A stretch of 64,000 bases of DNA from NCBI GenBank assembly GCA_048320885.1, contig JBLWFJ010000001.1, positions 1,605,642 through 1,669,641 of the forward strand. Reading direction: 5' to 3'. Positions within the stretch are counted from its first letter, which is position 1; every line of letters starts with the position of its first letter. The stretch is from Nannocystaceae bacterium ST9. GTDB lineage: Bacteria; Myxococcota_A; Polyangia; Nannocystales; Nannocystaceae. Below the pieces are notes generated by a model. The model was not told the origin of the DNA. It saw only the letters and a program-made list of their open reading frames with translations, and did no database searches. Both the position numbers and the translations under genes were made by a program. This document shows, piece by piece, positions 1 to 64,000 of this stretch.

Positions 1-748
1 CGCCTGGAGCTCGGCGCGAGCGATCTCCACGCGAGGACGACGGTAGGACACGGCGAGATCGCGGGTCGTCGCGTAGGCGCGGGCGCTGGGATCGAGCGGG
101 CGAAGCTCGAGCGCGAGGTCGACGCTGGGATGGCGCAGCACGAGCTGGACGCCTCGATGAGCGGGATCCAGCTGCACGCCGGCGAGGACCCACCCCGGCG
201 GGAGCGTCGGGAGTGCGCCCGCGAACCATGCGTCGAGCACTCGCGCAGCCGAGTCGGTGGGCTCGGGCTCGGGCGCGGGCGGTGGTGCGGCGACGGGCGA
301 GCGCGGCTCGGGCCACGACGGGCCCGCGTGGCCGCTCAGGTCCACGACGCGAAGCGGCGGACCTTCGCTCGCCGAGGTCCACCCGGCCCGGGCTCGCGCC
401 GCGACTTCGAAGAAAGTCGCCGGCTCGAACACCGCGTCGAAGTAGCGATCTTCGACCCGCGAGGGCCCCTCGGCGAGTCTCGCGAGCACGGCACCGTCGG
501 GGATCGAGCGGCGCAGCGCGAGGATCGAGCCCTCGTCGAGCCGGCCGACGACGCCGACGAGATCGGGGCCGAGCTCGTCGAGGAGCTCGCGCAGCTGGGT
601 GCCCTCGCCGTGCCCGCGGACCAGCGCGACGGCGGCCCCGATCCCTCGCAGCCGCTCGGCCAGCCGCTCGAGCCGGCCCGAGTCTCGCTCGTCGACGCTC
701 GAGAGATCGAGGATCGCGATCGACTCGGCGCGCGCGCGGATCTGCATC
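1..748 (-). CDS. Hypothetical protein, partial (C-terminus beyond the left window edge)
   Basis: Minus-strand frame from ATG at 748..746 (MQIRARAESIAILDLSS...) stays open to position 1 with near-uniform G/C at codon third positions. The overlapping plus-strand ORF 130..957 is R/D/E-rich and looks like an antisense artefact. The start lies 27 bp downstream of the upstream gene's stop at 776. Confidence 0.5.
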
Positions 749-775
749 GTCGTCGCAGGGTACACCAGCGAGCGC

Positions 776-2152
776 TCAGTGGTTCGATGGATCCGGGGTC
801 GGCAAGCTCGCGCGGGCTCGCTCGATCCACGCGTCGACCTGCGCGCCGGGGTCGTCGTGATCGGCTCGCAAGGCGTCGCGCAGCGCCTCGCCGGCGCCCT
901 GAAGCTCACCACTCGCGACCTCGGCGTCGTAGTAGACGTGCAGGTCGCCGACGCTGAAGGGGCCCTCGGGCGCGCTGCCGGCCGGGCCCGAGAAGCCGAA
1001 GCTCGCCCGATCGGATCCGCGAGCGACGTGCACGCGCGCGTCGGACCTGGCGATCTCGATCGACTCGATCTCCCACGCGTCGAGGCGATCGCCGACGCGC
1101 AGCGGGCCGAGCCGATCGACGGTGTTGCCGGGGCCGCGATCGTGATCGCCACCCCGATCGGCGTGGTCGGGCGGAGGGTCGTGTCGGCCCGGGTCGCTCT
1201 GCGGCAGCTCGTGCGGCGTCGGCACGACCCAGGCCACGCCGATCAGCAAGACAGTGACCCCGCCGAGCAAGGCCAGCTCGCCGCCCGCGACCGGCGGGTC
1301 GTCGAGCTCGCGCGACGCGGGCTCCGAGGGCCGCGAAGCGCCGCGCCGGCGCGCGACGATCCGCGCCCACGGGTAGCTCCACGCCAGCAACAGGACCGTC
1401 GCCTCGATGTAGATCAGGTTCAGGAACACCAGGGTGCCGAGGTGAAAGCCGATCAGCAGCGTGCCCCAGACCATGCGCATGCGCGGCCCGACCAGATACG
1501 CGAGCGCCCCGACCTGCACGATCACCGTGACCACCCCGAAGCCCGCCGCGACGCTCGAGTCGAGCGCGACGAAGCGGGTGAGCGCGCCGATCGGCGAGGC
1601 GTCGTCGATCGGGTGGTGCGAGAGGATGTGGGCCTGCATCGAGTGGACCTCGAAGAGCCCGCCGGCGAGCAGCTTCTGTAGGCCGGCGTCGAAGTAGGTC
1701 GCGGCCAGGGCCGCGGCGGCGCCCGCCTCGGCCAAGCGCTCGCTGCGAGCCTGATCGGCCCCGCGCAGCCTGCCGTAGACGAGCCCGATCAACCAGCCGG
1801 TCAAGGCCGCGCCGACGCTGTAGTAGCGGCGGTGATGCGAGCCAAGCCAGGCCCCGAGCACCTCGACCAGCAGGGCCATCGCGATCAGCAGCAGCGCGAG
1901 AAACCAGGGCTCGGAGCGCTTGCCGCGAGCGAAGCCGATCACGCCGATCGTCGCGACCGCGAGCAGCACGACCACCGGCCAGGTCCGGTCGACGATCGTG
2001 AACAACCACGCGGGCGTCCACGCCACCCGCACGTCCGGGGCCGGCTGAACCAGCAAGATCAGCAGCACCGCGAGCAGGTCGAAGACCGTGACCCCGACCA
2101 GCACCCAGCGCAGGCCCGCGCGAGCGCCCTCGCCGTGAACCGAGGCGCTCAT
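776..2152 (-). CDS. Polytopic integral membrane protein (possibly HTTM-like), N-terminal TM bundle plus C-terminal soluble domain
   Basis: High-GC3 frame with several hydrophobic helices (LVGVTVFDLLAVLLILLV, VVVLLAVATIGVIGF, FLALLLIAMALLVEVLGAWLG...). The start is chosen at the internal ATG (MSASVHGEG), which overlaps the stop of the upstream 139-aa ORF. The first 61 codons of the listed ORF are R-rich junk. Confidence 0.55.
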   Translation of the reverse strand: MSASVHGEGARAGLRWVLVGVTVFDLLAVLLILLVQPAPDVRVAWTPAWLFTIVDRTWPVVVLLAVATIGVIGFARGKRSEPWFLALLLIAMALLVEVLGAWLGSHHRRYYSVGAALTGWLIGLVYGRLRGADQARSERLAEAGAAAALAATYFDAGLQKLLAGGLFEVHSMQAHILSHHPIDDASPIGALTRFVALDSSVAAGFGVVTVIVQVGALAYLVGPRMRMVWGTLLIGFHLGTLVFLNLIYIEATVLLLAWSYPWARIVARRRGASRPSEPASRELDDPPVAGGELALLGGVTVLLIGVAWVVPTPHELPQSDPGRHDPPPDHADRGGDHDRGPGNTVDRLGPLRVGDRLDAWEIESIEIARSDARVHVARGSDRASFGFSGPAGSAPEGPFSVGDLHVYYDAEVASGELQGAGEALRDALRADHDDPGAQVDAWIERARASLPTPDPSNH

Positions 2153-2568
2153 CGCCGCACCGCCCTGCAGCGAGCCACGAAGCAGTCGAGCTCGACCCGC
2201 TCGGGCCGATCGAGTCGCCACACGTGGATCACCAGCTCGACCGGCTCGCCGCCCTCGCCGGCGTTCGCTCGCATGTAGTCGAGCGACTCCTGCACGAGGT
2301 AGCCGGTCGCGTGTCCGAGCTCGCCGTCGGGACACATCGCCATCTCGACCTTCGCCGCCTCGAGCTCGCCCTCGCAGGCCCAGTCGACGTAGCGCTCGAT
2401 CTCGTGGTGCTCGCCCGCGCCATCTCGGACGATCAACCGGGCGCCGGAGGTCGGCGCCGCCTCGGAGAACATCGGGAAGGTCGAGAAGGGGAACGCGTTG
2501 GTCACACCGAACGCCGCGCCGACGTAGCCGGCGAACACGACGAGGGAGAGCGCCAAGGTCTCGCGCAT
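2149..2568 (-). CDS. Small secreted or membrane-anchored hypothetical protein
   Basis: N-terminal hydrophobic signal-like segment (MRETLALSLVVFAGYVGAAFG). Good GC3. Stop overlaps the start of the downstream membrane-protein gene, suggesting an operon. Confidence 0.5.
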   Translation of the reverse strand: MRETLALSLVVFAGYVGAAFGVTNAFPFSTFPMFSEAAPTSGARLIVRDGAGEHHEIERYVDWACEGELEAAKVEMAMCPDGELGHATGYLVQESLDYMRANAGEGGEPVELVIHVWRLDRPERVELDCFVARCRAVRR

Positions 2569-2592
2569 CGGCGCGACTATACCTCGGCGCGA

Positions 2593-3504
2593 CTACGCGT
2601 CGCCGAACTCGAACGCCGAGACCTGCACGCCCATGACCCGATCCTGAAACACCCGCCGACCCGACTCGCCGGCGGCCGCCCCCGCGGCGACCATCAGCGG
2701 GAGCAGGTGCTCTTCTCGCGGGTGGCAGCGGCGTCCGGCCGGCGCTCGCTCCCAGTCGGTCAGCGCCGCGTCACGACCGGAAGCATCGCCGCACGCCTCG
2801 GCCAGCCAGCCGTCGAATTGCTGCGAGAGCCCGAGCGAGGCCGGCCGACCGAAGCCACGCATGTCGTGGTAGCTCATGCCACTGCCGATGATCAGCACGC
2901 CCTCGTCGCGCAGCGGTGCGAGGGCCCGGCCGATCGCGAGGTGCTGGGCGGGATCGAGGCCAGCGACCAGCGAGAGCTGCAAGGTCGGGATCGTCGGCTC
3001 CGGGTAGGCGACCTTGAGCGGGACGAACACGCCGTGATCGAAGCCGCGCTGGCGCTCCTCGGCGCTGGCGAGCCCCGCCTCGCCGAGCAGACCTCGCACC
3101 CGGCTCGCCAGCTCGGGCGCGCCGGGTGCCGGCCACTCGAGCTGGTAGGTGTGCGGCGGAAACCCGTAGTAGTCGAAGAGCAGATCGGGCTGGGCCTGCG
3201 CGAGCACGGTCGCGACCGGCTGCTCCCAGTGGGCCGACACGACCAGCAGCGCGCGTGGATCGGCGTGCTCGCGGCCGACCGAGCGCAGCCACTCGGCCAT
3301 CGCGTTCCAGGTGTCGGCCGGACCCATCGTCCAGTCCATGAAGAAGCAGGGGCCGCCGCCGTGCGGGATGTACAAGGTCGGCTGGCGCTTGGTGGACGAC
3401 GACGAGGTGGTCATGTCGGAGGGTCCAGGGACCATGCAGCCTGCGAGCGTGGCCGTGCCGGCGGCGAGCATCGTGCGTCGCGAGTAGCCTTCGGCCGCGC
3501 TCAT
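2593..3504 (-). CDS. Extradiol ring-cleavage dioxygenase, class III / DODA (YgiD)-like, Tat-lipoprotein
   Basis: Motifs HGGGPCFF, SAHW, DHGVFVPL, IGSGMSYH are typical of 4,5-DOPA-dioxygenase/LigB-family enzymes. N-terminus RRTMLAAGTATLAGC is a twin-arginine signal with a lipobox. Confidence 0.8.
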   Translation of the reverse strand: MSAAEGYSRRTMLAAGTATLAGCMVPGPSDMTTSSSSTKRQPTLYIPHGGGPCFFMDWTMGPADTWNAMAEWLRSVGREHADPRALLVVSAHWEQPVATVLAQAQPDLLFDYYGFPPHTYQLEWPAPGAPELASRVRGLLGEAGLASAEERQRGFDHGVFVPLKVAYPEPTIPTLQLSLVAGLDPAQHLAIGRALAPLRDEGVLIIGSGMSYHDMRGFGRPASLGLSQQFDGWLAEACGDASGRDAALTDWERAPAGRRCHPREEHLLPLMVAAGAAAGESGRRVFQDRVMGVQVSAFEFGDA

Positions 3505-3580
3505 GGCTCGACCAGCGTGAGCCCGGACGTGTCACCGCGCAAGTCGAGACCGCCGATCGAGGCCGGCGCGGCCGGCTCGC

Positions 3581-4165
3581 TCAGCCCGAGACTCGATCGA
3601 ATTCGAGACGTCCGTCAGTCAGCGAGGGGAGCGTGAGCCGCGAAGGATCCCGCTCGACGAAACTCGCCGTCGCGCTGCGAATCGCAGCCCGTTCGTCGTC
3701 ACCGTACTCCCGTTCGTAGACGTCCTTCCACGTGGGTCGGGCGTCGCTGCCCTTCGGCCCGCGCGCCTCGTCGACCCCGGGATGCGCGAGCAGGCAGAGC
3801 AGCCAATTCTCGATGGCCCACGTGGGTATCGGCGTGGCCACTCGCTCACCAGGCAGCCGCGCCGACATGTGTCGGTTGCGAAGCGATTCATCCAACTGCT
3901 CTTTGCGCTTCCGATCGCCCTCGCCGTCGCCATCCACGATCGCGACCAAAGCCAAGTCGTGCTGATAGTTGGCGGCGCGCAGCGCCTTGACCTCGTCGGG
4001 ATAGTTGGCGAGCACCCACGCCGCCGCCGATCCCTTCCCCGCCGGAGCAGGCTTGGACCGAATGCGGCGAGCGTCGAACCCCTGGGCCACCAAGACGGCC
4101 CTCGCAAATCGCTCGGTCCGCGAGTCTTCGACCAAGAGGGTCACCCGGATGTTGCGATTACTCAT
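3581..4165 (-). CDS. Small TOPRIM-like protein (RloB/DUF4435-like), partner of the upstream ATPase
   Basis: Starts at internal ATG (MSNRNIRVTLLVEDSRTE). The ATG overlaps the ATPase stop in the sequence ATGAGTAA. It has a conserved acidic residue in LLVEDS and a DxD-like motif in IVDGDGEG, as in TOPRIM folds. Codon usage is atypical for this genome. Confidence 0.6.
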   Translation of the reverse strand: MSNRNIRVTLLVEDSRTERFARAVLVAQGFDARRIRSKPAPAGKGSAAAWVLANYPDEVKALRAANYQHDLALVAIVDGDGEGDRKRKEQLDESLRNRHMSARLPGERVATPIPTWAIENWLLCLLAHPGVDEARGPKGSDARPTWKDVYEREYGDDERAAIRSATASFVERDPSRLTLPSLTDGRLEFDRVSG

Positions 4166-5267
4166 TGTTCGAGAGCCCGCGGGCGATCTGTTCGGAGGGC
4201 GCGAGGCCGGACTCGCGGTCGAAGTCGGCCGGGCGAACTCGCGTGGGGCCACCATCGACGCGCGTGAACGAGAATGGCTGACTCGCCGCCATGTAATTGA
4301 CGACCTCTGGATGATGAGAGATCACGAACACCTGGCCGTGAGTCTGAAATGTGTCGCACAAGTTCACCAGCCAGGGCTGAATCTCGAGCAGACCGACATG
4401 GGCCTCCGGCTCGTCGAGCATCAAGCAGCCGTCTCGTGGGGTGGTCCCCTGAATCAACGAATACAGGACGATCAGCGCCCGCTGACCATCGGAGAGTTCG
4501 TCGAAGTCGACTTCGTACGTGACCCCGGATGTCTTCATGACCACGGTGAGATCGCGGTTTCGGCCATGCCGCCCCGAGCTGACCAACTTCAGGGATTGAA
4601 AGCCGTCGACTGCCGGTCGCAAGGCCCCCCAGAGCGGTTCCAACAGCTCGGGGTTCTCCTGAGAGAGATGCCGATACCAGGACGCGAAATTCTCCCCATT
4701 GCGATCGAGCGTCGTGTCCTCTCCAATGCTCGAGCTCTCGATGTTGCGCGCGTCCAGCCGAATCGACCAAACCTTGCGGATGAAGTCCCGCCATTGAATC
4801 AGATCGCGGGTCTCTTCCCGGACGTCGATGGACGCGAGAAACGATCGATTGCCACGAAATGCGAACGAGACCCCCTTGGTCCCATCGTTCCGGTGGAGGT
4901 GAACCTGCTCGTCCTCGAATGCGAACAATGTCTTCCCGTCGCGTACGACCTTCTCGCTCTCGATCATCGATCGCTCGGCGAGCACGTCGTGGCGAATCAC
5001 CAGTGTATAATGATAAAGGCCGCCGTCGATCTCGCACTCGAGCTCGATCCGCTGGCTCTCGCGCTTGTCCCAGCGGGTCCGGCTGCTGCTCGGAAATACC
5101 TCGTTCACGTCCATCTCGAAGGCCACGAGATCGACGACTGCTTCGACCGCGTCGAAGAGCGACGACTTGCCGGCGCCGTTGCTGCCGAGCAGGAGGTTGA
5201 TGCGTCCCGGCGCGAACTCGAAGTTCGTGAAGCAGCGGTAGTTGTCGATGGCGATGCGCTTGAACAC
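4158..5267 (-). CDS. ABC-type AAA ATPase (AAA_21/AAA_15-like, OLD/AbiL/PARIS-AriA-like)
   Basis: Walker A GSNGAGKSS, ABC signature-like LSDGQRALIVL, Walker B CLMLDEPEAHVG, H-loop ISHH. Many AT-ending codons (tat, cat, aca, att, ttt, caa, aat), unlike the genome's usual G/C-ending bias. Confidence 0.8.
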   Translation of the reverse strand: MFKRIAIDNYRCFTNFEFAPGRINLLLGSNGAGKSSLFDAVEAVVDLVAFEMDVNEVFPSSSRTRWDKRESQRIELECEIDGGLYHYTLVIRHDVLAERSMIESEKVVRDGKTLFAFEDEQVHLHRNDGTKGVSFAFRGNRSFLASIDVREETRDLIQWRDFIRKVWSIRLDARNIESSSIGEDTTLDRNGENFASWYRHLSQENPELLEPLWGALRPAVDGFQSLKLVSSGRHGRNRDLTVVMKTSGVTYEVDFDELSDGQRALIVLYSLIQGTTPRDGCLMLDEPEAHVGLLEIQPWLVNLCDTFQTHGQVFVISHHPEVVNYMAASQPFSFTRVDGGPTRVRPADFDRESGLAPSEQIARGLSNNE

Positions 5268-5322
5268 GGATCGATGCTCGCGCGAGAGTGTCGCGCGACC
5301 TCACGCGAAGCGCAAGCCTCGC

Positions 5323-6195
5323 TCAGCCCCAGCGGACCGGCAGGCCGTCGGTCAGCACGAAATCGTCGAAGTGCTTCTGCGCGGCGATCATCACGTTGAC
5401 CACGTCGCCGACGCTGGCGTCGTCGCCGACGTCGATGATCAGCGCGCCCTTGTTCGGCCACGCCTTCTTGATCTTGGTCAGCTCGGCCGCGAGCGCCTTC
5501 CAGCCGGTGCCCGACACCTCGGGGGCGAAGCGTGGGTGCGCGGCCTCGATCGTGAAGGTCTCGCCGGCGCCGAGCTTGACCCGCAGGCCGAGCACGTTGT
5601 CGCCGGGCGAGACTCGCAGGCCGCCGGGCGGCAGCAGATAGAAGGGCCGGGTTCGCAGGCCCGCGTTGCCGCCATTGATCAGCAGGGCGAGGTTGGGCGC
5701 GAGCCCGCCGGGCCGGCTCTCGGCGGCTGCGTAGGCCAGCTCGAGCACGGTGTGGGCCGGCACGCTGGCCTCGGCGCCGATCATCACGCGCGTCGGCAGC
5801 TCGATGTCGTAGGTCTGGTTCTCCTCCGAGAGCTGCAACCAGGCGTTGCGGAACCCGTTCCAGACCAGCTCCTTGCAGCCGCTCTTGCACTCGCGCGAGG
5901 CCGGCCCGGCCGGCAGCGCGCCGGCTTGCAGGTCCGCGATCTTCTGGTCGAAGATCGAGAATTGCTGGGGCGAGACGATCGCGTACATGCCCGGCTCGAC
6001 CGGCGCGCCGTTGGCCACCGGCAGCAGCTCGGAGCCGAAGATCGCGTTGATCTGGGTGAGGATCACGGTGTCGAGGCCCTGCAGGACCTCGGTCTGCGCC
6101 GGGGCGGCCGCGAGCGAGTCGGCGAGGCCATCCGATCCAGGGCCGACCAGCAGCGCGCCGATCAGGGGAATGCTCGACAAGACGTGCATGGCCAT
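5323..6195 (-). CDS. Secreted hypothetical protein with ExbD/TolR-like C-terminal motif
   Basis: Signal peptide MAMHVLSSIPLIGALLVG. C-terminal ALIIDVGDDASVGDVVNVMIAAQKHF resembles the ExbD/TolR periplasmic segment. Native high GC3. Lies 4 bp downstream of the lipoprotein gene. Confidence 0.5.
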   Translation of the reverse strand: MAMHVLSSIPLIGALLVGPGSDGLADSLAAAPAQTEVLQGLDTVILTQINAIFGSELLPVANGAPVEPGMYAIVSPQQFSIFDQKIADLQAGALPAGPASRECKSGCKELVWNGFRNAWLQLSEENQTYDIELPTRVMIGAEASVPAHTVLELAYAAAESRPGGLAPNLALLINGGNAGLRTRPFYLLPPGGLRVSPGDNVLGLRVKLGAGETFTIEAAHPRFAPEVSGTGWKALAAELTKIKKAWPNKGALIIDVGDDASVGDVVNVMIAAQKHFDDFVLTDGLPVRWG

Positions 6196-6199
6196 GCGC

Positions 6200-6994
6200 T
6201 CAGAACTCCTCGATGGCGACGGGGACCCAGGTGCTGTCGACGGTGCCTTCGCGGACGACCCCCAGCGAGGTCGAGCTGCCCATCGTGCGGCTGCGAATGC
6301 GGCCCTCGATCTGCTCTTCACTCGGCTCGGCGCCGCCCAGCCAGATCGGCAGCGTGGTCAGCATGCCGACCACGACCTGCCGCTCGTCCTCTTTGGTCTG
6401 CTTGGCGGTCGCGATCCAGACCTCGTAGGGATCGCCCTCGCAGACCACGTGAACCAGCCAACCTTCGTCGAGGCCCTTGGTCGCCTCCTTGGCCAGGCCC
6501 TCGACCACGCCCTGCATGTCGCTGCGCCACAGCCCGAGCGAGGTCAGCCGGGTCTCGACCCGCTTGACCAGGGTCGGCAGCAGCTCGTCGACCGGCGCGG
6601 CCGCGTCGGGCCGACACTCGGCCCCGCGCAGCGGCTCGCGGTAGCGAGCGGCCAGCTCGACGAAGCGATCCTGCACCGCATAGGGATCGCGGTGATGCTC
6701 GAGCTCGCGGCGCAGCGCCTGCAAGAGCGAGGTCGGCGAGCCGGTGCCCATCCAGTGCAGCAGCGCGAACGCGTCCCACGAGCCGTGCTTGTCGTCGGGC
6801 TGCACGCAGCCGCCACCGTCCGACTCCACGCAGTGGACGAACGAGAGCGCCGCGCGGCGAGCCGGCTCGGCCGGACCGACGGTCTGAGCCTCGGTCGTCT
6901 TGGTCTTGCAGCCTGCGAGCGAGGCACACGCGACCAGCAACATGCCGAAGGCCGAGCCGAGAGAGGTTCGAGTTAGCGAGGCGCCACTGTTCAT
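6200..6994 (-). CDS. Hypothetical lipoprotein
   Basis: Start MNSGASLTRTSLGSAFGMLLVACASLAGC carries a lipobox (LAGC). High GC3. The upstream portion of the listed 546-aa ORF is junk. Confidence 0.6.
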   Translation of the reverse strand: MNSGASLTRTSLGSAFGMLLVACASLAGCKTKTTEAQTVGPAEPARRAALSFVHCVESDGGGCVQPDDKHGSWDAFALLHWMGTGSPTSLLQALRRELEHHRDPYAVQDRFVELAARYREPLRGAECRPDAAAPVDELLPTLVKRVETRLTSLGLWRSDMQGVVEGLAKEATKGLDEGWLVHVVCEGDPYEVWIATAKQTKEDERQVVVGMLTTLPIWLGGAEPSEEQIEGRIRSRTMGSSTSLGVVREGTVDSTWVPVAIEEF

Positions 6995-7129
6995 GCGTGC
7001 TCCCACCCACCGAGGGGTCTTCACGCTCGGGAGTAACAGCGAGAGATCGCCGGCCGCAACAAATCGGCGCTGGCGATCCGCCGATCGACTTGCGTCGAAA
7101 ACTCGGTCGACTCGGGCTCGCCCGCCAGC

Positions 7130-8068
7130 ATGCGTCCCGTGCCCGCCAACAAGCACACCGTCCTCGCCCCGCCCTCGGAGCCTCGCTCGACCCTCTTGCC
7201 CGCCGCCCGGCCCGCCCGAGTCACGAGCGCGCAAGCGAGCCCCGCTTCGGTCGGCGCCGGACCCCAGCCGACCGACTGGTGGCGCTCGCCCGACGGCCGG
7301 GTCCGGCTGATCCACGGCGACAGCATGGAGGTACTCGCGGCCCTGCCCGAGCGCAGCGTCGACGTGATCTTCGCCGACCCGCCCTACTTCTTGAGCAACG
7401 GCGGAACCACCTGCCAAGCCGGCAAGCGAGTCAGCGTCGACAAGGGCGGCTGGGATCGCAGCCGCGGCGCCGAGGACAACCACGAGTTCAACCGCAGCTG
7501 GCTCGAGGCCTGCCAGCGGGTGCTGAGCGACGACGGGACCATCTGGGTCTCGGGCACCGCCCACGTGATCTTCTCGGTCGGCTACGCGATGCAGCAGCTC
7601 GGGTTCAAGCTGCTCAACGACGTGGTCTGGGAGAAGCCCAACCCGCCGCCCAACCTCTCGTGCCGCTACTTCACGCACAGCACCGAGCTGATCTTGTGGG
7701 CCGCCCGCGGGCGCAAGAGCAAGCATCACTTCGACTACGCCGCGATGAAGCAGCGCAACGGCAACAAGCAGATGAAGAACGTCTGGCGCTTCACCGCGCC
7801 GAGCAAGACCGAAAAGCAGCACGGCCGGCACCCGACCCAAAAGCCGCTCGGCCTGCTCGAACAGATCCTGCGCTCGAGCTGCCCGGCGGACGGGCGCGCG
7901 CTCGATCCCTTCAACGGCAGCGGCACGACCGGGGTCGCGGCCGCCAAGCTCGGCCTGCGCTACGTCGGCATCGAGCTCGACCCCGAGTACCTCGCGCTCA
8001 GCAAGCGGCGGCTGCTCGAGGCCGTGCCCGACTGGCAGCTCGAGCCGCGCGTGGCCGCGGTGGGCTGA
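7130..8068 (+). CDS. DNA methyltransferase (N6-adenine/N4-cytosine, N6_N4_Mtase family)
   Basis: DPPY motif (IFADPPYF), HPTQKP motif and a C-terminal SAM-binding FNGSGTTG. No adjacent restriction endonuclease, so it appears solitary. Confidence 0.85.
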   Translation: MRPVPANKHTVLAPPSEPRSTLLPAARPARVTSAQASPASVGAGPQPTDWWRSPDGRVRLIHGDSMEVLAALPERSVDVIFADPPYFLSNGGTTCQAGKRVSVDKGGWDRSRGAEDNHEFNRSWLEACQRVLSDDGTIWVSGTAHVIFSVGYAMQQLGFKLLNDVVWEKPNPPPNLSCRYFTHSTELILWAARGRKSKHHFDYAAMKQRNGNKQMKNVWRFTAPSKTEKQHGRHPTQKPLGLLEQILRSSCPADGRALDPFNGSGTTGVAAAKLGLRYVGIELDPEYLALSKRRLLEAVPDWQLEPRVAAVG

Positions 8069-8070
8069 AC

Positions 8071-8712
8071 GTGGCGACGTCCATCGAGATCGCCGAGCAC
8101 CCGCTGCTGCTGCTGGGTGGATTCGAAGCCGTCTTCCCGGCCCCGCTCGCCGAGCTGACCAGCCCGGCCGAGCTGCGTGCGCTGCTGAGTCTGGCCGCCG
8201 CGAGCCCGCTGCCGCCGACCGACGAGGCCATGCGCAAGCAGGTCCGCGAGCTGCTCCGGCACGGCGGGTTCAAGCCGAGCGGGCGCAGCAAGCCGGCGTC
8301 CGAATTCCTGCTGCGCGCCGCGTCGCAGGGCGAGCTCGGCTCGATCAACCTCGCGGTCGATCTGTGCAACGTCGCCTCGCTGCACTCGGGCCTGCCGATC
8401 AGCGTGGTCGATCGCGATCGCGTCGAGTCGCCGCTGAAGGTCGCGATCGCCGAGCCCGGATCGAGCTACGTGTTCAACGCCTCGGGTCAGACCATCGCCC
8501 TCGACGGCCTGCTCTGCCTGCACGACGCGGCCGGCCCCTGCGCCAACCCGGTCAAGGACAGCCAGCGGAGCAAGACCCACGCGGGCACGATCGCGACGAT
8601 CTGCGTGGTCTGGGGCTGCCGAGCGCTGGCCGAGCGCAGCGCCGCGACGACGAATTGGTATCGAGCGCTGCACGAGCGCTTCGGCGCGCAAGTCCGCGAC
8701 ATCGCCGGCTGA
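8071..8712 (+). CDS. B3/4 domain-containing protein
   Basis: GTG start 3 nt after the MTase stop. The sequence KPSGRSKPASEFLLRAASQGELGSINLAVDLCNVASLHSGLPISVVD is typical of B3/4 (PheT-like) domain proteins. Confidence 0.7.
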   Translation: MATSIEIAEHPLLLLGGFEAVFPAPLAELTSPAELRALLSLAAASPLPPTDEAMRKQVRELLRHGGFKPSGRSKPASEFLLRAASQGELGSINLAVDLCNVASLHSGLPISVVDRDRVESPLKVAIAEPGSSYVFNASGQTIALDGLLCLHDAAGPCANPVKDSQRSKTHAGTIATICVVWGCRALAERSAATTNWYRALHERFGAQVRDIAG

Positions 8713-8744
8713 GCCCGCGGCGAGCGGTGCTAACCTGGGCGCGG

Positions 8745-9404
8745 ATGAACTTCTTCGCCCACGCCCTGATCGCCGCGCGCCGCCGCGAAGAGCCAGCGTG
8801 GATCCTCGGCTCGATGCTGCCCGACCTCGCGAGCATGGCCGGCCTTCGCCTGCACGGCGTCGCCAAGCCCGGCCGCTTCAGCCCGCTGCTCGGCGAGGGC
8901 GTCGACTTCCATCACACCTGCGACGACGCCTTTCACGGCGCGCCGATCTTCGTCGAGCTGATGGACGGTGCCCACGCCGAGCTCGAGGCCCGCGGGCTGG
9001 GCTCGGGTCCGGCGATGGCGATCGGTCACGTCGGCGTCGAGCTGCTGCTCGACGGCTGCCTGGTCGCGCGCCACGGCGTGCCGATCTGCTACCGCGAAGC
9101 GATGGAGTTGGCCTCGATCGCCGGCGAAGATCTGAATTGGCGCGACGACAGCCACGAGCACCCGCAGCGCTGGCAGGCGCTGTGCGGGCGACTCCGCGGC
9201 GCGCCGGTGCCCGAGGCCTACGCCGATCCGGGCTTCGTCGCCGATCGGCTGATCCAGATCCTCGCGCGCCGTCCGATGCTGGCGGTCGAGCCGGGCAACG
9301 AGCCCGAGGTCCACGCCTGGGCCAAGCGCTGGGTGCCGAAGGTCGCCGCGCGCGAGCTGGCGCTGCTCGATCAGGTCGAAGACCGACTCGCTCGCGCACG
9401 CTGA
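8745..9404 (+). CDS. ACP phosphodiesterase-like protein (AcpH/DUF479-like)
   Basis: N-terminus MNFFAHALIA resembles AcpH MNFLAHLHLA. An HxHxxxD-like segment is present (VDFHHTCDD). The listed ORF has a junk R-rich N-terminal extension, so the call uses the internal ATG. Confidence 0.5.
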   Translation: MNFFAHALIAARRREEPAWILGSMLPDLASMAGLRLHGVAKPGRFSPLLGEGVDFHHTCDDAFHGAPIFVELMDGAHAELEARGLGSGPAMAIGHVGVELLLDGCLVARHGVPICYREAMELASIAGEDLNWRDDSHEHPQRWQALCGRLRGAPVPEAYADPGFVADRLIQILARRPMLAVEPGNEPEVHAWAKRWVPKVAARELALLDQVEDRLARAR

Positions 9405-9411
9405 GCCGAGC

Positions 9412-10623
9412 TCAATCCGAGAGCCCGAGCCGCCGCTCCCACACGCGAAACACCACCGTCGCGACCACGACCAGCATCGCCGCGAACGCGAAGGTGCCCG
9501 GGTAGTCGACGAGCATGACGACCGCCCCGAACATCGGCCCGCCGATCAGCAGGCCGAAGTCGAAGAGCGCGGTGAACATCGAGATCGCGCTGCCCCGCTC
9601 TTCGGGCCGCGCTCGCATGACGACCAGGGTCGACAAGATCGGGAACGCGTAGCCGTGGCCGATCCCACACAGCAGCCCGGCGAGGATCAGGTGCTCGGGC
9701 TCGCTGGCCAGGGCCATGACCACGAGCCCGGTCGCGCCGCTGAACAGCGCGGGGATCAGCACGCGGCGCAGGCCGAGCCGCTCGGGCACCCAGCCGAAGA
9801 ACGCACGCAGGATCGTGGCCGCGAGCGCGTAGGTCGCGAAGAAGCCGCCCATCGTGCCGAGCTCGGGCGCCTCGATCAGGTAGGTCTTCAAGAACGTGAA
9901 GTAGGCGGCCAGCCCGGTCGAGAACGCCAGGCCGACGAAGAACACCGAGCGCAGCTCCTTGGCCGCGACCGAGGTCCAAAACCCGCGCGCGGCCACGCTG
10001 CTGCGCTGGAGGGTCTCGGGCAGCGGGATCGTGATCAGCAGGCCGGCGCAGGCCGAGCCCAGGGCGATCCACAGCAAGTTCGAATAGTCGCCACCGACGA
10101 TCACGAGGTCGCCGAGCAGCCCGCCGATCGCCAGCGGCAGCATGCCGGAGATCCCGAACAGCGCGATGCCATGCGCCCGCCGCTCGGCCGGGACCAGGTC
10201 GGCGGCGATCGTGAACAGCACCGAGAAGAGCATCGCCTCGGCGGCGCCCTGGATCACCCGCACGCCCGCGACCATCAGCCAGACCGGCAGGCCGCCGCCG
10301 ATCGTCGAGGCGTCGAGCAGCACGAACGCGGCGGTCGCCAGCATGTGCACGCCCCCGCCGATCAACACGACGATCCGCCGGCCTCGCGTGTCCATCACCC
10401 GGCCGACCAGCGGGCGCGAGAGGATCGCCGACACGGCCATCGCGGCGAACAGCACCCCGATCAGCAGCTCGCCGGCGCCCCGGCCCTCGAGCCAGCCCGA
10501 GAGGTGCACGAAGCAGTAAAAGCCGATCCCGTGCAGGAAGTTGGCCGCCGCGGCCAGCACGAAGGGCAGGCTCCACAGCGACTTCCTGGCGGGCACGCTC
10601 GAGCCGGCGTCGGTCGCGAGCAT
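9412..10623 (-). CDS. MFS transporter
   Basis: About 12 predicted TM helices with a typical MFS loop motif (GRVMDTRGRR). Start at internal ATG MLATDAGSS. Confidence 0.8.
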   Translation of the reverse strand: MLATDAGSSVPARKSLWSLPFVLAAAANFLHGIGFYCFVHLSGWLEGRGAGELLIGVLFAAMAVSAILSRPLVGRVMDTRGRRIVVLIGGGVHMLATAAFVLLDASTIGGGLPVWLMVAGVRVIQGAAEAMLFSVLFTIAADLVPAERRAHGIALFGISGMLPLAIGGLLGDLVIVGGDYSNLLWIALGSACAGLLITIPLPETLQRSSVAARGFWTSVAAKELRSVFFVGLAFSTGLAAYFTFLKTYLIEAPELGTMGGFFATYALAATILRAFFGWVPERLGLRRVLIPALFSGATGLVVMALASEPEHLILAGLLCGIGHGYAFPILSTLVVMRARPEERGSAISMFTALFDFGLLIGGPMFGAVVMLVDYPGTFAFAAMLVVVATVVFRVWERRLGLSD

Positions 10624-10628
10624 CCCGC

Positions 10629-11900
10629 TCAGCTCTCTCGTTCGCGCATGCGCGTGCCCAGCATCAGCGCCAGCTTGACGTTGATCAGCGCGACCAGGCC
10701 CCCGAGCATCAAGGGCGCGCCGGGATCGATGTGCTCGAAGAGCGGGCCGGCGACCGCGGGGCCGCTGACCCGCGCGAGCGCCGACGACGACTCTTTCATG
10801 CCCATGTTCATGCCTTGGTTCTCGGCCGTCGACACCCGCGAGACCAAGGCCGAGATGGTCGCGGTCGTCAGCCCGTTGCCGCCCGCCATCAGCATGCCGC
10901 CGAGCCCGTAGCAGGCGAGCGCCGGCAGGCTGGCCCCGCCGTCGGCCGCGGTGGTCGCAAACCCGAGCAGCGCGGTCAGGTGGCCGACCCCGCCGATCGT
11001 CAGCAGCCCGAACCCGACCATGGTCAGGCCGATCGTCAAGGTCGTGGTCTCGCCGAATTTGCCGACCGCGCGACCGACCAGCAGGCCCTGGAAGATCACC
11101 ATGTTCACGCCGATGAAGGTCATGAAGATGCCGGTCTCGCGTCCACCCCAGCCGAACATGTGCTTGCTGAACAGCGGCAGCGTCGACTCCATGCCCGCGA
11201 ACGCGACGAAGAAGCAGAACGCGATCACGATCAGCCAGGCCATCGGCGTGCCCTGGACGCGGCGAGCCGCGTCGCGCATGCGCGGGAGCAAGGGGGGCTT
11301 GGGCGCCGCGTCGACGCGAGCCTGCGCCGCGCGATCGGGGAAGTGGGTCTCGGGCAGCCAGATCGCCGCCATCCCGAGGTTGAGCAGCGAGAGCAGGGCC
11401 GCCACGAAGAAGGGCAGCGAGGGCATGGCGTCGGTCGCGAGCAGCCCGCCGATCGCCGGGCCGAACACGAAGCCCATGCCCATCGCGGCGCCCATCATGC
11501 CCATGTACTTGGCTCGCTCCTTGGCCGGGACGAGGTCGGCGACGTAGGCGTGGGCGGTCGAGACGTTGGCCTTGCAGCAGCCCGCGACCACGCGAGCGGC
11601 GAACACCAGCCACAGCGCGTTGGCGAACCCGAGCACCAGGCTCGACGCGACCGAGCCGAAGATCGAAAACAGCATGATCGGTCGGCGACCGTGGCGATCG
11701 CTGAGCCGACCGAGCACCGGCGACATCACGAACTGCGCGGCCGAGAACGCGGTCGAGAGCAGCGTGACGGCGGTCGCCGAGGCGTCGAACGACTCCGCGT
11801 AGTAGGGGAGGATCGGCAAGATGATCCCGAACCCCGCGAGATCGAGGAACAAGGTCAGCGCCACCGTCGAGAGCGCCCGCCTACGTTCGCGCTCGGTCAT
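10629..11900 (-). CDS. MFS transporter (DHA1/tetracycline-efflux-like)
   Basis: MTERERRRALSTVALTLFLDLAGFGIILPILPYY followed by GRLSDRHGRRP motif A. 423 aa. Tandem with the upstream MFS gene. Confidence 0.8.
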   Translation of the reverse strand: MTERERRRALSTVALTLFLDLAGFGIILPILPYYAESFDASATAVTLLSTAFSAAQFVMSPVLGRLSDRHGRRPIMLFSIFGSVASSLVLGFANALWLVFAARVVAGCCKANVSTAHAYVADLVPAKERAKYMGMMGAAMGMGFVFGPAIGGLLATDAMPSLPFFVAALLSLLNLGMAAIWLPETHFPDRAAQARVDAAPKPPLLPRMRDAARRVQGTPMAWLIVIAFCFFVAFAGMESTLPLFSKHMFGWGGRETGIFMTFIGVNMVIFQGLLVGRAVGKFGETTTLTIGLTMVGFGLLTIGGVGHLTALLGFATTAADGGASLPALACYGLGGMLMAGGNGLTTATISALVSRVSTAENQGMNMGMKESSSALARVSGPAVAGPLFEHIDPGAPLMLGGLVALINVKLALMLGTRMRERES

Positions 11901-12042
11901 CGGAGCGGCACTCGTCGTCGACTCGGGCGGCTCGCTGGAGGCAGACACGCGCCGCGGAGTGTACGTGCTGGATCTGCGGAGCGACAGGCAAGCGCACGAG
12001 GCGCTGGCGTGGACGTGCGAGGAGGGTCTACCTTCCAATCCC

Positions 12043-12690
12043 GTGGCGCTGCCTCCCTTCGTGCTCGAGCAACTCGGACGTCCGCACGGTCGGCTCGCGG
12101 CCTTGACCGGATTCTTCCTGAACCGCGCCAACGCCAGGGCGATCCGCGAGGCGATCGCGACCCTCGAGCTGCGCCCGGGCCAGCGCGTGGTCGAGGTCGG
12201 GTTCGGCGGCGGCTACTCGCTCTCGGTCTTGCTGCGCGCGGTCGGAGCCGAGGGGCACGTGTTCGCGCTCGAGCTCTCCGACGAGCTGCTCGCGCGTGCG
12301 CGTCGACGCTACATCGTGCCGCGCATGCAGGGTCGCCTGCGGATCGATCGTGCGCCCGTCGAGCAGCTCCCGCTCGCCGACGCCAGCTTCGACGCCGCGC
12401 TGAGCATGCACACGATCTTCTTTTGGACCGACGTCGATCGTGGCCTCGACGAGCTCGCCCGCGTGCTGAAGCCGGGCGGTCGATTGGTCCTGGGTCTGGG
12501 CGAGCCCGAGATGTTGACGAAGGCGGGCTTCGCCGCCCACGGTCACCGCGTGGTCGTGCCCGAGCGGCTGGCCGAGCACATGCCCGCGCACGGGTTCGAG
12601 CGAGTCGCGATCCATCGAGCCGGACGCGAGAGCGTGCTGGTCAGCGCGCTGCGTTCGAACTCGCCGCCGCCGACTCCACGCGCGCCTTGA
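12043..12690 (+). CDS. Class I SAM-dependent methyltransferase
   Basis: Motif I VVEVGFGGG and post-I LKPGGRLVL. The start is uncertain: a GTG at 12043 is chosen because sequence upstream has low GC3 and overlaps the divergent MFS gene. Confidence 0.6.
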   Translation: MALPPFVLEQLGRPHGRLAALTGFFLNRANARAIREAIATLELRPGQRVVEVGFGGGYSLSVLLRAVGAEGHVFALELSDELLARARRRYIVPRMQGRLRIDRAPVEQLPLADASFDAALSMHTIFFWTDVDRGLDELARVLKPGGRLVLGLGEPEMLTKAGFAAHGHRVVVPERLAEHMPAHGFERVAIHRAGRESVLVSALRSNSPPPTPRAP

Positions 12691-13369
12691 TCCCCAGCAT
12701 CATTCGGCGCTCCATCACGAAGTTGATCGGCTCGACGAAGCCCTTCCACATCAGCTCATGCGAGCGGGTCGGCGTGTAGTCGAGCCGCCAGCGGATCAGC
12801 AGGCGAGTGCCGCCCACGGGCTCGGGCGCCTCGCTGTCTTCGAGCACGAACGCCCAGCTCGCGATCGTGAAGTCGTCGGGCCGCGGCCCGCCGCAGTCGA
12901 AGCGCTCGCCGCTCGCGTTGTCGCGGCCGTCGCAGAGCAGCAGCAGGTGGGGCGGCGAGAGCCGCTCGACGCGAAACGCCAGCTTGTCGTGCAGCGGAAT
13001 CTCGTCGCCGACCGCGAGCGCTTGCAGCTCCGGGACCACGCGCTCGGCCGACTCGCCGTCGACGAACTCGCCCGCGCCGACCATGTCCTCGAGCACGTCG
13101 TAGCTGTACCAACCAGCGCGACCCTGCCCGATCTGGATCAGCCAGGGCCAGACTCGCTCGGGCGGCGCCGCGATCGTGATCGCGCGGGTGTACTGCAAGC
13201 GCGGGCTCTCGATCAGCTCGTCGCCGGGCAACAGGCGATGGGCCTCGTGCTCGGTCGCGCCCCACTTGCGATAGAAGGCGCGCAAGAGCGGGTTGGCCAG
13301 CACGGTCGAGGCGATCGCAGCCGCCCCGACGACCCCGTCGGCGATGTGTTGGAAGTCGTGGTGGTGCAC
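12641..13369 (-). CDS. SRPBCC-family (polyketide cyclase/dehydrase-like) protein
   Basis: AITIAAPPERVWPWLIQIGQGRAGWYSYD is typical of the SRPBCC/Polyketide_cyc2 fold. Confidence 0.6.
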   Translation of the reverse strand: MHHHDFQHIADGVVGAAAIASTVLANPLLRAFYRKWGATEHEAHRLLPGDELIESPRLQYTRAITIAAPPERVWPWLIQIGQGRAGWYSYDVLEDMVGAGEFVDGESAERVVPELQALAVGDEIPLHDKLAFRVERLSPPHLLLLCDGRDNASGERFDCGGPRPDDFTIASWAFVLEDSEAPEPVGGTRLLIRWRLDYTPTRSHELMWKGFVEPINFVMERRMMLGIKARVESAAASSNAAR

Positions 13370-13427
13370 GGCGAGTCGAGCATCAGGGGCGCAGGCCCTG
13401 CGCGCAACCGCAGCGTTTGCGGCGAGC

Positions 13428-14168
13428 TCATCCGGGATCCGGCTGCTCGCCGAACCAGAGCACCGAGAAGCCCTGGTACACGTCGGCCCCGAGCGCCTGC
13501 CAGGGATGATCGACCCAGATGCCCTGGTTCAAGATCACCTCGTTGTGGCCCGGGCTCGACTTCCAGGCGTCGAGCGCCTGCGCGGGCGTGCCGATGCCCG
13601 AGACCGCGTTCTCGTAGCCATAGCCCGGGTACACGGTCAGCTCCGAGGGCTTGTCCCACATGCACTGGGCCTGCGCGTGATCGGGCGTGTAGCAGCAGGG
13701 TGACCAGGGGCCCTGATCCGACCAGCTGTGCAGGTTGCAGCCGCCCGGCTGGGTGTGCGGCGAGTTGTCGTTCAAGTCGTGCACGTGCGTGGTCGCGACC
13801 GTGCACAGCGAGTTCGAAGCCGGGATCGCCGGCAGCCCGTTCTCGGCTCGATAGTCGTTGACCAGCCCGATCAGCTCGATCGCGTCGGCGGTGCAGCCCG
13901 CAGGCGGATCGCCGGTCGTCGTGTCGGCCTCGCTCGTGCTCGTGTCGGCCTCGCTCGTGCTCGTGTCGGCCTCGCTCGTGCTCGTGCTCGTGTTCGTCGC
14001 GTCGTCGGCCGAGCTGCTCGTCGAGTCCGAGCTCGCATCGCCGTCACCGTCCCCGACCTCGGTGTCGGTGCCCGTCCCGCCGAGCTCGTCGGCCATGTCG
14101 TCCTCGACTCCGCCGTAGCAACCGATCGTCAGGACCAACACCATCGAAGCACGCGCGGCCGCTCGCAT
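13428..14168 (-). CDS. CAP/SCP (YkwD-like) domain lipoprotein with acidic S/T-rich repeat linker
   Basis: Lipobox LTIGC. C-terminal YRAENGLP...AWKSSPGHNEVILNQ matches the YkwD/CAP motif NSSGHRANILN. The linker carries TSTSEAD x3, encoded by a 24-bp tandem repeat. Confidence 0.7.
   Translation of the reverse strand: MRAAARASMVLVLTIGCYGGVEDDMADELGGTGTDTEVGDGDGDASSDSTSSSADDATNTSTSTSEADTSTSEADTSTSEADTTTGDPPAGCTADAIELIGLVNDYRAENGLPAIPASNSLCTVATTHVHDLNDNSPHTQPGGCNLHSWSDQGPWSPCCYTPDHAQAQCMWDKPSELTVYPGYGYENAVSGIGTPAQALDAWKSSPGHNEVILNQGIWVDHPWQALGADVYQGFSVLWFGEQPDPG
13905..13990. repeat. Three tandem 24-bp direct repeats inside the CAP-protein linker coding region
   Basis: tcgtgtcggcctcgctcgtgc(tcg) is repeated three times head-to-tail. 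It encodes the TSTSEAD repeats. Confidence 0.6.
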
Positions 14169-14293
14169 GCCGGCAAGGTAACAGCTTCGCCTTGATCGAA
14201 CGACCACAATTCCCATGCACCGCGTCGCGAAGGTAATGCCAGTGACGATCGAAGCGCTCGACCGCGATCGTGGATTCATGCGAAGGTCCGCTC

Positions 14294-15967
14294 ATGGTCA
14301 CGCGTCGCCCCGTCGAGCTCCTCTCGCTCGGCCTGTTCGCCTTGCTGGCCGCTTGCCAGGGCGATGGTCGAGGCAGCACCTTCGGCGGCACCTTCGACGA
14401 AGCCGGTGAGGGCGATGGCGACGGCGACGACGAGGGCCTCGACGACGGCGAGTACGCGGCCCCACGCCTGCGGATCCTGCTGGCCCGGCAATACGTCGCG
14501 ACGATCGGCGATCTGCTCGGACCGCAGGCTGCCCAGGTCGCGAGCACGCGCGCCGACGTGACGCTCAACGGCTTCGACGCGATCGGGGCCGCCCAGCTCG
14601 CGCTGACCAGTCAAGACATCGACGTCTACGAGAAGTCGGCCGGCGACGTCGCGGCCGCGGCCGTGGCCACGCCCGGCGCGATCGATCCCTACCTGAGCTG
14701 CACGCCGATCGAGCCGGGCGACGCCGAGTGCATGCGCAGCTTCGTCGACGCGTTCGGATCGCTGGCCTGGCGGCGCCCGCTCGACGAGAGCGAGCGAACC
14801 CGCTGGGCCGACGTCGGGCTCGCGGCCGCGCTCGACTTCGGCGACTTCGACAAGGGCGTCGAGTTCGTGATCGCCGGCATGTTGCAGTCGCCGAATTTCA
14901 TCTACCAGGTCGAGATCGGTGAGCCCGATCCCGACAACCCGGGCCTGCGCCGGCTGAGCGGGGCCGAGGTCGCGACTCGAATGTCGTACTTCCTGCTCGA
15001 CACCACGCCCAGCCGCGAGCTGCTCGAGGCCGCGGCCGCCGGCGAGCTCGACACCGCCGAGGGCGTGCGGGCCTGGGCCGAGAGCATGGTCCTCGATCCG
15101 CGGGCTCGCTTCGCGTTCGACAATTTCTTCGAAGAGGTCCTCTACCTGCGCAAGCTCGACGAGACCGCCAAGGATCTCGGCACCTACCCGAGCTGGTCGC
15201 CCTACCTGGCCGACTCGATGCGGGTCGAGACGCTCGCGCTGGTCGACGACGTGATCTGGCTCGAGGACGGCGACTATCGCGACGTGCTGACCGCCGACTA
15301 CACCTTCGTGAACGAGGCGCTGGCCGAGCACTACGGCATCGCCCACCCCGGCGGCACCGGCTTTCAGAAGGTCGCGCTGCCGCCCGGCGAGAAGCGAGGC
15401 GGCATCTTCGGTCACGCCAGCCTGCTCTCGGTGCTCGCCCACGTCAGCAGCACCTCGCCGACCTTGCGCGGCAAGTTCATCCAAGAGCGGATGATGTGCA
15501 CCTCGATCCCGCCGCCACCGCCCGGGGTCGTCACCGATCTGCCGAGCGGCGCCGAATACAAGACCATGCGCGAGCGCCTGGCCGCCCACCAAGAGCAGGA
15601 GACCTGCGCCATCTGCCACACGATCATGGATCCGCCCGGGCTCGGGCTCGAGAACTACGACGGCGTCGGGCAGTTCCGAACCATGGAGAACGGCGTGGTG
15701 ATCGACACCAAGAGCGACCTCGACGGCGATCCCTTCGACGGCGCCGCCGAGCTCGGCGCGGTCCTGCGCGAGCGCCCGAAGTTCTCGCTCTGCACCGTGC
15801 TCAACCTCTATCGCCACGCGACCGGCCACGTCGAGCTCTCGGGCGAGCTCGAGCGCCTGGTCGGCGTCGACGAGTCGTTCATCGCCGCCCAGTACCGATT
15901 CAAGTCGGCGCTGGTCGAGCTGGTCGCCAGCAAGGCGTTTCGCTTCGTCGGGGAGCAGGACCAATGA
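14294..15967 (+). CDS. DUF1592/DUF1588-family lipoprotein with CxxCH heme-binding motif
   Basis: Lipobox LLAAC. CAICH motif. Long acidic N-terminal linker. Stop overlaps the next gene's start (ATGA), the conserved pairing with DUF1552. Confidence 0.7.
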   Translation: MVTRRPVELLSLGLFALLAACQGDGRGSTFGGTFDEAGEGDGDGDDEGLDDGEYAAPRLRILLARQYVATIGDLLGPQAAQVASTRADVTLNGFDAIGAAQLALTSQDIDVYEKSAGDVAAAAVATPGAIDPYLSCTPIEPGDAECMRSFVDAFGSLAWRRPLDESERTRWADVGLAAALDFGDFDKGVEFVIAGMLQSPNFIYQVEIGEPDPDNPGLRRLSGAEVATRMSYFLLDTTPSRELLEAAAAGELDTAEGVRAWAESMVLDPRARFAFDNFFEEVLYLRKLDETAKDLGTYPSWSPYLADSMRVETLALVDDVIWLEDGDYRDVLTADYTFVNEALAEHYGIAHPGGTGFQKVALPPGEKRGGIFGHASLLSVLAHVSSTSPTLRGKFIQERMMCTSIPPPPPGVVTDLPSGAEYKTMRERLAAHQEQETCAICHTIMDPPGLGLENYDGVGQFRTMENGVVIDTKSDLDGDPFDGAAELGAVLRERPKFSLCTVLNLYRHATGHVELSGELERLVGVDESFIAAQYRFKSALVELVASKAFRFVGEQDQ

Positions 15968-17394
15968 CCACGCCACGCAAGCCACGCAAGCCGCTCAAGC
16001 CGCTCACTCCCCTGATCCGCGTGGCCGGCCGCGGCATGAATCGCCGCACGCTGCTTCGCGGCATGCTCGGCGGAGGTCTGGTCGCGCTCGCCCTGCCGCC
16101 GCTCGAGGCCATGCTGAATTCCAACGGCACCGCGCTGGCCAACGGCTCGCCCCTGCCCCGCCGAATGATCACCTGGTTCTTCGGCAACGGCTGCGCGCTC
16201 AAGAACACCGGTGATCCCAACGCCGGCATTCGCTTCCAGCCCGACGCCCAGGGGCCCGGCTACGACGTCACGCCCCAGCTCGCGCCGCTCCAGGCCGCCG
16301 GCGTGATCGATTATTGCCACGTGCTCTCGGGCTTCGACATCAAGGCCGCGTCGCAGCATCGCCGCGGTCACCACGACGGCTGCACCTTCTTTTCGGGCTA
16401 TCCCTTCATCGAGCTGCCGGCCGACGGCGCCAACTATTCGTCGAAGTTCGGCGGCCCGACCGTCGATCAGGTCGCCGCCAACGCGGTCGGCGGCCAGACC
16501 TTCCTGCCCTCGATCCAATTGCAGGTGTCCAAGCGGATCGTCGGCAGCGAAGGCCCGACCCTGCAATATCTCTCGCACAAGGGCCCGGATCAGCCGCTGC
16601 CGCAGACCGCCAACCCGCAAGAGGCGTGGAACAAGCTGTTCGCCAGCTTCACCGCCGAAGACGACCCCGCGACCCCGCATCGGCTCGCGGCCCTCGACGC
16701 CGTCAGCGAGGACGCCAAGGCCCTGCAGATGCGAGTCGGCGCCGCCGACCACCAGCGCCTCGAAGCCCACCTCGAGTCGGTCGCCCAGATCCGCAGCCAG
16801 ATCGCCGCGCTCGCCCCGGTCTGCACCACCCCGCCTCAGCCCGGCGAGACCAACACCGACATCGACGGCAACGAGCCGATCATCGCCGTCAACGACGTGA
16901 TGAGCAGCCTGATCGCCCTGGCCTTCTCCTGCGACATCACCCGAATCGCCAGCGTGCAATTCACCGGCTCGGTCGGATTCACCGTATTCAACGACCTCGG
17001 CATCAACATGGGTCACCACGACATGACCCACGACGCCCTGCGCAACGAGGACGTCGACGCCGCGACGATCTACACCATGCAGCGCTTCGCGACCCTGCTC
17101 GCCGCATTGCGCAACACGATCGAGGGCGACGGCAACCTGCTCGACAACTCCTGCGTGCTGCTCGGCAGCGACGCGTCCTCGGGCCTCACCCACGGCGTCT
17201 ACGACCAACCCTGCATCGTCGCCGGCAAGGGCGGCGGCGTGCTCAAGTACCCCGGCGTCCACTACCGCTCGCCCAACAGCGAGAACAGCTCGAACATCCT
17301 GCTCTCGGTGCTGCAGACGGTCTGTCCAGAGGCGACCGAGGTCGGCGGGACGCTCGGGTACTCGAACACGCCGGTCTCGCAGATCATGGCGTGA
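15964..17394 (+). CDS. DUF1552-family protein with twin-arginine signal
   Basis: MNRRTLLRGMLGGGLVALALP Tat signal. Translationally coupled to the upstream DUF1592-like gene. Confidence 0.75.
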   Translation: MTTPRKPRKPLKPLTPLIRVAGRGMNRRTLLRGMLGGGLVALALPPLEAMLNSNGTALANGSPLPRRMITWFFGNGCALKNTGDPNAGIRFQPDAQGPGYDVTPQLAPLQAAGVIDYCHVLSGFDIKAASQHRRGHHDGCTFFSGYPFIELPADGANYSSKFGGPTVDQVAANAVGGQTFLPSIQLQVSKRIVGSEGPTLQYLSHKGPDQPLPQTANPQEAWNKLFASFTAEDDPATPHRLAALDAVSEDAKALQMRVGAADHQRLEAHLESVAQIRSQIAALAPVCTTPPQPGETNTDIDGNEPIIAVNDVMSSLIALAFSCDITRIASVQFTGSVGFTVFNDLGINMGHHDMTHDALRNEDVDAATIYTMQRFATLLAALRNTIEGDGNLLDNSCVLLGSDASSGLTHGVYDQPCIVAGKGGGVLKYPGVHYRSPNSENSSNILLSVLQTVCPEATEVGGTLGYSNTPVSQIMA

Positions 17395-17397
17395 GCC

Positions 17398-17757
17398 GTG
17401 CTCGACTCGGTTCGCCCGCGATCGACCGGCCAGGCCGACGACCACGCGGCCGACGATCGAGCCTTGCGCTGCAAGCTGTGCGAGCGCGAGGTCGCTCGGC
17501 TCGCCGATCGGGTCTCGATCGGCAGCGGCGAGCTGCACACCTTCGTGAATCCGCGAGGCGAGGTGTTCGAGTTGGTCTGCTTCGCGCGCGCCGAAGGGGT
17601 CGTCGCGCGTGGCGAGGCGACGCTCGAGTTCACCTGGTTTCCCGGCCACGCGTGGCGATTTGGAATGTGTCGAACCTGCGGCGCGCAGCTCGGATGGCAT
17701 TATCGAGGTGATTCGAACTTTTGGGGTCTGGTTCGCGCCTCGTTACATTGGCCTTGA
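17398..17757 (+). CDS. CULT-domain protein (bacterial cereblon-like)
   Basis: CKLCEREV ... HTFVNPRGEVFE ... TWFPGHAWRFGMCRTCGAQLGWHY ... FWGLVRASL. The alignment to cereblon's thalidomide-binding CULT domain is near-colinear ([24 protein letters not shown]), including the tri-tryptophan cage and both CxxC pairs. Confidence 0.8.
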   Translation: MLDSVRPRSTGQADDHAADDRALRCKLCEREVARLADRVSIGSGELHTFVNPRGEVFELVCFARAEGVVARGEATLEFTWFPGHAWRFGMCRTCGAQLGWHYRGDSNFWGLVRASLHWP

Positions 17758-17780
17758 TCCGCTGGAATTCATCACGCATG

Positions 17781-17807
17781 GCGCAATCTCCCGCGGGAGA
17801 TTCGACG
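17781..17807. repeat. Solo copy of the palindromic element GCGCAATCTCCCGCGGGAGATTCGACG (core 18-bp perfect palindrome)
   Basis: Sits in the convergent intergenic gap between the CULT gene and the HAD hydrolase gene. 31 nt are identical to the copy at 60671..60704. Confidence 0.7.
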
Positions 17808-17827
17808 TCTCTGCGCGCGGGGATCGT

Positions 17828-18442
17828 TCACCCCTCCAGCAGCAGTGGATGATCCAACAATTCGGCGAGCCGCCGAATGTCGCCGCGCCCGCGCGGATCG
17901 ACATGAAGCGCCCGCATCCCGGCCTCGCGAGCGCCACGAACGTCGTCGTGCCGGCTGTCGCCGATCATGATCAGCTCGTCCAGCCCCAGCCCCAGCCGCG
18001 CCGCGGCGTGCTCGAAGATCGCCGGCTCCGGCTTGGCCATGCCGACGTCGCACGAGAACACCAGCACGTCGAAGTGGCGATCGAGCCCGAGCTCGAACAC
18101 CGGCCGCTTGTAGGGCGCCGCGAGGTTGGAGAGCAGCGCGAGCTTCAGCCCACGCTCGCGGGCCCGCTCGAGCGTGGCGACGCAGCCTTCGACGAGGTCG
18201 ACCGCGGCGAGGCCCTCGGCGAGCAGGCGATCGAAGTGCTCGGGCGGCGGACCCCAGCGGGCTTCGAAGTGCTCGCGAAACGCGGCGAGCGTCGGGATCG
18301 GCTGGGTCAGCGCGGCCCGTCGGGCGCGTCGCCACGCCCAGGGCGGCAGGGTCTTGTAGATGAGCTCGCGGTAGGCTCGCCAACCCTCGCCGCGGGTGAC
18401 GAGCGTACCGTAGAGATCGAAGACGAGACCGCGGACCGGCAT
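17828..18442 (-). CDS. HAD-family hydrolase
   Basis: Motif I VFDLYGTLV, motif III K, motif IV IGDSRHD. Start at internal ATG MPVRGL. Upstream ORF text is junk. Confidence 0.75.
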   Translation of the reverse strand: MPVRGLVFDLYGTLVTRGEGWRAYRELIYKTLPPWAWRRARRAALTQPIPTLAAFREHFEARWGPPPEHFDRLLAEGLAAVDLVEGCVATLERARERGLKLALLSNLAAPYKRPVFELGLDRHFDVLVFSCDVGMAKPEPAIFEHAAARLGLGLDELIMIGDSRHDDVRGAREAGMRALHVDPRGRGDIRRLAELLDHPLLLEG

Positions 18443-18570
18443 CACTCGTCCTCGCAGACCTCGAGCGCGGCCGGACTGAAGGTCTCGGCGACCTTCGGCG
18501 CGGCCTCCTGCGCGCCGCAGCCGATCCCGCCGATCACCCCACAGAGCACGACGACTCGAGCCGCTCGCAT
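18442..18570 (-). CDS. Possible small secreted peptide (42 aa) translationally coupled to HAD hydrolase
   Basis: MRAARVVVLCGVIGGIGCGAQEAAPKVAETFSPAALEVCEDE is signal-peptide-like. Its stop overlaps the HAD start (TGATG). Confidence 0.3.
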   Translation of the reverse strand: MRAARVVVLCGVIGGIGCGAQEAAPKVAETFSPAALEVCEDE

Positions 18571-18622
18571 GCCGCGAGTGTCCCAGCAAGCCCTCGCGCA
18601 CCGCAACGTGTAAAAGTCGGAC

Positions 18623-19054
18623 ATGGCCGCCGATCCTCGAGACGACTTCTCGGTCTTCGCCGACGTCGAGCACATGTTCTTCGGGCTCACGGATCCCTTC
18701 GCGCTGATCCGCGACGAGATCACCGAGAGCCTGACTCGCCAGGTCGCGTCGACTCGGGTCGAGTCGATCCGCTGCGCGGGCGAGCCGAAGTTTCTGACCT
18801 TGGGCCGCCGGCGCGACGACGAGCCCGACACGCTGATCGTGACCTACTTCGCCTGCTGCTTTCGCTGCTCGATCGAGGTCGCGACCGCGGCCGACCGCGA
18901 GCGACTCGACGCGACCGTGACGCTCTGCTTCGGCGAGGTCGACCGGCCGGGCCACGAGCGGATGCGCAGCTTCCTCGACGTGCACGCCGACGCCGAGCGA
19001 GCGTTCGAGGACGCGGAGTTTCAGCTCCGCTTCCTCGGGTTTCGCAACGAGTGA
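18623..19054 (+). CDS. Hypothetical protein
   Basis: Clean high-GC3 frame, 143 aa, no recognisable motifs. Convergent with the giant STAND gene and 1 nt from its stop. Confidence 0.55.
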   Translation: MAADPRDDFSVFADVEHMFFGLTDPFALIRDEITESLTRQVASTRVESIRCAGEPKFLTLGRRRDDEPDTLIVTYFACCFRCSIEVATAADRERLDATVTLCFGEVDRPGHERMRSFLDVHADAERAFEDAEFQLRFLGFRNE

Positions 19055-19055
19055 G

Positions 19056-22000
19056 TCACGGCGCGGGCGCGAACATCCGCGCGAGCTTGGCCTCGACCGC
19101 GACTCGAACCGGGTGGCTGGCGTCGATCCGTTGAAGCAGGGCGCTCAGCTCGGGCAACACCTGGCTGCCGGCCATGACTTGTCCGGTGCCGAACAGACTG
19201 GCGACGTAGCCGGGGCCGGCCTGGACCTGCTCGAAGGGCAGGTCGGCGTCGCGGGCAGCCTCCCAGGCGTCGCGCGCCCAGACCAGCGCCTCGCTCGGCT
19301 GCTTGCGCGCGAACACGTCGAGCTCGGCGAGCAGGATCAGACTCGGGATCGTCCGCGGCGTTCGGCGCGAGCCGAAGAGCTGGGTCTCGGCGGCGATCGA
19401 CGCGTGCAGCAGGCCGTGCGCCTCGTCGACCCGGCCGCGATGCACGAGCAGGGTCGCGAGCGTGTGCATGGTCATGGTCACCTCGGCGTGCACGTCGGTC
19501 GCATGGATCTCGCGCTTGATCGCCAGGCTCTCGCGCAGCAGCGACTCGGCCTCGTCGAAGCGAGCTTGGCCGAGCAGGGCGCTGGCCAGGCCGTGCAGGG
19601 TCGAGGCGACGTCGGCGTGGCGACGGGTCGCGAAGATTCGAACTTGCAGCTCGAGGTTGGCGCGGTAGCAGGCCTCGGCCTCGTCGTACTTGCCCTGCGC
19701 GAGCAGGGCGTTGGCCAAGCCGTGCGCGACCGCGGCGAGCTCGGGATGATCGACCTGGCCGTAGGCTCGCTGCTTGATCGCCAGCGCCTCGCGGGCGAGC
19801 TGCTCGGCCTCGGGCGCCCGCCCGCGATGAAAGGCGAGGTTGGCCAGGCCGGCGAGGCCCGCCGCGATGTCGGCGTGCTCGCGCGAGCCGTGCACGCGCT
19901 CGAGGATTGCGATCGACTCGCGATAGGCGGCTTCGGCCCGGTCGTACTCGCCCGATCCAGACAGCGCGTTGGCGAGCCCGTGCAGGGACGAGGCGACATG
20001 CGGGTGCTCGCGGGTGCCGAACACCCGCTGCTTGACGACGATGCTCTGCTCGAACGCCGCGATCGCGTCGGCGTACTTGCCTTGGCAGTCGAGCACGTCG
20101 CCGAGCCCTCGCAGCACGGTCGCGAGCGAGGGGTGATCTTCGTCGCCGACCAGCGAGCGCAGGATCGCGGCGGCCTCGCGATAGTCGGCCTCGGCCTCGC
20201 CGAGCTCGCCGAGCTGAGCCAGCGTGTTGGCCAGGCCGTGCAGCGCGAGCGCGACCTCGGGGTGCGCGTGCCGACCGAAGCCCTGCTCGATCTTGGCGAT
20301 CGCCTCACGATAGTTGGTCTCGGCCTCGCGCAGCTTGCCTTGCCGCAGCTGGGCCGACGCGAGCCCGGCCAGCGCGATGCCGAAGTCGGGGCGAGCCTGC
20401 AGACCGAGGCGCTCTTCGATCGCCAGCGCCTGGCGATACTCGGCCTCGGCCTCGCCGTACTTGCCTTGCCCGAGCAGGATGTTGGCCAGACCGGCGTGCG
20501 AGATCGCCAGGTCGGCGGGGCTCTGCCCGGCCTCGCCGGCCAGCGCGATCGATCCGCGAGCGTGGACCTCGGCCTCGCGGTAGCTGCCCATCGACTGGGC
20601 CGCGGCGCCGCAGTGGTGCAGCCAGGTGTCGCGCTGCGCGAGCGGCCAGTCGACCTCGCGCAAGCCATCGAGGAACTCCTTGCGCAAGCGGTAGAGCCCG
20701 GCTTGGTGCATGGTCGACGAGATCGCGATCATCACCCGCTCGGCGCCCTCCCACTGCTCGGCGGCGAGGTAGTGGCCGAGCGCCTCCTGCAATCCGGCGA
20801 GGTCGCGCTCGAGCATGCCGCACTGCTCGCGATGTCGACCGAGCAGCGCGCGACCGGACTTGGTCCAGGCCGGGCGTCCGGCGAACTGCTTGCCGACCGA
20901 CTCGCGGACCAGCGAGTGCAGGGCCCACGCGTCCTCGCCCGCGAAGCGACCGAGCAGACCGAGCGCGGCCAGGCGGTCGTCGCCGCTGCCGAGCCGCTCG
21001 ATGATCGCCCGCGGGACCGGCCGCTGGATCGCCGAGCACTCGCCGAGCAGGGCGAGCTCGTCGGGCGCGAGACAGGCGATCAGGCTGCCGAGCGCGAGCC
21101 GCTGCTCGACCTTGGCCCCGAGCCCGGCCAGCGCGGGATCGAGGTAGGCCGCGCGCATGATCTCGACGTCGCCGTCTTCGTCGAGCGGCGGCGCGCCCGG
21201 GAGCTTGCGCAGGCTGATCAGGCCGTTGATCCAGTCGACCGTGCCGGGGTGACCGTCGATCCGCTCGGTCAACTGCTCGCGCAGCGGCTCGGGCAGGCGT
21301 TGAAGCGGGTGCTTCCACGCGGTCATGCGATAGATCTCGGCCTTGCTGCACGGCGGGATCGACTCCCAGCAGCCGCACTCGCCGGCCGGCAGGTGGCGCG
21401 AGGTCATCAGCAGGGTCGTGTCGCCCTCGATCTCGCGCGCGAGGCAGGCGAAGAACCCGACCAGCGCCTCGTCGCGCCACTCGACGCCGCGCTCGGAAGA
21501 CGCCGCGCTCGCCTGCATCGACTCGAGGTTGTCGAGGTAGAGCACCCCGCCGCGAGCCAGGCCGAGCAGGAGTCGAGCGAGCGCCTGCGGGCGATCCTCG
21601 GCCCGGTCGAGCGCCTCGAGCCGCGCGTCCCAGTCCGCGGGCTTGCGCGGATGCTTGCCGATCACGCGCCGAACCAGGCCGAGCAGCCAGACGAAGGGCG
21701 TGGTTCGAGTGGCCTGCTCGACGTAGTCGCCGATCGGCAGGGCGATCACGTCGCCGGCGTCCTCGCTGCAGATCAGCGCGAAGCGGGTCATGGTCGTGGT
21801 CTTGCCGAGCCCGCCGAGCCCGTGGAGCCCGAGCGCTCGCTCGCCTCGCTTGCGGAGCTTGCGAAGCCGCGCGAGCAGCCGGCGACGACCGATGAAGCCG
21901 TGCTCGAGCACCGGCAGGCCCTCGGCGCCGGCCAGCTCGATCCGCTCGGGTCGCAGCACGTCCTCGAGCTGCTTGGTCTGGCGCAGCTTGCCGGCGACCA

Positions 22001-23960
22001 GGTCGCGATCGGGCCCGCGATGATAGAGCGCGAGCATCGACCAGGCGAAGGGGTAGCGAACGAAGCCGAGCGGGGTGTCGAGCACCTCCTTGCTGCTCAG
22101 CCGCGCGCGACGAACGGCCTCGACGGTCCGCTCGGTCGCGACCAGCTCGCGAAACAACGCGCGATCGATCCGGGCGATCAAGACGTCGGGGATCGGCCCG
22201 AAGTAGCCGAGCACCTGCGGGATCCCGCGGCGATGAAGTTGAGCGGCGATCGAGACCTCGCGGGCCGAGGCCGCATTCGAAGCCACGTCGCCCTCGGAGG
22301 CCACGCCCACGCTCGCCCCGTGCCCACACGAGAGCCAGAACGCGGCCGGAAGGCGCGAGGCGGCGGCGGCCAGGCGATCGCAGACGCTGGCGATCTCGAT
22401 CGGCGCGGGCCCGCCGTCCTCGTCCTCGAACAAGAGCTCGCCCGGCGCACCGCGGCCCGAGAAATGCAGGATCGTCGGCCGCTCGATCGCCCGCACGGCC
22501 TCGACCAGATCGTCGAGCGTGCCGAGCTCGGTGAAGCGCACGTAGCCGCGCAGCGGATCGAGGGCGCGGGCGATCCGGTACGAGGCGGCCTCGAGATCCT
22601 GGCTCGAGCCCTCGTCGGTCTCGGGCGCGGCCACGTGCGCGACGATCCGCGGGACGGTCGAGTCCTCGGGCAGCGGCTGCGCGCCGGGGACCACGACCTC
22701 GCGGATCAGGTTGAGGCTGCCGTTGCCGACCGGGAACTCGCCACGCACGCAGACCAGCTCCCAGGGCAGCAGCAAGACCGCGTCGACCTCGGCCGGATCA
22801 CCGTCGACGCGCAGCGCGAGGCTGGCCGGCTCGCTCATCGCCGCCGACCCGATCAGCTCGACCAGCCGCGCGGCGGCCTTGCTCGGCAACACGCCGAACA
22901 GCCGCTCGCCGATCGCCCGCGCGCGGGTTCGAATCCCGGCCGCGAGCGCCTCGCTCTCCGAATCGAGCTCGCCGTGGCGGGTGCACGAGAGCCCGCGCGC
23001 GGCCAGGGCCTGCAGCTCGCCGAGTTCGACCAGCGAGAGCTTCGGCGGATCGATCTCGACCCGCTCGCCGAGCGCCTCGACGGTCCAGCGCGGCCCGGGT
23101 CGGATCACCAGCGCGAGCTCGCGGGCGCCGGCGATCACCACCTCGTCGGCCAGCGCCTCGAACCAGCGCGGCAGCGTGACGAAGTCGGGCAGCTCGACTC
23201 GCTGGATGTGCTTGAGCACCTCGGCGTAGCTGCGCCCGTCGGTCCACTTCAGCGCCTGCAAGGTCGCGCCCTCGCCCGGGCCGATCACCGCGCGCCACAG
23301 GTGGAGCAGGCGACGCTGCTCGGCCGGCAACTCCGAGGTCCAGCGCAGCAGCCGAGGATCTTGCAGCGAGCAGCCGACGAAGAGCACGCGATTTTGCCGG
23401 AGCAGCACCTCGAGCTCGTGGATCGCCAGCGGATGGCGGCGCTCGTAGAGCGAGTAGCTCTCGCCGGTCAGCACCGCCGAGGTCCAGTCGTCCCAGGTCC
23501 CGTGGATCGCCAGGTAGAGCGGCAGGCCCTCGCCGGCCAGGTGCAGGCCGCGGTCGAGCTGCGAGAAGCGATGCGGCGCGCCGATCATCTCGCAGGCGCG
23601 CCGCAGCAGCAGGTCGTAGCAAGTGTCGATGATCGCCTTGAAGCGGCCGGCGGCGATCAGCTTGGCGAGGTGGAAGTGCAGCGGGCCCGGCTGGGGCGTG
23701 CGGCCCTGCTTGCGAAACTCCTGCTCGAGGAAGCGATGCAGCTCGCCCTCGCCGAGGTTCTGCACGAAGTCGTCGATCCACGCGTAGGGATCGTCGGACG
23801 CGGGCGGCTGCCAGTTGTCGGCCTCCTTGCGGCGCAGCGCGTCGACCAGCGCCCACAGGGTCGGCAGCGGTGGGTCGGCTTGGCAGCTGGCGCCCGCGCC
23901 GAGCCAGAGGATCGGCCGGCTGTCGTTGCTGAACAGGCCGCGGATCTTCTCGACGCTCAC
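19056..23960 (-). CDS. SIR2 - CHAT (caspase-like) - NB-ARC/STAND NTPase - TPR multidomain protein (NLR/Avs-like), about 1634 aa
   Basis: SIR2-like N-terminus: ILWLGAGAS, TCYD, VLFVGCSLQDPRLLRW. CHAT: LPWELV, ILHFSGRG, FWLSCGHGAS, LGYFGPIPD. P-loop GLHGLGGLGKTTT plus Walker B VLYLDNLE. About 10 TPR_12-type repeats (HPxVAxxLxxLAxxLxxQGKYxEAE). Start set at GTG 23960 (VSVEKIRGLFS) with GAGG 4 nt upstream; the upstream 64 codons of the listed ORF are R-rich junk. Confidence 0.85.
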   Translation of the reverse strand: MSVEKIRGLFSNDSRPILWLGAGASCQADPPLPTLWALVDALRRKEADNWQPPASDDPYAWIDDFVQNLGEGELHRFLEQEFRKQGRTPQPGPLHFHLAKLIAAGRFKAIIDTCYDLLLRRACEMIGAPHRFSQLDRGLHLAGEGLPLYLAIHGTWDDWTSAVLTGESYSLYERRHPLAIHELEVLLRQNRVLFVGCSLQDPRLLRWTSELPAEQRRLLHLWRAVIGPGEGATLQALKWTDGRSYAEVLKHIQRVELPDFVTLPRWFEALADEVVIAGARELALVIRPGPRWTVEALGERVEIDPPKLSLVELGELQALAARGLSCTRHGELDSESEALAAGIRTRARAIGERLFGVLPSKAAARLVELIGSAAMSEPASLALRVDGDPAEVDAVLLLPWELVCVRGEFPVGNGSLNLIREVVVPGAQPLPEDSTVPRIVAHVAAPETDEGSSQDLEAASYRIARALDPLRGYVRFTELGTLDDLVEAVRAIERPTILHFSGRGAPGELLFEDEDGGPAPIEIASVCDRLAAAASRLPAAFWLSCGHGASVGVASEGDVASNAASAREVSIAAQLHRRGIPQVLGYFGPIPDVLIARIDRALFRELVATERTVEAVRRARLSSKEVLDTPLGFVRYPFAWSMLALYHRGPDRDLVAGKLRQTKQLEDVLRPERIELAGAEGLPVLEHGFIGRRRLLARLRKLRKRGERALGLHGLGGLGKTTTMTRFALICSEDAGDVIALPIGDYVEQATRTTPFVWLLGLVRRVIGKHPRKPADWDARLEALDRAEDRPQALARLLLGLARGGVLYLDNLESMQASAASSERGVEWRDEALVGFFACLAREIEGDTTLLMTSRHLPAGECGCWESIPPCSKAEIYRMTAWKHPLQRLPEPLREQLTERIDGHPGTVDWINGLISLRKLPGAPPLDEDGDVEIMRAAYLDPALAGLGAKVEQRLALGSLIACLAPDELALLGECSAIQRPVPRAIIERLGSGDDRLAALGLLGRFAGEDAWALHSLVRESVGKQFAGRPAWTKSGRALLGRHREQCGMLERDLAGLQEALGHYLAAEQWEGAERVMIAISSTMHQAGLYRLRKEFLDGLREVDWPLAQRDTWLHHCGAAAQSMGSYREAEVHARGSIALAGEAGQSPADLAISHAGLANILLGQGKYGEAEAEYRQALAIEERLGLQARPDFGIALAGLASAQLRQGKLREAETNYREAIAKIEQGFGRHAHPEVALALHGLANTLAQLGELGEAEADYREAAAILRSLVGDEDHPSLATVLRGLGDVLDCQGKYADAIAAFEQSIVVKQRVFGTREHPHVASSLHGLANALSGSGEYDRAEAAYRESIAILERVHGSREHADIAAGLAGLANLAFHRGRAPEAEQLAREALAIKQRAYGQVDHPELAAVAHGLANALLAQGKYDEAEACYRANLELQVRIFATRRHADVASTLHGLASALLGQARFDEAESLLRESLAIKREIHATDVHAEVTMTMHTLATLLVHRGRVDEAHGLLHASIAAETQLFGSRRTPRTIPSLILLAELDVFARKQPSEALVWARDAWEAARDADLPFEQVQAGPGYVASLFGTGQVMAGSQVLPELSALLQRIDASHPVRVAVEAKLARMFAPAP

Positions 23961-24001
23961 GCCTCGATCGTAGCGCCCGGTGGGTTGGTTACGATGCGCG
24001 A

Positions 24002-24952
24002 GTGAGCGTCGATCGTCGGACCTGGCTCGCGGGTGTGTCGACCACGATCGGCTGCTTGGCCTGCGAACGCGCGGCTCCGCGGACGGCGAGCGAACGCGAG
24101 CCGACTCCGAGTGAGGATCGCGAGCCTTTGCCACCCGGCCACGAACCCCCACCGTCGGGTCTGCCGATCGGCGACGAGCCTGGCCAGGATCTCGCGAGCT
24201 TCCTCACCGAGCCCCGCCGCCCGATCACGGCCGAGCGGCGCACGCTCGAGCTCTTGCCGATCGGCGAGTACCCGCGCGGCTTCGTCGTCGAGTACGAGCG
24301 CGTGCACCTGGTCCGCAGCCCCGAGCTCGAGCTGCTGCGTCGCTTCGCCAGCGCGTGGTTCGGCCTGCCGGTGCGGGTCGCCGCGGCGCTCTCCGACGAG
24401 CTGCTCGAGACCCAGGCCCCCCAGCGCGAGTTCGAAGGTCGTCGGCAGTTCGACGCCGAGGCGCTGCTCGGCACGCTCGCCCCGCTGCGATCACCCGACG
24501 CCCACTCGCTGCTCGGGTTGACGCTCGAGGATCTCTGGTCGCCCTCGCTCGAAGGTCAGTGGGTGTTCGGGCTGGCGGCGGTCGAGCGCGGGCTGGCGAT
24601 CCACAGCATGCTCCGCTACGACCCCGGCCTGCGCAGCGCCGACGAGCGCCCACCGGACTTCGAGCGAATCATCCGCGATCGTGGCTTGCGGGTGCTGGTC
24701 CACGAGCTCGGTCACCTGCTGGGCATCCGTCATTGCGTGCACTTTTGTTGCGTGATGAATCCTACTGCGGGGCTCGCCGACCTCGATCGCCTGCCCTTGC
24801 GACTATGCCCAATCTGTCTCGACAAGCTGAACGCGGCGACCGGCGTCGATCGACTCGCTCGCGCGCTCGCGCTGCGAGACCTCTACGCCGAACTCGGGAT
24901 GATCGTGGAGCGCGACTGGATGAATGCACGAATCGCCGAAGCGACTCCATGA
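24002..24952 (+). CDS. Archaemetzincin-like zinc metalloprotease (peptidase M54-like), Tat-lipoprotein
   Basis: HELGHLLGIRHCVHFCCVMN...LCPICLD matches the archaemetzincin HExxHxxGxxHC...C...CxxC signature. N-terminus DRRTWLAGVSTTIGC is a Tat motif with a lipobox. Divergent from the STAND gene. Confidence 0.75.
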   Translation: MSVDRRTWLAGVSTTIGCLACERAAPRTASEREPTPSEDREPLPPGHEPPPSGLPIGDEPGQDLASFLTEPRRPITAERRTLELLPIGEYPRGFVVEYERVHLVRSPELELLRRFASAWFGLPVRVAAALSDELLETQAPQREFEGRRQFDAEALLGTLAPLRSPDAHSLLGLTLEDLWSPSLEGQWVFGLAAVERGLAIHSMLRYDPGLRSADERPPDFERIIRDRGLRVLVHELGHLLGIRHCVHFCCVMNPTAGLADLDRLPLRLCPICLDKLNAATGVDRLARALALRDLYAELGMIVERDWMNARIAEATP

Positions 24953-25056
24953 TCGCGCGAGCGTCGATTCACGTGATTCAGAGCATGGCCCCGATCGACA
25001 TCGACTAGATCTCATGGACAGGGCTGCCCCACCCGCGGGCGTGGTAGGTTGCCGGC

Positions 25057-25629
25057 ATGCGAGCGAACCTGATCCCCCTGATGCTCTTCGTCGCCCCCTT
25101 GCTGATCAGCCCGCCGACCCGGGCGGAAGGCCCCGATTCGCCCGATCTGTGCGCGGAGCGGGTGCTCGACGTCACCGGCGAGGTGTTCTCCGACTCGGTC
25201 GGCCAGACCATCTCGCGCTTTTGCAAGCCGCGCGTCGATCCGCCGATTCTCGATCGAGACGTCTGCTGCGTGATCGGCGATTCGGCGCGCTGCAAATTGC
25301 CGAATGCCGAGGGTCGCTGCACGAGCGGCATGAAGTTCTGGTGCGAGTATGGCGAGATCGATGGATCGACCGTGGACTGCTTCCAGGATGGCCCCGACGC
25401 CTGCGAGCAGGGCCATTGTTCGTCGCCGGACGAGATCGACGCGAATACCCATCTGTTCGCGGACTCGAGCTGGATCTGCTGCAACGACGCGGGTGACGAA
25501 TGCGTGTATGTCGGCGAAGGCGGCGCTACCCCGCCACCCGACGCCCTGGCCTGCTACAGCGGCAACATCACGATCTGCAGTTGGGGCGCGACTAACGAAG
25601 ACGGGACGGTCGACTGTCTCGGGACTTGA
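25057..25629 (+). CDS. Secreted cysteine-rich protein (18 Cys, 190 aa)
   Basis: Signal peptide MRANLIPLMLFVAPLLISPPTRAEG. GC3 is lower than in neighbouring genes. No known motif. Confidence 0.65.
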   Translation: MRANLIPLMLFVAPLLISPPTRAEGPDSPDLCAERVLDVTGEVFSDSVGQTISRFCKPRVDPPILDRDVCCVIGDSARCKLPNAEGRCTSGMKFWCEYGEIDGSTVDCFQDGPDACEQGHCSSPDEIDANTHLFADSSWICCNDAGDECVYVGEGGATPPPDALACYSGNITICSWGATNEDGTVDCLGT

Positions 25630-27022
25630 GCTCGATCGACTCGCTCGACTCGGACGCCTCGGCGCGTCGGTGAAGCCGGCGCGCCTCGTCTTCACCTTCG
25701 GCGTCGCCCTGCTGCACGGCCAGCGTGATCACCTGCAAGGTGATCAGCTGGGCGACGCGGCTGGCCTCGTCGCCCTGCGAGCTCGGGGTGCCCTCGGCCG
25801 AGACCACCGCGACCTCGGCCAGCGCGAGCGCCCGATCGAGCGGGACCCCGGCGAGCCGCTCGGCCGCCTGGAACTCTTCCCAGGCCGCGAGCGAGTGGCC
25901 GGCCCGAAGCATGGCGATCGCGTGATCGACGTTGGGCTCGTCCTTGGCCGCCGTCGCGGCGGCCAAGCCGGGCCCGAGCAGTTCGTGCATGTGGTAGCCG
26001 GAGCCCAGCGAGAGCCCGACCACGGCGATGACCGCGGTCGAGAACGCCACGCCACGCAGGTCGGCCAGCACCCGAGTTCGCGAGCGAGGGGCCGACTCGT
26101 GAATCGCCCCGAGCACCTCGAGCATGCGGGCCATCGTCGGTCGGGCCGCGATCTCGTCGGCGAGCGCGAGCCCCAACACTTCGAGCACCGGCGAGGGCAG
26201 CCGCGAGCGCACGCGATCGCGCGAGACCGAGAGCTCGAGCGCGACCATGGTCGCGCGAGCGAACGCGAACACGTCGCCGGCCGGCACCCACACGCCGTGA
26301 TCGCGCTCGGGCGGCATGTAGGCGATGGTCCCGGCGATCGGCCCGAACTCGCGCGGGCGACCGGCCAGGCCGAAGTCGGCCAGCAGCGCCCGCTCGTCGT
26401 GGATCAGGATGTTGTTGGGCTTGACGTCGCCGTGAACGATGCCGAGCGCGTGGCACCACGCGAGCGCGCGGCCGGCCTCGAGGCAACGAGCGAGCACCTC
26501 GGGCCACGCGTGGGTGCGGGCGTAGTCGGTCAAGGTCCGGCCCTCGCACCACTGCAAGACGATGTACGTGCGATCTTCGAACACGCCGGCGTCGTGGACC
26601 AAGACCACGTTGGGATGCGCGACCGCGGCGAGCATCCGCGCCTCCTTGGCCGCCGCGGTGTCGAGGATCTTGAGCACGATCGGCCGACCGAGCACGCGAT
26701 CGACCGCGAGGTAGACCCACGCCGACTTGCTGGTCGTGCTCGACAGTCGCTTGCACAACAAGAAGCGCAGCGGGTGCTGCTGCTCGAGCAGCCACTCGGC
26801 GGCCTCGTCGTGCGGCAGGTCGAGGCAGCGCGCGACCGCGGCGACGATCAGCAGGTCGCCCGAGCGATGCGCGTCGGGCAGCTCGGGTCCCCACCACAGC
26901 GGCAAGTCGGATCCGATCGGGCGCGAGCCGGACTCGCTCGAGCTCGACCCCGAGGCGAACCCCGACGAGTGCGGGAGCAGGGCCTCGCCCTCTGGCTCCT
27001 CGACGCGCGCCACTTCCGACAT
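25592..27022 (-). CDS. Membrane Ser/Thr protein kinase (degenerate glycine loop)
   Basis: HGDVKPNNIL catalytic loop, DFGLA, PPE. A C-terminal TM helix is followed by an extracytoplasmic tail. Start at internal ATG MSEVARVEE. Divergent from the ECF sigma gene. Confidence 0.75.
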   Translation of the reverse strand: MSEVARVEEPEGEALLPHSSGFASGSSSSESGSRPIGSDLPLWWGPELPDAHRSGDLLIVAAVARCLDLPHDEAAEWLLEQQHPLRFLLCKRLSSTTSKSAWVYLAVDRVLGRPIVLKILDTAAAKEARMLAAVAHPNVVLVHDAGVFEDRTYIVLQWCEGRTLTDYARTHAWPEVLARCLEAGRALAWCHALGIVHGDVKPNNILIHDERALLADFGLAGRPREFGPIAGTIAYMPPERDHGVWVPAGDVFAFARATMVALELSVSRDRVRSRLPSPVLEVLGLALADEIAARPTMARMLEVLGAIHESAPRSRTRVLADLRGVAFSTAVIAVVGLSLGSGYHMHELLGPGLAAATAAKDEPNVDHAIAMLRAGHSLAAWEEFQAAERLAGVPLDRALALAEVAVVSAEGTPSSQGDEASRVAQLITLQVITLAVQQGDAEGEDEARRLHRRAEASESSESIELKSRDSRPSRLR

Positions 27023-27155
27023 TCGCCGGAATGTACCCCATCCGCGGGCCTGGCCACTGTCCCAACGATCAAGATGGCCAAACCCGCGCGATTGGGCCGC
27101 AGGAGGGGCTTCACGCGCCGCTTGGGCAGCCGGCCCGACCGTGGGATAGTCGGCC

Positions 27156-27671
27156 ATGGCCGAGTTCCCGGGCGACGACACCATCCGCTCGTTGAGTCGT
27201 GAATTGTTGGTCTACCTGCGCCGCAAGATCCCGCCGGACACCGACGCCCGCGACTTCGTCGGCGAAGTCTGGGTCCGCGCAGCCGACCGCGAGCCGCGAG
27301 TCGGCATCCGAGCGCTCTGCTTCGGGATCGCCAATCGGATGATCGCCCAGCTCTACCGCGAGCGCCGAGGCCCGCGTCAGCGCGGCCACACCGTCGACGA
27401 CGCCACGCTCGCGGCCATGGCCAGCCAGGGCACCGGGCCCGCGACCGCGATGATCCGCAGCGAGGAGCGCGAAGCCCTGCAGGCCGCGCTGCACTCGATC
27501 CCCGAGGTCTATCGCGAGGTCGTCGCGCTCAGCCTCGCCGGGCTCGACAACTTCGAGATCGCCGAGAAGCTCGCGCTCGAGTACCACACCGTTCGCTCGC
27601 GACTCTCGCGGGGCCTGGCCAAGCTGCGGGCCGAAGTCGCCGCGAGCAAGCTGATCGTCGACACCAACTGA
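27156..27671 (+). CDS. ECF-type RNA polymerase sigma-70 factor
   Basis: Region 2 (VGEVWVRA) and region 4 HTH (NFEIAEKLALEYHTVRSRLSRGLAKLR). Confidence 0.8.
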   Translation: MAEFPGDDTIRSLSRELLVYLRRKIPPDTDARDFVGEVWVRAADREPRVGIRALCFGIANRMIAQLYRERRGPRQRGHTVDDATLAAMASQGTGPATAMIRSEEREALQAALHSIPEVYREVVALSLAGLDNFEIAEKLALEYHTVRSRLSRGLAKLRAEVAASKLIVDTN

Positions 27672-27676
27672 TCGAG

Positions 27677-28270
27677 TCAATCGATCGCCGCGTACATCAG
27701 GTCGGTGCGCAGCACGTACTTGCAGCCGGAGATCACCGGCCTGCCCTCGTGCAGGTAGCGGTGCTCGAAGCAGAGCGCCAGCCCGGTCGCCGGCACCACC
27801 AGCCCGAGGCCCGGCAGCGAGGTCTGGCCGCCCTCGAAGTCCTCGTTGAGATAGATCAGGAAGCTCATCCGCGAGGTCTCGCTGCGGTCGGGCCGGCGAT
27901 AGTGGCCGTCGGCGTGCAGGGCGAAGCGCTGGCCGGGCTCGTAGCGATAGAAGCGGAGCCGCTCGTTGAACCCGGTCGCGCGCCAGCGGCCCTGCACGAG
28001 CGTGGCCGTCGGCAGGTGTGGGCGGGTCCGCTGCCAGAGCGCGAGCGCCTGCTCGCGACCGTCGATCATCACCCGCTGGTTGTTGCGGATCTCCGGCACG
28101 CGAGCCTCTCGCCCGCCACCGATCTGGATCGGCGCTTCGTCGAAGCCGACGTGCTCGGCGAGCTCGATCCATTCGCGGCACTCGTCGGGCGAGAGCAAGT
28201 GCTCGAGGGTCACGAAGTGCGGCTCGTCGGGGCCGGCATCCTCGGGGGTCACGCGCGTCGTGACGGGCAT
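27677..28270 (-). CDS. 2OG-Fe(II) oxygenase (prolyl 4-hydroxylase-like)
   Basis: HADGHY...RSE...MSFLIYLNEDFEGGQT...H facial-triad pattern of the P4Hc family. Confidence 0.75.
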   Translation of the reverse strand: MPVTTRVTPEDAGPDEPHFVTLEHLLSPDECREWIELAEHVGFDEAPIQIGGGREARVPEIRNNQRVMIDGREQALALWQRTRPHLPTATLVQGRWRATGFNERLRFYRYEPGQRFALHADGHYRRPDRSETSRMSFLIYLNEDFEGGQTSLPGLGLVVPATGLALCFEHRYLHEGRPVISGCKYVLRTDLMYAAID

Positions 28271-28314
28271 GTCGGCAGCGTGGATCGGAACCCCCGACCT
28301 GGCCAGCGCACCCG

Positions 28315-28563
28315 CTAGCGACGCAGCACGAGGCCGACGATCTCGACCCCGCCGGGGTGCTCGGGCGCCTCGCGGATGTCGAGCGCGATGTCGGCCAGCC
28401 CGAGCTCGGCGAGCGCGAGATCGAAGTGCTCGCGCAGGTGCTCGGGCGAGCCACCCGCGAGCGCGCCGAGCCGGACCTCGATGCCGGCCAGCGCGGCGCC
28501 CTGGCGCTCGGCCTCGCTGCGGGCGGTGGCGATCATGCGGCGGATCAGACCGGACTCGTGCAT
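28315..28563 (-). CDS. HypA-like N-terminal domain protein lacking the zinc-finger half
   Basis: MHESGLIRRMIATARSEAERQGA... resembles the HypA N-terminus (MHELSL...). There are no cysteines and the protein ends after 82 aa. Start taken at internal ATG. Confidence 0.45.
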   Translation of the reverse strand: MHESGLIRRMIATARSEAERQGAALAGIEVRLGALAGGSPEHLREHFDLALAELGLADIALDIREAPEHPGGVEIVGLVLRR

Positions 28564-28625
28564 GGATGCGCCATCATGCAACGCGGGTCCGACGTAGTAC
28601 ACTGCGCCGCACCACTCGCTAGGCC

Positions 28626-29156
28626 ATGCAGCTCAACGACATCGAAGCCGAGCTGAGCTACGCGTACCTGCACGCCGTCGCCTCGCACGCGGGCGTCGCC
28701 TGTCAGGCGGCTGCGCGGACCCACGACAACCTCGGCATCGATGCCACGCTGACGCTCGTTCGGGACTTCGGGCCCAAGGCGACACTCTCTCGCATCACCC
28801 TGCACGTCCAATTGAAAGCGACGACGAAGCCGCCTGCGGTGACGAATGGCCGACTCGCCTACTTCCTCAAGGAGATCGAGTACGACCGCCTGCGTCGCGG
28901 CGGCGCCCTGCCTCCGGCGCTCCTCGCCGTGCTCTTCCTCCCCGAAGATCCCTCTGATTGGCTGAGCCACTCGACCGAACGTCTCGCCCTCTCGCGCTGC
29001 GCATATTGGCTGAGCCTCTCCGGCGCACCCGCGAGCAACAACAAGACCGGACAAACCGTCTATTTTCCTCCGGACCAAGTCCTCTCGCCCGATGGCTTGC
29101 AGCGTCTCTTCGAGCGCGTCGCTCACCGCGAGGATCTCCGCTATGTCGTTCCTTGA
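28626..29156 (+). CDS. DUF4365-like protein (predicted PD-(D/E)xK-fold)
   Basis: EAELSYAYLHAVASHAGVA...DNLGIDATLTL...LHVQLKAT matches the DUF4365 consensus (E...D.GID...QLK). GC3 is clearly lower than in flanking genes. Confidence 0.65.
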   Translation: MQLNDIEAELSYAYLHAVASHAGVACQAAARTHDNLGIDATLTLVRDFGPKATLSRITLHVQLKATTKPPAVTNGRLAYFLKEIEYDRLRRGGALPPALLAVLFLPEDPSDWLSHSTERLALSRCAYWLSLSGAPASNNKTGQTVYFPPDQVLSPDGLQRLFERVAHREDLRYVVP

Positions 29157-30273
29157 CAAATCCCTGGCTCGTCAGCTTCGACCGATGGCCATCAAGCAGT
29201 ACGCGGAGTCTCGCGGCTGGTTGCCGATCCCGCTCGAAGCGGCTCGTTTTTGGTTGTTCCGGCACCCCGAACAGACGCTCCAGCAGATCCAGATTCCGAT
29301 GGACGAAGACGACGTCGGCTTCGTCGACGCCATGCGGGATATCGTCCAAACGCTGTCCGAGCTCGAGCGGCGCCCCGAAGACGAGATCGTCGGGGACCTC
29401 CAGTGGCCCGACGCGGACATCCTGCGCGTTCGCGTCGTCAGCCGTGACAGCGAAGCCGGCCAGCTCTCGTTGACCGGCGATGTCGAGTTGCGCGAGGGCA
29501 TTCGACGAGCCCTGCTGGCATCCGCATGCTCGGTGATCACTCCAGCGCGCTTTCATCCTCGTCTCAGCCGCAACGAGGCCGATTCCTTGCTCGCGGCCTG
29601 CCGCGCCGGTCAAACCGAACGCGGCAGCTATGTCGTCAAGGTCATCTGTCCGCTCGATGCCGTCAGGGACGTCGCGGATCAGACCCTGCCCTTCACGCGA
29701 AAGGTGACGACCCACTTGATGACCTCGACTGCGCGCTTGATCGACGACATCGAGCACGATCGACTCGACGAGTATGAAGCGCCCGACAAGCAGACCTTGA
29801 GCTGGAACCTCTGCGACGCGCTGCTGCGCATGCGACCCGAGCGAGATGCGGGCCACATCGACATCTTGGCTCATTGGGCCGCCGATCGCCGCTTTCCACC
29901 CGAGGCGCCCGCGCGCGTCTCGATCAAGGCCGAGTACTTCTCGGCGATCGAGACGATCGCCGGAGTCCTGCGCCCGAGCGCCAGCGTGCCCAAGGAAGAG
30001 CAGCTCGTCGGCACGGTCGAGCAGCTGGCCGGCGTCGTGGGTGAGGATGGTCGTCGGGCTGGCGAGGTCCAATTCACCGTGTTCAAGGACGGCGAATCGG
30101 TGCGAACGAAGGCCATGCTCGATGTCGATCAGTACGAGGTGGCGATGCGCGCACACCAAGAAGGCAACGCGCTCGTGGTCCTGCATGGCATATTGTATCG
30201 GGGCTCGCGGATCAGCTGGGTCAAGCCAGTCAGCCGCCTGCAACCACTCGGTGATCAATCAAGCGGCGACTGA
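29140..30273 (+). CDS. Hypothetical protein (378 aa), partner of the DUF4365-like gene
   Basis: ATG MSFLDKSL overlaps the upstream gene by 17 nt. Same atypical codon usage. No recognisable motif. Confidence 0.6.
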   Translation, partial: AMSFLDKSLARQLRPMAIKQYAESRGWLPIPLEAARFWLFRHPEQTLQQIQIPMDEDDVGFVDAMRDIVQTLSELERRPEDEIVGDLQWPDADILRVRVVSRDSEAGQLSLTGDVELREGIRRALLASACSVITPARFHPRLSRNEADSLLAACRAGQTERGSYVVKVICPLDAVRDVADQTLPFTRKVTTHLMTSTARLIDDIEHDRLDEYEAPDKQTLSWNLCDALLRMRPERDAGHIDILAHWAADRRFPPEAPARVSIKAEYFSAIETIAGVLRPSASVPKEEQLVGTVEQLAGVVGEDGRRAGEVQFTVFKDGESVRTKAMLDVDQYEVAMRAHQEGNALVVLHGILYRGSRISWVKPVSRLQPLGDQSSGD

Positions 30274-30711
30274 GCCGACGATTTCACGAACCCGCGCCTC
30301 GAGATCGGCCGAGCTCGCGACCAGCTCGGGCGAGACCTCGCCGCCGAGCTCGAAGCGCCCGCCCTCGATCCCGAGAAACTCCCCCTCCGGCAGTCGCCGG
30401 CCCAGCGCGCGCGCCAGCTCCAGCGCCTCCGCGGGCCCGAACCCGTGCGACGAGAGCTGGGCGAGCGCCTTGGCGTGCTCGGGCAGCTCGGCGAGCGTGA
30501 AGTGATGCAGGGTGCCGGGTGCCCGCCCGCTGACGACGACGTCGAGCAGCAGCACGCGATCGTCGGTGTCGAGCAAGTCGAGCAGGCCCGCGCCCGGTCG
30601 ACCGGCGAGCACGAGCGCGACGCTCGGGTCGCCCGCGAACATTCGCTCGGCGAGCGCGAGCATGAAGCCGTCGTCGCCGCGCATCGCCGAGCCCAGGGCG
30701 ATCACTCGCAC
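30259..30711 (-). CDS. Hydrogenase maturation protease (HycI/HoxW/HyaD family)
   Basis: GTG start VRVIALGSAMRGDDGFMLALAE carries the GxxxxGDDGxG motif. Overlaps the large-subunit gene end by 10 nt. Confidence 0.8.
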   Translation of the reverse strand: MRVIALGSAMRGDDGFMLALAERMFAGDPSVALVLAGRPGAGLLDLLDTDDRVLLLDVVVSGRAPGTLHHFTLAELPEHAKALAQLSSHGFGPAEALELARALGRRLPEGEFLGIEGGRFELGGEVSPELVASSADLEARVREIVGSVAA

Positions 30712-32024
30712 CGCTCGATCTCCAGGCGCAGGAAGTGGGTCGCGCACGAGATGCAGGGGTCGTAGGCCCGGATCACGCGCTCGCACAGCGCGGTCGCCTC
30801 GGCGTGGTCGAGCGCGATCAGGCGGGGCGCGAGGCCGATCAGATCCTGCTCGATCCGGGCTTGGTTCTGCGAGGTCGGCGGAACGATCCGGGCGTCGCGG
30901 ATCAGCCCGCGATCGTCGAGCTCGTAGCGGTGCCAGCACAGCCCGCGCGGGGCCTCGGTGCAGCCGATGCCCACGCCCGCGCGCAGCGAGCTCGGCTCGA
31001 CGAAGGCCGGCTCGACCCGCGTGGTGTAGCGGTCGACGATGTCGAGCGCCTCGGCGAGGGCGTGGACGATCTCGATCGAGCGCACGACGATCGAGCGATG
31101 CGGGTTGTCGACCGGCAGGCGCAGGCCCGAGCGCTCGAGCGCCGCCTGGGCGCGCGGATGCAGCTTGTCGGCGCCATGGTTGATGCGCGCGAGCGGGCCG
31201 ACCAGGTAGGGCCGGCCGGTGTCGCGCAGGCGCGACTGCAAGGCGTTCGAGTGATCGACCTGGTGCTCGTCGACACGATCGAGCCAGTCGTCGACCGCGA
31301 CCTGCTCGGCGGGACCGCGGCCGTCGCCGAGCAGGATCACGTCGCCCCACTCGAGCGGGTAGGCGTCGCCGCTCAGCGCCGCGAACAGGTAATCTTGCGG
31401 GTGATCGGGCATCGCCAGCGTGGCGGTCCACTCGACCGTCGCCTCGGCCTCGTCGAGCGCACGGGCGAGCTCGGGTCGCAGGACCTGCAGCTCGGCCGGC
31501 GTGGGCGTGCGCGAGAACCCGCCGATCCGCGGCGAGACCGGGTGGATCGCTCGCCCGCCCAACACCTCGAGGATCCGGTTGCCGACCTTCTTGATCCGCA
31601 GGCCTCGCTCGACCAGCTCGCGGTGCTGGCCGGCCATAGCGATCGCGCTCTCGAACCCGAGAAAGTCGGGCGCGTGCAGCATGAACACGTGCAGCGCGTG
31701 GCTCTCGATCCACTCGCCGCAGTAGATCAATCGTCGCAGCGCGCGGATGCCCGGGCTGGGCGGATCGAGGCCGAGCGCCCGCTCGAGCGCTCGCGCGGCC
31801 CCGAGCTGATAGGCGATCGGACAGATCCCGCAGATCCGCGCGACGATGTCGGGCACCTCGTCGTACGAGCGCCCGCGCAGCAGCGCCTCGAAGTAGCGCG
31901 GGGCCTCGAAGATCTGCAGCTTGGCCTCCAGCACCTCGCCCTGCTCGCCGAGCCGCAGCCAGAAGCGGCCCTCGCCCTCGACCCGCGCGAGCATCTCGAC
32001 TCGATACACTCGCTCTTCGCTCAC
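30702..32024 (-). CDS. [NiFe]-hydrogenase large (alpha) subunit, group 3-like
   Basis: N-terminal RICGICP and C-terminal DPCISCATH nickel-binding motifs. GTG start overlaps the small-subunit stop (GTGA). 440 aa. Confidence 0.9.
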   Translation of the reverse strand: MSEERVYRVEMLARVEGEGRFWLRLGEQGEVLEAKLQIFEAPRYFEALLRGRSYDEVPDIVARICGICPIAYQLGAARALERALGLDPPSPGIRALRRLIYCGEWIESHALHVFMLHAPDFLGFESAIAMAGQHRELVERGLRIKKVGNRILEVLGGRAIHPVSPRIGGFSRTPTPAELQVLRPELARALDEAEATVEWTATLAMPDHPQDYLFAALSGDAYPLEWGDVILLGDGRGPAEQVAVDDWLDRVDEHQVDHSNALQSRLRDTGRPYLVGPLARINHGADKLHPRAQAALERSGLRLPVDNPHRSIVVRSIEIVHALAEALDIVDRYTTRVEPAFVEPSSLRAGVGIGCTEAPRGLCWHRYELDDRGLIRDARIVPPTSQNQARIEQDLIGLAPRLIALDHAEATALCERVIRAYDPCISCATHFLRLEIERCE

Positions 32025-32809
32025 GACTTCGACTCCTGGCGCTCGCTCTCGGCTCGGAACGCCTCGGACCAGCCGGTGATCAAGCGATGCACGCGGACCA
32101 GCTGCTCGTGCGGGCGGCCTTGCACGGCGTGGAAGTGATCGGCGAGCGAGGCCGTGTTGGCGTGCTCCTTGGGCCCGAAGCAGCCGAAGCAGCCGCGGCT
32201 GAACTTCGGACACAGCGCCCCGCAGCCGGCGTGGGTGACCGGGCCCAGGCAGGCCTGATCGCCGACGACCATCACGCAGACGTTCCCGGCCCGCTTGCAC
32301 TCCATGCACACGCTCTCGTCGGCGATGTCGGGTCGGCGACCCGCGAGCGTGGCCGAGATCAGCTCGAGCAGCTGGAATTTGGAGATCGGGCAGCCGCGCA
32401 GTTCGAAGTCGACGGGCACGTGGGCCGCGACCGCGGTCGAGGTCGCCAGGCTGGCGACGTAGTCGGGCCGGGCGTACACGACCCGGGCGAACTCGGCGTG
32501 GTCGGAGAAATTGCGCAGCGCCTGCACGCCGCCCGCGGTCGCGCACGCGCCGATCGTGATCAGCTTGCTCGCCCGGGCTCGAATCTCGCGCAGCTCGATC
32601 AACTGTTCGGGCGTCGACACCGAGCCCTCGACGAGCACGAGATCGAAGCGATCGTGCGCATCGGCGATCGGCCCGGCCTCGGGGAAGTGCACGATGTCGA
32701 TCGCCCCGGCGATCGCCAGCAGCTCGTCCTCGAGATCGAGCAGGGTCAGCTGGCAGCCGTCGCACGAGGCCAGCTTGAACACACCCAGTCGTGGTCGTCG
32801 ATCGGCCAT
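32021..32809 (-). CDS. [NiFe]-hydrogenase small (delta) subunit, group 3-like
   Basis: KLASCDGCQ, IGACATAGG, CPKFSRGCFGCFGP FeS-cluster motifs. 262 aa. Confidence 0.9.
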   Translation of the reverse strand: MADRRPRLGVFKLASCDGCQLTLLDLEDELLAIAGAIDIVHFPEAGPIADAHDRFDLVLVEGSVSTPEQLIELREIRARASKLITIGACATAGGVQALRNFSDHAEFARVVYARPDYVASLATSTAVAAHVPVDFELRGCPISKFQLLELISATLAGRRPDIADESVCMECKRAGNVCVMVVGDQACLGPVTHAGCGALCPKFSRGCFGCFGPKEHANTASLADHFHAVQGRPHEQLVRVHRLITGWSEAFRAESERQESKS

Positions 32810-32811
32810 GG

Positions 32812-34794
32812 CTAGAACCCCTCGTGCCCGAGCAGACCGCCGAGCTGATCGCGGCGAAACACCGGACCGTCCTTGCACACGAAGTGCGGGCCGAATTGAC
32901 AGCGCCCGCACAGGCCGACGGCGCACTTCATGTTGCGCTCGATCGAGAGCCAGATCCGCTCGGCCGGCACGCCGATCTGGTCGAGCTCGCGCAGCACGAA
33001 GTGCATCATGTTGTCGGGCCCGCAGACCAGGTAGGCCGCGTCGGTCGAGAGCCGCTTGCGGCGGATCAGCGTGGTCACCACGCCGACGTGGCCGGTCCAG
33101 CCCGGCGCCGCGCGATCGACCGTGACGTGGACCTTGCAGTGGCGATGCTCGCGTTGCCAGGCGAGCAGCTCGTGGTCGAAGAGCAGCTCGCTCGGGCTGC
33201 GCGCGCCGTAGAGCACGCGCACGAAGGGGAAGAGCTCGGGCTCGGCGAGCGCCTGACGGATCGCTCCACGCAGCGGCGCGAGCCCGAGGCCGCCGGCGAT
33301 CACGACCAGCTCGCGCCCGCGCAGCTCGGCCAGCGGCCAGCCGCGACCGAAGGGTCCGCGCAGCGTGAGCTCGTCGCCGACGCGCAGCTCGGCCAGCGCG
33401 GTCGTGGTCGCACCGACCGCGCGCAGCGTGTGTTGCAGCAGCGCGCCCTGCTGACCCGACATCGAGATCGGGACCTCGCCGATCGCCGGCAGGCCGAGCA
33501 TCGCGAACTGTCCGGCCCGCGCTTCGATGCGCTCGTCGGGCTCGATCTCCAGCGTGACCACGCCGGGGATCTCGGCCTTCACCGCGCGCACGCGAGCGAC
33601 CTGCGGCAGCATCGGATCGCCACCGACGACCGCGGGCTCGCTCGAGCGCGCGGGCGAGAGCGGGAGCACCGGCGCGCGCGTGCTGGCGCCCTCGCGCAGG
33701 GCCGCGAGCTCCTCGGTCACGTCGATCCCGACCGGGCACCAGGCGATGCAGCGACCACAGCCCACGCACCCGCTGCTGCCGAACTGCGCGACCCAGCTGC
33801 CGAACTTGTGGGTCAACCACTGCCGGTAACGCTGGCGAGTCTCGGCCTGAAACTGCGCGCCGTGGATCCGCGAGTGCTCGTCGGAGAAGCACGAGTCCCA
33901 CACCCGCTCGCGCTCGGGCTCGCGGTCGAGCGGGGCGACCTCCTCGACCCGATGACAAAAGCAGGTCGGGCAGACCTGCGTGCAGTTGCCACACGCCAGG
34001 CAGCGCTCGGCGACCTGCTGCCAGCGCGGATGATCGAGGTTGGCGAAGAGCAGCGCGGGCAGGTCGGTGGTGTCGAGCGTGCGGCCCATCGCGGCCGCCG
34101 AGCGAGCCAGCGCCTGCGAACGCCAGGTGGTCGCCTCGTCGTCGGCCTCGCGCCGCTCGAGCTGCTCGGCGATCACCCGCCCGCGCTCGCTGCCGACCTC
34201 GAGCACGAAGCGGTGGCCCTCGTCGTCGAGCCGCTCGGTCAGGCGCAGGTCGTAGTCGGCCTCGACCGCCGGCCCGGTCTGCATGCTCGTGCAAAAGCAG
34301 AGCCCGCCGGGCTCGAGGCACTCGACCGCGACCACGAAGGCCCGCTCGCGCCTCGCCTGCACGCGAGGGTCGCGATGCTCGCCCGAGGTCCAGACCTCGC
34401 CCTGGATCCGCATCGCCGCAACCTCGCAGGCTCGCACGCCGATCAGCGCGACCGGCCGCTCGTCGGCCTCGGAGATCGCCGTGATCGTCAGCGCTCCCCG
34501 GCCCTCGGGCGTGTGCCGACGAATCTGGACCAGGGGCTCGCGCGGCGGGGTCAGGTGAGCGCGTGGCCCCTGCGGACCGAGCACGTAGCCGAAGTAGGCC
34601 GCGTCGTCGCGCCGCGCGATCCGATAGCGACCGGGCGACTGCACGTCGGTCCACCCGATCGGGAGGTCTTCGGCCCCGCGCAGCTCGGCGTGGACGATCG
34701 CTCCGTCGCGCAGCGTGGGCCCGAGCAGGCGATGGCCTCGCTCGCGCAGCAGCTCGAGCAAGCGGGCCAGCTCGCGCGCCTCGAGGATCTGCAC
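32812..34794 (-). CDS. Fused hydrogenase beta (4Fe-4S) and gamma (FAD/NAD(P)-binding, 2Fe-2S) subunit, sulfhydrogenase-like
   Basis: [16 protein letters not shown] and [12 protein letters not shown] ferredoxin motifs. C-terminal flavin-reductase-like region ([26 protein letters not shown]). Confidence 0.85.
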
Positions 34795-35265
34795 TCAGCC
34801 GCCTCCGTAGAGATCGAGCATGTGCACGCGCGCGTCGGCCAGCCGCTGGGCGACGACCTCGAACGCGTGCTGCATGACGAAGTAGCCGAGCTCGTGGTCG
34901 AGCTCGCACAGCTCGCGCAGCGCCGCGGCCGGGAACGCCAGGCAGTGGCTGAGCTTGGCCGCGCGCGCCGTGGTCGTCCACGCGACCGAGCTGCCGCGGC
35001 CGAGCAGCGCCGACCACCCGAGCAGATCGCCGCGACTGAGCGCCGCGAGGATCATCGGCGGCCGACCGGGCACGCTGAGCTCGAGCGAGATTCGACCGTC
35101 GACCACGATCCGCAGCGTGTCGGCGAGCTCGCCCTCGTGAAACAGCTCGCTGCCTTGCTCGTGTCGCTCGAGCGTGCCGATCCCGGCCAGTCGCTCGAGA
35201 TGTCCGCGTCCGAGCGCCTCGCCGATCGGCAGGCGCAGCAGCTCGGCGAGGACGTCGTCGGCCAT
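34795..35265 (-). CDS. Cyclic nucleotide-binding domain protein
   Basis: cNMP-binding-like fold (GELADTLRIVVDGRISLE...RAAKLSHCLAF). Its stop abuts the hydrogenase beta-gamma start, so it is the first gene of the operon. Confidence 0.7.
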   Translation of the reverse strand: MADDVLAELLRLPIGEALGRGHLERLAGIGTLERHEQGSELFHEGELADTLRIVVDGRISLELSVPGRPPMILAALSRGDLLGWSALLGRGSSVAWTTTARAAKLSHCLAFPAAALRELCELDHELGYFVMQHAFEVVAQRLADARVHMLDLYGGG

Positions 35266-35315
35266 GCCCGCGCACCCTAGCAGCCTCACGCGCGCTCGGG
35301 CCGGAAAAGCGTGCG

Positions 35316-36116
35316 TCAGTCGCTCGAGCGGACGAGGATCGCCTTGCCGTAGCTCATGCCGAAGCCGAGCCGCATCGCGTTGCGCTCGGTCGAGGTCCCG
35401 GGCCGCGAGCCGATGGTCGCGATCTTGCAACCATGCTCGCTCGCCCGCGCGAGCCGAGCCAGCATCAGCGCCTGCTGGACCCCGCGCTGGCGAAATTGCG
35501 GGAGCACCGAGGTGCCCGACAGGTGGGCGACGTCGACGTCGAGGTCCATCGAGCCCGCGCCCGCGGGCACGCCATCGAGCAGGGCCACATAGGCCCGCGT
35601 GTGCGCCAGCGTGATCGAGCGACGCGCGATGTCGATGATCAGCTCGGGGATCACGTGATCCGGCGGAAAGAACCCGCTCATCGAGACGCGCACGCCGAGC
35701 TCGACCTCGGCCGGATCGCTGCGATCGAGCTCGCGGACCTCGAGCTTGGCCGGCCAGCCGAGCGGCGGCTCGGGCAGCGGCTCGCGGCGCTCGAGCGGGC
35801 GATGGAGCAGCTGCTTGAACTCGCGCAGCGCGAAGCCTCGCCGAGCCAGCCCCGCGATCAGGCTCGAGTCGACGTAGGGGCACAGCTCGATCGACGCCGG
35901 CACCTCGCGCTCGCGATAGAACTGGACCAGGCCGTCGAGCTCGGCGTCGCGGACCGGCCCGGCGAGCCCCGCGTTCAACACCCGATTGTGAAAGGTGCCC
36001 GGCCCCGAGTAGCCCGCCACGCCGCCGGCGAAGGGCCGAGACTCCTCGACCAGCTCGCCGAGCTGGCGAGCGGCGCGAGCCTCTTCGAGCGTGGCGACGT
36101 CGCGAAAGCTCAGCAT
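35316..36116 (-). CDS. GNAT-family N-acetyltransferase
   Basis: Motif A QFRQRGVQQALM (Q/RxxGxG/A). Confidence 0.65.
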   Translation of the reverse strand: MLSFRDVATLEEARAARQLGELVEESRPFAGGVAGYSGPGTFHNRVLNAGLAGPVRDAELDGLVQFYREREVPASIELCPYVDSSLIAGLARRGFALREFKQLLHRPLERREPLPEPPLGWPAKLEVRELDRSDPAEVELGVRVSMSGFFPPDHVIPELIIDIARRSITLAHTRAYVALLDGVPAGAGSMDLDVDVAHLSGTSVLPQFRQRGVQQALMLARLARASEHGCKIATIGSRPGTSTERNAMRLGFGMSYGKAILVRSSD

Positions 36117-36149
36117 GCGCGCGGCGATGATATCCTCGAATCACGCCCC

Positions 36150-36569
36150 ATGTACCGCGTCGCGCACGAGATCGGTCGCCTGGTCGAGATCGCCATCTGG
36201 ACGCCGGTGTCGATCGCGGAGACCGAGCGCTGGGGTGCCGACCACGATCGCGTGATCGAGGGTGTCGGCCAGCCCTACGTGTGCTTCGTCGATCTGCGCG
36301 GCGCCAAGCTCTTCCCGCAGGAGGTCGTCGAAGCCTACGTCTCGACCATGCGCGCCGAGCAGCAGCTCGTCCGCACGGCCACGCTGCTGCCCGAGTCGCC
36401 GCTGGTCGCCTTGCAGATCGGTCGGATGATCCGCCAGGCCGGGCATCCGCAGCGGCGGGCGTTCGAGCTCGCCGACGAGGCCACGGCGTGGTTGAGCGAG
36501 GTGTTGGATCCGCGCGAGCGAGCCCGGCTGCGCAGCATCGTCGACGCGCCGGTCTGGCGGCAGACCTGA
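36150..36569 (+). CDS. Hypothetical protein
   Basis: Clean high-GC3 frame from ATG MYRVAHEIG. 139 aa. The upstream part of the listed ORF is antisense junk. Confidence 0.5.
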   Translation: MYRVAHEIGRLVEIAIWTPVSIAETERWGADHDRVIEGVGQPYVCFVDLRGAKLFPQEVVEAYVSTMRAEQQLVRTATLLPESPLVALQIGRMIRQAGHPQRRAFELADEATAWLSEVLDPRERARLRSIVDAPVWRQT

Positions 36570-36575
36570 GCTCGA

Positions 36576-38393
36576 CTACTCGGCTTCGACCGGGCTCAGC
36601 TCGATCCGCACGACCGGCCCGCCCGCGTCGAACCGGCCCTCGACCTCGACCCTGCGCGACTGCAACCATCGTTGCACCGGCGGATCGCCGGCGAAGTCCA
36701 CGTCCCCACGCACGCCGATCCGCCCGAGCTCGCGCATGCGAACGTGGAAGATCGCGATCTCGTGATCGGCCCGCGCGAGCCCGAGCAACCACTCCATGCG
36801 CGCGTCGTCGTCACCCGCGATCACCCAGGCGTCGGGCCCCTCCGCGAGCGTGCCCACGCGCATGCGCTGGCCCTCGTAGGTCCACTCGCCGACCTGCATC
36901 GACTGCCCCGCGATCTCGCGCGGTTCGAGCTCGACCCCGGCCAGGCCGGCGAGCGGCTCGAGCATCTCGACCAGGCTGGTCCGCGCGCGCAGCCAGCCGA
37001 CCCACTGCTCTTGGCCCTCGACCTCGCCGAGCTCGAGCAGGGCACCGCCGAACCCGGCGGTGTCGTCGGCCAGCGATCCCGCGGCTCGCCCGACCACGCC
37101 GCGCTCGCTCTGCGCGAGCTTGCCGAAGCTGCCGACGAGGTTCGGCCAGGTCGCGAGCTCGACGAGGATCCACCCGCGATCGCCGGCCTGTCGAAGCACG
37201 CGCTGGATCGTGGTCGAGTCGGCGTAGGGCCCGGTCGCGAACGCGGCGAAGCGAGGCGCCCGCGAGAGGCCATCGAAGCGCGCGCAGGCCAACGCGATCA
37301 TGCAGAGCGGCTCGCGTTCGGGCGCCGGCAGGCTCAGCGGGCTGGGCTCGGCCAGGCTGGTCAGACGCGGCGCGGCTCCGGGCGCGAGCGTCCAGCGAAG
37401 CTCGAGATCGACGCGCGGGTCTTCGCCTTCGCCGATCGTGCCGCGCAGCTCGAGGCCCTCGAAGAGCCGATCGGTCGCGAGTAGATCGTCGAAGGCTCGC
37501 TCGCGGTCGAGCAGCGCGTGCTCGTCGAGCTCGCCGCGAACCAGGGCCAGCGCCGCGTCGGCGGTCGCCTCGGCGTGCATCAATGCCTTGCTGGGCTCGG
37601 CGGCCAGGCGCAGCTCGATCGCGGCCTCGCCCGGGCTCGCGCGCGTGCCCGCGAGCGCGTCGGCTCGCTCGGCGACCTCGGCGATCCAGGTCCGCGGCGA
37701 GTCGCTCGGCGGGGCATGAAACAGATAGATCGCGTCGACTCGCAGGCCGCGGGGGTGCACCCGGGTCCAGACCAGCAGGCGCTCGCGCCCGCCACAGGTT
37801 CGCGGCTCGCCGAGCTCGGCACACACGCCGCGCCAGGGATCGTCGGGCTTGGCTCCGACGATCAGCGCGAGCACCTGGGCCAGCCGCTCGGGATCGTCGC
37901 TGGGCAGCAGCGCCCGAACGTGCACGCCGAGCGAGGCGGCTTGCTCGTGCAGCTCGACCAGCTCCGCGGGCCGCCGCCGCTCGGGCGCCTGCGCGGCGAG
38001 GTCGGTGATCCGCTTGCGGACGGCCGCGCGGCGATCGTCGAGCGGCCGCAGCGAGAGCTCGATCCTCGCGTCGCGGGCCAGGCCGATCACGGCGAGTCGA
38101 TCGAGCGGCTCGCCCGTGAACTGCTCGACGATCCCGGCGAACGCGTCGACCAGCGGCGAGCCGGTCGGACTCGGGCGCGGCAGGGCGCGAGCGAGGCGGG
38201 CGAGCGCGGTGGTGTCGTAGCTCGCGACCAACGCCGCGCCCTCGAGCTCGACGCTCGCGTCGTCACCCTCTCGATCGTCGAGCTCGGGCGCGATCACGAT
38301 CGGCTCGCGCGCGTGCTCGGGCTCGCGCTCGGGTTCGTTCGCGGGTCCACACGCGAGCAGCCCCGCGAGCGCGAGCCAGCGAAGCCTGGTCAT
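36576..38393 (-). CDS. Hypothetical lipoprotein (605 aa), paralog of the upstream gene
   Basis: Lipobox LAGLLACG. Shares FAAFATGPYAD, WPNLVGSFGKLAQSE and AGDDDARMEWLLGLARADHE blocks with the adjacent lipoprotein. Confidence 0.65.
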   Translation of the reverse strand: MTRLRWLALAGLLACGPANEPEREPEHAREPIVIAPELDDREGDDASVELEGAALVASYDTTALARLARALPRPSPTGSPLVDAFAGIVEQFTGEPLDRLAVIGLARDARIELSLRPLDDRRAAVRKRITDLAAQAPERRRPAELVELHEQAASLGVHVRALLPSDDPERLAQVLALIVGAKPDDPWRGVCAELGEPRTCGGRERLLVWTRVHPRGLRVDAIYLFHAPPSDSPRTWIAEVAERADALAGTRASPGEAAIELRLAAEPSKALMHAEATADAALALVRGELDEHALLDRERAFDDLLATDRLFEGLELRGTIGEGEDPRVDLELRWTLAPGAAPRLTSLAEPSPLSLPAPEREPLCMIALACARFDGLSRAPRFAAFATGPYADSTTIQRVLRQAGDRGWILVELATWPNLVGSFGKLAQSERGVVGRAAGSLADDTAGFGGALLELGEVEGQEQWVGWLRARTSLVEMLEPLAGLAGVELEPREIAGQSMQVGEWTYEGQRMRVGTLAEGPDAWVIAGDDDARMEWLLGLARADHEIAIFHVRMRELGRIGVRGDVDFAGDPPVQRWLQSRRVEVEGRFDAGGPVVRIELSPVEAE

Positions 38394-40339
38394 GGCTTCT
38401 CGAGCGCGACGCGGATCGCCGGGCCGGACTTGCCCTGATCCCACTGGGCTCGCAGCGATCGGCCCGTCATCCATGCTCGGGCGAACCCGAACTCGCGCGC
38501 GAGCTCGTCGACGCTCTCGACGGCCCGCCACAGATCGGGGACCTCGAAGTAGGCGATCGGTGCCGAGCCGTCGTCGCGCGGCAGCCCGGCCAGCCAACCC
38601 ACGCTCTCGTCGCCGTCGGCGAGCACCGCCCAACCCCAGTCGCCGGTCTCGATCGGCGGATCGCTGATCGCATAGAAGCGCGCCGGCACCTCGTCGTCGG
38701 GCAAGTGCGCGGTCTCGATCGAGCCCGGCACGCCCTCGATCGTGGTGGGCGTCAGGCCGATCTCGGCCATCCGCATCAGCCCGCGCAGGGTCGAGAGATC
38801 CATCGCCGGCATGCGAGCGAACCCGACCCACTCGCCGAGCGGGCGGCCTTGCAGGGTGCTTCGCTCGCGCAGCGCGAACCCGAAGGCCAGCACCCGCTCG
38901 ACCGCCTTCTTCGAGTTCTCGGCCACGACCGACTCGGGCGGCTGCAGGCTCTGGCCGGGGAACTTGCCGAGCATGCCGAGCGCGTTGGGCCAGCTCTCGA
39001 GCACGAGCAGCGCGAGCATCGACTCGTCTTCGCCCTGCTCGAAGGTGGTCTCGAACAGCTCGGGATCGGCGAAGGGCCCAGTCGCGAGCGAGGCGAAGCG
39101 CGCGGTCGAGGGCACGCCTCGGCTGCGCCCGCAGGCCAGCGAGCCCGCACACAAGCTCGCCAGCGTCGGCACGTCAGCGTCGACCTGCAGCAGCCCGAAC
39201 ATCTCGCCGGCCGCCTGTTCGCCGAGCTTCGTCGGCAGCCAGGCGAAGTTGGCGAGCATCCGCTGGGGCTCGACGTCGAGCTCGAGCGCGACGCCGTCGA
39301 AGAGCCGCGCGGGCTCGTGGATCGCCCGCAGGGCTTCGTCGCGCTCGCGGTGGCGCTCGAGCGCCGAGCGACCCTCCCAGCGCAGGTTGGCGATCGTCTC
39401 GCCGAGCTCGCGCGCCCGCAGGGCGTTGAACGCCGAGGCGCTCGCGATCAGCAAGTTGGCGTCGCCGCGCAGCGAGCCGACGTCGGGGATCGCGGTGGCC
39501 GAGGGCGCCGCGACGGCCTGCTGAACCACCGCGCTGCGCAGCTCGGTCTCGGCCTCGTCGTGGGCCGAGCGAAAGAACGTCAGCGCGTCGAGCTGGACGC
39601 CGCCCGGGACCATGCGAGCGACCAGCATCAAGCCCTCGTCGCCCGTACACAGCACGTGCGGCTGGAGCGAGACGCAGGTCTTCGTCCACGCGCCGGGCTC
39701 GACCTTCATCGACATCGAGCGCAGCGTCTGGCTGCGCTCGATGTCGGCGATCGGCAAGTGCATGCGCAGGTGCAGGCCGAGGGTCTCGACGCGATCGAGG
39801 AGGAGCTCGGCGTCGGTCGAGAGCGGGGGCGGTTGAGTTTGATCAGGCGTGTCGGGCCGAGCGAGCTCGTCGATCAGCGGGCCAGCCTGCTCGAGCGTCT
39901 GCTGGATCGCGCCGGCGTGATCGAGGATCGGCCGGATCGAGAAGCTGGCCCGCGCCTGCGGATCGAGGCCCATGAACTCGAGCACGTCGTCGACGCGCGG
40001 ATCGACGCCGAGCAGCGAGCCGGCCATGGCCAGATCGCGCGCCGCGTCGGGCGAGAGCGGGATGCCATGCACGAGCTCTTGCAGCGTTCCGACGCGAACG
40101 CTCGCGAACAAGAACGCGCCGTCGAGATAGCCCGGCTGCATGCCGACCGAGGGACCCGCGAGCGCCGGAACCAGCTCGCGCGGCGCCGGGGCGCTGGGAT
40201 CGGGGTTGAAGAGCGGCGGGCGATCCTCGGCGCCGGCTTGGCCCGCGGGACCCTCGTCGCTCGCAGCGTCGCGCGTCTCGTTGCAGCCGAGCGGGAGCGC
40301 GAGCGCGAGCAGCAGCGAGGCGAGGCGCGGGCCGATCAT
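38390..40339 (-). CDS. Hypothetical lipoprotein (649 aa), paralog of the downstream gene
   Basis: Lipobox LALPLGC. Shares FASLATGPFAD, WPNALGMLGKFPGQS and LADGDESVGWLAGLPRDD blocks with the downstream lipoprotein. Its stop overlaps the downstream ATG. Confidence 0.65.
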   Translation of the reverse strand: MIGPRLASLLLALALPLGCNETRDAASDEGPAGQAGAEDRPPLFNPDPSAPAPRELVPALAGPSVGMQPGYLDGAFLFASVRVGTLQELVHGIPLSPDAARDLAMAGSLLGVDPRVDDVLEFMGLDPQARASFSIRPILDHAGAIQQTLEQAGPLIDELARPDTPDQTQPPPLSTDAELLLDRVETLGLHLRMHLPIADIERSQTLRSMSMKVEPGAWTKTCVSLQPHVLCTGDEGLMLVARMVPGGVQLDALTFFRSAHDEAETELRSAVVQQAVAAPSATAIPDVGSLRGDANLLIASASAFNALRARELGETIANLRWEGRSALERHRERDEALRAIHEPARLFDGVALELDVEPQRMLANFAWLPTKLGEQAAGEMFGLLQVDADVPTLASLCAGSLACGRSRGVPSTARFASLATGPFADPELFETTFEQGEDESMLALLVLESWPNALGMLGKFPGQSLQPPESVVAENSKKAVERVLAFGFALRERSTLQGRPLGEWVGFARMPAMDLSTLRGLMRMAEIGLTPTTIEGVPGSIETAHLPDDEVPARFYAISDPPIETGDWGWAVLADGDESVGWLAGLPRDDGSAPIAYFEVPDLWRAVESVDELAREFGFARAWMTGRSLRAQWDQGKSGPAIRVALEKP

Positions 40340-40360
40340 CGCGGCGACTCTATCACGCGA

Positions 40361-40774
40361 TCACTCGCCCTCGCCCGAGAGGTAGAGCCAGCGCCCGCCC
40401 TCGCGGACGAACACGCTGTGCTCGACGAACGACACGTCGCGACCTTCGCGGCTGAGCCGAGCGAAGAAGCGGACCTCGCCGCGATCACCCTGCTCGCGGC
40501 TCAGCTGGATCTCGAGCCCCTCGAAGCGCGTGCTCGTGCAGAACTGCGCGACGTCGGCCCGCCACTCGCGGGTGTCGCTGCGAAAGTGCGGGCCCTCGGG
40601 GTGGGTGGTCGCGAGCAGATAGTCGACCTCGCCCAGCGCGTAGGCACAGTAGCGCGAGCGCATCAGCGCCTCGGGGCTCGACGCGGGCGCGCCCGCGTGC
40701 AGCGGACGGCAGCAGCGCTTGTACTTGTGGCCCGAACCGCAGGGGCAGGGCGCGTTGACGGAGACGCTCGGCAT
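40361..40774 (-). CDS. SEC-C motif protein (YchJ/UPF0225 family)
   Basis: CPCGSGHKYKRCC SEC-C metal-binding motif at the N-terminus. Confidence 0.8.
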   Translation of the reverse strand: MPSVSVNAPCPCGSGHKYKRCCRPLHAGAPASSPEALMRSRYCAYALGEVDYLLATTHPEGPHFRSDTREWRADVAQFCTSTRFEGLEIQLSREQGDRGEVRFFARLSREGRDVSFVEHSVFVREGGRWLYLSGEGE

Positions 40775-40829
40775 GCCGCGATCAGCCTAACGGGTTTCAC
40801 GAGGCCCTCGCACCGGCTACCTTGCGCGC

Positions 40830-42377
40830 GTGCCCCTGGTCGACGTGCTCCTCGACCCCGACGCGTTCGGCGATCCCGATCGCCTGCGCCAAGCCGCCGC
40901 GCGCCAGGCCAAGATCCCGCTCGGCCAGGTTCGTCACGTGGTCGTCCGCAAGCGCAGCGTCGACGCGCGGCGCGGGCAGGTTCGGATCCGGGCGCAGGTC
41001 GAGGTGCTCACCCACGACGCGCCGCCCGAGCCTCTGCCTCGACCCTGGCCGCTGGCCTCGCTGACGGGCGAACCGAGGGTCGCCGTGATCGGTGCAGGCC
41101 CGGCCGGACTCTTCTGCGCGCTGGCCTTGGCTCGCGCCGGTGTGCGCTCGCTGATCCTCGAGCGCGGTCAGCCGGTCAGCCAGCGTCGGCGCGACGTCGC
41201 CGATCTCAGCGCGCGCGGGATCCTGCACGCCGAGAGCAACTACTGCTTCGGCGAAGGCGGAGCCGGGACCTTCAGCGACGGCAAGCTCTACACGCGCGCC
41301 GACAAGCGCGGGCCGGTCGACGAAGTGCTGCGAGCCCTGGTCGCCCACGGAGCGCCGATCGATCTGCTGGTCGACGCTCGCCCGCACATCGGCACCAACC
41401 GCCTGCCGGGCGTGGTCACCAGCCTGCGTCAGCACCTCGAGCAAGCCGGCGTGCTCGTCCGCTTCGGCGCGCGCGTGACTCGACTGTGCACGCACGAGGG
41501 CGCGATCGAAGGCGTCGAGCTCGAAGGTGGCGAGCGGATCGACGTGCCCGCGGTCGTGCTCGCGACCGGCCACTCGGCGCACGACGTGGTCCGCTTCGTT
41601 CGTGAAGCCGGCGCGCAGGTCAGCTTCAAGCCCTTCGCGCTGGGCGTGCGGCTCGAGCATCCGCAGCCGGTGATCGACGCGATCCAGTATGGTCGCTGGG
41701 CCGGACATCCCGTGGTCGGCCCGGCCAGCTATCGCCTGGTCCAGAAGGTCGGCGACACCTCGGTGTTCTCGTTCTGCATGTGCCCCGGCGGCCACATCGT
41801 CCCGGCCGCGACCGAGCCCGACGGACAAGTCGTCAACGGCTGGAGCCCCTCCTCGCACCGCGGTCGCTTCGCCAACAGCGGGTTCGTGGCCGAAGTCGGG
41901 CTCGCGCAGCTGCACGAAGCCGGCCTCGATCCCAGCGATCCGCTCGCCGGCCTCGAGCTCCAGCGTCGCTACGAGCGAGCCGCCTACGACGCGGGCGGCG
42001 GGGCCTTCGTCGGTCCCGCGCAAGGCCTGCTCGACTTCGTCGCCGGCCGCACCAGCGCGTCGCTGCCCACGTGCAGCTACCCGCGCGGCGTTCGACCAGC
42101 GCGACTCGACGAGCTGCTCGGTCCGCTGGCCTCGCCGATCCGCGACGCGCTGAAGCAAGTGGCCGCGGTCATGCCCGCGTTCATGACCGCCGATGCGCTC
42201 GCCGTCGGCGTCGAGAGCCGAACCAGCTCGCCGGTTCGAATCGAGCGCGACCGCGAGACCCTGCAATCGCCGACGCTGCGCGGGCTCTATCCCTGCGGCG
42301 AAGGGGCCGGGTTCGCGGGTGGGATCATGTCGGCCGCGCTCGATGGCATGCGGATCGCAGACGCGATCGCGGGCTGA
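40830..42377 (+). CDS. FAD-dependent oxidoreductase (COG2509-like)
   Basis: Rossmann dinucleotide motif VAVIGAGPAGLFCALALARAG. Confidence 0.8.
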   Translation: MPLVDVLLDPDAFGDPDRLRQAAARQAKIPLGQVRHVVVRKRSVDARRGQVRIRAQVEVLTHDAPPEPLPRPWPLASLTGEPRVAVIGAGPAGLFCALALARAGVRSLILERGQPVSQRRRDVADLSARGILHAESNYCFGEGGAGTFSDGKLYTRADKRGPVDEVLRALVAHGAPIDLLVDARPHIGTNRLPGVVTSLRQHLEQAGVLVRFGARVTRLCTHEGAIEGVELEGGERIDVPAVVLATGHSAHDVVRFVREAGAQVSFKPFALGVRLEHPQPVIDAIQYGRWAGHPVVGPASYRLVQKVGDTSVFSFCMCPGGHIVPAATEPDGQVVNGWSPSSHRGRFANSGFVAEVGLAQLHEAGLDPSDPLAGLELQRRYERAAYDAGGGAFVGPAQGLLDFVAGRTSASLPTCSYPRGVRPARLDELLGPLASPIRDALKQVAAVMPAFMTADALAVGVESRTSSPVRIERDRETLQSPTLRGLYPCGEGAGFAGGIMSAALDGMRIADAIAG

Positions 42378-42403
42378 GACAGGGCTGAGATAGGGCTGAG
42401 ATA

Positions 42404-42426
42404 GGGAGACCGCCCGGCGGTCTCCC
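42404..42426 (+). terminator. Putative intrinsic terminator hairpin after the oxidoreductase gene
   Basis: Perfect 9-bp inverted repeat GGGAGACCG-CCCGG-CGGTCTCCC, 27 bp after the stop. Preceded by three GGGCTGAGAYA direct repeats. No U-tract, which is common in high-GC genomes. Confidence 0.35.
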
Positions 42427-43506
42427 CCTCGAGCTTCGCTCGAGGAACCCCCTCTTCTCGGCTCTGCCTACGTGGGGCATTGCGTGGTTCCCCTGCTCGG
42501 GCCGTCTCGCCCTCGCGGGGAATGGACAGCGGGTTCGCTTCGCTCCCCTTGCTTCCGCTTCGGCGACGGCTCGTCGCTTTTTCTTTGCGGGAGGTCGGAC
42601 AGAGAAACTTGGCCCCATCGCCTGGCCGCTTGTCATTGCTGGGTTTGTCGTGCTTTGCACGATTTTTCCCACGCCTTCTCAACCGATGTTGGAACTGTCG
42701 AGTGGGCCGGACATTGGAATGCCGACCGGGGATCCAACCGCGACACCTACGCCCCAAGGCGGATGCAATCCTGAGCAGCATACACGCGTCGCATCATTCA
42801 GTTTCGGGCTCTCGCTGCTCGGCGAGCGCCTGGAGGCCGCGATGGCCCTCTGCTCATTCTTCGAACGCGTTACAGTGATCAGTGTGGTCGCGTGAGCGCG
42901 ATGGCTCCACCCGCTCAGCTTGGACTCGACTTGACATTCGCACGCATCAATGATATGATTCATGCGATGGTCGATTGTCTGGAATCCATCGAACACCTCG
43001 CCCGGCAGATCGCTGAACTCGCTCGCTGCATCGATACGGTCAAGCACGCTTGGCTCCGGCGAATCCGTGAATTCGACGCCCGCAATGGTTGGGCAGACAC
43101 GGGCTGCGTCTCGATGGTCGCGTGGCTCTCGTGGTGGACGGGCACCAGCAACAAGACGGCCAGCGAGCATGTCCGTATCGCCCGGGCGCTCGGTGAGCTG
43201 GCTTTGATCGATCAGGCATTCGCAGCCGGTGAGCTGACCTATTCCAAGGTCCGCGCGCTCACCCGCGGCGCCACGCCGGCCACCGAACAAACCCTGCTCG
43301 ACGTTGCCACGACCGCGACCGCCAGCCAGCTCGACAAGATCGTCGCTGGATTGCGGCGAGTCCGAGTGTACGCAAATCCCGAGCAAGGCGGTGGCGAAGC
43401 GCCGCGCCGATTCGCCCGCTTCACCGAGACGCCGGATGGCATGGTTCGAATCGTCGCTCAGGTCGGGCCCGAGGAGGCGCTCGTCCTGCAGGCGGCAATG
43501 GACGTG

Positions 43507-43533
43507 GCGCAATCTCCCGCGGGGGATTCGACG
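43507..43533. repeat. Palindromic element copy (GCGCAATCTCCCGCGGGGGATTCGACG) inside the HNH ORF
   Basis: Encodes AQSPAGDS. One mismatch from a perfect palindrome. Confidence 0.7.
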
Positions 43534-43555
43534 GCGCCCCGCGCGGCCAACGACC

Positions 43556-43580
43556 CGCAATCTCCCGCGGGAGATTTCGG
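43556..43580. repeat. Palindromic element copy (CGCAATCTCCCGCGGGAGATTTCGG) inside the HNH ORF
   Basis: Encodes PQSPAGDF. Core AATCTCCCGCGGGAGATT is a perfect 18-bp palindrome. Confidence 0.7.
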
Positions 43581-45103
43581 GTCCGACCAAGCCGACGCGC
43601 TGGTCGCCGTCGCGCGCGGCTATCTCGATCGCAAGCCGACCACGCGCGGCACCGGTTGCGAGCTGATCATGATGACCACGCCCGAACAGCTCGCTCACGG
43701 CCCCGAGGGGATCGGTGGATTCCTGCGCGATGGCACCCCGTTGCCGCTGCACGTGGCCCGAATGCTGGCCTGCGACGCCTCGCGGGTCGACGTGAGCGTC
43801 GGCGAGTCGGGTGAGATCCTCGACGTCGGCCGCTCGCGTCGAACCATCCCCACGGGGATCGGTCGCGCGCTGACGCTGCGCGACGGTGGCTGTCGCGTGC
43901 CGGGCTGCGGGCGCTCACGGCATCTGCAGGCCCATCATGTCGAAGCATGGGCAGAAGGTGGGGAGACCTCGATCTCGAACCTCGTGCTGCTCTGCCCCGG
44001 CCACCACGGCTTGGTCCACGAGGGCAAGCTGCACGTCGAGGTTCGGGCGGGCAAGCTCGAATTCATCAATGCCCACGGTCTGACCATCGAGCCTACGCCG
44101 AACCACAGCATCGACCCCGAGACCGTCGCCGCTTGGCTCGACGCTGCCGAGCCCCCGGGCGAGCCGCCGATGGCGTGGGACGGGAGTCGGCTCGACCTTC
44201 ACGAGGTGATCGGTTGGATGATGCTGTCCGAAGGATTTCGAGCGGACGTGGGCGCGCGGGGATGATTGCGCAGGGCTCATCTCGGGCCTTCTCGAGGGCA
44301 TGCTCGCCTGGTCAGCTCGGGCGTGGATCCGCCTCGCCTACGCCCTCTGACCAACGAAGCGCGATCGCCCGCTCGAGTCGAAGTCGGCCGCGAAGCGCTG
44401 GGGTCAGGAGCGGACCTGTTCCAACACGGTCGGCCCCCAACGTCGCGGCGCAAACAGGTCTCAGCAAAAACAACCAGGGAGGCCCCCGGCATGGTGGCCT
44501 CCCCGTCGCTTCGAGCGGTTCCGGTTCTCTTGTTTCGAGGCTCCCGCAGCGCCTCGGGGTCCGTTGTCGCGTCGTGGATCGCGGGCCGACGCGGTGGTCG
44601 ATGGCTTCGACCGAGTTGCTGCCGGGGCAGAGCCCCGACGACTCGACTCTCGTCGAGTGGCGAGCTCGCGCTCGCGTCAGGAGTGTGCGTCCGTCGAGGT
44701 CGGCTCGAGACTGGCTCGGGAGCGCCTCGACTTCAGGGTGGCGCCGCGCTGGGCGGGCGCCGGTCCCGGGCTAGGAGGGTCCTCCTTTCGGGGGTTGAGC
44801 CCGATGGTTGCAAGTAGGGGCTTGGAGCGGACGTCGTGATTCGATCATGCTCACCTCCTGTTGCCGGGTGCCTGAAGCGACACGCCGATCGTAGCAGCGT
44901 CCGTTCGCTTCGCTCACTACTAATTTTTAGGGAGGCCCTTCCGCGGGCCTCCCCCGGGCCGGCAGAGCCGTCCCGGGTCCTCCTCCTCGCAGGCCCTTCG
45001 GGCTTGCTCGCTTCGCCTTCGCTCGCTCGGTCCTTCAGCCACGGTTCAATTTCGCGACGAGTCGGTGGCGACTCTCGCGTGGAGGGAATTCCTTTGGCCG
45101 GCT

Positions 45104-46228
45104 TCAGCGCCCGAGCAGGGTGTCGAGCAGGCCCTTCTTCTTGGGCGCGACGGTCTGGCCGAGCTCCTCGGCGAGCGCCCGCAGCTTGTCCTCTTGCTCG
45201 GCGTTGAGCTTCTTGGGCACGCTGACGTTGACGCGGACATGATGGTCGCCGCGCGAGCGACCGCGGGTCTCGAGCACGGGGATGCCTTGGCCTCGCCGGG
45301 TCAGGATCGTGCCCGGCTGCGTGCCCGGGTCGATGTCCAGCTCGGTCTCGCCCTCGAGCGTGGGGATGGTGACCTTGGTGCCCAGCGTGGCCTGGAACAT
45401 CGAGATCTCGAGCTCGCTGACGATGTCGTACTCGTGCCGCTCGAAGCGAGGATCGGCCTCGACGCGCAGAACCACGTAGAGGTTGCCGGGTGGACCGCCC
45501 GCGCTGCCGGGCTGACCAGCGTTGGGGATCCGCAGGGTCTGACCGTCGTCGACGCCGGCGGGGATCTTGACGCTGAGCTTGGACTCGCGCTGGACCGAGC
45601 CGCTGCCCGAGCAGGTCTTGCAGGGCGACTCGATCGTCTCGCCGCGACCGCGGCAGCGCGGGCAGGTGGTCTGCACGCGGAAGAAGCCCTGGCTGTGCAC
45701 GACCTGGCCGTGGCCCTGGCACTCGCGACACTTGGTCGGCGAGGTCCCGGGCTCGGCACCGCTGCCCGAGCAGGTCTCGCAGTCGACTCGCCGCGGCACG
45801 TTGATCTCGCGCTCGCTGCCCTCGACCGCCTCGAGGAAGGGGATCTCGAACTCCATCTTGAGGTCGGCGCCGCGCTGCGCTCCACCGCGCCGTCGCCCAC
45901 CGCCACCGCTGAAGCCGAGGTTGCCGAACAGGTCGCCGAACAGGTCGCCGAAGTGGGCGAAGATCTCTTCGGTGCCTTGGAAGCCCTGGAAGCCCGCGCC
46001 GCGCGGACCTTCGTGGCCGAACTGATCGTAGAGCCGACGCTTCTGATCGTCGCTCAGCACCTCGAACGCCTCGGCGCACTCCTTGAAGCGCTCTTCGGCG
46101 GTCGCGTCCCCCGGGTTGCGGTCGGGGTGGTACTGCATCGCCATCTTGCGATAAGCGCGTTTGATGTCCACCGCGGAGGCATCGCGCGCGACCTCCAGGA
46201 CCTCGTAGTAATCGCGTTTTGCGGACAC
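45104..46228 (-). CDS. dnaJ: Molecular chaperone DnaJ
   Basis: J-domain HPD motif (YHPDRNPGD), G/F-rich linker, four CxxCxGxG zinc-finger repeats, conserved C-terminal domain. Confidence 0.9.
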
Positions 46229-46333
46229 CGCGCGCGAAACCTAAGGCCGGGCCCGCGAGCTGTCAACCAAGCGCGTCGACGTGCACTCCTATGGTATGGT
46301 CCGCGCCGTCGACCGAGGTCCGAGAGACACGTC

Positions 46334-46927
46334 ATGCGATCCACGCTCACGCCCCTGGCTCTGCTCGCCCTTCCCGCTCTCTTTGGCTGCAAGGAAGAAG
46401 AGCCCCCGTTGTTCGACGAGACGGGCGTGTGGGCGGTCGAGAAGTACGCGCTCGACGGCGGTCAGCTCGAGGACATCCCACAGGAGCGCAAGAACGCGTT
46501 CTTGCTCAACTTCGACTCGGACCTGGGCGTGGTCGCCGTCGGCAGCTGCTTCAGCGCCAACAACCAGGACATCGAGAGCGCGATCTGCAAGAGCAACCCG
46601 GCCGCCGCCTTCTGGGAGTGCCAGTGCTTCGCGTACGAGTTCAAGAAGAGCCGGATGGTCTGGCAGCCCTTCGATCCGGGCGCCGAGATTCCGATCGTCG
46701 GCGACCCCGAGATCGAGGGCTCGGGCGCGTTCGAGGTCCTGGTCGAGGAGTTCCCCTCGCTCGGCCTCGGCTACCTCTACAACCCGATGCCGATGGGCGT
46801 GTTCGACAGCGACGGAACGCTCTCGAAGTACGTGTTGCAGCAGAAGGCCGTCAACGTGTGGACCGAGGCCGAGGTCGCGCCCGACAGCCTGCTCGAGTGC
46901 TCGGTCGGCTGCTTCGGCGCGCAGTAG
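46334..46927 (+). CDS. Hypothetical lipoprotein
   Basis: MRSTLTPLALLALPALFGC lipobox. 197 aa. Good GC3. Confidence 0.6.
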   Translation: MRSTLTPLALLALPALFGCKEEEPPLFDETGVWAVEKYALDGGQLEDIPQERKNAFLLNFDSDLGVVAVGSCFSANNQDIESAICKSNPAAAFWECQCFAYEFKKSRMVWQPFDPGAEIPIVGDPEIEGSGAFEVLVEEFPSLGLGYLYNPMPMGVFDSDGTLSKYVLQQKAVNVWTEAEVAPDSLLECSVGCFGAQ

Positions 46928-47134
46928 CGACCCGCTACGATCTCACGTGCCTCCGTCCCGCGTCGCCAAGCCCCGCACGTCGAACGACGACGCCGAACGC
47001 GAACGTCTGATCGCCGCGATCGAAGAGGGACTCGCCGACCTGGACGCTGGCCGCTCCTACTCGCACGCCGAAGTGCTCGCCGAAATGCGCGAGCGCTTCG
47101 CCCCGTCGCCGAAGTGAAGGCGACTGACCCACGA

Positions 47135-47229
47135 CGGAAGCGCACAGGAATCGAACCTGCCCGAGACGCTCGTCGCGTCTCACACCGGTTTTGAAGACCG
47201 GGGGCCGCACCAGCCGGCCATGCGCCTCC
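47135..47229 (-). tRNA. selC: tRNA-Sec (selenocysteine, anticodon UCA)
   Basis: The minus-strand sequence is near-colinear with E. coli selC: 8-bp acceptor stem (GGAGGCGC / GCGCTTCC, one G-U), D-arm GGCCG-GCUGGUG-CGGCC, anticodon loop CUUCAAA, 7-bp long extra arm GAGACGC-GACGA-GCGUCUC, T-arm GCAGG-UUCGAUU-CCUGU, discriminator G. No CCA is encoded. Confidence 0.8.
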
Positions 47230-47270
47230 TCGGCGAGAGTATCACGAGCCGAGTCGCTACACTGCCGCGC

Positions 47271-48206
47271 ATGCCCCAGGCAGCGAGTGCGGAGTTTCGA
47301 ACGCGTGTGGCCGCGGCGATGCGGTCGCTGCAAGATGCGATCTGTGCCGGGCTCGAGGCGCTCGAGCGCGATCGAGGTGGAAGCGTCGGCTTTCGTGAGG
47401 ACGCGTGGACGCGCGAGGGCGGCGGAGGTGGGCGCACGCGGGTGATCGCCGACGCGGCGGTGTTCGAACGCGGCGGGGTCAATTTCTCCGAGGTCCACGG
47501 CGAGTTCTCGCCCGACTACGCGACCCAGGTGCCGGGCTCGGGCCGCGAGTTCTGGGCCTGCGGGGTGTCGCTGGTCCTGCACCCTCGCAACCCGCACGTA
47601 CCGACCTGCCACGCCAACTTCCGCATGCTCGAGCACGGCGACAAGGCTTGGTTCGGAGGCGGAGCCGACCTCACGCCCTACTACTTTCACGGCGAAGATC
47701 GCGATCACTTCCACGCGGTCTGGCGCGAGGTCTGCGAGGCGCACCCGGGCATCGGCGACTACCCGGCCTGGACGCAATGGTGCGATCGCTACTTCTTCCT
47801 GCCCCACCGCGGCGAGCGACGCGGGGTCGGGGGCATCTTCTTCGACAACCTGTGGATCGACGCGGCCGGCTCGAGCGAGGCGACCCGCGAGCATCGCGAT
47901 CGCGTCGAGCAATTCGTGTTCGCGGCCGGCGGCCAGTTCCTCGCCGCCTACCTGCCGATCGTCGAGCGCCGGATCGCCACGCCCTGGACCGACGCCGAGC
48001 GAGCCTGGCAGGAGATCCGCCGCGGTCGCTACGTCGAGTTCAACCTGGTCTATGATCGCGGCACCGTGTTCGGGCTCAAGACCGGCGGACGCACCGAGTC
48101 GATCCTGATGTCGCTGCCGCCTCGGGTGCGCTGGGTCTACGACTACGAGCCGGAGCCGGGCAGCCGCGAGGCCGAGCTGCTGCGCGAGCTTCGTGATGCC
48201 CGCTGA
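47271..48206 (+). CDS. hemF: Oxygen-dependent coproporphyrinogen III oxidase
   Basis: LHPRNPHVPTCHANFR, FGGGADLTPYY, RRGRYVEFNL are HemF signatures. Start at ATG 47271, because 47220 would overlap the tRNA-Sec gene. Confidence 0.85.
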   Translation: MPQAASAEFRTRVAAAMRSLQDAICAGLEALERDRGGSVGFREDAWTREGGGGGRTRVIADAAVFERGGVNFSEVHGEFSPDYATQVPGSGREFWACGVSLVLHPRNPHVPTCHANFRMLEHGDKAWFGGGADLTPYYFHGEDRDHFHAVWREVCEAHPGIGDYPAWTQWCDRYFFLPHRGERRGVGGIFFDNLWIDAAGSSEATREHRDRVEQFVFAAGGQFLAAYLPIVERRIATPWTDAERAWQEIRRGRYVEFNLVYDRGTVFGLKTGGRTESILMSLPPRVRWVYDYEPEPGSREAELLRELRDAR

Positions 48207-49299
48207 GACCGGGACCAAGCTGCGGCCGAGCGCGACCGGCCGCATGCGCGGCTGGGCGTGGGCCGGGGCGCTGGCGAGCGCGGCCTTGTTGGTCGTGATC
48301 GGGATCCTCGCGATCTCGTGGGTCGAACAGAGCCCGCTGCCGCCCTTCGTGACCGGCGAGCCGCCCATCTCGGGCGAGCCCCTCGGCTCGCCCAAGCCCG
48401 CCAACTTGCTGCGCGTGGCCGGCAGCGGCAGCAACCTCCCGCTGACCCGCGAGCTCGCCGACGCCTTCGAAGCCACCCGACCCTGGCAGCGCGTGCGCGT
48501 GCACGAGAGCATCGGCTCGGGCGGCGGGATCCGGGCCGCGCTCGATCGGGCGATCGACATCGGGCTGATCTCGCGGCCGCTCAAGTCGAGCGAGGCCGAC
48601 AAGGGCCTGATCGCGATCCCCTACGCTCGGGTCGCGGTCGTGTTCGCGGCCAACCCCTCGGTGCCCGTGCGCGGGCTGACCCGCGCGATGGTCCTCGACC
48701 TCTACTCGGGCAAGCAGACCCACTGGGACGACGGCTCGCCCGCGGTCGTGTTGCAGCGCGAGCCCGGCGACTCCAGCCACCTCGCCGCGCATCAAGTCAT
48801 CCCCGGGTTCGAGACGATCGATCAACAAGCCTGGGATCAGCGACGCTTTCGCGTGCTGTTCAACGACCGCTCGATGCAGGAGGCGCTGCTGTCCACGCCC
48901 GGCGCGATCGGGCTGTTCGACTCGGGGCTCGCGACCATCCAAGAGCTGCCGCTCGCGGTGCTCGAGTTCGAGGGCAAGCGCGCGCGCGAGGAGGCGGTCC
49001 GGACCGGCAGCTACCCGCTGTTCAAGGATCTCGCGTTCGTCTACGTCGAGGACGATCCCGATCCGCTGGTGCTCGAGTTCATCGCGTTCGTGTTCTCGGC
49101 CGACGGCCAGCGGATCATCACCGAGAGCGGCTACGTGCCGATCGATCCGCCGCCGCACTCGTCGTTCGCCCACCTGCGCGAGGTCGGCCCGCCGCGCGAG
49201 CGCCAGCCCGAGCCCGCGCCGATCGACGAGACCGGCACGGACACCGACACGGACACCGACACCGACGCGAGCACCAGCGACGAGGAGAGCGGCCGATGA
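48196..49299 (+). CDS. PstS-family/PBP-like periplasmic substrate-binding protein with C-terminal TD repeats
   Basis: VAGSGSNLPLTRELADAF is the PBP-like_2 phosphate-binding protein pattern. N-terminal TM/signal. C-terminal (TD)x5 acidic tail. Its stop overlaps the histidine-kinase start (ATGA). Confidence 0.6.
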   Translation: MPAETGTKLRPSATGRMRGWAWAGALASAALLVVIGILAISWVEQSPLPPFVTGEPPISGEPLGSPKPANLLRVAGSGSNLPLTRELADAFEATRPWQRVRVHESIGSGGGIRAALDRAIDIGLISRPLKSSEADKGLIAIPYARVAVVFAANPSVPVRGLTRAMVLDLYSGKQTHWDDGSPAVVLQREPGDSSHLAAHQVIPGFETIDQQAWDQRRFRVLFNDRSMQEALLSTPGAIGLFDSGLATIQELPLAVLEFEGKRAREEAVRTGSYPLFKDLAFVYVEDDPDPLVLEFIAFVFSADGQRIITESGYVPIDPPPHSSFAHLREVGPPRERQPEPAPIDETGTDTDTDTDTDASTSDEESGR

Positions 49300-50642
49300 G
49301 CGAGCAACCCAAGCTCGAGGCCGCCGCGCTGCCCTCGGTCGATCTGACCGGCTACCTGACCGCGCGGCTCGGTCCGCTGGCGTTCGTGCTGCTCTTCGTG
49401 GTCGCGCTCTCGGCCCCGCTCGCCTACTTGTTGATGGGCGTGCAGACCATCCGCGCGCGCGCGGGCTCGACCGCCTCGCTGGTCGCCGAGCTGATCCGCG
49501 AGGAGGCCCAGCAGCGCCCGGTGCTCTGGCGCTACGACGCGCCCAAGCTGGTCCGCAACCTCGATCTCCAGGCCGCGCAGTCGAGCATCGTGCGGATCGA
49601 TCTGACCGACGAGCGCGGCCGGCTGATCGAGCTCGGCCAGGATCCGCCGAGCGAGGCCGACGCGGAGCTGCTCTGGGTCTCGGCCCCGGTCATGGTCACC
49701 ACCGAGATCGCGCGGGTCTGGGTCGGCGTGACCACCGAAGAGATCGAGCGGCAGGCCCTGCTGATCCTGATCGGGTTCACGGTGCTCGGGGCCGGCCTGG
49801 CCGGGATGATGTACTGGCTGCCGCGGGTCGCGATCGTCCAGGCCGAGCAAGAGATCGATCGCTCGCAGCAGGCGCTCGCCCACCTCAACACCACGCTCGA
49901 GGCCCAGGTCGTCGAGCGCTCGTCGCAGCTGCGCGAGGCGCTTCGCGAGGTCCGCGACAAGGAGCAGCGCCTGCGCGAGCTCTCGGGTCGCGCGGTCGCG
50001 ATGCAGGAGGCCGAGCGGCGCTCGCTGTCCCGCGAGCTGCACGACTCGGCTGGCCAGGCGCTGACGGCCATCCGCATCAACCTCCAGCTCTTGGCCGGCG
50101 CCGCCGGGTCCGACACCGCGCGCAAGCTGGCCGAGCGGACCGTCGAGCTGGCCGACACCACGCTCGAAGAGATCCGCCGGGTCGTCGACCGCCTGGCCCC
50201 GGCCGTGCTCGCCGACCTCGGCCTGCGCAAGGCGGTCGAGCGCCACTGCGACGACTTCGCCGAGCGGACCGGCGTCGAGGTCGTGTGTCGCTGCGTCGGG
50301 CTCGATCGGCCCGGGGTCGACACGGGCGTCGAGACCTCGGCCTATCGGATCGTGCAAGAGAGCCTGACCAACGTGGCCCGCCACGCCCACGCCGAGTCGG
50401 TCGCGATCCACCTGCGCCGCGACGACCCCGGCTCGCCGCGCGACCGGATCGTGATCGACGTGGTCGACGACGGCCGCGGCTTCGATCTCGACGAGGTCCG
50501 CCGCAAGAGCCGGCGCGGGCTCGAGGGCATGCGCGAACGGGTCGAGTTGGTCGGCGGGACGATCGAGATCCAGGCCGCGCCCGGCGAGGGCGCGCGGATC
50601 CACGTCGAGCTGCCGGTCCAGCCCGAGAGCGAGGCCGGCTAG
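49296..50642 (+). CDS. Sensor histidine kinase (NarX/UhpB-type, HisKA_3)
   Basis: Two N-terminal TM helices, coiled-coil, H-box ELHDSAGQALTAIRINLQL, HATPase_c (DDGRGF, GLEGMRERV). Confidence 0.8.
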   Translation: MSEQPKLEAAALPSVDLTGYLTARLGPLAFVLLFVVALSAPLAYLLMGVQTIRARAGSTASLVAELIREEAQQRPVLWRYDAPKLVRNLDLQAAQSSIVRIDLTDERGRLIELGQDPPSEADAELLWVSAPVMVTTEIARVWVGVTTEEIERQALLILIGFTVLGAGLAGMMYWLPRVAIVQAEQEIDRSQQALAHLNTTLEAQVVERSSQLREALREVRDKEQRLRELSGRAVAMQEAERRSLSRELHDSAGQALTAIRINLQLLAGAAGSDTARKLAERTVELADTTLEEIRRVVDRLAPAVLADLGLRKAVERHCDDFAERTGVEVVCRCVGLDRPGVDTGVETSAYRIVQESLTNVARHAHAESVAIHLRRDDPGSPRDRIVIDVVDDGRGFDLDEVRRKSRRGLEGMRERVELVGGTIEIQAAPGEGARIHVELPVQPESEAG

Positions 50643-50653
50643 CTCGTGGTTTT

Positions 50654-52113
50654 CTAGAACGCCGACGCGTCGAGTTGGATCAAGCGGACTCGCGCTGGCC
50701 GATCACCGTTGGCCAGCCTCAGCCCGATCGCGAGCTGCTGGCCCCACGCGCGCATGTCGAGCGCGCGGGCGTTGTCGGGCTGCGCACCGCGAGGGGCGCT
50801 CAGCGGCGCGATCGCAAGATCGAGCGCCTCGTTCGTGGTCTGGGTCGCGAAGTCGAAGCCGACCACGCGCAAGCGAGCGCTCGAGTCATCGCGGATCCCT
50901 TCGCTCGCGCAGCTGCACTCGTCGCCCTCGCAGACCTCGAAGTAGCGCGTGCTTCGATCGTGGTGAGTCTCGACCCACGCCAGCCAGAGCACGCCGTCGA
51001 GCGTCTGGGCCACCGCGAAGCCATCGACATCGAGGCCGTCCGCGAGCTCGGTGCACTCGGACTCGGATCGGCAGCCCTCGCTCGGCTCACCGGACTCGCA
51101 CTCGAGCCGGGCGAGCGGCGTGTCGGCCAGCGTGAACTCGCGGTAGGGCTGGCCGGCTTCGCCGGGCCAGGCGATCCGCAGAGCGTCGGGGTGCTGAATC
51201 ACGACCGCGTAGTCGGGCACGGGCGCGAGCGGGGCGCTCGGCTTGGTCGGCGAGACCGGGCGATACGCGAGCGGCGAGCATCCGACGACGGGGCTGCCGA
51301 GCACCGAATCGACGCCGAGCACCGCGTCGGGATCGGGGCGGCGCGCGTTCAACTGCCAGCGCTCGCCCTGGTCGGCGATCGAGAGCGTGACGGGCAGGCC
51401 CTGGCGATCGAGCGTCCAGTGCGGCCACGAGCCCGGGTCGATCGGATAGGCGGTACCGGACGCGATCTGGGCGTCGTCGGTCACGTAGGTCGTGTCGATC
51501 GGCCAGGGTTGACCGATGTCGGCCCAGACGTGGACGACACCCGCGGGCGAGCTCTCGAGATCGTGGACGAGGCTGATCCAGTCGGCGTCGGGGTCCTCGA
51601 CGGAGAGGTCCTTCCAGATACCCGCCTCACGATGACGAAAGACCATCCCGACGTCGGTCGTGTCGGTCGCGAGGTAGAGCTCGCCCGCCGCGTCTTGGTC
51701 GAGCAGCACCGCTTGGCGAACGAACCCGGTCAACAAGCTCGGATCGAGCGTCGCCTGCTCGCCGCTCGCGCTCAACAACATCGCGCGCGAACGGCTCGCC
51801 GTGACCAGGTAGGCCTGCTCGTCGGTCGTGGCCACGCGCACGCCCAAGCTCGAGACCTCGCGGTCGCAGGTCAGCACGACGTCGGTGGTGACCGAGCAGT
51901 CACCGCTCGCGCAAGGTGTGCCCAGGGCGTCGCCCGGGTCGGTCGTACAGATCGGCAGACCCGGCGTGGGTTCGGGCTCGGGCGCCTCGACCTCGTCGCC
52001 TCGACAGAGCGCCTCGTCATCGTCGTCGCCGTCGCCCTCCGCCGTCGGGTCGTCGGCACACGCGAGGACCATCAGCGCGATCACCAAGACCAATACCGGA
52101 ACGCGACACAGCA
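50654..52113 (-). CDS. Hypothetical secreted lipoprotein (486 aa), Cys-rich N-terminal acidic region
   Basis: MLCRVPVLVLVIALMVLAC lipobox. Lies between the kinase and response-regulator genes on the opposite strand. Confidence 0.6.
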
Positions 52114-52189
52114 TGGGCGCCGGGACTGACTCCGACCTCGGCGAATCGATCCCTGCTGAAGCCACGCAATCCCTGTTACCCTGGGTGCG

Positions 52190-52852
52190 ATGTCGGAAAC
52201 GCCGATCCGCGTGCTCTTGGCCGAGGACCACACGATCGTCCGCGAGGGCCTCAAGTCGCTGCTGGCCGCCACGCAGGACCTCGAGGTCGTCGGCGAGGTC
52301 TCCGACGGGCGCGAGGCCGTCGACGCGGTCGCCCGCGTGCGACCCGACGTGATCGTCATGGATCTCAACATGCCCAAGCTCAACGGCGTCGACGCGACTC
52401 GCGAGATCCGCGAGCGACCGGGCGCGCCGAAGATCGTGATCCTCTCGATGTACGACGGCGAAGAGTACGTGCGCCCGGCGATCCGGGCCGGCGCGAGCGG
52501 CTACCTGCTCAAGGGCTCGGGGCTCTCGGATCTGGTCTCGGCGATCCGGGCGGTCCACCGCGGCGACGCGTTCTTCAGCCCGGCGGTCGCGAAGATCCTC
52601 CTGCACGACAGCCGCAACGACGACGACGACAAGGCCACCCCGGATCCCGCCGACGGCCTGACCCGGCGCGAGCGCGAGGTCCTGACCCTGGTCGGCGAGG
52701 GCAAGTCGAGCCCGGAGATCGCCAAGATCCTCGTGCTCTCGGTCAAGACCGTCGAGGGGCACCGCGGGCGGATCATGGACAAGCTCGGCGTCCACAACGT
52801 CGCGGGCCTGGTCCGCCAGGCGATCCGGCTCGGGCTGGTCTCGGCCGAGTAG
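52190..52852 (+). CDS. NarL/FixJ-family response regulator (REC + LuxR HTH)
   Basis: RVLLAEDH...DVIVMDLNMP receiver. C-terminal LTRREREVLTLVGEGKSSPEIAKILVLSVKTVEGHR LuxR-type HTH. Confidence 0.85.
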   Translation: MSETPIRVLLAEDHTIVREGLKSLLAATQDLEVVGEVSDGREAVDAVARVRPDVIVMDLNMPKLNGVDATREIRERPGAPKIVILSMYDGEEYVRPAIRAGASGYLLKGSGLSDLVSAIRAVHRGDAFFSPAVAKILLHDSRNDDDDKATPDPADGLTRREREVLTLVGEGKSSPEIAKILVLSVKTVEGHRGRIMDKLGVHNVAGLVRQAIRLGLVSAE

Positions 52853-52855
52853 CTC

Positions 52856-54370
52856 TCACGACATGATCAGGCCGAGCGCGAGGATCAGCGCGAGCCCGGC
52901 GATGTCCATCCAGGCGCCGAACCGGATCATCGTCGGGATCCGCACCAGCCCGGTCCCGTAGACCAGGGCGTTGGGCGGGGTCGAGACCGGCAGCATGAAC
53001 GCGAAGCTGGCCGCGAGCGTGACGCAGACGGTGACCGGGATCGGATCGATCCCGAGCCGGATCGCCATCGGGATCACGACCGGGACCATGATGTTGGTCA
53101 TCGCGGTGTTGCTGATCAGCTCGGTCGCGTAGATCGTCAGCGCGGTCATCACCGCGAGCAGCACGAAGCCCGAAGCCTCGCCGAAGCGGCCCTCGACCGA
53201 GCCGCCGAGCGCGTCGGCCAGGCCGGTCTCGACGGTCAGATCGCCGAGCGCCAGCCCGCCGCCGAGCAAGAAGAGCGTGCCCCAGTCGATGTTGCCGACC
53301 CGCGCCCAGTCGATCAGCGCCGGTCGCCGTCCGCCGCTGCCGGCCGGCTCGCCCGAGGGGATCAAGAAGAGCAGGCTCGCGGCGACCAGCGCGACCACGC
53401 CCTCGGGCAGCGCCCGCTCGGCCCACTGCGTGGCCGCGGCCTCGTCACCGAGCGCGAGCCGGACGATCGAGGGCGTCAGCCAGCCGGCGATCGCCAGGCC
53501 GAACACCAGCACCGCTCGCCGCTCGCCCGGCTTGGTCGGACCGAGCGCGTCGAGGTCGGCTCGGACCGAGTCGCTCAGCCCGGCCATCCGCTCGAGCGCG
53601 GGCGGCCACCAGATCCGCGCCATCACCAGCATCGCGATCATGGCCGCGATCCCGAGCGGCACGCCGAAGCTCATCCAGGTCAGGAAGTCGATGTGCTCGC
53701 CGACCCGCTCGAGCTGGCCCATCGCGATCACGTTGGGCGCGGTCCCGATCGGCGTGCATATGCCCCCGAGCGAGCTCGCGTAGGCCAGGCAGATCAGCAT
53801 GCCCTCTTCGAAGCGACGCTGACGCTCGAGCACCGCGGGGTCGTCGGGGCAGAGCCGACGAATGCTCGCGCACAGGCCGACCGCGATCGGCAGCATCATC
53901 GCCGTGGTCGCGGTGTTGTTGATCCACATCGAGAACCCGAACGCGACCGTGGCCACGCCGATCAGCGCGCGGGTCGGCGAGCCGCGGACTTGCTCGCGGG
54001 CGAGCAGCCAGAGCGCCGCACGGCGATCGAAGCCCTGGTGACTGAGCGCCTCGGCCAGCATGAAGCCGCCGAGGAACAAGAAGATCAGCGGGTGGGCGAA
54101 CCCGGCGAACGCCTGCTTGGCCGGCGCGACGTCGAAGAGCACGGCCAGCGCCGGCGCGAGCAGGGCCGCCATCGCCAGCGGGATCGCCTCGGTGATCCAC
54201 AAGATCACCGTCGCGGTCCCGATCGCCAGCAGTCGGTGGGCTTCGCCGCTCAGGCCCCCGAGCGGGAGCATCAGCACGATCAACGCGCTCAGCGGGGCAG
54301 CGATCATGCCGAAGCGAGCGCGGAACCGATCGAAGCGCTGCTCTCGTTCGCTGAGCTGGACGCCCGACAC
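52856..54370 (-). CDS. DASS/SLC13-family anion:cation symporter
   Basis: 504 aa polytopic. Duplicated SNTA/T-like hairpin motifs (WINNTATTAMMLP, ISNTAMTNIMVP). Confidence 0.75.
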   Translation of the reverse strand: MSGVQLSEREQRFDRFRARFGMIAAPLSALIVLMLPLGGLSGEAHRLLAIGTATVILWITEAIPLAMAALLAPALAVLFDVAPAKQAFAGFAHPLIFLFLGGFMLAEALSHQGFDRRAALWLLAREQVRGSPTRALIGVATVAFGFSMWINNTATTAMMLPIAVGLCASIRRLCPDDPAVLERQRRFEEGMLICLAYASSLGGICTPIGTAPNVIAMGQLERVGEHIDFLTWMSFGVPLGIAAMIAMLVMARIWWPPALERMAGLSDSVRADLDALGPTKPGERRAVLVFGLAIAGWLTPSIVRLALGDEAAATQWAERALPEGVVALVAASLLFLIPSGEPAGSGGRRPALIDWARVGNIDWGTLFLLGGGLALGDLTVETGLADALGGSVEGRFGEASGFVLLAVMTALTIYATELISNTAMTNIMVPVVIPMAIRLGIDPIPVTVCVTLAASFAFMLPVSTPPNALVYGTGLVRIPTMIRFGAWMDIAGLALILALGLIMS

Positions 54371-54433
54371 CGCTGGAAGGTATGCGTCGCGCCGACGATC
54401 GACAAGGCCGTCGCGCGCCGGTTAGCATGGGTC

Positions 54434-55081
54434 GTGACCCTCGCTTCGACGCGCCCGTGGATGGCCGCCGCCTTGCTGCTGCTCGCGAGTTGCAGCAGCC
54501 GCGATCCGGGTCGGCAGGACTCCAAGCCGGCCGACGATCGCCACGAGCAGGCCGCGAGCTCGCCTGGATCCGGCAGCGAGATCGCGGCCGCGGCCGCGCC
54601 CTCCGACATCGCGCTGAGCGAGCGCCACGCCGACGCTCGGTTCGGGTTCGAGCTCTCGTTCCCGAGCGGCTGGACGGCGGGCGAGGGCGAGATGCCGGCC
54701 TTCTTCGTGGCCTCGCCGCGCGAGGGCGAGGCCGACGAATTCGTCGAAAACGTCAACGTGGTCGTCGAGCCGCTGACCGAGCCGATGAGCGCCAACGCCT
54801 ACGCCGACGGCTCGGAGGCCCTGATCGCGGCCGACCTCGGCGCGTATCAGTTGATCGCGCGCAGCGAGGTCGAGCTCGGCGATCGACCGGCCGTCCGCCG
54901 CGAGTACGAGCACGTCTACCTCGGCCGGCCGCTCTGGGTGGTCTCGTACCTGCTGGTCGTCGATCGTCGCGGCTACGTGATCACGGCCACCGCCGAGCGC
55001 GAGCACGCCGAGCTCTGGCGCGCGCGGCTCGAGGCGATCGCCAGCAGCTTCCGGATCACGTCGGCCGCGAGCGCGGGCTGA
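54434..55081 (+). CDS. Hypothetical lipoprotein
   Basis: LLLLASC lipobox. Start is ambiguous: GTG 54434 or ATG 54461. Confidence 0.5.
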   Translation: MTLASTRPWMAAALLLLASCSSRDPGRQDSKPADDRHEQAASSPGSGSEIAAAAAPSDIALSERHADARFGFELSFPSGWTAGEGEMPAFFVASPREGEADEFVENVNVVVEPLTEPMSANAYADGSEALIAADLGAYQLIARSEVELGDRPAVRREYEHVYLGRPLWVVSYLLVVDRRGYVITATAEREHAELWRARLEAIASSFRITSAASAG

Positions 55082-55101
55082 TCGTGAGCGCCGGGTCCGA
55101 G

Positions 55102-56499
55102 ATGCTCAGCCGCGCGCGGCCGAATCGGATTCCCGCTCGCTGGTGGTTCGCGCTGCTCTTCGCCCTGCTCGCGCTGCTCTGGTCGGGCAGCGCGACCGGG
55201 CTGCTCAGCAGCAACGACGGCTCGCACCTCGCCCTCGCCCGCGCGCTGGTCCTGCGCGGCGAGACCTCGATCGAGCCCGATCGCGCGCTGACCCTCGGGA
55301 TCGATCTCGCCGAGCGCGAGGGTCGGGCCTACTCCGATCGCCCGCCCGGGACCGCGTTCACGGCCTTGCTCGCGGTCTGGCTCGGCGATCGCCTCGACGC
55401 CGCCGCGCTGGTCCGGGCCCGCGATCAGGCCCGCGCCGGCGACCCGGTCGAGCCGATGCCCGCGTGCCCGCCCTACGTCGCGACCTATGCCAAGCGCTTC
55501 CCCGACGCGCCGCCGCTGGCCAAGCGGATCGCGACCGGCGTGCTGCTCGGCCTGCACGCCTGCCTGCTCGGCCTGCTCGGGCTGGCGCTGATCGATCGCC
55601 TGCTCGCTCGGCTCGCGCTCTCGCGCGGCGCTCGGCTGTTCGCGCTGGCCAGCCTCGGCGCCGCGACGCTCTGGGGCCCCTACTCGACCGCCCTGTTCTC
55701 GCATGTCGCGAGCGCGACGATGCTGTCCGGCTTCTTGCTCGGGGCGCTCGCGCTGCGCGAACCACCGCCGGGCTGGCGAGCCCACGCGATCGCGCTCGCG
55801 ACCGGGCTCGCGGGCGGCTGGGCGATCGCCTGCGACTACCTGCTCGTGCTCGCGCTCGTGCCGGCCTCGCTGCTGGCGATCGACTGGCGACGCTGGCCCA
55901 TGGTCTTGCTCGGCGGCGCCCCGATCGTCGTGGCCACGCTCGCCTATCACCAGGCCGCGTTCGGCAGCCCCTTCGCGATCGGCTACGACTTCCACTCGAC
56001 CTTCGCGTTCGCGCGCGAGCGCGAGAGCACCTTCGGCGGCGATCCGCTCGAGGGCCTGTGGGTGCTGCTCGGGGCCGGCCGCGGCGCGGGCTTGCTGGCG
56101 CAGGCCCCGATCGCGCTCGCCGGTCTGCTCGCGCTCGCTTGGTACGCGCGGCGGCCCGAGCTGCGCGGGCTCGGCTTGGCCGCGCTGGGCTTCGTGGCCT
56201 GGCTGCTCGCGCTCTGCTTTCACGCGACGCCTTGGGGCGGCGGCACCGAGGATCACCGCTACCTGATCCCGATCTTGCCCTTGGCCGCGATCGGTCTGGG
56301 TTTGGCGTGGGAACACGCGAGCGCGCGCCCCTGGCTTCGCGCGCTGCTCGTGCTGCTCGCGCTGGGATCGGCGTGGCGCGTGTGGTCGGCGTTCCTGGCC
56401 TGGCGCGAGGGCACGCTGTTGGCCAACGCCGAGCTCGGCACGATGGTCGCGCTCGCGGTGTTGGTCGCGAGCTTGCTGGCTCGCCGCGATCAATCGTGA
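55102..56499 (+). CDS. Polytopic membrane protein (possible GT-C-fold glycosyltransferase)
   Basis: About 11 TM helices. Start at ATG MLSRARPNRIP. Confidence 0.5.
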   Translation: MLSRARPNRIPARWWFALLFALLALLWSGSATGLLSSNDGSHLALARALVLRGETSIEPDRALTLGIDLAEREGRAYSDRPPGTAFTALLAVWLGDRLDAAALVRARDQARAGDPVEPMPACPPYVATYAKRFPDAPPLAKRIATGVLLGLHACLLGLLGLALIDRLLARLALSRGARLFALASLGAATLWGPYSTALFSHVASATMLSGFLLGALALREPPPGWRAHAIALATGLAGGWAIACDYLLVLALVPASLLAIDWRRWPMVLLGGAPIVVATLAYHQAAFGSPFAIGYDFHSTFAFARERESTFGGDPLEGLWVLLGAGRGAGLLAQAPIALAGLLALAWYARRPELRGLGLAALGFVAWLLALCFHATPWGGGTEDHRYLIPILPLAAIGLGLAWEHASARPWLRALLVLLALGSAWRVWSAFLAWREGTLLANAELGTMVALAVLVASLLARRDQS

Positions 56500-56544
56500 G
56501 TCTTCATCCACGCCCGCGGGTCGGGGTCGTGGTAGCCAAGCTCG

Positions 56545-57541
<997 letters not shown>

Positions 57542-57549
<8 letters not shown>

Positions 57550-58801
57550 AGCGCCCCGAGTAGACCTCGGGCTCGCCCGTCTCCCACGGCCGATACTCGT
57601 TGCAGAAATCGATCCGCTCGCCGAGCGGCGGATGGCTCGCTCGCCAGATCACGACCAGCCGACTCGGCCGTGGGTTGGCGAGGTTCGACTGCTGCAAGCG
57701 AGCGAACGCCTCCGCGCAGCCGCGGTTGTCGTGGGTTATCTCGAGCGCGAAGCGGTCGGCCTCGTGCTCTTGATGGCGCGACCAGGCGTTGGCGAGCGGC
57801 GCGATCGCGAGGTTGAAGAGCCCGACCAGGACCAGAAAGAGCGGCAGCGCGGCGACGTCGGCCAGGCTCTCGAACCCGAAGCGGGCGTGGAAGCGGCGGA
57901 TCAGCCGAGTCGCGATCACGTGAAAGCCCGCGAGCGTGGCCGGGATCGCCAGCGCCAGCGCGATCATCGAGTCGCGGACATGCCCGAGCACGTAATGCCC
58001 CATCTCGTGGCCCATCACGACCAGCAGCTGCTCGCGCGAGAGCGCGGCGATGATCGTGTCCCACAGCACGATCCGCTTGGTCGACGCGAACCCGGTCACG
58101 TAGGCGTTGACGGTGTTGGTGTCGACGCTCTTGTCGACCTCGAACACGCGGCTGCCTTCGATCCCGGCCCGCTCGGCGAGCGCGAGGATCTCGGCTTCGA
58201 GCGCCGGGTCCTGCATCGGTCCGAAGTCGTTGAACAGCGGGGCGATGAACACCGGCGCGAGCATCAGCAGCAAGAACGCGACCGGAATCGCGACCAGGCT
58301 GGTCCAGATCCACCAGCGGCTCGGGCTCTTGCGGATGAACGCGAGCGTGCCGGGCACGACCAGCAGCGCGAAGGCGGTCAGCAAGCCCAGGCCGATCAGC
58401 TCGTCGCCCAGCCACTTGCCCAGGCTCTGGGTCGAGAGCCCATAGTCGTGCGGGCGCAGATAGCCGGCGTAGCAAGCCAGCGGCAGATCGATGACGAAGG
58501 TCAGGCCGAGGTACGCCAGCAGATAGATCAGCGTCGCCCGCCAGCGCTTGGACCCGATCTCGATCGCCCAGTCGCGCAGCCGCGCCGAGAACCCGGTGAC
58601 CAGCAAGAGCGCGGGGATCAGCAGCGTCCAGGTCTGGTTGAGCAGCCACAGCAAGTTGCCGCTCCGGTAGTAGCGGAGCGCCTGCTCGCTGGGCGCGGGC
58701 ACCTCGACGCGATCGGGCGGACCCGCGAACGCCGGCACCACCAGCAAGAGCGCCAGCACGAACGCGACCACGAACGCGAGACGACGCCAGCTCGGCTTCA
58801 C
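57542..58801 (-). CDS. M48-family zinc metallopeptidase (Ste24/HtpX-like)
   Basis: HEMGHYVLGH zinc motif, multiple TM helices. GTG start chosen 33 bp downstream of the USP stop. Confidence 0.75.
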
Positions 58802-58833
58802 CTCGGCAATGTCCGCCCGGCGCTCCGGCGAGG

Positions 58834-59370
58834 TCAAGCCTCGGCGGCGGGCGGCACGACCAGCACCGGACAGGGCGCCTCGCGGATCACCCGATCGGCC
58901 GTGCTGCCGAGGAAGAAGCGCGAGACTCGGCTGCGCCCGCTCGCCGCCACGATGATCAGCTCGGCGTCGAAGGTCTTGGCTTCGGCGAGGATGGTCTCGA
59001 CCGCGATCCCGGGTCGGACCGCGAAGCTGCACTTCACGTGGCTGGCGAAGCGCGCCGTCAGCTGCTCGAGCGCGTCGATCGAGGCCTTGCGCGCGGCCTC
59101 GTGGATCTCCTCGACCGTGCCGGCCCCGAGCACCCCCAGGCCGCTGTTGTAGATCCGCGCCGACTCGTAGGTCGGCGTGGCGTGGACCAGGCGCAGCTCG
59201 CCGCCCTCGTCGATGATCCCCGCCGCCAGCTCGAGCGTCTTGATGCTCGCCGCCGCGACGCCGACCTTGCCGCCCTCGAGTTCGGCCTCGAAGCCCGAGT
59301 GGAGCGCCACGTCGGCCTCCTCGGTGAAGTCGATCGGGACCAGGATCCGCCGAAAGGGCGTCTTGCTCAT
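58834..59370 (-). CDS. Universal stress protein (UspA family)
   Basis: RILVPIDFTEEADVAL ... LIIVAASGRSRVSRFFLGSTADRVIREAPCPVLVV. Confidence 0.75.
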   Translation of the reverse strand: MSKTPFRRILVPIDFTEEADVALHSGFEAELEGGKVGVAAASIKTLELAAGIIDEGGELRLVHATPTYESARIYNSGLGVLGAGTVEEIHEAARKASIDALEQLTARFASHVKCSFAVRPGIAVETILAEAKTFDAELIIVAASGRSRVSRFFLGSTADRVIREAPCPVLVVPPAAEA

Positions 59371-59452
59371 GGCCGGCATGCTACCGCATTTGTCCAGCAA
59401 GCCAGTCCGGTCGTTTTTGCCGAGCCCCGCGATCCGCGATACAGAGCCCCGC

Positions 59453-60655
59453 ATGAGCAAGTCCGTCCGCAAGCTGCCTGGCCACGTGCGTGCACGCCTG
59501 CATCGCCAGCTGGCCCAGGGCTGGCAGCGGGCGGTGTTCGCCAGCCCACGCAGCGACGAGGGCTCGCGCGACGAGCAGGTGGTCGAAGGCCCGGGCCCGC
59601 TCGGCGACGAGGCGGCGTTCGAGCCCGCGTTCGCCGACCTGCTCGCCCGCGCCGAGCAGGCCGCCGGCGAGGGTCGGGTCAAGCAGACCTTCGTGATCGA
59701 CGAGCGCCGCCGGCTCGAGCTCGACGCTCGCCACGGCCAGATCAAGGCCCGCACGCTCGACGACGCGACCGTCGACAAGATCATGGGCGGCAAGCAACGC
59801 GTGCTGCGACCCGATCGCAGCGCCGCGCTCTTGCAGGCGATCGGCATCATGAACGCCGACGCGACCATCTCGGCCCGCAACGCCAAGAAGTACAAGCAGG
59901 TCAACCACCTCGTCGAGCTCTGCCGGCCGACCTGGGAGAAGATCGCCGCCGGCCGAACGATCGACGCCGCCCACCCGCTGCGGATCGTCGACCTCGCCTG
60001 CGGCAACAGCTACCTGGCCTTCGTGCTGCTCGAGGCCCTGCGGCTCGCCGAGCTGCCCGCCCGCCTGCTCGGCGTCGACCTGCGCGACGACGTGATCGCC
60101 AGCAGCCGCGAGCGAGCCGCCGCGATCGGCTTCGCCGAGCAGAGCGAGTTCGTGGCCAGCAAGCTCGAGGCCCTCGACGCCGAGCGGCTGCGAGCGAAGC
60201 TCGGTGGCCCCGTAGACCTCGCGCTGGCCCTGCACGCCTGCGACACCGCGACCGATGCCGCGCTCGCGCTGGCGATCGCCTCGGGGGCCGCGGCGATCCT
60301 CGCCGTGCCCTGCTGCCAAGCCGAGCTCGCGCGACAGCTCGCCGACTCCCCGACGCTCGCCGAGCTGCTGGTCCCGGCGATGGTCGAACATGGTCTGCTG
60401 CGACGGAGCCTCGGCGAGCTGCTCACCGACTCGCTGCGGATCGAGCTGCTCGAGGCGTGTGGGTACACCGTGACCGTGCTCGAGTTCGTCGACAGCGAGC
60501 ACACGCCGAAGAATCTGCTGATCCGCGGGCATCGCAAGCACTCCGGGAAGGTCGAGCCCGGGCGCTGGGGTATCGCTGCGGTCGGCGAGCGGTGCAAGCG
60601 ATTGGGGGTCGAGCCGGCGCTGCTTCGGCTGCTGCGGGCGATTCAGGCCGGCTGA
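59453..60655 (+). CDS. Class I SAM-dependent methyltransferase domain protein
   Basis: IVDLACGNSYLAFVL motif I. 400 aa. Start at ATG MSKSVRK. Confidence 0.7.
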   Translation: MSKSVRKLPGHVRARLHRQLAQGWQRAVFASPRSDEGSRDEQVVEGPGPLGDEAAFEPAFADLLARAEQAAGEGRVKQTFVIDERRRLELDARHGQIKARTLDDATVDKIMGGKQRVLRPDRSAALLQAIGIMNADATISARNAKKYKQVNHLVELCRPTWEKIAAGRTIDAAHPLRIVDLACGNSYLAFVLLEALRLAELPARLLGVDLRDDVIASSRERAAAIGFAEQSEFVASKLEALDAERLRAKLGGPVDLALALHACDTATDAALALAIASGAAAILAVPCCQAELARQLADSPTLAELLVPAMVEHGLLRRSLGELLTDSLRIELLEACGYTVTVLEFVDSEHTPKNLLIRGHRKHSGKVEPGRWGIAAVGERCKRLGVEPALLRLLRAIQAG

Positions 60656-60677
60656 GCTCGCGTCGGTTCAGAACATG

Positions 60678-60704
60678 GCGCAATCTCCCGCGGGAGATTC
60701 GACG
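60678..60704. repeat. Palindromic element copy GCGCAATCTCCCGCGGGAGATTCGACG
   Basis: Identical to the solo copy at 17781..17807. Confidence 0.7.
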
Positions 60705-60725
60705 CATCCTCGCCGCCAACGATCC

Positions 60726-60750
60726 ACAATCTCCCGCGGGGGACTATGGC
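60726..60750. repeat. Palindromic element copy CACAATCTCCCGCGGGGGACTATGG (degenerate)
   Basis: 48 bp downstream of the preceding copy, the same spacing as inside the intact HNH ORF. Confidence 0.6.
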
Positions 60751-60922
60751 TCCGACCAAGCCGACGCGCTGGTCGCGGTCGCGCGAGGCCATCTCGAACG
60801 CAAGCCGACCACGCGCGGGACCGGATTCGAGCTGCTCATGATGACCACGCCCGAGCAGCTCGCCCACTGCCCCGAGGGGATCGGTGGATTCCCGCGCGAA
60901 TCGATCGTCTCGCATGATCATG

Positions 60923-61641
60923 TCACCCCTGGCCCGCCCATCCACGCAACACGACGGTTTCGGACACGATCCCAGATCCATCGAATCCTTCCGAACAATC
61001 GGGTTCGGTCAAGACCGCCCCCATGACGTTCTTCGGGAGCCCACGAATGCCCGCCAAACCACATCGCGTGAACTTCGTATTCTCGAAGAACATGGCGTCG
61101 AAGTCCGCTCCTCGCAGATCACTGTCGGCGAAGTCCGCGCGCGCCGCGTTCGCCGAGCGAAACGAGCACTCGTGCAATCGGCACTTCGTGAAATCCGATC
61201 GTTTCAACTTCGCATTGTCGAATCGACAGTCGACGAAGATCGACTCGAAGAACATCGATTTCGTGAGATCAGCACGTGAGAAGTCGACTCGCTCGAAGGT
61301 CGAGCCACTCGCGCCCAAGCTCTGGAGGCCCGAACCTGCAAAGTTCGAGTCAATCACATCACACTGGTCCATGCGAGCATCCTGAAGGAAGCAGCGCTCG
61401 AATGCACAGCCATCGAATCGACAGCGACGAAATTTTCCATCATTGAATTCGACCCCGCGAAACACGATCGCTACAAACTCACAGCCGATGAACTCAGCGC
61501 CAATCAGATTTGTGTCGGCGAGGGTCGACTGACTAATCCTTCGATCTCGCAGCAAGAACTGAACACCATCGGGTTTCCCCATGACCCAACGCTGATGGGA
61601 TTCGAGCAGTGAGGTTCCGAAGAACTCTTGATCGACTGACA
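60923..61641 (-). CDS. Pentapeptide-repeat protein
   Basis: Repeats of A(D/N)LxxxxF-type pentapeptides (RADLTKSMFFESIFVDCRFDNAKLKRSDFTKCRLHECSF...). Start is uncertain: ATG near 61641 (MSVDQEFF), coupled to the upstream stop, or an upstream GTG at 61822. Low GC3. Confidence 0.6.
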
Positions 61642-61643
61642 TC

Positions 61644-62252
61644 TCAGCTGTGACCTGACTCGAATCGGACCGCCCCGGTCCGGCGCCAGCCGCGGCAGGG
61701 TGAAGACGCACCAACTTTCCATATGACCAGAACGTCGTCGTCTCGATGGTAGCGAAAGAATTGATCAGACGCTTCATGGTTCGCGCTCTTGTCGCCGAAC
61801 CGTGCGATGAACGTGGGATCACGCAAATCGGCCTGCCTCACCGCCTCGGTCTTCCAACCGGCCTTGAACGCCCAGCCCGCGGCGCTCCGCTCGACATGCA
61901 CGACGAAATCCCGGGCTGGAAATCCAAGAAATTCGCCGATGTCGTTCAATTTATAATTGTATGACGGATGAACATCCGCGCACGTCACATAAAATTCAGC
62001 TCCACATTTCTCGGTCTCCATATCCGGGGTGAGAGGTGCCAACCATCGCGGTTGTTGATGAACGATACCCCAAACAGCGACATCATGACCAATTCGTTCG
62101 ACATACCCAGCGAATTGCTCATGGAACGAGAGCCATACATCGAAGCACCGGCCCGCGGCCTGCAAAATCGTCTCGACCTTCCTGGTCGAGACTGCGGAGA
62201 ATCGCTCGAGCGTGGCGAGGTATTCGATGGCGGTCGGTGTCATGGGTATCAT
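61644..62252 (-). CDS. Immunity-like protein, paralog of 62776..63411
   Basis: Shares blocks with its paralog: FHEQFAGYV / FHERYAGYV, TCADVHPSYNYKL / ACADMHPSHDFRL, GEFLGFP / GKFLGGP. Low GC3. My coordinate read near its stop is off by about 1 nt. Confidence 0.55.
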   Translation of the reverse strand: MIPMTPTAIEYLATLERFSAVSTRKVETILQAAGRCFDVWLSFHEQFAGYVERIGHDVAVWGIVHQQPRWLAPLTPDMETEKCGAEFYVTCADVHPSYNYKLNDIGEFLGFPARDFVVHVERSAAGWAFKAGWKTEAVRQADLRDPTFIARFGDKSANHEASDQFFRYHRDDDVLVIWKVGASSPCRGWRRTGAVRFESGHS

Positions 62253-62259
62253 GGATCAG

Positions 62260-62769
62260 TCATGCGGTGGGAGCATTGTTTGCTGGATCCGGCATCTGCC
62301 AACCGTGAGGTCGTTCAACGAACTCCATGAGATCGATGTCGATGTCGATGACCCTCCAACCCTTGCGTCGGCGCCGTTGCTCGAGAAGGTGCCAGTCTCG
62401 GTGTGTTGGCATCATCCGAAACTCTTCGGTGCGCTCGCCCCTCGAACTCCACGCGATCCGAAAGACGCAAAAATCGCACTCCCAGTACGCATCGGACTTC
62501 GGCCTTCCGTCTTCATACCATTCCTTTGCCGGACCGTTGCGGAGGCCCTTGAAAAAGAAGACCTCCGACTTCAACCGACCGTCATGATACCATGATCGAA
62601 AGGGTCCATGTGGAGCCCCCCACGTGTATCCCGCAAGGCCGATCAAATGGCCAGTCTTCTCGTCGCGCTCGTAGGCCATCCCCGAAAAGGGTTGGCCATG
62701 ATGGAGCATATCACTCGAACCATCCTCGGCGGTATCGAGTTCATCAAAATCGATCTCGAGCATGGACAT
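62260..62769 (-). CDS. YwqK-family / MORN-repeat immunity (antitoxin) protein
   Basis: MORN-variant repeats (GPFRSWYHDGRLKSEVFFFKGLRNGPAKEWYEDGRPKSDAYWE). Clearly low GC3. Confidence 0.7.
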   Translation of the reverse strand: MSMLEIDFDELDTAEDGSSDMLHHGQPFSGMAYERDEKTGHLIGLAGYTWGAPHGPFRSWYHDGRLKSEVFFFKGLRNGPAKEWYEDGRPKSDAYWECDFCVFRIAWSSRGERTEEFRMMPTHRDWHLLEQRRRRKGWRVIDIDIDLMEFVERPHGWQMPDPANNAPTA

Positions 62770-62775
62770 CCTGGG

Positions 62776-63411
62776 TCACTCGCTCGCGTGGAGCCGAACC
62801 CACCCATCGCGCAGCTCCTGGTGCTCTCGGTCGTCGGCGATCAGGTAGGTCTCGTCCTTCAGATACGACGTGTACTCGTCCGACGCCGCGTCGATCCTCC
62901 GCATCGTCGACCTTCCGAGGATCTCGGCGCGCAACTCGGGATCGCGCCCCTTCACCATCACGACGTTCTCGACCGCATGGCCCTCGCAGAAACCCCAGAC
63001 CGCCGCGAGTTGCTCGATGAACACGTCGAAGGAGGTCGTGGGCCCGCCGAGGAATTTTCCGTCGTGGCGCAGCCGGAAGTCGTGCGAGGGGTGCATGTCG
63101 GCGCAGGCGATCGCCCACTTGCCCTCGCGCGACCAATCGAAGACCCGCGGCTGAAGTGGGTCGAGCCAGGTCGGATGCTCGTGAACGAGGCCGAGCACGC
63201 AGAGTTCGTCCAGCTCGAGCACGTATCCGGCGTAGCGCTCGTGGAAGTCTAGCCAAGCCGGAAACACGGGGTATCCGCGAGCGTGGAGCAGCCGCTCCAC
63301 TTCGGAGGTGGGGAGGAAGGAATCGCGACGCTGAAGCGCGAGCCAGTCGATTGCTGCCTTCGAGAGCATGTTCGCCTCCGATTCTACGACGAGCCCCCGC
63401 CCGGTGGCCAT
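62776..63411 (-). CDS. Immunity-like protein, paralog of 61644..62252
   Basis: See paralog. Overlaps the 3' end of the toxin ORF by about 28 bp. Confidence 0.55.
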   Translation of the reverse strand: MATGRGLVVESEANMLSKAAIDWLALQRRDSFLPTSEVERLLHARGYPVFPAWLDFHERYAGYVLELDELCVLGLVHEHPTWLDPLQPRVFDWSREGKWAIACADMHPSHDFRLRHDGKFLGGPTTSFDVFIEQLAAVWGFCEGHAVENVVMVKGRDPELRAEILGRSTMRRIDAASDEYTSYLKDETYLIADDREHQELRDGWVRLHASE

Positions 63412-64000
63412 GGCCGATCCCCAGGTTGCCAGTTCTTCGCGGCATCAGTTTGTTTCTGCCCGCGCATCTTGTGATCGAAGGTACCGGGCTCCGGATCGAA
63501 GGGAGCGTGCGCTCCATCCGTGCCGACCTCGCAGTTGCCGCAGCGCGGCGCGGGTTCTCCCGCGCGCATACGATCGGAGTCGCCTTCACGCCACATCGGT
63601 ACCACGGTCATTTCGGAGATATCTGCCTCCGTGGCTCCTGGACCTCGCTTGTGCAGCGCGTCGTTGAGCGCGTGGACTTCGCCGTGCGTCGATGGCCGCG
63701 ACGAGTGTCGCGGATTGTCTTTGTTCCAAGCCAGCCGAGGTTGGAGCGCGGGATGGGGCTTTCGGGGTGGTTGTTTTCCTGGGTCGTTGATCGCCCGGGA
63801 GACTTCTCCAGTACGACGATCGACGACGACGACGACGACCGGTCCACCTTGCTCTGCATTGACCTTTTGTGTTCGTCCGCCACCAATGTCGATTGGAGTC
63901 CCATTCTTGATCGCGTTATCGAGCGCCAATCGATATTTCTCAGCTTCTGCGAGCGCGAGACGCTGCGCGTCCTCTTGCGACATCAACTTGGGTTTGTCGG
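63384..64000 (-). CDS. C-terminal toxin domain of a polymorphic toxin, YwqJ-like nucleotide deaminase (partial; N-terminus beyond window)
   Basis: HGEVHALNDALHKRG (HxE zinc-binding helix) and PRCGNCE (PCxxC) are the deaminase signatures. The frame is open to the window edge. The YwqK-like immunity gene is downstream. Confidence 0.55.
   Translation of the reverse strand, partial: DKPKLMSQEDAQRLALAEAEKYRLALDNAIKNGTPIDIGGGRTQKVNAEQGGPVVVVVVDRRTGEVSRAINDPGKQPPRKPHPALQPRLAWNKDNPRHSSRPSTHGEVHALNDALHKRGPGATEADISEMTVVPMWREGDSDRMRAGEPAPRCGNCEVGTDGAHAPFDPEPGTFDHKMRGQKQTDAAKNWQPGDRPWPPGGGSS

Follow-up and report, generated by a model that had tools for sequence, protein, structure and literature searches.

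DUF222 genes of the 13E12-repeat kind are common in Actinomycetota. Mycobacterium tuberculosis has 19 of them, located at break-points of large inversions. They have been reported to be over-represented more than 400-fold at inversion break-points and to respond to DNA damage by induction (PMC13157036). DUF222 is still annotated as "unknown function", and DUF222/13E12 genes have no known cis-acting site. We found no mention of embedded palindromes or of a ParB-like DUF222 in the literature on these genes. In the ParB family, the palindromic half-sites are TGTTTCAC and GTGAAACA for parS and TATTTCCC and GGGAAATA for the Noc-binding site, NBS (PMC7383237).

The window analyzed here is the whole stretch of 64,000 nucleotides from Nannocystaceae bacterium ST9. 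A preliminary description, made from the sequence, had proposed that the low-GC3 open reading frame (ORF) 42892-44265 is an intact DUF222-HNH gene of a REP13E12-like element. This assignment was borne out. The ORF matched DUF222 (PF02720, 2e-22) with 80.2 bits against a cut-off of 24.4, above the gathering score and over profile positions 5-306 of 306. It also matched a C-terminal HNH nuclease motif (PF01844, 5e-7) with 30.1 bits against a cut-off of 21.4. On reading the sequence, the HNH residues CxxC...HH...N...CxxHH...H were all intact. The best PDB sequence and fold matches of the HNH part were the HNH domains of IscB, McrA, TagI, and Cas9. GC3 was 0.79 for this gene versus 0.87–0.92 for three neighboring genes. 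The start had to be moved from GTG 42892 of the longer mechanical ORF to ATG 42967, because homologues begin at MVDCLE.

The limits of the element were set by homology. Similarity to the related elements L122, L123, and L006 begins at CTTGACATT (42930) and stops about 11 bp past the stop codon. In the ST9 paralogues P0136 and P0002, N- and C-terminal ORF extensions match window DNA from about 42925 to about 44288. The TTGACA box of the promoter is kept at the 5' edge of related elements. The ATG lies only 8 nt past the promoter, and the mRNA is therefore probably leaderless. Rfam and tRNA scans gave no match at the intact gene, the 60.68-kb fragment, or the 17.78-kb relic. The coordinates of all features are collected in Table 1.

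Table 1. Coordinates of the intact element, its palindromes, and its relics in the window
Feature	Position	Strand	Remarks
DUF222-HNH element, approximate extent, each end +/- ~20 bp	42925..44290	+	homology limits
Sigma-70-type promoter, TTGACA-17 nt-TATGAT, extended -10 TG	42931..42959	+	11/12 positions; 1 site vs 0.1 expected
DUF222-HNH coding sequence, 432 aa	42967..44265	+	100% identity to MFV8750273.1, Nannocystaceae bacterium ST9
N-terminal helical domain (~aa 40-135), predicted ParB/KorB-like helix-turn-helix; putative recognition helix KTASEHVRIARAL, then GELTYSKVRALTR	43084..43371	+	
Palindrome site 1, AATCTCCCGCGGGGGATT (...GGGGGATT), 1 mismatch	43511..43528		encodes QSPAGD in disordered linker
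Palindrome site 2, GACCCGcAATCTCCCGCGGGAGATTtCGGGTC	43552..43583		32-bp palindrome, one mismatch; encodes PQSPAGDFG
HNH nuclease motif CRVPGCGRSRHLQAHH...SNLVLLCPGHHGLVHEG	43903..44019	+	PF01844 match; zinc ligands, catalytic His and Asn intact
Internal fragment of another element copy, 224 bp, linker to '...GIGGF'	60676..60899	+	88-89% identical to 43505-43730
Palindrome in 60.68-kb fragment, perfect	60682..60699		exact AATCTCCCGCGGGAGATT
Second palindrome of 60.68-kb fragment, degenerate	60728..60745		2 mismatches
Solo linker-region relic, 42 bp, repeat family D10	17779..17820	+	~88% identical to 43505-43546
Palindrome in solo relic, perfect	17785-17802		exact AATCTCCCGCGGGAGATT

The genome of ST9 encodes at least 37 annotated DUF222 proteins on three contigs, and about 32 of them are roughly 90% identical to the window protein. 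Two DUF222-HNH subfamilies coexist in ST9, with differing linker motifs and differing recognition helices. The site of the second subfamily is GTTTCCGCGGAAAC. DUF222 above its gathering score, a C-terminal HNH, and dispersed copies in one genome place the gene in the 13E12-repeat family. The locus appears to be an intact copy of a selfish element of this kind, which is compact, present in many copies, and made up of a single gene. The matches listed from a metagenome search were mainly distant relatives with 35–46% identity, and no close copies were among them. Plasmid and phage collections held very few DUF222-HNH genes and therefore provided no annotated mobile-element contexts. In a search seeded with a Rhodococcus protein, no Mycobacterium protein was among the best 120 matches.

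The 18-mer AATCTCCCGCGGGAGATT had five matches in the window at three or fewer mismatches, versus 0.03 expected from dinucleotide shuffles. The five sites described earlier were thus recovered, but only three of them are perfect 18-bp palindromes; the other two have 1–2 mismatches. The perfect core of site 2 (43559-43576) is exactly AATCTCCCGCGGGAGATT. As a single-stranded DNA hairpin, site 2 was predicted to have -11.8 kcal/mol (z -2.7). The longer 27-mer GCGCAATCTCCCGCGGGAGATTCGACG had also been assigned to the sites. It is exact at 17781 and 60678 only, has one mismatch at 43507, and is absent from the second member of each pair. The spacing of the paired sites is 48 and 46 bp, not 49 bp. 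The peptide QSPAGD is indeed encoded at both palindromes of the ORF, and the linker that bears them was predicted to be disordered (pLDDT below 50). An exact search of genome contigs with the 18-mer returned only two relevant matches, both in one Myxococcales MAG.

Among DUF222-HNH genes, 78 of 87 had a CCGCGG-centered palindrome, located either in the coding sequence itself or at most a few hundred bp away. Perfect palindromes of at least 16 bp numbered 80, whereas synonymous-codon shuffles with fixed amino acids gave 7.4 ± 2.8. Perfect CCGCGG-centered palindromes of at least 14 bp occurred 69 times in 100 kb of DUF222-HNH coding sequence and 30 times in 530 kb outside it, and about 20 of these 30 were within roughly 700 bp of the gene. 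Family-type palindromes were 12-fold denser in the gene. The palindrome is thus tied to the DUF222-HNH family and is not a genome-wide REP sequence.

The arms of the palindromes vary by lineage yet remain symmetric, and one variant is common to all sites of one element. In site pairs from the same element, 85% were identical at 8/8 half-site positions; between elements, 19% were, and none of 2,000 label permutations reached this. Some sites are in other reading frames (encoding CFRGNN, AVPRNR, or TRFRGNV) or in non-coding 5' or 3' flanks. The site locations in other lineages include a 'VSAET' loop, the C-terminal tail, and the immediate flanks. With the center variants CAGCTG and CTGCAG, both the symmetry and the VSAET peptide are kept via paired synonymous changes. 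One relative has a 40-bp perfect palindrome within its coding sequence. Site position and sequence are conserved between proteins that are 35–45% identical. Over the family, site number and position vary widely, and 9 of 87 elements have no good site. The sites show DNA-level constraint, symmetric co-variation within an element, and confinement to the element. Part of the site symmetry could also arise by quasi-palindrome template-switch correction without selection.

The N-terminal domain is predicted to have a ParB/KorB-like fold, in a structural model of the window protein with a mean pLDDT of only 68.8. Its best structural neighbors were the DNA-binding domains of ParB, Spo0J, and KorB, and the Foldseek local probabilities against ParB–DNA and Noc–DNA complexes were 0.95–0.99. 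Alignment with hhalign to one Spo0J sequence was not significant (E 0.26 and 0.52). A hmmsearch against PDB sequences, carried to E 10, picked up no ParB chain, and Pfam HTH_ParB matched below threshold only, in 5 of 88 members. The N-terminal ParB/Srx CTPase domain ParBc gave no match at E up to 10, and there is no ParA partner. Since ParBc was not matched and the N-terminus is a single long helix, the protein cannot be classed as a canonical ParB, and the likeness is confined to the DNA-binding module.

The sites themselves resemble those of the ParB family. In the family site, with half-sites (T/C)GTTTCCG and CGGAAAC(A/G), GTTTC is at the same dyad distance as in parS and the Noc-binding site. 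The half-sites of the window lineage, ATCTCCCG and CGGGAGAT, have diverged from this parS-like GTTTC arm. In AA[R]E.VRVARAL, the bracketed residue of the recognition helix is R with GTTTCCG or GTTCCCG, Y with TGTTCCG, and S in the TCTCCCG lineage of the window, a correlation that is confounded by phylogeny. We infer that the DUF222 domain binds the palindromes. Comparison of about 85 relatives suggests that the embedded palindromes are docking sites for the ParB-like DNA-binding domain of the element's own protein. The earlier proposal that this protein recognizes the palindrome thus gains support from the lineage co-variation, the ParB/KorB-like domain, and the parS-like sites.

The two relics in the window were then delimited. 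The fragment at 60.68 kb, first placed at 60678..60900 with a length of 220 bp, is a real internal fragment, with limits of 60676-60899 and a length of 224 bp. Its start is about 6 nt ahead of palindrome 1, and no intact gene contains it. It sits between convergent genes, both Pfam-confirmed, flanked by the stop of a methyltransferase gene (60655) and the stop of a pentapeptide-repeat gene (60923, minus strand). The solo relic has a plus-strand ORF on its left, ending at 17757, and a HAD hydrolase gene (minus strand, Pfam-confirmed) on its right, ending at 17828. The convergent gap proposed for it was confirmed on the hydrolase side. The ORF on the other side has no Pfam match, so convergence there is read from the ORFs.

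Both relics share the left edge CATGGCGC, 6 nt left of palindrome 1. In a truncated ST9 copy, P0127, the end falls exactly at palindrome 2. These ends at palindromes are hints of break-points. A maximum chi-square test with 23 ST9 paralogues, made at the protein level and of low power, found no recombination break-points at the linker; only 6 of 253 pairs were significant, and all six mapped to aa 340-380, a stretch of rising variability, rather than to the palindromes. The preliminary description had considered solo palindromes as marks of past excision. This is not supported, as the solo relic and the 224-bp piece are both internal gene fragments with flanking linker coding sequence; they are not footprints of element ends.

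Our main reading, with a probability of roughly 0.5, is a self-targeting element, in which the element's own protein, as a dimer, binds lineage-specific palindromes and tethers the HNH nuclease to element copies, and repair homogenizes the family and leaves relics. The element would consist of its own promoter and one ORF. The protein would combine an N-terminal helix-turn-helix module of the ParB/KorB type with a C-terminal HNH nuclease, with disordered linkers between them. The palindromes would be sites on double-stranded DNA with two-fold symmetry, akin to parS and the Noc-binding site, that the element carries along. Because the element has almost no non-coding DNA, the sites would sit where the ORF tolerates them, in this case in the disordered linker (QSPAGD). 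The dimer would bind them via the ParB-like domains. Cleavage or recombination at the palindromes may follow. Speculatively, nicks or breaks at the sites could be repaired from sister copies or mis-repaired, and the outcome could be a maintained and homogenized family, inter-copy rearrangements, and truncated relics ending at a palindrome. For a nuclease that cuts its own gene, the selfish payoff is not obvious unless repair copies the element.

The palindromes might instead be autoregulatory operators only. The ParB/KorB-like domain would then repress its own gene, from a KorB-like operator or an in-gene roadblock, with the HNH domain acting elsewhere and the relics resulting from ordinary decay. 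The best structural matches include KorB, a repressor of the ParB family, and several lineages have a site just 5' of the promoter. Sites at -63 to -248 are present in L061, L072, L086, and L103, and CGTCCCCGCGGGGACG recurs at -90/-100 in a pair of Rhodococcus genes with only 45% identity. However, the only sites of the window lineage are about 545 and 595 bp past the start, with none near the promoter. The actinobacterial copies already have LexA boxes 5' of the gene and a DNA-damage promoter through which they could be regulated. Operators also leave unexplained the sites that come after the HNH domain or past the stop codon, and the relics that start at a site. We consider this explanation unlikely.

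Another possibility is that the palindromes serve a different factor, such as a ParB-like protein of the host, a recombinase that uses them as attachment sites, or a restriction-modification enzyme recognizing CCGCGG. Two relatives adjoin type I restriction-modification genes. The attB sites of serine integrases are palindromic, though imperfectly so, and the attB site of phiRv1 lies in REP13E12. Identity of the palindromes with this attB site was considered and dropped; its core, which we take to be GGTTGGCCGTGG, is unrelated. If another factor were responsible, the site variants should not follow the element lineage rather than the host, as they do. The coexistence of two ST9 subfamilies with their own linker motifs and recognition helices also speaks against it, and the sole protein encoded by the element has a palindrome-binding type of fold. 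This makes a separate factor improbable.

The palindromes could also act in mRNA as hairpins for stability, translational pausing, or processing. Every site position (5' leader, coding sequence, or 3' tail) could be transcribed, and the arms show compensatory changes. However, the symmetry runs through the center, and the +/-2 dyad positions co-vary, from CCGCGG to CAGCTG or CTGCAG, although a hairpin would place them in its loop. Near-palindromes had no excess of G.U-compatible mismatches, and the predicted stability of the 18-mer hairpins was unremarkable (z -0.7 to -2.7). A role as RNA is therefore quite improbable.

A reading without any function was already disfavoured and is very improbable. 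It holds that a repeated peptide (SPAGD or VSAET) is palindromically encoded by chance, that template-switching keeps the palindromes perfect, and that the relics reflect palindrome fragility. Palindromes are hotspots for deletion and template switching, and the motif lies in a variable, tandemly duplicating, disordered linker. Chance encoding is opposed by the 10-fold excess over synonymous shuffles, by the same sequence in other reading frames and non-coding flanks, by the position and sequence kept between distant proteins, and by distant sites within one element that evolve in concert.

It is hardly credible that the palindrome is a generic REP spread over the genome without a link to HNH genes, the refuting case of the preliminary description, or a terminator hairpin. 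A REP of roughly 75 bp with about 28 copies in one Acetobacteraceae MAG does have the 18-mer at its apex, Firmicutes terminators contain it as well, and both window relics are in gaps apparently between convergent genes, but the former matches are unrelated elements of unrelated phyla, the sites of Myxococcota relatives are inside or beside DUF222 genes, only about four family-type palindromes are more than 1 kb from the gene across 530 kb of flanks, a U-tract is absent (no T-run after any of the five sites), and a terminator scan of 42300-45200 picked other hairpins only.

The self-targeting reading can tentatively be extended to the whole family. DUF222-HNH elements, from Mycobacterium to myxobacteria, may be an unrecognised class of selfish nucleases that combine a ParB-type palindrome reader with an HNH cutter. 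Each lineage would have its own parS-like target of 16–20 bp within the gene itself, and damage-induced self-targeting would drive gene conversion and the inversions of M. tuberculosis. If DUF222 proteins are ParB-like readers joined to nucleases with cognate palindromes, the DUF222 domain gains a function, and DUF222/13E12 genes as recombination hotspots gain a testable mechanism. It would also show how a one-gene element with almost no non-coding DNA can accommodate its cis sites, namely by encoding them within a disordered linker. With its many naturally co-varying protein–site pairs, the family lends itself to work on the evolution of ParB-type specificity and possibly to engineering; it would supply a natural library in which each palindrome is paired with its own orthogonal reader domain.

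Similar to the 13E12 repeats of M. tuberculosis and other Actinomycetota, the window element has the DUF222 plus HNH architecture and is multi-copy and dispersed. The actinobacterial relatives have DNA-damage control elements, as reported for M. tuberculosis (PMC13157036). A difference is that the host here is a myxobacterium (Nannocystaceae).

The ParB–parS, Noc–NBS, and KorB–operator systems place helix-turn-helix domains, the closest structural neighbors of the window N-terminal domain, on perfect palindromes of 13–16 bp. The GTTTC arm of parS and NBS is in register with the family site GTTTCCG-CGGAAAC. The 4 bp at the center are different, and the half-site of the window lineage has diverged. 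In Bacillus subtilis, a parS is inside spo0J. The window sites likewise lie within the gene of the protein proposed here to bind them. Unlike ParB, the window protein has no CTPase/Srx domain or ParA and is fused to HNH in a multi-copy selfish gene, and its sequence similarity to ParB is not significant.

Free-standing HNH homing endonucleases (such as I-HmuI and T4 Mob) and type IIP HNH restriction enzymes (KpnI and Hpy99I) also join an HNH core to an appended DNA-binding module. The type IIP enzymes read palindromes as dimers; the window element has no methylase partner, and its cleavage is putative. Homing enzymes recognize long asymmetric targets in the empty allele, whereas the window sites are inside the element's own gene. 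In REP–RAYT systems and REPINs, a nuclease-type gene is likewise physically linked to short palindromes of its own, and these vary together with the lineage of the gene. The palindromes here differ in being zero-loop double-stranded DNA sites, mostly in coding sequence and not genome-dispersed, and the nuclease is HNH rather than an HUH/Y1 transposase. Rickettsia palindromic elements (RPEs) are palindromic DNA likewise tolerated in-frame, in surface or loop regions of proteins. RPEs are 100–150 bp long and occur in many unrelated genes, with no single nuclease family, whereas the palindromes described here are 16–40 bp long and belong to one gene family.

The open reading frame at 42892-44265 matched DUF222 (2e-22) and HNH (5e-7), confirming the architecture proposed in the preliminary description. 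Because homologues begin at MVDCLE, the start of the intact gene was placed at ATG 42967, 8 nt downstream of a TTGACA-17-TATGAT promoter (11 of 12 positions matched). Its 432-aa product was 100% identical to MFV8750273.1 of Nannocystaceae bacterium ST9, and the flanking DnaJ and oxidoreductase exactly matched MFV8750274.1 and MFV8750272.1 of the same organism, encoded on a 6.98-Mb contig. The ST9 genome contains at least 37 annotated DUF222 proteins, so the element is a highly repeated, presumably selfish gene. The subfamily of the window gene has about 32 ST9 members (~90% identical). A second subfamily of about 5 members is 56% identical and has VSAET or ASAET linkers, not SPAGD.

The fragment of a second copy was 88-89% identical to 43505-43730, and the solo relic was a 42-bp copy of the initial part of that region. 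All three loci sit between the ends of apparently convergent genes. A mismatch-tolerant search found five AATCTCCCGCGGGAGATT sites in the window, whereas 0.03 were expected from dinucleotide shuffles. Thus the five sites described earlier were all present, but only three were perfect; the pair spacing, previously given as ~49 bp, was measured as 48 and 46 bp; and the 27-mer reported with them was exact at the solo relic and at the fragment's first site and nowhere else. Direct reading extended the second site of the intact gene to an imperfect 32-bp palindrome.

Features in and around the element copies (window positions)
Feature	Position	Strand	Details
Solo relic	17779-17820		Flanks: plus-strand ORF without Pfam match / HAD hydrolase gene
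AATCTCCCGCGGGAGATT site	17785		Exact
Periodic repeat	19518-20515		Inside coding region; six copies of ~129 bp, 61-71% identical
Intact DUF222-HNH gene	42967-44265	+	Flanks: oxidoreductase gene / dnaJ
AATCTCCCGCGGGAGATT site	43511		1 mismatch
32-bp palindrome	43552-43583		One mismatch
AATCTCCCGCGGGAGATT site	43559		Exact
tRNA-Sec gene	47135-47229	-	Anticodon TCA; ARAGORN and Rfam RF01852, 75.8 bits
Fragment	60676-60899		Flanks: methyltransferase gene / pentapeptide-repeat gene
AATCTCCCGCGGGAGATT site	60682		Exact
AATCTCCCGCGGGAGATT site	60728		2 mismatches
Junction quasi-palindrome	60887-60902		GATTCCCGCGCGAATC, 7/8 pairs
Pentapeptide-repeat gene	60923-61822	-	GC3 0.65
Low-GC stretch	61000-63000		GC 0.56-0.58 vs ~0.70 elsewhere

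At the fragment's right junction, element and flank together form a new quasi-palindrome, and the fragment ends about 5 codons ahead of the position of the 'VSAET' palindrome in other lineages; both may be coincidence. The low-GC stretch begins immediately beside the 224-bp fragment and may be horizontally acquired DNA. Elsewhere in the window, the tRNA-Sec gene implies that ST9 uses selenocysteine, and the periodic repeat probably belongs to a TPR-like repeat protein.

The palindromes co-varied symmetrically. The arm is TCTCCCG in the window lineage and TTCTCCCG, GTTTCCG (the commonest), GTTCCCG, TGTTCCG, GCTTCCG, GGTTCCG or TCTTCCG in others, and in every lineage variant the two arms were exact reverse complements. 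Close relatives of the window gene changed CAA...GAT to AAT...GAA, an A-T to T-A swap, and in different relatives the palindrome was lengthened to 22, 24, 28 or 40 bp. The centre variants CAGCTG and CTGCAG retained VSAET through synonymous changes made in pairs; three intermediates with a single mismatch were also found. The sites of one element were all of one variant: all 8 half-site positions were identical in 85% of within-element pairs vs 19% of pairs between elements, a level that none of 2000 label permutations reached. Such a pattern would be expected of a single element-encoded reader serving all sites. As the symmetry continues through the dyad, near-palindromes showed no excess of G.U-type mismatches and palindrome hairpin stability was ordinary, we favour a double-stranded, two-fold-symmetric DNA site over an RNA hairpin.

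The family-wide analysis covered 80 metagenomic DUF222-HNH loci (35-65% amino-acid identity, among the matches listed), together with loci from one JGI contig, a Myxococcales MAG and two genes of Rhodococcus type. Nearly all genes carried between one and five perfect palindromes without a loop, 16-26 bp long (40 bp in one gene), almost all centred on CCGCGG. A site with at least 7/8 arm pairs was present in 78 of 87 elements and a perfect one in 60 of 87. Perfect palindromes of at least 16 bp numbered 80, vs 7.4 ± 2.8 expected from synonymous-codon shuffles with the protein fixed. CCGCGG-centred perfect palindromes of at least 14 bp occurred at 69 per 100 kb in genes vs 30 per 530 kb in flanks, and about 20 of those 30 fell within ~700 bp of a DUF222-HNH gene. 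The sites recurred at set places: ahead of the promoter region, within the linker (aa ~200-245), in a 'VSAET' loop preceding RRLACDA (aa ~265-300), C-terminal to the HNH domain and immediately beyond the stop codon. Past the HNH domain, identical DNA was translated in other frames (CFRGNN, AVPRNR, TRFRGNV), so the conserved object is the DNA, not the peptide.

Several other features were noted. A second recurrent inverted repeat, (A)GCTCGGCGA-NNNNN-TCGCCGAGC(T), has a 5-nt loop and encodes ELGExIAEL near the N-terminus (aa ~39) in about 12 loci, including L071, L084, L093, L099, L101 and L117; it was absent from the window gene. AATCTCCCGCGGGAGATT is also the apex of an unrelated ~75-bp REP-like hairpin, ctgtcattgcgaggccgcttggccgaagc-AATCTCCCGCGGGAGATT-gcttcggccaagcggcctcgcaatgacag, in the Acetobacteraceae MAG SMAG_U5148 (~28 copies, in ~28 of loci L001-L038, often at contig ends). 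On two different contigs a DUF222-HNH gene directly adjoins restriction-modification genes of type I: upstream of it are hsdR, hsdM and hsdS in one case (region L121 1487-9905), and downstream an hsdR-like gene in the other (region L122 11429-14548). Two intact elements are closely preceded by rearranged, partly inverted fragments of an older copy with a 28-bp or 18-bp palindrome (L123 9830-9950 and L006 7050-7180), suggesting that insertions near existing sites were nested or adjacent.

AlphaFold2 modeling from an 88-sequence alignment gave a mean pLDDT of 68.8, with scores of 80-98 in the N-terminal helical domain and below 50 in the palindrome-carrying linker, indicating a linker predicted to be disordered. 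HNH nucleases were among the structural matches of the C-terminal part. Foldseek gave local probabilities of 0.95-0.99 to ParB/Noc-DNA complexes. Profile comparisons between DUF222 and ParB were not significant (E 0.26-0.5); in these, WLxWRxG...AAREKVRVARAL...GELSYSKVRALTR...TAxHVERLV of DUF222 aligned in consistent register with the ParB helix-turn-helix, LAKRLGKSRPHIANHLRLL...GTLSMGHGRTLL...LNVRQLEQLI. ParB, Noc and KorB bind as dimers to perfect palindromes of 13-16 bp. Consensus parS reads TGTTTCAC-GTGAAACA, while Noc binds TATTTCCC-GGGAAATA (PMC7383237). The commonest DUF222 site, (T/C)GTTTCCG-CGGAAAC(A/G), has GTTTC at the same dyad distance as both, and one lineage, GATGTTTC-CGCG-GAAACATC, matches the crystallised parS 20-mer except at its four central bases. 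The residue at one position of the putative recognition helix was R with GTTTCC/GTTCCC, Y with TGTTCC/TCTTCC and S in the window lineage, a correlation confounded by phylogeny. The VSAET/ASAET linkers and an AAAREHVR helix in the protein sequences of the second ST9 subfamily (P0027, P0029, P0031) point to two putative orthogonal site-reader pairs within the genome. We are most confident that the palindromes act in cis as DNA sites and co-evolve with the element. We infer a ParB/KorB-type reader in the N-terminal domain of DUF222, with the palindromes as its cognate sites, and are moderately confident that the element's own domain reads them.

Between copies in different contexts, the shared DNA extended no farther than the TTGACA box at one end and 0-11 bp beyond the stop codon at the other; its 5' end precedes the ATG by ~50 bp in the window subfamily and by ~250 bp in another. 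Given this scarcity of non-coding DNA, any cis site that has to travel with the element must sit in the ORF, and a disordered linker would be the cheapest place for it.

Actinobacterial DUF222-HNH genes (L124 2805-2914, L125 2906-3001, and upstream regions of L086 and L061) have a LexA SOS box of the TCGAAC-N4-GTTCGA type directly before the ATG and a RecA-NDp-like motif, TGTCGGTR-N8-TAnnnT, similar to the RecA-independent DNA-damage promoter of mycobacteria; their CCGCGG palindrome lies ~25-30 bp farther upstream. Binding might lead to break-induced events at the palindromes. In M. tuberculosis, DUF222 genes are DNA damage-induced and >400-fold enriched at inversion break-points (PMC13157036). 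These findings, together with the LexA boxes and RecA-NDp-like motifs of the actinobacterial genes, favour such events. So do both window relics, which have CATGGCGC as their common starting point 6 nt to the left of the first palindrome in the intact gene's linker, an ST9 truncated copy stopping exactly at the second, and rearranged palindrome-containing fragments that immediately precede two related intact elements. The case is weakened by a maximum chi-square test, which found no linker break-points among 23 ST9 paralogues, by the fragility of palindromes with or without nuclease action, and by the promoter-proximal sites of some lineages, which fit an operator role. The suggestion that the solo copy is an excision scar was not supported. 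The proposal of a recognition site gained partial support from lineage-matched symmetric sites and a putative ParB-like reader; cutting there by the HNH domain is speculative and the part in which we are least confident. For embedded sites, a ParB-like reader and HNH action there taken together, we put the probability at about one half.

By every feature tested, the window gene is a member of the DUF222-HNH/13E12-repeat family, and mycobacterial 13E12 repeats are likewise a highly repeated gene. A literature search of incomplete coverage, so that a prior description is possible, returned no mention of palindromes in DUF222 genes or of a ParB-like DUF222 fold. The element resembles a nuclease-fused ParB-parS pair, although the CTPase domain of canonical ParB is missing and sequence similarity is not significant. 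It is unlike REP-RAYT systems, in which a Y1 transposase goes with dispersed sites, and unlike homing endonucleases, which have their target in the empty allele. What emerges is a known repeat-gene family with a previously undescribed, family-wide set of embedded parS-like sites.

Follow-up and report, generated by a model that had tools for sequence, protein, structure and literature searches.

A predicted YwqJ-clade deaminase toxin tip and its probable immunity array in a low-GC island of Nannocystaceae bacterium ST9

The right end of the window analysed here (the whole 64,000-nucleotide stretch of Nannocystaceae bacterium ST9 DNA) very probably holds the 3' end of a polymorphic, contact-dependent toxin locus, in which a deaminase tip is followed by an array of immunity genes. 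A preliminary description had proposed a locus of this kind, with a YwqJ-type tip followed by immunity genes, and it is borne out by the tip's relatives, which are carried by Rhs proteins. Five tightly packed genes run on the minus strand from 64000 to 60923, within a low-GC island of a genome of ~70% GC, with the following features:

63384..64000, minus strand: 3' end of the toxin gene, its frame open at the window edge, encoding a complete C-terminal tip, a predicted YwqJ-clade zinc deaminase
~63845-63528, minus strand: YwqJ-deaminase domain of the tip, as matched by Pfam
63755, minus strand: insert histidine His82 of the tip, conserved in the clade
63686-63678, minus strand: HxE motif of the tip, H105/E107 (H105-G-E107)
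63542-63531, minus strand: CxxC motif of the tip, C153/C156 (P151-R-C153-G-N-C156)
63479 to the stop, minus strand: clade-specific C-terminal tail of the tip
62776..63369, minus strand: ImmA, 197 aa, predicted cognate immunity protein of an uncurated family
62260..62769, minus strand: YwqK-like protein of variant MORN repeats, 167-169 aa, predicted orphan immunity gene
61644..62252, minus strand: ImmA', a paralogue of ImmA, 199-202 aa, predicted orphan immunity gene (NCBI MFV8750290.1 starts at 62243)
60923..61642 (probable), minus strand: pentapeptide-repeat protein by Pfam, last gene of the operon
60673..60899, plus strand: internal fragment of a DUF222-HNH gene, left border of the low-GC island

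The toxin frame ends in a TAG stop at 63384-63386 and is uninterrupted over all 204 codons to the window edge. Its tip matches the Pfam YwqJ-deaminase family (PF14431) with 43.1 bits over residues 52-157 (E 6e-11, cut-off 25.9), and the HGEVHALNDAL (63686-63654) and PRCGNCE (63548-63528) stretches from which a YwqJ-type deaminase end had been proposed hold intact motifs. H105, E107, C153, C156 and His82 are invariant in an alignment of 16 related tips, as is the pair H82-P83, and the window tip retains all 14 invariant columns of this alignment. An insert histidine is listed among the features of the YwqJ clade (PMC3239186; Iyer et al. 2011). The Gx[CH]xE signature shows a minor deviation, reading S-T-H-G-E in the window tip; a G takes this place in the majority of related tips. 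As judged from these residues, the tip is a predicted zinc-dependent deaminase of the YwqJ clade with an intact catalytic site. It had no match in NCBIfam or PADLOC, and when the PDB was searched by sequence with the tip itself and with profiles of the tip and of ImmA, the Rhs junction motif alone was returned. We rejected a housekeeping nucleotide deaminase because the match to dCMP_cyt_deam_1 reached only E 0.055 and the surroundings are foreign.

That foreign character is seen in base composition. Starting at about 60750, overall GC drops from ~0.70 to 0.55-0.65, and GC3 is 0.63-0.66 in four of the five genes (0.64 in the tip), with ImmA intermediate at 0.85. The four neighbouring genes that were sampled have a GC3 of 0.75-0.94, three of them lying at 0.91-0.94 and a methyltransferase at 0.75. 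Low GC3 is evidence of a foreign origin of the locus; it had been described for all of the genes, which is accurate for four of them and inaccurate for ImmA. The fragment of an HNH repeat element that had been noticed at the end of the locus is present as well: 60673-60899 is 88% identical to 43502-43730, which lies inside a DUF222+HNH gene at 42892-44265. The fragment corresponds to residues 218-292 of the 457-aa copy encoded there and holds two copies of an 18-nt palindrome. No tRNA genes, convincing terminator or long repeats were found flanking the island.

The carrier of the window tip is most likely an Rhs/YD-repeat protein, because the tip's relatives are Rhs-borne. Among the eight long ORFs that immediately precede ImmA homologues, six combine DUF6531 with RHS repeats and end in a YwqJ-deaminase domain; the RHS core is also present in these relatives, and PAAR in one of them (L020). 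A PxxxxDPxGL-type junction joins the tip to the RHS shell in L007, L013, L016, L019, L020 and L032. The alignment of the window ORF begins at the tip head 'PPLMS', just past the NLYAY..NPL..VD..GL junction of its relatives, which matches the solved Rhs cores 8qjc and 6u08, and we would expect a PxxxxDPxGL-type junction on the upstream side of the window edge, at a distance of 40-70 residues. No further Rhs fragments occur within the 64-kb window. In their order of DUF6531, RHS repeats, junction, tip and immunity gene, the relatives are built like Rhs/PAAR T6SS-type toxins such as DddA (PDB 6u08). DddA, however, belongs to the SCP1.201 clade rather than the YwqJ clade, and any Rhs part of the window's own gene would lie beyond the window edge. 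The closest relative, L042, has a tip 74% identical and an ImmA 46% identical to those of the window. A scan of contigs contributed a single locus, L001, a weak Promicromonospora match.

It is also conceivable, if on balance unlikely, that the tip is an orphaned or decayed cassette: a promoterless or disrupted fragment left by recombination without a working carrier, so that the locus would be only a defensive immunity island and a reservoir for tip swapping. No protein with the window tip is found among 5.8 billion cluster representatives, a collection in which four neighbouring ST9 proteins (STK, ImmA', MORN and ImmA) are present, and exact look-ups with several guessed starts of the tip and of the pentapeptide protein gave no match. 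From the tip's absence among the representatives it follows that the gene may be a pseudogene or an orphan in the deposited annotation. Similar decay occurs among the relatives, where one locus has lost the deaminase core while keeping an Rhs junction remnant, the tip head, the tip tail and an intact adjoining ImmA (L002), another has its tip split across frames (L029), and a third carries a tip fragment in the order Rhs-YwqJ, ImmA, ImmA, tip fragment, ImmA (L032). The island moreover abuts a gene fragment. However, all catalytic and invariant residues of the window tip are intact, the frame stays open for its full length to the window edge, and the comparison with the L042 tip gives a dN/dS of ~0.13. 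The missing record has another possible cause in the 90%-identity clustering of the collection: an Rhs paralogue that bears a different tip may stand as representative for the cluster to which this protein belongs.

Directly behind the tip lies ImmA, most likely its cognate immunity gene. The preliminary description had called the ORF at 62776..63411 SUKH/Imm-like. That ORF exists, but translation likely begins within it, at the ATG at 63369. A GGAGG lies 6 nt upstream of this start, which retains the conserved N-terminus of the family that is missing from NCBI MFV8750292.1 (148 aa). The NCBI proteins MFV8750290-292 carry the locus tags ACNOYE_07045-07055. So placed, ImmA begins 14 nt past the toxin stop in the same direction. 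As for the SUKH part of the label, sequence models of SUKH (SMI1_KNR4, SUKH-3/4/5/6) found no match at E<=10 in 84 members of the ImmA family, and when one SUKH-1 protein was compared with the ImmA profile by hhalign, the probability was 0.4%. A first structure model, built from seven sequences, was poor (pLDDT 59) and was replaced by one from 84 sequences; Foldseek of the ImmA model against the PDB and BFVD returned nothing significant, and modelling leaves the family with a faint SUKH-like fold signal. The family comprises ~220 cluster representatives at 50% identity and has no Pfam or NCBIfam model; ImmA, ImmA' and the MORN protein had no match in NCBIfam or PADLOC. HEAT repeats are a known immunity module, and three ImmA family members are fused to them.

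The cognate role had earlier been assigned to the MORN gene, the second gene past the tip. Its naming as YwqK family agrees with NCBI, where the identical protein is MFV8750291.1 (‘toxin-antitoxin system YwqK family antitoxin’), with one repeat matching Pfam MORN_2 at 24.2 bits, below the cut-off of 29.6. The cognate role is less likely, because it is the ImmA family that directly follows this clade of tips, in 13 of 37 metagenome loci (two more have a DcrB gene in between) and in L042; the same adjacency occurs in the P0007 contig. It is improbable that the MORN protein is nonetheless the cognate inhibitor, as in B. subtilis ywqJK, and ImmA an accessory such as a chaperone or adaptor. In favour of such roles, YwqK of B. 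subtilis is the immunity protein that neutralises YwqJ, an ssDNA cytidine deaminase (PMC13648612), the NCBI name of the window protein points the same way, and a homologue of the MORN gene in L004 (E 9e-13) lies directly after a YwqJ-like deaminase and before an endonuclease V gene, the order of B. subtilis ywqJKL. This L004 gene is the sole MORN homologue in the fetched loci. The deaminase before it, however, shares just 31-36% identity with the window tip. ImmA comes first after the tip in the window as well as in L042 and the 13 metagenome loci, none of which has a MORN homologue, and related loci also have ImmA alone or within immunity arrays. In the window the MORN gene is probably an orphan, an immunity gene for another YwqJ-type subclade, that of L004.

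The remaining two genes fit such an array. ImmA', which had been taken for a paralogue of the first immunity-like gene, is indeed 37% identical to ImmA over 177 aa (E 2e-35), and the pentapeptide-repeat assignment of the last gene is likewise upheld by Pfam (PF00805 Pentapeptide, 75.1 bits against a cut-off of 20.2; PF13599 Pentapeptide_4, 80.7 against 38). The pentapeptide protein is 239 aa long if it starts at the ATG one base past the ImmA' stop, and none of the related loci has a homologue. Its strong Pfam matches and its position in an immunity array recall the DNA mimics Qnr and MfpA and the pentapeptide antitoxins of Rhs/T7SS toxins, but its score against the Qnr family, 59.5 bits, is far under the cut-off of 240. 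Pentapeptide-repeat proteins have been reported as antitoxins of Rhs/T7SS toxins (bioRxiv 10.64898/2026.07.13.738213), and the window protein may be a further immunity protein or a DNA mimic. Extra immunity genes after the cognate one are a trait of Rhs poly-immunity arrays, and the tandem orphan immunity cassettes proposed for this locus have counterparts in the related loci L032 and L018, the latter in the order SUKH-1, ImmA, ImmA.

An intracellular toxin-antitoxin or anti-phage module with a deaminase effector, rather than a secreted weapon, is very improbable: some phage-defence systems do use deaminases, and a conflict-type SIR2-CHAT-STAND-TPR protein is encoded in the same window (19056-24152), but the reading frame extends past the tip on its upstream side, the closest relatives of the tip form the C-termini of Rhs proteins, and we rejected a defence system since none of the five proteins matches PADLOC.

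The secreted-toxin reading invites comparison with the B. subtilis YwqJ-YwqK(-YwqL) LXG/T7SSb locus (PF14431; PMC13648612; PMC3239186). Both encode deaminases of one clade, with HxE, CxxC and the insert histidine, both have an immunity gene immediately downstream, and the window operon includes a YwqK-like MORN gene. Unlike the B. subtilis locus, the window has a carrier that is probably Rhs rather than LXG/T7SS, ImmA rather than MORN as the first gene past the tip, and no endonuclease V gene, and its tip differs from YwqJ by an 11-13 aa insertion and a ~30-aa C-terminal tail, which are common only to L042 and L002. Endonuclease V-like genes do flank ImmA in 12 of 39 loci. This recurrent neighbour supports DNA as the target, which is the likely substrate of the window tip, and suggests that the toxin-immunity-repair arrangement is general.

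We propose that a large carrier protein would end at its C-terminus in an exchangeable tip, encoded by the ORF at the window edge. On entry into a neighbouring cell, the tip would deaminate cytosines in DNA, giving rise to uracil lesions, mutagenesis and lethal repair breaks, while ImmA would bind and block the tip and so protect the producer. The MORN, ImmA' and pentapeptide genes would be co-transcribed as a poly-immunity array against the toxins of non-kin strains.

A bolder extension, which we regard as doubtful, is that ImmA represents a new immunity family, as yet uncurated and specific to Rhs-borne DNA deaminases of the YwqJ clade, and that tip, ImmA and a short endonuclease V make up a widespread attack-neutralisation-repair module, which would carry the ywqJKL finding to further phyla and to another immunity family. 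The repair slot would then have been replaced in the window by the poly-immunity array, with the pentapeptide protein as a DNA-mimic decoy, and the tip subclade with the extra insertion and tail could differ from YwqJ in substrate preference, which, if true, would be of interest for base editing.

Overall, this kind of warfare locus is well known, and our findings leave the picture of polymorphic toxin loci unchanged; its main antidote family is not yet curated in databases. The locus adds a myxobacterial example, from the Nannocystaceae, to the deaminase toxins of the YwqJ clade, for which activity has been shown only very recently. ImmA identifies the family that likely provides immunity to Rhs-borne members of this clade, a result that is useful for annotation and for the mining of deaminases and their inhibitors for base editing.

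The right edge of the window holds a polymorphic-toxin 3' module and its poly-immunity array, a kind of locus already well described, and the preliminary description of a YwqJ-type tip followed by immunity genes is essentially right. Five minus-strand ORFs lie in series, with intergenic gaps of 1-14 nt:

Open at 64000, stop at 63384, minus strand: toxin tip ORF, 204 codons inside the window, GC3 0.64
63369..62776, minus strand: ImmA, the predicted cognate immunity gene, 197 aa, GC3 0.85
62769..62260, minus strand: MORN gene, YwqK-like, 167-169 aa, GC3 0.64
62252..61644, minus strand: ImmA', paralogue of ImmA, 199-202 aa, GC3 0.63
61642..60923, minus strand: pentapeptide-repeat protein, 239 aa, GC3 0.66

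GC content is about 70% over the window and 0.55-0.65 between about 60750 and the right edge. Low GC3, previously ascribed to all of these genes, holds for four of them (0.63-0.66) but not for ImmA; of four flanking genes sampled, three have values of 0.91-0.94, and the adjoining methyltransferase has 0.75. The left flank of this myxobacterial locus (Nannocystaceae bacterium ST9, order Nannocystales) encodes a Methyltransf_32 methyltransferase, a universal stress protein, an M48 peptidase and a Ser/Thr kinase. Identical NCBI entries exist for three products, namely MFV8750291.1 (MORN), MFV8750290.1 (ImmA') and MFV8750285.1 (kinase), and ImmA shares 99% identity with MFV8750292.1.

The open ORF scores 43.1 bits (E 6e-11) with the Pfam YwqJ-deaminase family, over the 25.9-bit threshold. 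Searching 5.8 billion cluster representatives by word index returned only three relatives, and a sequence search found no solved structure of the tip's clade. In an alignment of the window sequence with 15 related tips, the window tip retains all 14 invariant columns, among them H105 and E107 (HxE), C153 and C156 (CxxC), and H82-P83; the conserved insert histidine, H82 here, is listed as a feature of the YwqJ clade by Iyer et al. (PMC3239186). A small deviation is Ser in place of the Gly of Gx[CH]xE that most relatives carry. An insertion of 11-13 aa, TPIDIGGGRTQKV, is absent from the other aligned tips spanning that region, and a C-terminal tail of about 30 aa (FDHKMRGQ..W.PGDRPW) is common only to the window tip and those of two related loci, L042 and L002. 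The private insertion and tail of this tip subclade are among the modest new points of this work.

Relatives suggest what carries the tip. Scanning metagenomes with the ImmA alignment gave 37 loci, and six of eight long ORFs ending just 5' of an ImmA homologue combine DUF6531 and RHS-repeat domains (plus RHS core) with a C-terminal YwqJ deaminase; the Rhs-YwqJ protein of locus L020 additionally has PAAR. The window ORF starts, in the tip alignment, at the 'PPLMS..' tip head, and therefore the whole toxic domain lies inside the window. This head sits 40-70 residues past an NLYAY..NPL..VD..GL junction, for which matches exist at the C-terminal ends of Rhs cores of solved structure (8qjc) and in the DddA construct 6u08. 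An Rhs shell would be predicted to finish 120-210 nt past the window edge, and Rhs is, judging from the relatives, the likely carrier. No protein with this tip is present among the 5.8 billion representatives, which do include four neighbouring ST9 proteins; the deposited annotation could class this gene as an orphan or pseudogene, or the protein could equally belong to a 90%-identity cluster represented by an Rhs paralogue with another tip. A toxin 'scar' occurs at L002:164-1170: the Rhs junction persists in degenerate form (NPLVFVDVLG), both the head (LMSEADAE..) and the tail (CEVITDGAH..FDHKMRGQ..PGDRPW) of the tip are retained, the deaminase core is deleted, and an intact ImmA homologue follows. 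A second, non-Rhs architecture places the YwqJ deaminase mid-protein in 515-596 aa (L023:3971-6576, L031:3913-6570 and the contig of protein P0007), with a DcrB-domain gene and then ImmA downstream.

The MORN gene had been placed in the cognate immunity family of YwqJ toxins. It is indeed YwqK-like, but ImmA is the predicted cognate, a modest new point: custom HMMs place a YwqJ-like tip directly 5' of an ImmA homologue in 13 of the 37 loci, and in two further loci and the P0007 contig only the DcrB-domain gene intervenes. The window's tip-ImmA pair recurs in L042 and, in degenerate form, in L002. Other ImmA homologues are solitary or lie within immunity arrays (SUKH-1, ImmA, ImmA in L018; Rhs-YwqJ, ImmA, ImmA, tip fragment, ImmA in L032). 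This distribution is that of immunity genes, and an immunity function is assigned to ImmA mainly because of genomic context. An exhaustive profile search of 1.84 billion representatives at 50% identity gave 220 for this family, almost all of which are stand-alone and about 190-200 aa long. None of 84 members has a Pfam match in the family proper, the only matches being to HEAT repeats that three longer members carry as fusions, and the family has no sequence match in NCBIfam, PADLOC or the PDB. That it is uncurated, with a faint predicted likeness to the SUKH fold, is a further modest point. Its polar conservation is unusual for an immunity family: R15, C89, H93, E119, S163 and D164 are invariant or nearly so, and the motifs WLxFHExYAGY and CAxxHPS are conserved. 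The deposited ImmA (MFV8750292.1, 148 aa) lacks about 49 conserved N-terminal residues and is probably called too short; the ATG at 63369, preceded by GGAGG, is the better start. The closest tip relative, P0001 of L042, shares 74% identity across 132 codons and gives a dN/dS of about 0.13, approximate because dS is near saturation, whereas ImmA is 46% identical to its L042 counterpart with a dN/dS of about 0.53. Together with the difference in GC3, these gaps indicate that ImmA evolves at a much higher rate than the tip and differs from it in codon composition.

Two of the three remaining genes are probably orphans. As first proposed, ImmA' is a paralogue of ImmA (37% identity, E 2e-35), and it is probably an orphan immunity gene. 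The MORN protein, named a YwqK-family antitoxin by NCBI, matches MORN_2 below the Pfam threshold. Its sole homologue in the fetched loci (L004, E 9e-13) has on one side P0003, a stand-alone YwqJ-like deaminase that shares 31-36% identity with the window tip, and on the other an endonuclease V gene, which matches the gene order ywqJ-ywqK-ywqL of B. subtilis; no MORN homologue lies beside window-like Rhs-borne tips in the related loci. We therefore read the MORN gene as a putative orphan immunity gene directed at a different YwqJ subclade. The last product is a bona fide pentapeptide-repeat protein sharing the operon and low GC3. Identity with Qnr was rejected (59.5 bits against an NCBIfam cut-off of 240). 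In Rhs/T7SS systems the part of cognate antitoxin is reported for a pentapeptide protein (bioRxiv 10.64898/2026.07.13.738213), and because the related loci hold no homologue, an immunity role here is inference only.

The left border carries, as had been noted, a fragment of an HNH element: 60673-60899 shares 88% identity with an inner stretch (residues 218-292, without the HNH domain) of the DUF222+HNH gene at 42892-44265. An 18-nt perfect palindrome, AATCTCCCGCGGGAGATT, occurs five times in the window with up to 2 mismatches, against 0 expected:

43511-43528 and 43559-43576: in the DUF222-HNH gene
60682-60699 and 60728-60745: in the DUF222-HNH fragment
17785-17802: a lone copy, inside an exact repeat of 31 nt (17777-17807)

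Elsewhere, a 1698-aa ORF (19056-24152, minus strand) joins SIR2_2, CHAT, AAA_16 (STAND-type) and many TPR repeats, an architecture that looks conflict-system-like.

A short endonuclease V-like gene (PF04493, about 170-180 aa) lies within about 300 nt of an ImmA-family gene in 12 of 39 loci; among the 31 loci that extend 600 nt or more downstream, 11 have it. Its orientation varies, and the window contains no such gene.

Beside ImmA: L003, L005, L011, L012, L013, L016, L017, L018, L019, L023, L027, L030
After the MORN gene: L004:1922-2233

This recurrence is likewise a modest new point, as are all those that go beyond the known kind of locus. B. subtilis YwqJ was newly established as an ssDNA cytidine deaminase; T7SSb delivers it, YwqK neutralises it, and its lesion is repaired by a co-operonic endonuclease V, YwqL (preprint PMC13648612). 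The related loci extend this YwqJ/YwqK/endonuclease V link to tips that are borne by Rhs proteins and accompanied by another immunity family.
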